Source: Bdellovibrionia bacterium
GTDB lineage: Bacteria; Bdellovibrionota; UBA1018
NCBI GenBank assembly: GCA_045805065.1
Contig: JBJMMA010000128.1
Location: forward strand, 1-10,126
DNA length: 10,126 nt
Direction: 5' to 3'
Every line of letters starts with the position of its first letter. The stretch's first letter is position 1. Under the pieces are notes generated by a model that was given only the letters and a program-made list of their open reading frames with translations, was not told the DNA's origin and searched no databases. Below, in pieces: positions 1 through 10,126 of this stretch. The position numbers were made by a program, and so were the translations under genes.

Positions 1-198
1 CATCTTGGATTGAATCGCCTTGAGACGCTCACCCAGCTCATGACAATTCGGGCGCGCTGGCTCAGGCTGAGTCGTTGCCGGAGGTGCCACTTCAGCAGGC
101 ATGACAGCATTGAAAAGCACGGTATTCAGCTCTTCAGCCTGCGCACCGACGGTGAAAAGTGACATCACGGCAACAATTGAAGCAACGATCAGTTTCAT
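1..198 (-). CDS. Hypothetical secreted protein, 5' part only (runs off the left edge)
   Basis: Hand translation from ATG at 198 gives MKLIVASIVAVMSLFTVGAQA-EELNTVLFNAVMPAEVAPPATTQPEPARPNCHELGERLKAIQSKM..., open to position 1. It has a Sec signal peptide (basic start, hydrophobic core, A-Q-A cleavage site) and a purine-rich GGGGGAAA just upstream on the - strand. Confidence 0.8.
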   Translation of the reverse strand, partial: MKLIVASIVAVMSLFTVGAQAEELNTVLFNAVMPAEVAPPATTQPEPARPNCHELGERLKAIQSKM

Positions 199-259
199 GG
201 ATTTCCCCCAATAGTTTAAAAGAGTTATAAAACCCCGACCCACCAGCCATATCACCTCG

Positions 260-283
260 TTCTGAAAATCCAAAACTTCAGAA
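260..283. promoter_or_regulatory. Inverted repeat TTCTGAA-N10-TTCAGAA, candidate transcription-factor site in a divergent promoter region
   Basis: Perfect 7-bp arms at 260-266 and 277-283, within the 156-bp gap between the secreted-protein gene and rlmE. Confidence 0.35.
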
Positions 284-354
284 AGATACAGTTTTTGGGG
301 CCGCCGCATTAAAGTTCAGTTGCATAACTCCCCGCGTCTTGAGAGAGACAGGCC

Positions 355-972
355 ATGGGCTACAATCCTAAAGATTACTTCTTTCACAAAGCTAAGAAAG
401 AAAACTACGCCGCGCGCTCAGTGTTTAAGCTTGAGGAAATTGACGAGCGTTTTCATATTCTTAAGCCGGGTTACAAGATCCTCGATCTTGGAGCGGCACC
501 TGGCTCATGGTCGCAATACGCTTCTCAAAAAGTGGGGCAGCAAGGCCGCGTGCTGGGAATCGATATCCAGCCCATTAAGCTGACCCTGCCAAACTCGGTC
601 TTCATCACGGCCGATATGCGCCAGTTAAATCTCGATCAGGTGATGACCGAAAACGGCATCGCGCCTCCTTTTGATGTCGTTCTCTCGGACATGGCGCCAA
701 AGACCACCGGCATTCGCATTACGGACGCCCAACGATCCCTGGAGCTTTGTGAGCTTGCGCTTTCGACGGCTGAGCGGTTTTTAAGACCTCGCGGCAGCTT
801 TGTTGCCAAGCTCTTTCACAGCGAGGAGTTCGACAAGTTCCGCAACGATCTTCGCGAGCGTTTTGGACGCGTCGAAGTTCTTCGCCCAAAAAGCACCCGC
901 AAAGAGAGCAAAGAGATTTTCTTTATCGGGCTGCTCTACAAAGGCGCTGCCAAAAAGCCGGAGCAGGCCTGA
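355..972 (+). CDS. rlmE: 23S rRNA (uridine 2552-2'-O)-methyltransferase RlmE/FtsJ
   Basis: N-terminal KAKKENYAARSVFKL, SAM-binding LDLGAAPGSW, VLSDMAP, FVAKL and STRKESKEIF. The K-D-K-E catalytic tetrad of the RrmJ family is present; 205 aa. Confidence 0.95.
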   Translation: MGYNPKDYFFHKAKKENYAARSVFKLEEIDERFHILKPGYKILDLGAAPGSWSQYASQKVGQQGRVLGIDIQPIKLTLPNSVFITADMRQLNLDQVMTENGIAPPFDVVLSDMAPKTTGIRITDAQRSLELCELALSTAERFLRPRGSFVAKLFHSEEFDKFRNDLRERFGRVEVLRPKSTRKESKEIFFIGLLYKGAAKKPEQA

Positions 973-1628
973 TGTTTGTCTTTTCGAATTTGGCCACAAG
1001 CCTGGATGGCAAAATCGCAACCGCCAGTCGCGAGCCGTTTTACCTGGGCACGCCTGCGGACCGCAAACAAATGCAGGTTCTCAGAAAAAAGTGCGACATC
1101 CTTTTAATGGGTGCGGGCACCCTGCGCGCCTATCAAAAGTTTTGCGGCGTACGAGGCGCCCCATCCAATCGCCAGCCAGCCAATGCAATTGTCAGCGGCT
1201 CTCTGGAAGGCATCTCGCCCCGCTGGAGTTTTTTCCAGGATCCAGAGCTCAAGCGCCTCTTGTTCGTTACGTCTCCCAAGGGCCTGACCGCTACACGACG
1301 CAAAGAGTTTGAGAAAACTTCCGAGATTATCGAACTTGCGCCAGCAACGGCGCGCAGGCCCACGGCTTCTCAAATTATTCAGGCCTTGGAAAAACGCGGC
1401 TATAAGCGCCTTCTTGTCGAAGGGGGCGGTGAGATGATGTGGCACTTTGCGAGCCAGAATCTCATCAATGAGTACAACGTCACCCTGACGCCCAAGATCG
1501 TGGGCGGAACAAGTTCACCGACTCTGGTCGAAGGCCAAGGCTTTGCCCCTGAAGATATCCTTCAGCTCAAACTCAAGCAGTGCAAACGTCTTGGAGATGA
1601 GCTTTATCTGGTTTACCAAAAGCGATAA
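972..1628 (+). CDS. Stand-alone RibD C-terminal (dihydrofolate reductase-fold) reductase, pyrimidine reductase-like
   Basis: ATSLDGKIA, LMGAGTLR, LLVEGGG and TLTPKIVGG..SPTLVEG are typical RibD_C motifs. There is no N-terminal deaminase domain. The start overlaps the rlmE stop (TGATG, 970-974). Confidence 0.88.
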   Translation: MFVFSNLATSLDGKIATASREPFYLGTPADRKQMQVLRKKCDILLMGAGTLRAYQKFCGVRGAPSNRQPANAIVSGSLEGISPRWSFFQDPELKRLLFVTSPKGLTATRRKEFEKTSEIIELAPATARRPTASQIIQALEKRGYKRLLVEGGGEMMWHFASQNLINEYNVTLTPKIVGGTSSPTLVEGQGFAPEDILQLKLKQCKRLGDELYLVYQKR

Positions 1629-1631
1629 GCC

Positions 1632-1835
1632 TTAAGGGATGCTCGAAGAACGCAGGCAGTTTTTGGGACAGGCTGCCGAGATCTCGATGGCGAACTGCTT
1701 CCAGACTTTAAAGACGCTGCCGCGAAAACTGGATTGAATGCCGATGAGAAGCGCCAGTGAGACTGACAGCATCAAAAGGTATTCGACCAAAACTTGGCCG
1801 TCTTCAGATGTGCGAAGCGACTGAGGCATTCTCAT
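1632..1835 (-). CDS. Flp/TadE-like type IVb (Tad) prepilin or minor pilin
   Basis: A short polar leader ends in G, followed by Q-V-L-V-E-Y (prepilin peptidase motif G|xxxxEY) and a hydrophobic helix LLMLSVSLALLIGI. The C-terminus is AACPKNC; 67 aa. An alternative ATG lies at 1829. Confidence 0.75.
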   Translation of the reverse strand: MRMPQSLRTSEDGQVLVEYLLMLSVSLALLIGIQSSFRGSVFKVWKQFAIEISAACPKNCLRSSSIP

Positions 1836-1865
1836 AATACATATTCTAAGGTAGGATGGGCTCTA

Positions 1866-2498
1866 ATGACAAACGAAGCTCCAGGATCCGACAGGTCCGA
1901 CGCAACCAATGGAAATAACAAGGGTTTTAAGGGTACTTTTTTTAAGGCACTCGTTCCGTTGGTTGTCATTCTTGCCATTATTGTCGTTGGGCTTCAGCTG
2001 GTGAAGTACAAGCTGAACTCTGGCACGTCCGCTCGTCCGGAGGCGCAAGGTGACGTGGCCACTCTGAAAGAGGGCACCGTCCTGCCTGATTTTGATCTTC
2101 AGACCTTGGATGGAAAGAAACTCAAATATTCGGACCTTAAGGCAAAAGTAGTTCTTTTGAATTTTTGGGCAACCTGGTGCGAAGCCTGCGTCGTTGAGAT
2201 GCCTTCGATCGTGAAGCTCAATCAGATGTACAAAGATAAAGGTCTCACCGTGGTCGCAGTGAACCTCGATGAGAAACCTGAGGCTGTTGTTCCCAAGGCA
2301 GCCAAACAACTCAAGATCGATTTTCCAGTTTATGTCGACGCTGGTGGAAAGCTTGCTGATCTCTTTGATGTTCATGCCATTCCGCTGACGATCATTCTGA
2401 ATCAGGACCGCAAGGTTCTTTATGTCGAGGGCGGTGAACGCGACTGGACAGATTCAGAGATGAAGACAAAAATGGATGAATGGGTCAGTCAGAAGTAA
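1866..2498 (+). CDS. TlpA/ResA-family membrane-anchored thiol:disulfide oxidoreductase
   Basis: N-terminal TM helix (LVPLVVILAIIVVGLQLV), PDFDLQTLDG, LNFWATWCEACVVEMP (CxxC) and cis-Pro loop HAIPLT. The start is placed at ATG 1866 (AAGGTAGGA upstream) rather than TTG 1794, which would overlap the pilin gene. Confidence 0.92.
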   Translation: MTNEAPGSDRSDATNGNNKGFKGTFFKALVPLVVILAIIVVGLQLVKYKLNSGTSARPEAQGDVATLKEGTVLPDFDLQTLDGKKLKYSDLKAKVVLLNFWATWCEACVVEMPSIVKLNQMYKDKGLTVVAVNLDEKPEAVVPKAAKQLKIDFPVYVDAGGKLADLFDVHAIPLTIILNQDRKVLYVEGGERDWTDSEMKTKMDEWVSQK

Positions 2499-2509
2499 GC
2501 TCGGATAAA

Positions 2510-3214
2510 ATGAACGCAGACAAATTGGGCTCGGTGAGCCGACAAGATTCCGGGTTCTCGCTTCCTCTTTTTGTGACCCGCGAGAACAAGCTCCTGGTAG
2601 GAGCAGTGACCTTTGTAGTCGCCGGAGGCGTGTATCTCATTTCGAACCACTATCCTATTTTCGAGCCCAAGCTTCTTCCCATGACGGCCTGGGACCAGGC
2701 GATCCCATTCATTCCTCAAACCGTCTGGATCTATGTCAGTGAGTACATCTACTTCATCGTGATTTACGCACTTTGCCGCGAGACGCTGAATATGAACCGC
2801 TATGTCTATGCCGTTCTTGCAATCCAGTTCGTCAGCGTTGCCATCTTCTGGGCATGGCCAACGACATATCCAAGGCATCTCTTTCCGCTTCCGGACACGC
2901 TGGATTCATTGACCTACAAACTCTTTGCCTCTTTGCGTGAGGGCGATAGCCCGAACAACTGCGCTCCAAGCCTTCATGTGAGCAGCGTTCTTCTTTGCGC
3001 TTTTCTGTTTTTTAATGAGCAGCGCGAGAAGCTTTGGTTCTTTCTCACCTGGGGAGCCATGATCTCGCTCTCAACGCTGACAACCAAGCAACACTACATT
3101 GTGGATGTGGTCAGTGGATTGATGATGGCAATCCTCTTTCACTGGCTCTTTTATCGGCGTATTTCGTATCACGAACCCCGGACGACTGGCCATGCGACAA
3201 GCCCTGTTTCCTAA
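2510..3214 (+). CDS. PAP2-superfamily integral membrane protein, Aur1/inositol-phosphorylceramide-synthase-like (PAP2_3) subtype
   Basis: About six hydrophobic segments, C2-like NNCAPSLHV and C3-like STLTTKQHYIVDVVSG. The classical C1 Kx6RP motif is absent (WPTTYPR instead). ATG 2510 is preferred over 2480, which overlaps the tlpA-like gene; the start is uncertain. Confidence 0.85.
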   Translation: MNADKLGSVSRQDSGFSLPLFVTRENKLLVGAVTFVVAGGVYLISNHYPIFEPKLLPMTAWDQAIPFIPQTVWIYVSEYIYFIVIYALCRETLNMNRYVYAVLAIQFVSVAIFWAWPTTYPRHLFPLPDTLDSLTYKLFASLREGDSPNNCAPSLHVSSVLLCAFLFFNEQREKLWFFLTWGAMISLSTLTTKQHYIVDVVSGLMMAILFHWLFYRRISYHEPRTTGHATSPVS

Positions 3215-3215
3215 A

Positions 3216-3620
3216 ATGAGAATCAAGACCCTTGGCTTTGCTGTTTTAAGCTTAGCGGCTCTGGCATCCTGCACCACTGAAATGCTTTCCCCATCCGGAA
3301 TGCCGATCACTGCGCCGACCACTCGGCCTCAACCTCCGAAAGTAGATCCCATTACCATCCATGGCAAGCAATACGGCGGAGGCTTCAACCAGGGCGTGCT
3401 TCCGATCTCTGATGCAGCTTCAGGAAAGAAGATCAAAAACGTAACGATCTACAGTTATCCCGATAATGGAGAACAGGCCGTGTTCTTCAAGTCGATGAAG
3501 CTTGTGAACAATGATCAGGAGATCCTGATTGAAAACGAAGTCGGCGACAAGTTTCTCTTCAATATCAAGACTGAGAAAGTCAAACCGGCCAAAACCAATA
3601 AGGTCAAACCTACTCGTTAA
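3216..3620 (+). CDS. Hypothetical lipoprotein
   Basis: ATG 1 nt after the PAP2 stop gives MRIKTLGFAVLSLAA-LASC, a lipobox with Cys19. A Pro/Thr-rich tether precedes a beta-rich domain and a Lys-rich tail; 134 aa. Confidence 0.8.
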   Translation: MRIKTLGFAVLSLAALASCTTEMLSPSGMPITAPTTRPQPPKVDPITIHGKQYGGGFNQGVLPISDAASGKKIKNVTIYSYPDNGEQAVFFKSMKLVNNDQEILIENEVGDKFLFNIKTEKVKPAKTNKVKPTR

Positions 3621-3635
3621 CGAGCGTGACCGCTC
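3613..3635. terminator. Short hairpins between convergent genes, possible weak bidirectional terminator
   Basis: A perfect palindrome CTCGTTAACGAG (3613-3624) overlaps a GAGCG-TGAC-CGCTC stem-loop (3622-3635) at the 16-bp gap between the lipoprotein and hutI stops. There is no U-tract. Confidence 0.25.
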
Positions 3636-3636
3636 A

Positions 3637-4878
3637 TCAAGAAGCGTTTCCGCTCCATGCAAACCGGTAGTAGAGTTCTTCAAAGCGAGCAAAAGGCAGC
3701 ACGACAAAGTCGGCATCCATTCCTCGCGCAATCGTTCCCTTGCTGTGATGCAGATCCAGAGCCTTTGCCGCGTTGTAAGTTACGGCAGCAAAGATCTCAG
3801 CCCGCCTCATGCCCAGGTACAGTGCTGCAATCGTCATGATCGTAGGAAGGTTCAAAGTGACGCAGGTACCGGGATTGAAATCCGTTGATAACGCTACAGC
3901 TGCGCCTGCGTCGATGAGTTTACGGGCTGGGGCATGCGCTTCCTTAAGATAAAACGCAGTGCCGGGCAAAAGAACTGCGACAGTGTTCGAGCTCGCAAGC
4001 GCTGAAATCCCATCATCTGAAATCTTCAGAAGATGGTCCGCGGATAAGGCTCCAATCTCAGTGGCAAAGCGGGCGGATTCTGTATTGGCAAGCTCATCGG
4101 CATGCACTTTCACCTTGAGGCCAAGCTTTTTGGCCTGCCTTAAAAGCATGCGGCCTTCGTCCACCGTGTAGTAGCCGCGATCAATAAACACATCGCATGC
4201 GTCGGCAAGCTTTCTTCGCGCAACCTCTGGAAGCATGTCTTTCACAAGGCACTCAAGATAAGCCTCGCGTGGCATATCTTTTGGAAACGCATGCGCTCCA
4301 AGAAAAGTCGTCGAAAAGGTCATTTCAGGAAAACGCTTTTTCAAACGATTGGCGACTTCCAGAACCTTGAGCTCAGACTCAGCAGAAAGTCCGTAACCGC
4401 TTTTGATCTCAAGAGTGCGCACGCCATAGGACTTGGATTCTTGAACACGAGCAATCGCTAGCTTTTCAAGCTGAGCAGGCGTTGCTTCACGTGTGGCCTT
4501 AACGCTTGCAACGATTCCACCGCCCCGGGCTGCAATCTCTTCGTAAGTTGCGCCACCGCAACGCTCAGCAAACTCATCCGAGCGATCGCCTGCAAAAACG
4601 AGGTGCGTATGGCAATCGACAAGCCCTGGAATCACGGCTTGAGTGCCACGCAAATTTTTCTTACCGACTTTTGCGTACTTCTTGGGAAGATCCGATGTTT
4701 TTCCCACCCACTCGATGCGATCAGGGATCTCTTTTCCCCCGACCTTGCGAGTGCGGTACACAAGTGCGCCATCCTCGATGCGACCCAGATCATCTTCGAT
4801 GGGTCGGCGTCCGTCTTTATTGCGAACACCGACCCCGGTTAAGATCTCGCTGGCGTGAATGAGCGCTTTTAAAGCCAT
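3637..4878 (-). CDS. hutI: Imidazolonepropionase
   Basis: PGLVDCHTHLVFAG (HxH metal site), GATYEEIAARGGGI, EIKSGYGL, FLGAHAFP, KVHADEL, SADHL, LLPGT and STDFNPG. It lies 6 bp downstream of hutU. Confidence 0.97.
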   Translation of the reverse strand: MALKALIHASEILTGVGVRNKDGRRPIEDDLGRIEDGALVYRTRKVGGKEIPDRIEWVGKTSDLPKKYAKVGKKNLRGTQAVIPGLVDCHTHLVFAGDRSDEFAERCGGATYEEIAARGGGIVASVKATREATPAQLEKLAIARVQESKSYGVRTLEIKSGYGLSAESELKVLEVANRLKKRFPEMTFSTTFLGAHAFPKDMPREAYLECLVKDMLPEVARRKLADACDVFIDRGYYTVDEGRMLLRQAKKLGLKVKVHADELANTESARFATEIGALSADHLLKISDDGISALASSNTVAVLLPGTAFYLKEAHAPARKLIDAGAAVALSTDFNPGTCVTLNLPTIMTIAALYLGMRRAEIFAAVTYNAAKALDLHHSKGTIARGMDADFVVLPFARFEELYYRFAWSGNAS

Positions 4879-4884
4879 CTCTGC

Positions 4885-6555
4885 TTACCGAAGCATTGGG
4901 ATCTTGCCGCCGCGCTCTTCAAACGCGGTTTTGCCGATCTTTTGCGCGGTCTCATATCCTGCGTCAGCATGACGAACAATGCCCATGCCGCAATCGCTGT
5001 TGAGAACACGAGTCAGGCGCCAATCCGCGTCTGCTGTACCGTCGGCAACGACTACCATTCCCGAGTGGATTGAGTATCCGATACCCACACCGCCACCGTG
5101 ATGAAGGCTTGTCCAAGATGCACCGTTCACGGAGTTCACAAGAGCATTCAGGAGCGGCCAATCGGCAATCGCATCCGAACCATCCTTCATCGCTTCGGTC
5201 TCACGATTTGGAGATGCGACAGAACCGCAATCCAGATGGTCGCGACCGATGACGATTGGAGCCTTCACTTTGCCGGTTCTCACGAGCTCATTGAAGAGAA
5301 GGCCTGCCTTTTCGCGCTGGCCATAGCCCAGCCAGCAAATACGAGCAGGAAGTCCTTGGAACGCGATGCGCTTTTGAGCCATCGTGATCCAGCGATGAAG
5401 TCCCTGATCTTCCGGGAAGAGCTTAAGAAGCGCTTCGTCGGTCACGCGGATATCTTCTGGATCACCCGAGAGCGCAACCCAGCGGAACGGGCCACGTCCT
5501 TCGCAAAACTGTGGGCGAATGTAGGCAGGAACAAATCCTGGGAATTTAAACGCGTCACTCACACCGGCCTTAACAGCTTGAGCGCGAATATTGTTCCCGT
5601 AATCGAAGACATGCGAGCCAAGTTTTTGGAACCCAAGCATCGCTTGAACGTGCTGACCCATGCTGTCGATTGCTTTTTGGATATAAGCTTTAGGATCGCG
5701 GGTTCTCAAAAGCTCAGCTTGTTCCAACGACATGCCTGCTGGAACGTAGCCATTGAGCTCATCGTGCGCGCTCGTTTGATCTGTCACGAGATCAGGCTTG
5801 AAGCCCATTTCAAGAAGACGAGGGAAAACTTCAGCGGCGTTTCCGATGACGCCGATACTGACTGCTTTCTTTTCTTTCTTATATTTCTCAACGCGTTTGA
5901 GCGCGTCTTCAAGCGAGTCAGCGATCTCATCGAGATAGCGCGTCTCAATGCGGCGACGTGCGCGAAGTGGATCGATCTCCACGTTCAGAGATACAGCGCC
6001 TGCCATCGAGGCAGCCAGAGGTTGGGCGCCACCCATTCCGCCAAGGCCCGCGGTTAAGATCACGCGGCCTGCGAGATCTCCACCAAAGTGCTGGCGACCT
6101 GCTTCTGCAAAAGTCTCATAGGTACCTTGAACGATTCCCTGCGTGCCGATGTAAATCCAGGAACCCGCCGTCATCTGGCCATACATGATCAAGCCGCGAT
6201 CTTCGAGCTCGCGGAAGTAATCCCAGGTTGCCCATTTTGGAACCAAGTTGGAATTGGCAAGAAGAACCCGTGGTGCCAAAGGATGAGTCGGCATCACTGC
6301 AACTGGCTTTCCGCTTTGGATCAAGAGGGTTTGATCATCGCGAAGCTCCTTCAGAGTCGCCACGATCGCATCAAAGGATTCCCAATTGCGCGCGGCGCGG
6401 CCGTTTCCGCCATAGACAACGAGGTCCTCGGGGCGCTCTGCCACTTCCGGATCGAGGTTGTTCATGAGCATTCTTAGAGCAGCTTCTTGCTGCCAGCCTT
6501 TGCAACTCAGTTCAGTACCGCGCGCGGCGCGGACGGTGCGGGATTGGGATGTCAT
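4885..6555 (-). CDS. hutU: Urocanate hydratase (urocanase)
   Basis: [83 protein letters not shown] and HHGGGVGIG. The start is ATG 6555 (homolog-like N-terminus [13 protein letters not shown]) or ATG 6573 (SD-like GAGTGA 9 nt upstream). Confidence 0.98.
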
Positions 6556-6579
6556 ATGAAACCCATACAACATTTATCG

Positions 6580-6590
6580 AAGTCACTCAA
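6580..6590. repeat. 11-bp direct repeat AAGTCACTCAA, copy 1 (contains the sensor-kinase stop codon)
   Basis: Exact match to 8619-8629; the flanking bases differ on both sides. Confidence 0.85.
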
Positions 6591-7947
6591 CGCTTGCGGC
6601 CGAGAGATCCAGGACGACCCGACCTAGTTGCCCGTCGTTCAAAAACTGAGTATGCCAGCCAAAAACCTTGGAAATCGCGTCCACGGTGGCAAGCCCCAAA
6701 CCGTGGCTTTTCTTACTGGCAATCGGGCCTCGATTAAATGGCTGACCTAATCGAGCAAGAACCTCGGGCGGTACTCCACCTCCTCGGTCGATCACTTCAA
6801 TCCTAAGCCCGTTCAAAATCAGATCAATCGGTTCAGTCGAGGGCGAGTAGTTCAAGGAGTTCGAAATCAGATTGGCCAGAATAATTTCAAGATAAGCCAG
6901 ATTAACCGCCACCTTGGTCAAATCAGTGGGAGCCCCAAGTTCAAGCCGGATGCGGTTTGCCCCTCGGCTCTCAAAGCGGGAAACCGCCTTTTTCAGAACG
7001 GATTCCAATGTCACAACATGAATATTGTGGCGTGCGGGCGCTGCCTCGACCTCTGCCCAAAGCAAGAAAGCCGATACCGTTTCAGAAATGGATTGGATTT
7101 CTCGATCGATGGATGAGGCGACGGTGTCCTTGATGTCGCCTTTTCGTCGCGCCGCTTCGATCTCAGCTGAGATACCGGCCATGGGTGTCTTGAGTTCGTG
7201 CGCGAGATTGTACGACCAGACTCGAGAGATTTCATAGCCACGGTTCACACGTGTGACGAGCGCGTTCAACCCCTGCACCAGGCGATAGAACTCATCGCGC
7301 GATACTTCAGATTCCCGGTCAAGGTTACTTGCGCTGATCTGTGGAAGAACGGATGCGGACATCGACAAGAGCGCGATTTCATCCACCTTCTCCGACAGAC
7401 GTTGCAGAGGAGCCAGCAGGCTTTTCGCAAACGAAGCGGCAATGACCAAACCAATCGCAAGCAAGCCGATGATCTCAAGACAGTCCCGGACCGAAATGGC
7501 GGGATTGATCATCAAGCTTCGATTGAAGATCGCGCCCACTTCTAGAATTTTTCCGGGATACTTTTTCATCGGAAGGTTCAGCACACGAATGAAATCACCC
7601 GTCGTGTGATGAGTGACCCAGGGCGCGTGATAGTCAATTTCACTATAAGGGACGAGCTTTGCCGCTCCACTTTCAAAGAGGACGGGCCCGTTTACATCCC
7701 GAATGACAAAAAACTTTCCAATGCGATTATCTCCCAGGACTTGAGAGATCAGGGCGTCGGCCTTCTTTTCGTCTTTCAATGCGACTTCAACGAGACTCGA
7801 GGAAACGATCGCTTGTGCTGCCGAATCGATGTCGGCATCAAGCAGGCTCAAGCGCTCGCCATTGATGAAATAATTGTCCAACAGGGTCGCGCAGGTGGCG
7901 ACAATCAGAAGCAAAAGAGCAAGAAAGGCAAAGAGCCTAAGTCTCAA
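6583..7947 (-). CDS. Two-component sensor histidine kinase (2 TM, periplasmic domain, HAMP-like linker, HisKA, HATPase_c)
   Basis: TM1 at the N-terminus and TM2 IIGLLAIGLVIAASF. H-box LAHELKTPM, N-box NLISNSLNYS, G1 DRGGG, F-box QPFNRG, G2 GLGL. The TTG start has AGGG upstream and overlaps the regulator's 3' end by 11 nt. Confidence 0.93.
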   Translation of the reverse strand: MRLRLFAFLALLLLIVATCATLLDNYFINGERLSLLDADIDSAAQAIVSSSLVEVALKDEKKADALISQVLGDNRIGKFFVIRDVNGPVLFESGAAKLVPYSEIDYHAPWVTHHTTGDFIRVLNLPMKKYPGKILEVGAIFNRSLMINPAISVRDCLEIIGLLAIGLVIAASFAKSLLAPLQRLSEKVDEIALLSMSASVLPQISASNLDRESEVSRDEFYRLVQGLNALVTRVNRGYEISRVWSYNLAHELKTPMAGISAEIEAARRKGDIKDTVASSIDREIQSISETVSAFLLWAEVEAAPARHNIHVVTLESVLKKAVSRFESRGANRIRLELGAPTDLTKVAVNLAYLEIILANLISNSLNYSPSTEPIDLILNGLRIEVIDRGGGVPPEVLARLGQPFNRGPIASKKSHGLGLATVDAISKVFGWHTQFLNDGQLGRVVLDLSAASVE

Positions 7948-8614
7948 CGAAGTACCCTACGTTCTTTAGGTTTTTAAGCTTAATGGAGGATCCGCAAGCT
8001 TCAAGCCTGCGCCGAAGGTGCGTAAGAGTCGCTTCAACCACGTTGGATTCGATTGAAGCAGCATCCCCCCACACTACCGCAAGCAAGTCATCACGTCTGA
8101 GCACGCGCCCGGGCTCTTTCGTCAAAAGCTTGAGGAGCGCAAACTCCTTTTGAGGAAGCGCCTCCTCTTTGCCAGCGACTTGAATCGAATAGCGCTCGAG
8201 ATCGAGAACAGTGTTTCCAATCGTGCGATATTTCTCAGACGGCGCCTTGGCTCGTCGGGTGAGCGCCCGCACGCGAGCAATGAACTCCTGATTCAAAAAG
8301 GGCTTGCCGATGTAATCATCAACTCCCATATTCAAAAGCTCCGCGCGCTCAAGCGGCGTATTGATCGCGGAGAGAATCATGATCTGAGCATCAGGCCATT
8401 TCGAGCGAATCTCTCTGAGTTGATCCTTGGTATCGACTCGTCCCAGAAGCCGATCCAGAATGATCAGCGAAAACTGGTCTTTTTTGCCCAGAAGCGCTTC
8501 ACTGAGAGCCAGAGCGGAGTCCAACACATGGGTTCTCCAGCCTTCTTCCTGGAGAAGTTTGGCGACATGCTCGGCAATTTTTTCATCGTCTTCGACAATC
8601 AGGGCCTTTTGCAT
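7937..8614 (-). CDS. OmpR/PhoB-family DNA-binding response regulator
   Basis: Receiver motifs LIVEDD, phospho-Asp IILDR, ILSA and DDYIGKPF; winged helix KEFALLKLL, VWG, SNVVEATLTHLRRRL and VGY. ATG 8614 is preferred (GAGTGA 7 nt upstream); TTG 8629 is the alternative. Confidence 0.95.
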   Translation of the reverse strand: MQKALIVEDDEKIAEHVAKLLQEEGWRTHVLDSALALSEALLGKKDQFSLIILDRLLGRVDTKDQLREIRSKWPDAQIMILSAINTPLERAELLNMGVDDYIGKPFLNQEFIARVRALTRRAKAPSEKYRTIGNTVLDLERYSIQVAGKEEALPQKEFALLKLLTKEPGRVLRRDDLLAVVWGDAASIESNVVEATLTHLRRRLEACGSSIKLKNLKNVGYFVET

Positions 8615-8618
8615 CCTA

Positions 8619-8629
8619 AAGTCACTCAA
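8619..8629. repeat. 11-bp direct repeat AAGTCACTCAA, copy 2 (immediately upstream of the response regulator ATG)
   Basis: Exact match to 6580-6590. Confidence 0.85.
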
Positions 8630-8649
8630 GATTAAAAATTTTTTATCTT
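8628..8649. promoter_or_regulatory. 22-bp near-perfect AT-rich palindrome, candidate operator in a divergent promoter
   Basis: AAGATTAAAAATTTTTTATCTT has 10 of 11 arm positions complementary (single T/T mismatch at 8633/8644). It lies in the 76-bp gap between the regulator and synthase starts. Confidence 0.5.
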
Positions 8650-8690
8650 CGCTTCATTCTGAGAAGCAGCGGGCTTCGTACTCTTAATGG

Positions 8691-9953
8691 ATGAGAGAAT
8701 ACCTTGAGATCGCGGCTTGGCTAGAGCGAAATCCACATATTGCTCACGAAAGCCCCTTAGTTCAATCGCTTCCATCTCCTTCATTCAAAGCGGAAGGCCG
8801 TGAGATCGTCTCCTTCAGCACGAACAATTACCTCGCTTTGGCAACCAGTCCGCGCTTGATCGCGGCCGCCCGCTTTGGGCTCGAGAAATTCGGGGTTGGA
8901 AACTGCGAGTCCCGACTTTTGGGCGGAGATCTTGAGATCTATCGTACGGTCGAAAGCAAATTGGCAAAGATGAAGCGCAAGGACAGCTCCATTCTCTATG
9001 CCACGGGCTTTCTCACTAATCTGGGTGCACTCGCGGCGCTGGTCCGCTCACCGCAAATCTGCCGCGTATACGGCTTCAGGCCCTCCAGCCGCACCAAGTA
9101 CGCTTACTTCTCAGATGAACTCAATCATGTCAGCATTCGCGAAGGCATTCGCATGTCTGAAGCCGAGCGCTTCACCTATCGCCATCTGGATATGGATCAT
9201 CTGGAGAATAGCCTCAAGCGCTCGGACGCTCACTGCAAGATCATCGTAACGGATGGTGTCTTCAGCCAGGATGGCGACATCGCGCCTCTTCCTGAAATGA
9301 TGGCGCTTGCCGAAAAATATGATGCCTTCGTATATGTCGATGATGCTCACGGCACCGGCGTTCTTGGAAAGAACGGCGGAGGCATTTCTGAGCACTTCAA
9401 TTGCTATCATGAGCGCCTCATTCACATGGGCACTCTGAGTAAGGCTTATGGCGCAATCGGTGGCTTCGTTGCCGCCGATCATTACATTTGCGAAATCATG
9501 CGCCAGACGTCATCGGCCTATGGCTTTACATCCACTCTTCCGCCGGATCAGGCTTATGCCGTTTCTGAAGCCATCGACATGGTGACTGATGAGCCAGAGC
9601 GCAGGGCAAGTCTCTGGTCCAATCAGCGTCTTTTTGCTCGCCTCATCCAAGAAGCGGGCTTTGAGGTCGTCTCAACTGAAACGCCGATCATTCCGGTCAT
9701 TGTTGGCGATGAAACGGTCTGTGATAACTTCTCACGTTTTCTTTTTGAGAAGGGCTATCACGTGGATCCAGTGAAGTTCCCAGCTGTTGCCAAGGGCAAA
9801 TCGAGACTTCGCGTGATCCTCAATGCGCACCATCGCGAAGAACAGATCCGGGGCCTGGTTGCAGCCATGACCGAATACGTTCAGAAGCATGGCTATCGAG
9901 CCGCCCAACACTCAAGCACTGAGCAAGAGCGGCTCACAGCTGCATCGGTTTAA
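8691..9953 (+). CDS. PLP-dependent alpha-oxoamine synthase (BioF/Kbl/SPT/CqsA family, aminotransferase class II), substrate unknown
   Basis: FSTNNYLAL, SRLLGG, TGFLTN, SDELNH(146), TDGVFSxDGD, VDDAH(220), GTLSK(251, PLP lysine), TPIIPV, FPAV and SRLRV. No bio genes are in the window, so bioF is not assigned. Confidence 0.9.
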   Translation: MREYLEIAAWLERNPHIAHESPLVQSLPSPSFKAEGREIVSFSTNNYLALATSPRLIAAARFGLEKFGVGNCESRLLGGDLEIYRTVESKLAKMKRKDSSILYATGFLTNLGALAALVRSPQICRVYGFRPSSRTKYAYFSDELNHVSIREGIRMSEAERFTYRHLDMDHLENSLKRSDAHCKIIVTDGVFSQDGDIAPLPEMMALAEKYDAFVYVDDAHGTGVLGKNGGGISEHFNCYHERLIHMGTLSKAYGAIGGFVAADHYICEIMRQTSSAYGFTSTLPPDQAYAVSEAIDMVTDEPERRASLWSNQRLFARLIQEAGFEVVSTETPIIPVIVGDETVCDNFSRFLFEKGYHVDPVKFPAVAKGKSRLRVILNAHHREEQIRGLVAAMTEYVQKHGYRAAQHSSTEQERLTAASV

Positions 9954-10126
9954 GAAACGATTTCTTCGAGCGTACGAGACTCGATGAGCTTCTCAAGATA
10001 GATGAGGTCTTCGTGGTACGAGCGATCCACATCCGCCTTAGGAACTTTCTTGCGAATTGTGTGATGAAGCTTCTCAATTGTCTTTGAGCTTCTCAGCGGG
10101 CGCAGGAACTCAATGCCTTGAGCGCC
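9950..10126 (-). CDS. hutH: Histidine ammonia-lyase, C-terminal 58 aa only (gene starts beyond the right edge)
   Basis: Hand translation from 10126 gives GAQGIEFLRPLRSSKTIEKLHHTIRKKVPKADVDRSYHEDLIYLEKLIESRTLEEIVS*. This fits the HAL C-terminal pattern AQGxxFxxPLxSS...IRxxVP...DR...D, and it is on the same strand as hutU and hutI. Confidence 0.85.
   Translation of the reverse strand, partial: GAQGIEFLRPLRSSKTIEKLHHTIRKKVPKADVDRSYHEDLIYLEKLIESRTLEEIVS

Follow-up and report, generated by a model that had tools for sequence, protein, structure and literature searches.

The window (the whole stretch of 10,126 nucleotides that was analysed) carries an alpha-oxoamine synthase (AOS) gene and a two-component regulator-kinase pair that form one unit, inserted between hutH and hutU. 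We give roughly even chances to the reading that this is a self-contained accessory unit of three genes, in which the local regulator pair controls an oxoamine synthase of a lipid-like amino-ketone. In particular, the regulator and its kinase would be read from one side of a 76-nt control region and AOS from the other. AOS would form an alpha-amino ketone by condensing an amino acid and an acyl-thioester, and the product is probably long-chain, lipid-like and similar to a sphingoid base, by analogy with more distant homologues. The phosphorylated regulator would bind a conserved block in the spacer, and a cue from the periplasm or the envelope would thereby set the expression of both the synthase and the regulator's own operon. 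As a by-product of the insertion in this genus, hutU-hutI now lie behind the kinase gene. The pairing of a local regulator with its target enzyme is plausible but ordinary.

Organization of the locus

AOS (8691-9953, forward strand, 420 aa) matches PF00155 with an E-value of 6.5e-47. On the reverse strand are an OmpR-family response regulator (7937-8614, 225 aa from a conserved ATG) and a sensor histidine kinase (6583-7947, 454 aa), and the regulator gene shares 11 nt with the beginning of the kinase gene. The pair and AOS diverge from a single spacer (8615-8690), the presumed site of both promoters and the operator. The flanking genes, all on the reverse strand, are hutH, represented by its 3' end (9950-10126, 58 codons; the remainder is on contig C4, positions 1-1323), whose stop codon overlaps that of AOS, then hutU (4885-6573), which scores 949.9 bits where the cut-off is 375, and hutI (3637-4878). 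The first-pass annotation had described a synthase and a regulator-kinase pair diverging from a 76-bp palindrome-bearing region in the hutH-hutU interval, and all of these genes were confirmed to be present. Because hutU starts only 9 nt past the kinase stop codon, it is now probably co-transcribed with the regulator-kinase pair. Rfam, tRNA, promoter and terminator scans gave nothing above chance.

The domain content places the pair in the OmpR family of two-component systems: the regulator has a receiver (Response_reg) and a Trans_reg_C domain, and the kinase consists of TM1, a periplasmic domain of about 130 aa, TM2, HAMP, HisKA and HATPase_c, in this order. The two hydrophobic segments around these ~130 residues agree with the earlier description of the kinase as a 2-TM periplasmic-sensor type with an OmpR partner. 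Neither protein exceeded any NCBIfam cut-off that would name an orthologue; the best matches were CreC for the kinase (92.6 against 356) and RppA (126.4 against 250). The Atlas look-alikes of the kinase were sensors of the PhoQ, CusS and 2CSK_N type, which are leads only.

The spacer length of 76 nt assumes that the regulator starts at the ATG at 8614, which is conserved across three genomes (see below), rather than at the TTG at 8629 where the ORF list begins it. A non-coding block of about 34 nt (8626-8659) is kept in each of the three genomes with the unit, while the remaining spacer has diverged. This block includes a CTTCGCTTCA tract and an AT-rich palindrome (8628-8649), in which 20 of 22 positions equal their own reverse complement. 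No second copy was found in the 4.2-Mb genome when 4 mismatches were allowed for the 22-mer or 7 for the 34-mer. Two observations on the spacer count against the explanation that we prefer: no sigma-70-like promoter was scored in it, and conservation is most conspicuous at a palindrome, whereas OmpR-type regulators usually bind direct repeats.

The window also contains an 11-nt direct repeat (copy 1 at 6580-6590, forward; copy 2 at 8619-8629), considered as a trace of an insertion of the two-component genes alone. We rejected this candidate and judge the repeat to be a chance match: neither of the two related genomes has it, and the window contains 29 exact 11-mer pairs (11.4 +/- 3.9 in shuffled sequences). 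The first-pass caveat that the two-component genes had arrived separately is not sustained, since all three genes travel together.

Conservation of the unit and its insertion into the hut operon

The carriers of the unit are three genomes of one family, Bacteriovoracaceae. The same AOS-regulator-kinase arrangement is found in genome G263 (locus L014), with identities of 87%, 88% and 75%, and in genome G242 (L015), with identities of 77%, 63% and 46%. AOS itself was detected at E<=1e-110 in 3 of 301 sampled genomes of the phylum, the window's own included; kinase homologues (E<=1e-20) occur in four of the 61 family genomes, three of which hold AOS. The closest homologues of the synthase are linked to this regulator-kinase pair and share the spacer element, a linkage on which the originally proposed module depended. 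The three genes are one unit, although, with no more than three carriers, all in one family, inherited synteny is not fully separable from selection for linkage.

The hut setting is a different matter. At 16 of the 25 other hutU loci in the family, hutH is directly upstream of hutU, and at none of the 25 does the regulator, the kinase or AOS occupy that position. In G242, hutHUI is contiguous (L116) and the unit is on another contig, with no adjoining hut genes, so that the unit occupies two genomic places. In the window's genus it has been inserted between hutH and hutU of a hutHUI run that is ancestral. Since hutH directly precedes hutU in so many relatives, the hut setting reflects insertion rather than a functional tie, and the suggested link to histidine catabolism is not supported. 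A comparison of G242 with its congener G245 for the unit boundaries was hampered by divergence and fragmentation.

These data bear on the possibility that the genes are adjacent without being coupled: the pair might control hutU-hutI or distant genes, and AOS might be a housekeeping or accessory enzyme that is expressed independently and merely shares the spacer. The 9-nt distance from the kinase to hutU would suit such an arrangement, as would the finding that G310, a genome without an AOS orthologue, has a kinase of 38% identity, paired with an OmpR-type regulator, near a LysE-type gene, and the 64 of 80 loci of the wider AOS clade that lack a two-component gene within 2.5 kb. However, the G242 pair retains AOS and the spacer block with no hut genes alongside, the spacer motif has no other genomic copy, and AOS and the kinase have the same rare phyletic pattern. 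We therefore consider uncoupled adjacency unlikely.

Family assignment of the synthase

The catalytic motifs of AOS are intact (NNY, SDELNH, DDAHG, GTLSKA and SRLR), and the last four align with those of the Thermus thermophilus enzyme ThAOS, serine palmitoyltransferase (SPT) and Kbl, which together with PF00155 places the protein in the AOS superfamily (PLP fold type I). The lysine motif GTLSKA (residues 247-252), put forward at first as distinguishing, is indeed present but is not unusual: the aligned positions read TLSKA in ThAOS, GTFSKS in SPT and GTLGKA in Kbl. A clade-specific insertion of 15 residues (residues ~123-137), located before SDELNH, is absent from all three in the alignment and has invariant residues within it.

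AOS falls below every curated cut-off for a named member of the superfamily: 359.5 bits against 426.45 for BioF (TIGR00858), 345.8 against 460 and 298.8 against 493 for Kbl (NF005394 and TIGR01822), 272.6 against 338.55 for ALAS (TIGR01821), 301.6 against 640, 248.1 against 500 and 210.4 against 670 for the three SPT models, and 158.2 against 428 for CqsA/LqsA (NF005526). For TIGR01825, a BioF/Kbl-type subfamily, the score was 359.2 bits (cut-off 535.4). The best solved match is ThAOS (7poa/8s1y; 269.6 bits, E 4e-79, residues 20-391), followed by SPT (3a2b, 226.8 bits), and CqsA is the weakest PDB match at 93 bits.

In a quick tree, 30 clade members grouped together (SH-aLRT 99), apart from four BioF references and from Kbl, ALAS, CqsA-type and SPT-like references; a true CqsA-type enzyme (521.6 bits) lay outside the clade. 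Bona fide SPT references exceeding the curated cut-offs were not found in the 61 Alphaproteobacteria and 61 Bacteroidota genomes searched. Both the cut-offs and this separate position show that the synthase is not BioF, Kbl, ALAS, SPT or CqsA, and the initial claim that it is no Cqs/Lqs orthologue is borne out.

The members of this clade are 53-65% identical, belong to soil and water bacteria of eight phyla or more, and are not named by any curated model. They occur, for example, in Gemmatimonadota, Bradyrhizobium, Planctomycetota, Verrucomicrobiota and Rhodocyclales. A C-terminal DUF4118 membrane domain is present in 10 of the 120 best AOS homologues. Four homologues (P0008-P0011) are 65-71% identical to the window AOS. 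A metagenome scan returned only homologues of 43-61% identity on short contigs, and a plasmid search returned no clade member, the sole match being a Bacillus Kbl at 39%.

Gene neighborhoods in the wider clade

At 22 of the 80 homologous AOS loci, fatty-acyl genes abut AOS on the same strand. The abutting genes encode FabF-like ketosynthases (13), ACPs (6), HpnA/3-beta-HSD-like reductases (6), SDRs whose best match is 3-ketodihydrosphingosine reductase (3) and acyl-CoA synthetases (3). Distant clade members, in Gemmatimonadota and other phyla, are found in ACP-ketosynthase-AOS-reductase or acyl-CoA synthetase-AOS operons. Because of these operons, amino lipids or sphingoid-like bases that have gone unrecognised are likely to be made by this clade, and the fatty-acyl partner genes speak more for a lipid-like product than for a diffusible signal. 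This context comes from homologues 53-63% identical and may not transfer to the window AOS. Counting against the lipid reading, no fatty-acyl or reductase gene lies beside AOS in the window, L014 or L015. An SDR on contig C4 was rejected as a partner reductase, being only 28-30% identical to the SDRs that adjoin AOS elsewhere.

The neighborhoods are also relevant to the idea that AOS and the kinase are a signal synthase and its cognate receptor, with a diffusible amino-ketone or alpha-hydroxyketone-like autoinducer sensed in the periplasm and feeding back on the shared spacer. In its favor, linkage among the three genes is tight and exclusive and they have a dedicated control region, kinase genes occur within 2.5 kb of AOS at 16 of the 80 clade loci in several lineages, and PMC3376566 places autoinducer synthases of this enzyme family beside their sensor kinases. 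However, at the 45 loci whose flanks are complete, two-component genes were found in 11 at 0-2.5 kb, compared with 3, 7 and 6 in equally large zones further out, and five of the 11 belong to one lineage (Zoogloea/SZAS). With these five counted once, the frequency is at background level for homologues of at most 65% identity, and we dropped a family-wide AOS-kinase link. Moreover, the kinases that adjoin clade AOS genes are of unrelated sensor designs (2-TM periplasmic, cytoplasmic PAS hybrid and DUF4118-GAF), which does not fit one conserved ligand-receptor pair, and it is ACP, ketosynthase and reductase genes that accompany AOS as conserved partners elsewhere. Together with the low CqsA/LqsA score and the weak match to the CqsA structure, this makes a signal-receptor pair quite unlikely.

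A bolder version combines the two ideas: a long-chain amino-ketone, or a reduced or deaminated derivative, might reach the periplasm or outer leaflet, be read by the PhoQ/CusS-like domain of the kinase and feed back on the palindromic region, while the wider clade makes undescribed amino lipids. We regard this compact and transferable make-and-sense circuit as more doubtful still. If true, it would be a second, independently evolved AOS-based design for cell-cell or envelope-state signalling, in Bacteriovoracaceae. Our literature search found no paper treating an oxoamine synthase together with a histidine kinase.

Genomic background

The first-pass annotation had noted that biotin and threonine-catabolism genes are missing nearby, and this extends to the whole genome, which is 94% complete: we found no bioB over the cut-off, no bioD match, and no tdh, Kbl or BioF over the cut-off. 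No GluTR over the cut-off was found in the genome, but a short GluTR-like gene (with a GluTR_N domain) adjoins hemC and hemB. Since this gene is present and hemB is widespread (34 of 41 family genomes) while AOS is rare (only 3), haem synthesis is independent of the window AOS, and the ALAS identity was dropped. Among ten other genomes with a clade member, BioF exceeded its cut-off in four, Kbl in four, ALAS in one and a CqsA-type enzyme in one.

In the least probable reading, AOS serves catabolism or central metabolism, as ALAS, as a glycine C-acetyltransferase like Kbl or as a promiscuous enzyme like ThAOS, and was recruited along with hut to the breakdown of amino acids. This reading draws on the Thermus BioF/Kbl-type enzyme as best solved relative, on the lack of Kbl, BioF and tdh and on the position among hut genes, but it conflicts with the lineage-specific insertion, the coexistence with Kbl and BioF in other genomes, the independent haem pathway and the missing bioB and bioD.

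The genome also encodes an SPT-like paralogue (C182) that scores 495 bits with the SPT-CFB model, adjoins a GNAT-type gene and is a better SPT candidate than the window AOS. It is in line with the grouping of Bacteriovorax SPT with the Bacteroidetes type in PMC9386255. With this paralogue already present, there is no obvious need for another enzyme of the sphingoid type.

Comparison with known systems

CqsA/CqsS and LqsA/LqsS likewise have an AOS-family enzyme encoded beside a sensor kinase (PMC3376566). However, CqsS is anchored by six TM segments, according to PMC4821796, whereas the window kinase has two TM segments, a periplasmic domain and an OmpR-type partner. The clade operons recall the spt/acp/acs arrangement that PMC9386255 describes for bacterial SPT with ACP, acyl-ACP synthetase and ketoreductase; the window AOS, however, is below all three SPT model cut-offs, and no bCerS-like GNAT gene was found near AOS at the 80 loci.

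ThAOS, the best solved match, agrees with the window AOS in all PLP and catalytic motifs, but it lacks the 15-residue insertion, and the window AOS is below the cut-off of TIGR01825, to which ThAOS belongs. ThAOS is promiscuous for its substrates. Identification of the product would give a function to a well-conserved clade that has no curated model. For the regulation of this clade, the Bacteriovoracaceae unit is the simplest handle, since it comprises a single enzyme, a single regulator pair and a single, unique putative operator. It also illustrates cleanly how a small set of genes can split a catabolic operon and capture its distal genes.

Two-component pairs of the CusRS, BaeSR and CreBC type are transcribed divergently from a single target. 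The window pair has no curated orthologue, and where those pairs control a pump or an envelope protein, its target would be a PLP enzyme. In its layout, however, the unit resembles them: overlapping OmpR and HAMP-HisKA genes, a divergent neighbor, and a short spacer with a conserved element.

Gene organization of the window

The window is the entire contig C128 of a 4.22-Mb genome assembled in 262 contigs (94% complete). Genes were called from an ORF listing combined with Pfam/NCBIfam scans. The plus strand carries an rlmE-like gene (355-972) and genes for a RibD_C reductase (972-1628), a ResA-like thiol-disulfide oxidoreductase (1794-2498), a PAP2 phosphatase (2480-3214) and the alpha-oxoamine synthase (AOS; 8691-9953). 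On the minus strand lie hutI (3637-4878), hutU (4885-6573), a histidine kinase gene (6583-7947), an OmpR-family regulator gene (7937-8614) and the last 58 codons of hutH (9950-10126), the rest of which opens contig C4. Two ORFs, at 3192-3620 (plus strand, 142 aa) and 1-309 (minus strand, 103 aa, open-ended), have no Pfam/NCBIfam match; the former shares 23 nt with the 3' end of the PAP2 gene. On re-check, the genes and their layout are as the first-pass annotation described them.

In the kinase, two hydrophobic segments flank a stretch of about 130 residues, which is followed by HAMP, HisKA and HATPase_c domains, and hutU starts 9 nt from the kinase stop codon. At the other end, hutH and AOS converge, and four bases (9950-9953) contain both of their overlapping stop codons. 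Scoring of the minus strand from 3400 to 10126 gave no terminator-like site, and antisense hutH transcripts may read through AOS into regulator-kinase-hutUI.

A conserved three-gene unit

The AOS, regulator and kinase genes are a genuine conserved unit. Among 80 homologous loci with 10-kb flanks, the divergent regulator-kinase pair is kept only in the two closest, L014 and L015, both from genomes of the same family. Identities to the window are 87% (AOS), 88% (regulator) and 75% (kinase) for L014, and 77%, 63% and 46%, respectively, for L015. An AOS orthologue occurs in 3 of 301 sampled genomes of the phylum, the window's own included. Four of 61 family genomes have a kinase homologue at E<=1e-20: the three that carry the AOS, and G310, whose kinase (38% identical) sits in a different neighbourhood in a genome lacking an AOS orthologue.

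The hut setting of L014 is the same as that of the window. In G242, the genome of L015, the unit lies beside a CHASE3-GAF hybrid kinase and a GIY-YIG protein, and hutH-hutU-hutI are contiguous at another locus (L116). In 16 of 25 other hutU loci of the family hutH is directly upstream of hutU, and at none of the 25 was the regulator, kinase or AOS found. The most economical account starts from an ancestral hutHUI operon that, in this genus, took up the 3.4-kb unit, an event that would leave hutU-hutI downstream of the kinase gene. Such an insertion removes the tie to histidine catabolism that had been suggested at first and makes the hut setting incidental. The caveat of a separate arrival of the two-component genes is contradicted as well. 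The direct repeat behind that caveat, 11 nt at 6580 and 8619, is absent from L014 and L015, and the window contains 29 exact 11-mer pairs (11.4 +/- 3.9 in shuffles).

Two further features of G242 can be recorded. The GIY-YIG nuclease-domain protein (L015:11274-12149) directly adjoins AOS and is a possible trace of the unit's movement. The hybrid kinase (L015:4971-7739; 922 aa, CHASE3-GAF-HisKA-HATPase-REC-Hpt) is on the same strand about 100 nt after the unit's kinase; in G242 the unit may act as input to a longer phosphorelay.

Spacer and probable control of the unit

Because the regulator ATG at 8614 is kept in all three unit-holding genomes, the divergent spacer is 76 nt long, which agrees with the first-pass annotation. 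It holds an AT-rich palindrome (8628-8649). When the three spacers are aligned, a block of about 34 nt (8626-8659), spanning the palindrome and a downstream CTTCGCTTCA tract, is kept, and the remainder has diverged. No second copy of the block was found in the 4.2-Mb genome with up to 4 mismatches (22-mer) or 7 mismatches (34-mer). A scan for promoters and terminators produced no clear consensus site, and Rfam and tRNA scans gave no match. The block would fit a local operator/promoter dedicated to this gene pair, and we infer that the OmpR-type regulator binds it. The best-supported mechanism is that the two-component pair locally controls an orphan AOS.

The alternative proposed in the first pass, a signal synthase with its sensor kinase, has a low probability, and its one positive support is the linkage itself. 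A two-component gene lies within 2.5 kb of AOS in 16 of the 80 loci. Counted over the 45 loci with full flanks, such genes occur at 11 loci within 0-2.5 kb and at 3, 7 and 6 loci in the three equally sized zones farther out; one Zoogloea-type lineage accounts for five of the 11, and the neighbouring kinases have unrelated sensor designs. We therefore see no family-wide pairing of enzyme and sensor.

DUF4118 is the membrane module of KdpD-type kinases. It forms a C-terminal domain in 10 of the best 120 AOS homologues (P0050, P0073, P0076-P0078, P0080, P0085, P0108, P0111 and P0121; locus L086), and kinases of DUF4118-GAF type are neighbours of AOS at some Gemmatimonadota loci.

Assignment of the enzyme

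Every catalytic motif of the AOS aligns with those of solved enzymes, and the lysine motif GTLSKA is by this alignment typical of the family rather than unusual. Nevertheless, the AOS scores below every curated NCBIfam cut-off: 359.5 against 426 for BioF, 359.2 against 535 for TIGR01825, 345.8 against 460 for Kbl, 301.6 against 640 for SPT, 272.6 against 339 for ALAS, and 158.2 against 428 for the CqsA-type model. Judged from its sequence, the enzyme is a sound AOS that fits no named subfamily. Among solved enzymes, the Thermus BioF/Kbl-type enzyme is the closest (E 4e-79), with SPT and Kbl next and CqsA far behind. Unlike the Thermus enzyme, SPT and Kbl, it has a 15-residue insertion just before SDELNH, which holds residues invariant in 30 homologues.

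In the protein search, the best 120 of thousands of matches were considered. These are 57-94% identical to the AOS, and their sources include Rhodocyclales, Sulfuricella, Bradyrhizobium, Parvibaculum, Planctomycetota, Verrucomicrobiota and Gemmatimonadota. A quick maximum-likelihood tree, which does not fix the branching order among subfamilies, places 30 members of the clade together on a long stem (SH-aLRT 99); the BioF, Kbl, ALAS and CqsA-type references fall outside it, as does the SPT-like paralogue of the window's genome. As the first-pass reading supposed, the AOS thus does not group with bona fide BioF or Kbl.

Ten clade-holding genomes were searched for all AOS paralogues, most of which were classed by curated cut-offs, leaving out a mis-called ORF (L136), L183 (no match) and four weaker matches (L186-L189). 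The clade is co-held with BioF in four genomes, Kbl in four, ALAS in one and a CqsA-type enzyme in one. In the window's genome, neither bioB nor bioD was found, no tdh exceeds the cut-off, and a short GluTR-like gene adjoins hemC and hemB. Given these observations, the co-held paralogues and the missed cut-offs, BioF, Kbl and ALAS roles are unlikely.

The GluTR-like gene, in the region C252:9702-13199 (L172), lies directly before hemC and near hemB and encodes a short protein (327 aa) in which GluTR_N is recognised only weakly. A glutamyl-tRNA reductase match at E<=1e-30 is missing from all 41 family genomes examined, although 34 have hemB; HemA in this family seems to be very divergent.

Fatty-acyl partners and comparison with sphingolipid synthesis

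Abutting same-strand fatty-acyl genes occur at 22 of the 80 loci, in several phyla. The neighbours are a FabF-like ketosynthase (13 loci), ACP (6), an HpnA/3-beta-HSD-like reductase (6), an SDR whose best match is 3-ketodihydrosphingosine reductase (3) and an acyl-CoA synthetase (3). No ceramide-synthase-like gene was found in the 80 loci. The AOS product is probably a long-chain amino-ketone. In L052, L066, L068, L069 and other Gemmatimonadota loci, ACP, FabF-like ketosynthase, clade AOS and HpnA/3-beta-HSD-like reductase genes form a conserved run in which neighbours overlap or nearly abut (about 5200-8900 of L052), and this looks like an undescribed pathway to a long-chain amino alcohol or amino lipid.

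A second AOS of the genome, on contig C182 (region 21237-23653, equal to L013:7238-9654), is 35% identical to the window AOS, and its highest score is 495 bits, on the Bacteroidetes-type SPT model (cut-off 640). It is more likely to be a true SPT than the window AOS. A 378-aa protein with a GNAT-fold match is encoded 24 nt after it, and the two are a candidate pair of SPT and bacterial ceramide synthase, which would agree with reports of sphingolipids in Bacteriovorax.

The AOS clade appears uncharacterised as far as our literature searches reached, and it is the more interesting lead. Bacterial sphingolipid synthesis follows an SPT-ACP-synthetase-reductase logic, which the ACP, ketosynthase, synthetase and reductase neighbours of the clade resemble (PMC9386255; PMC11334938).
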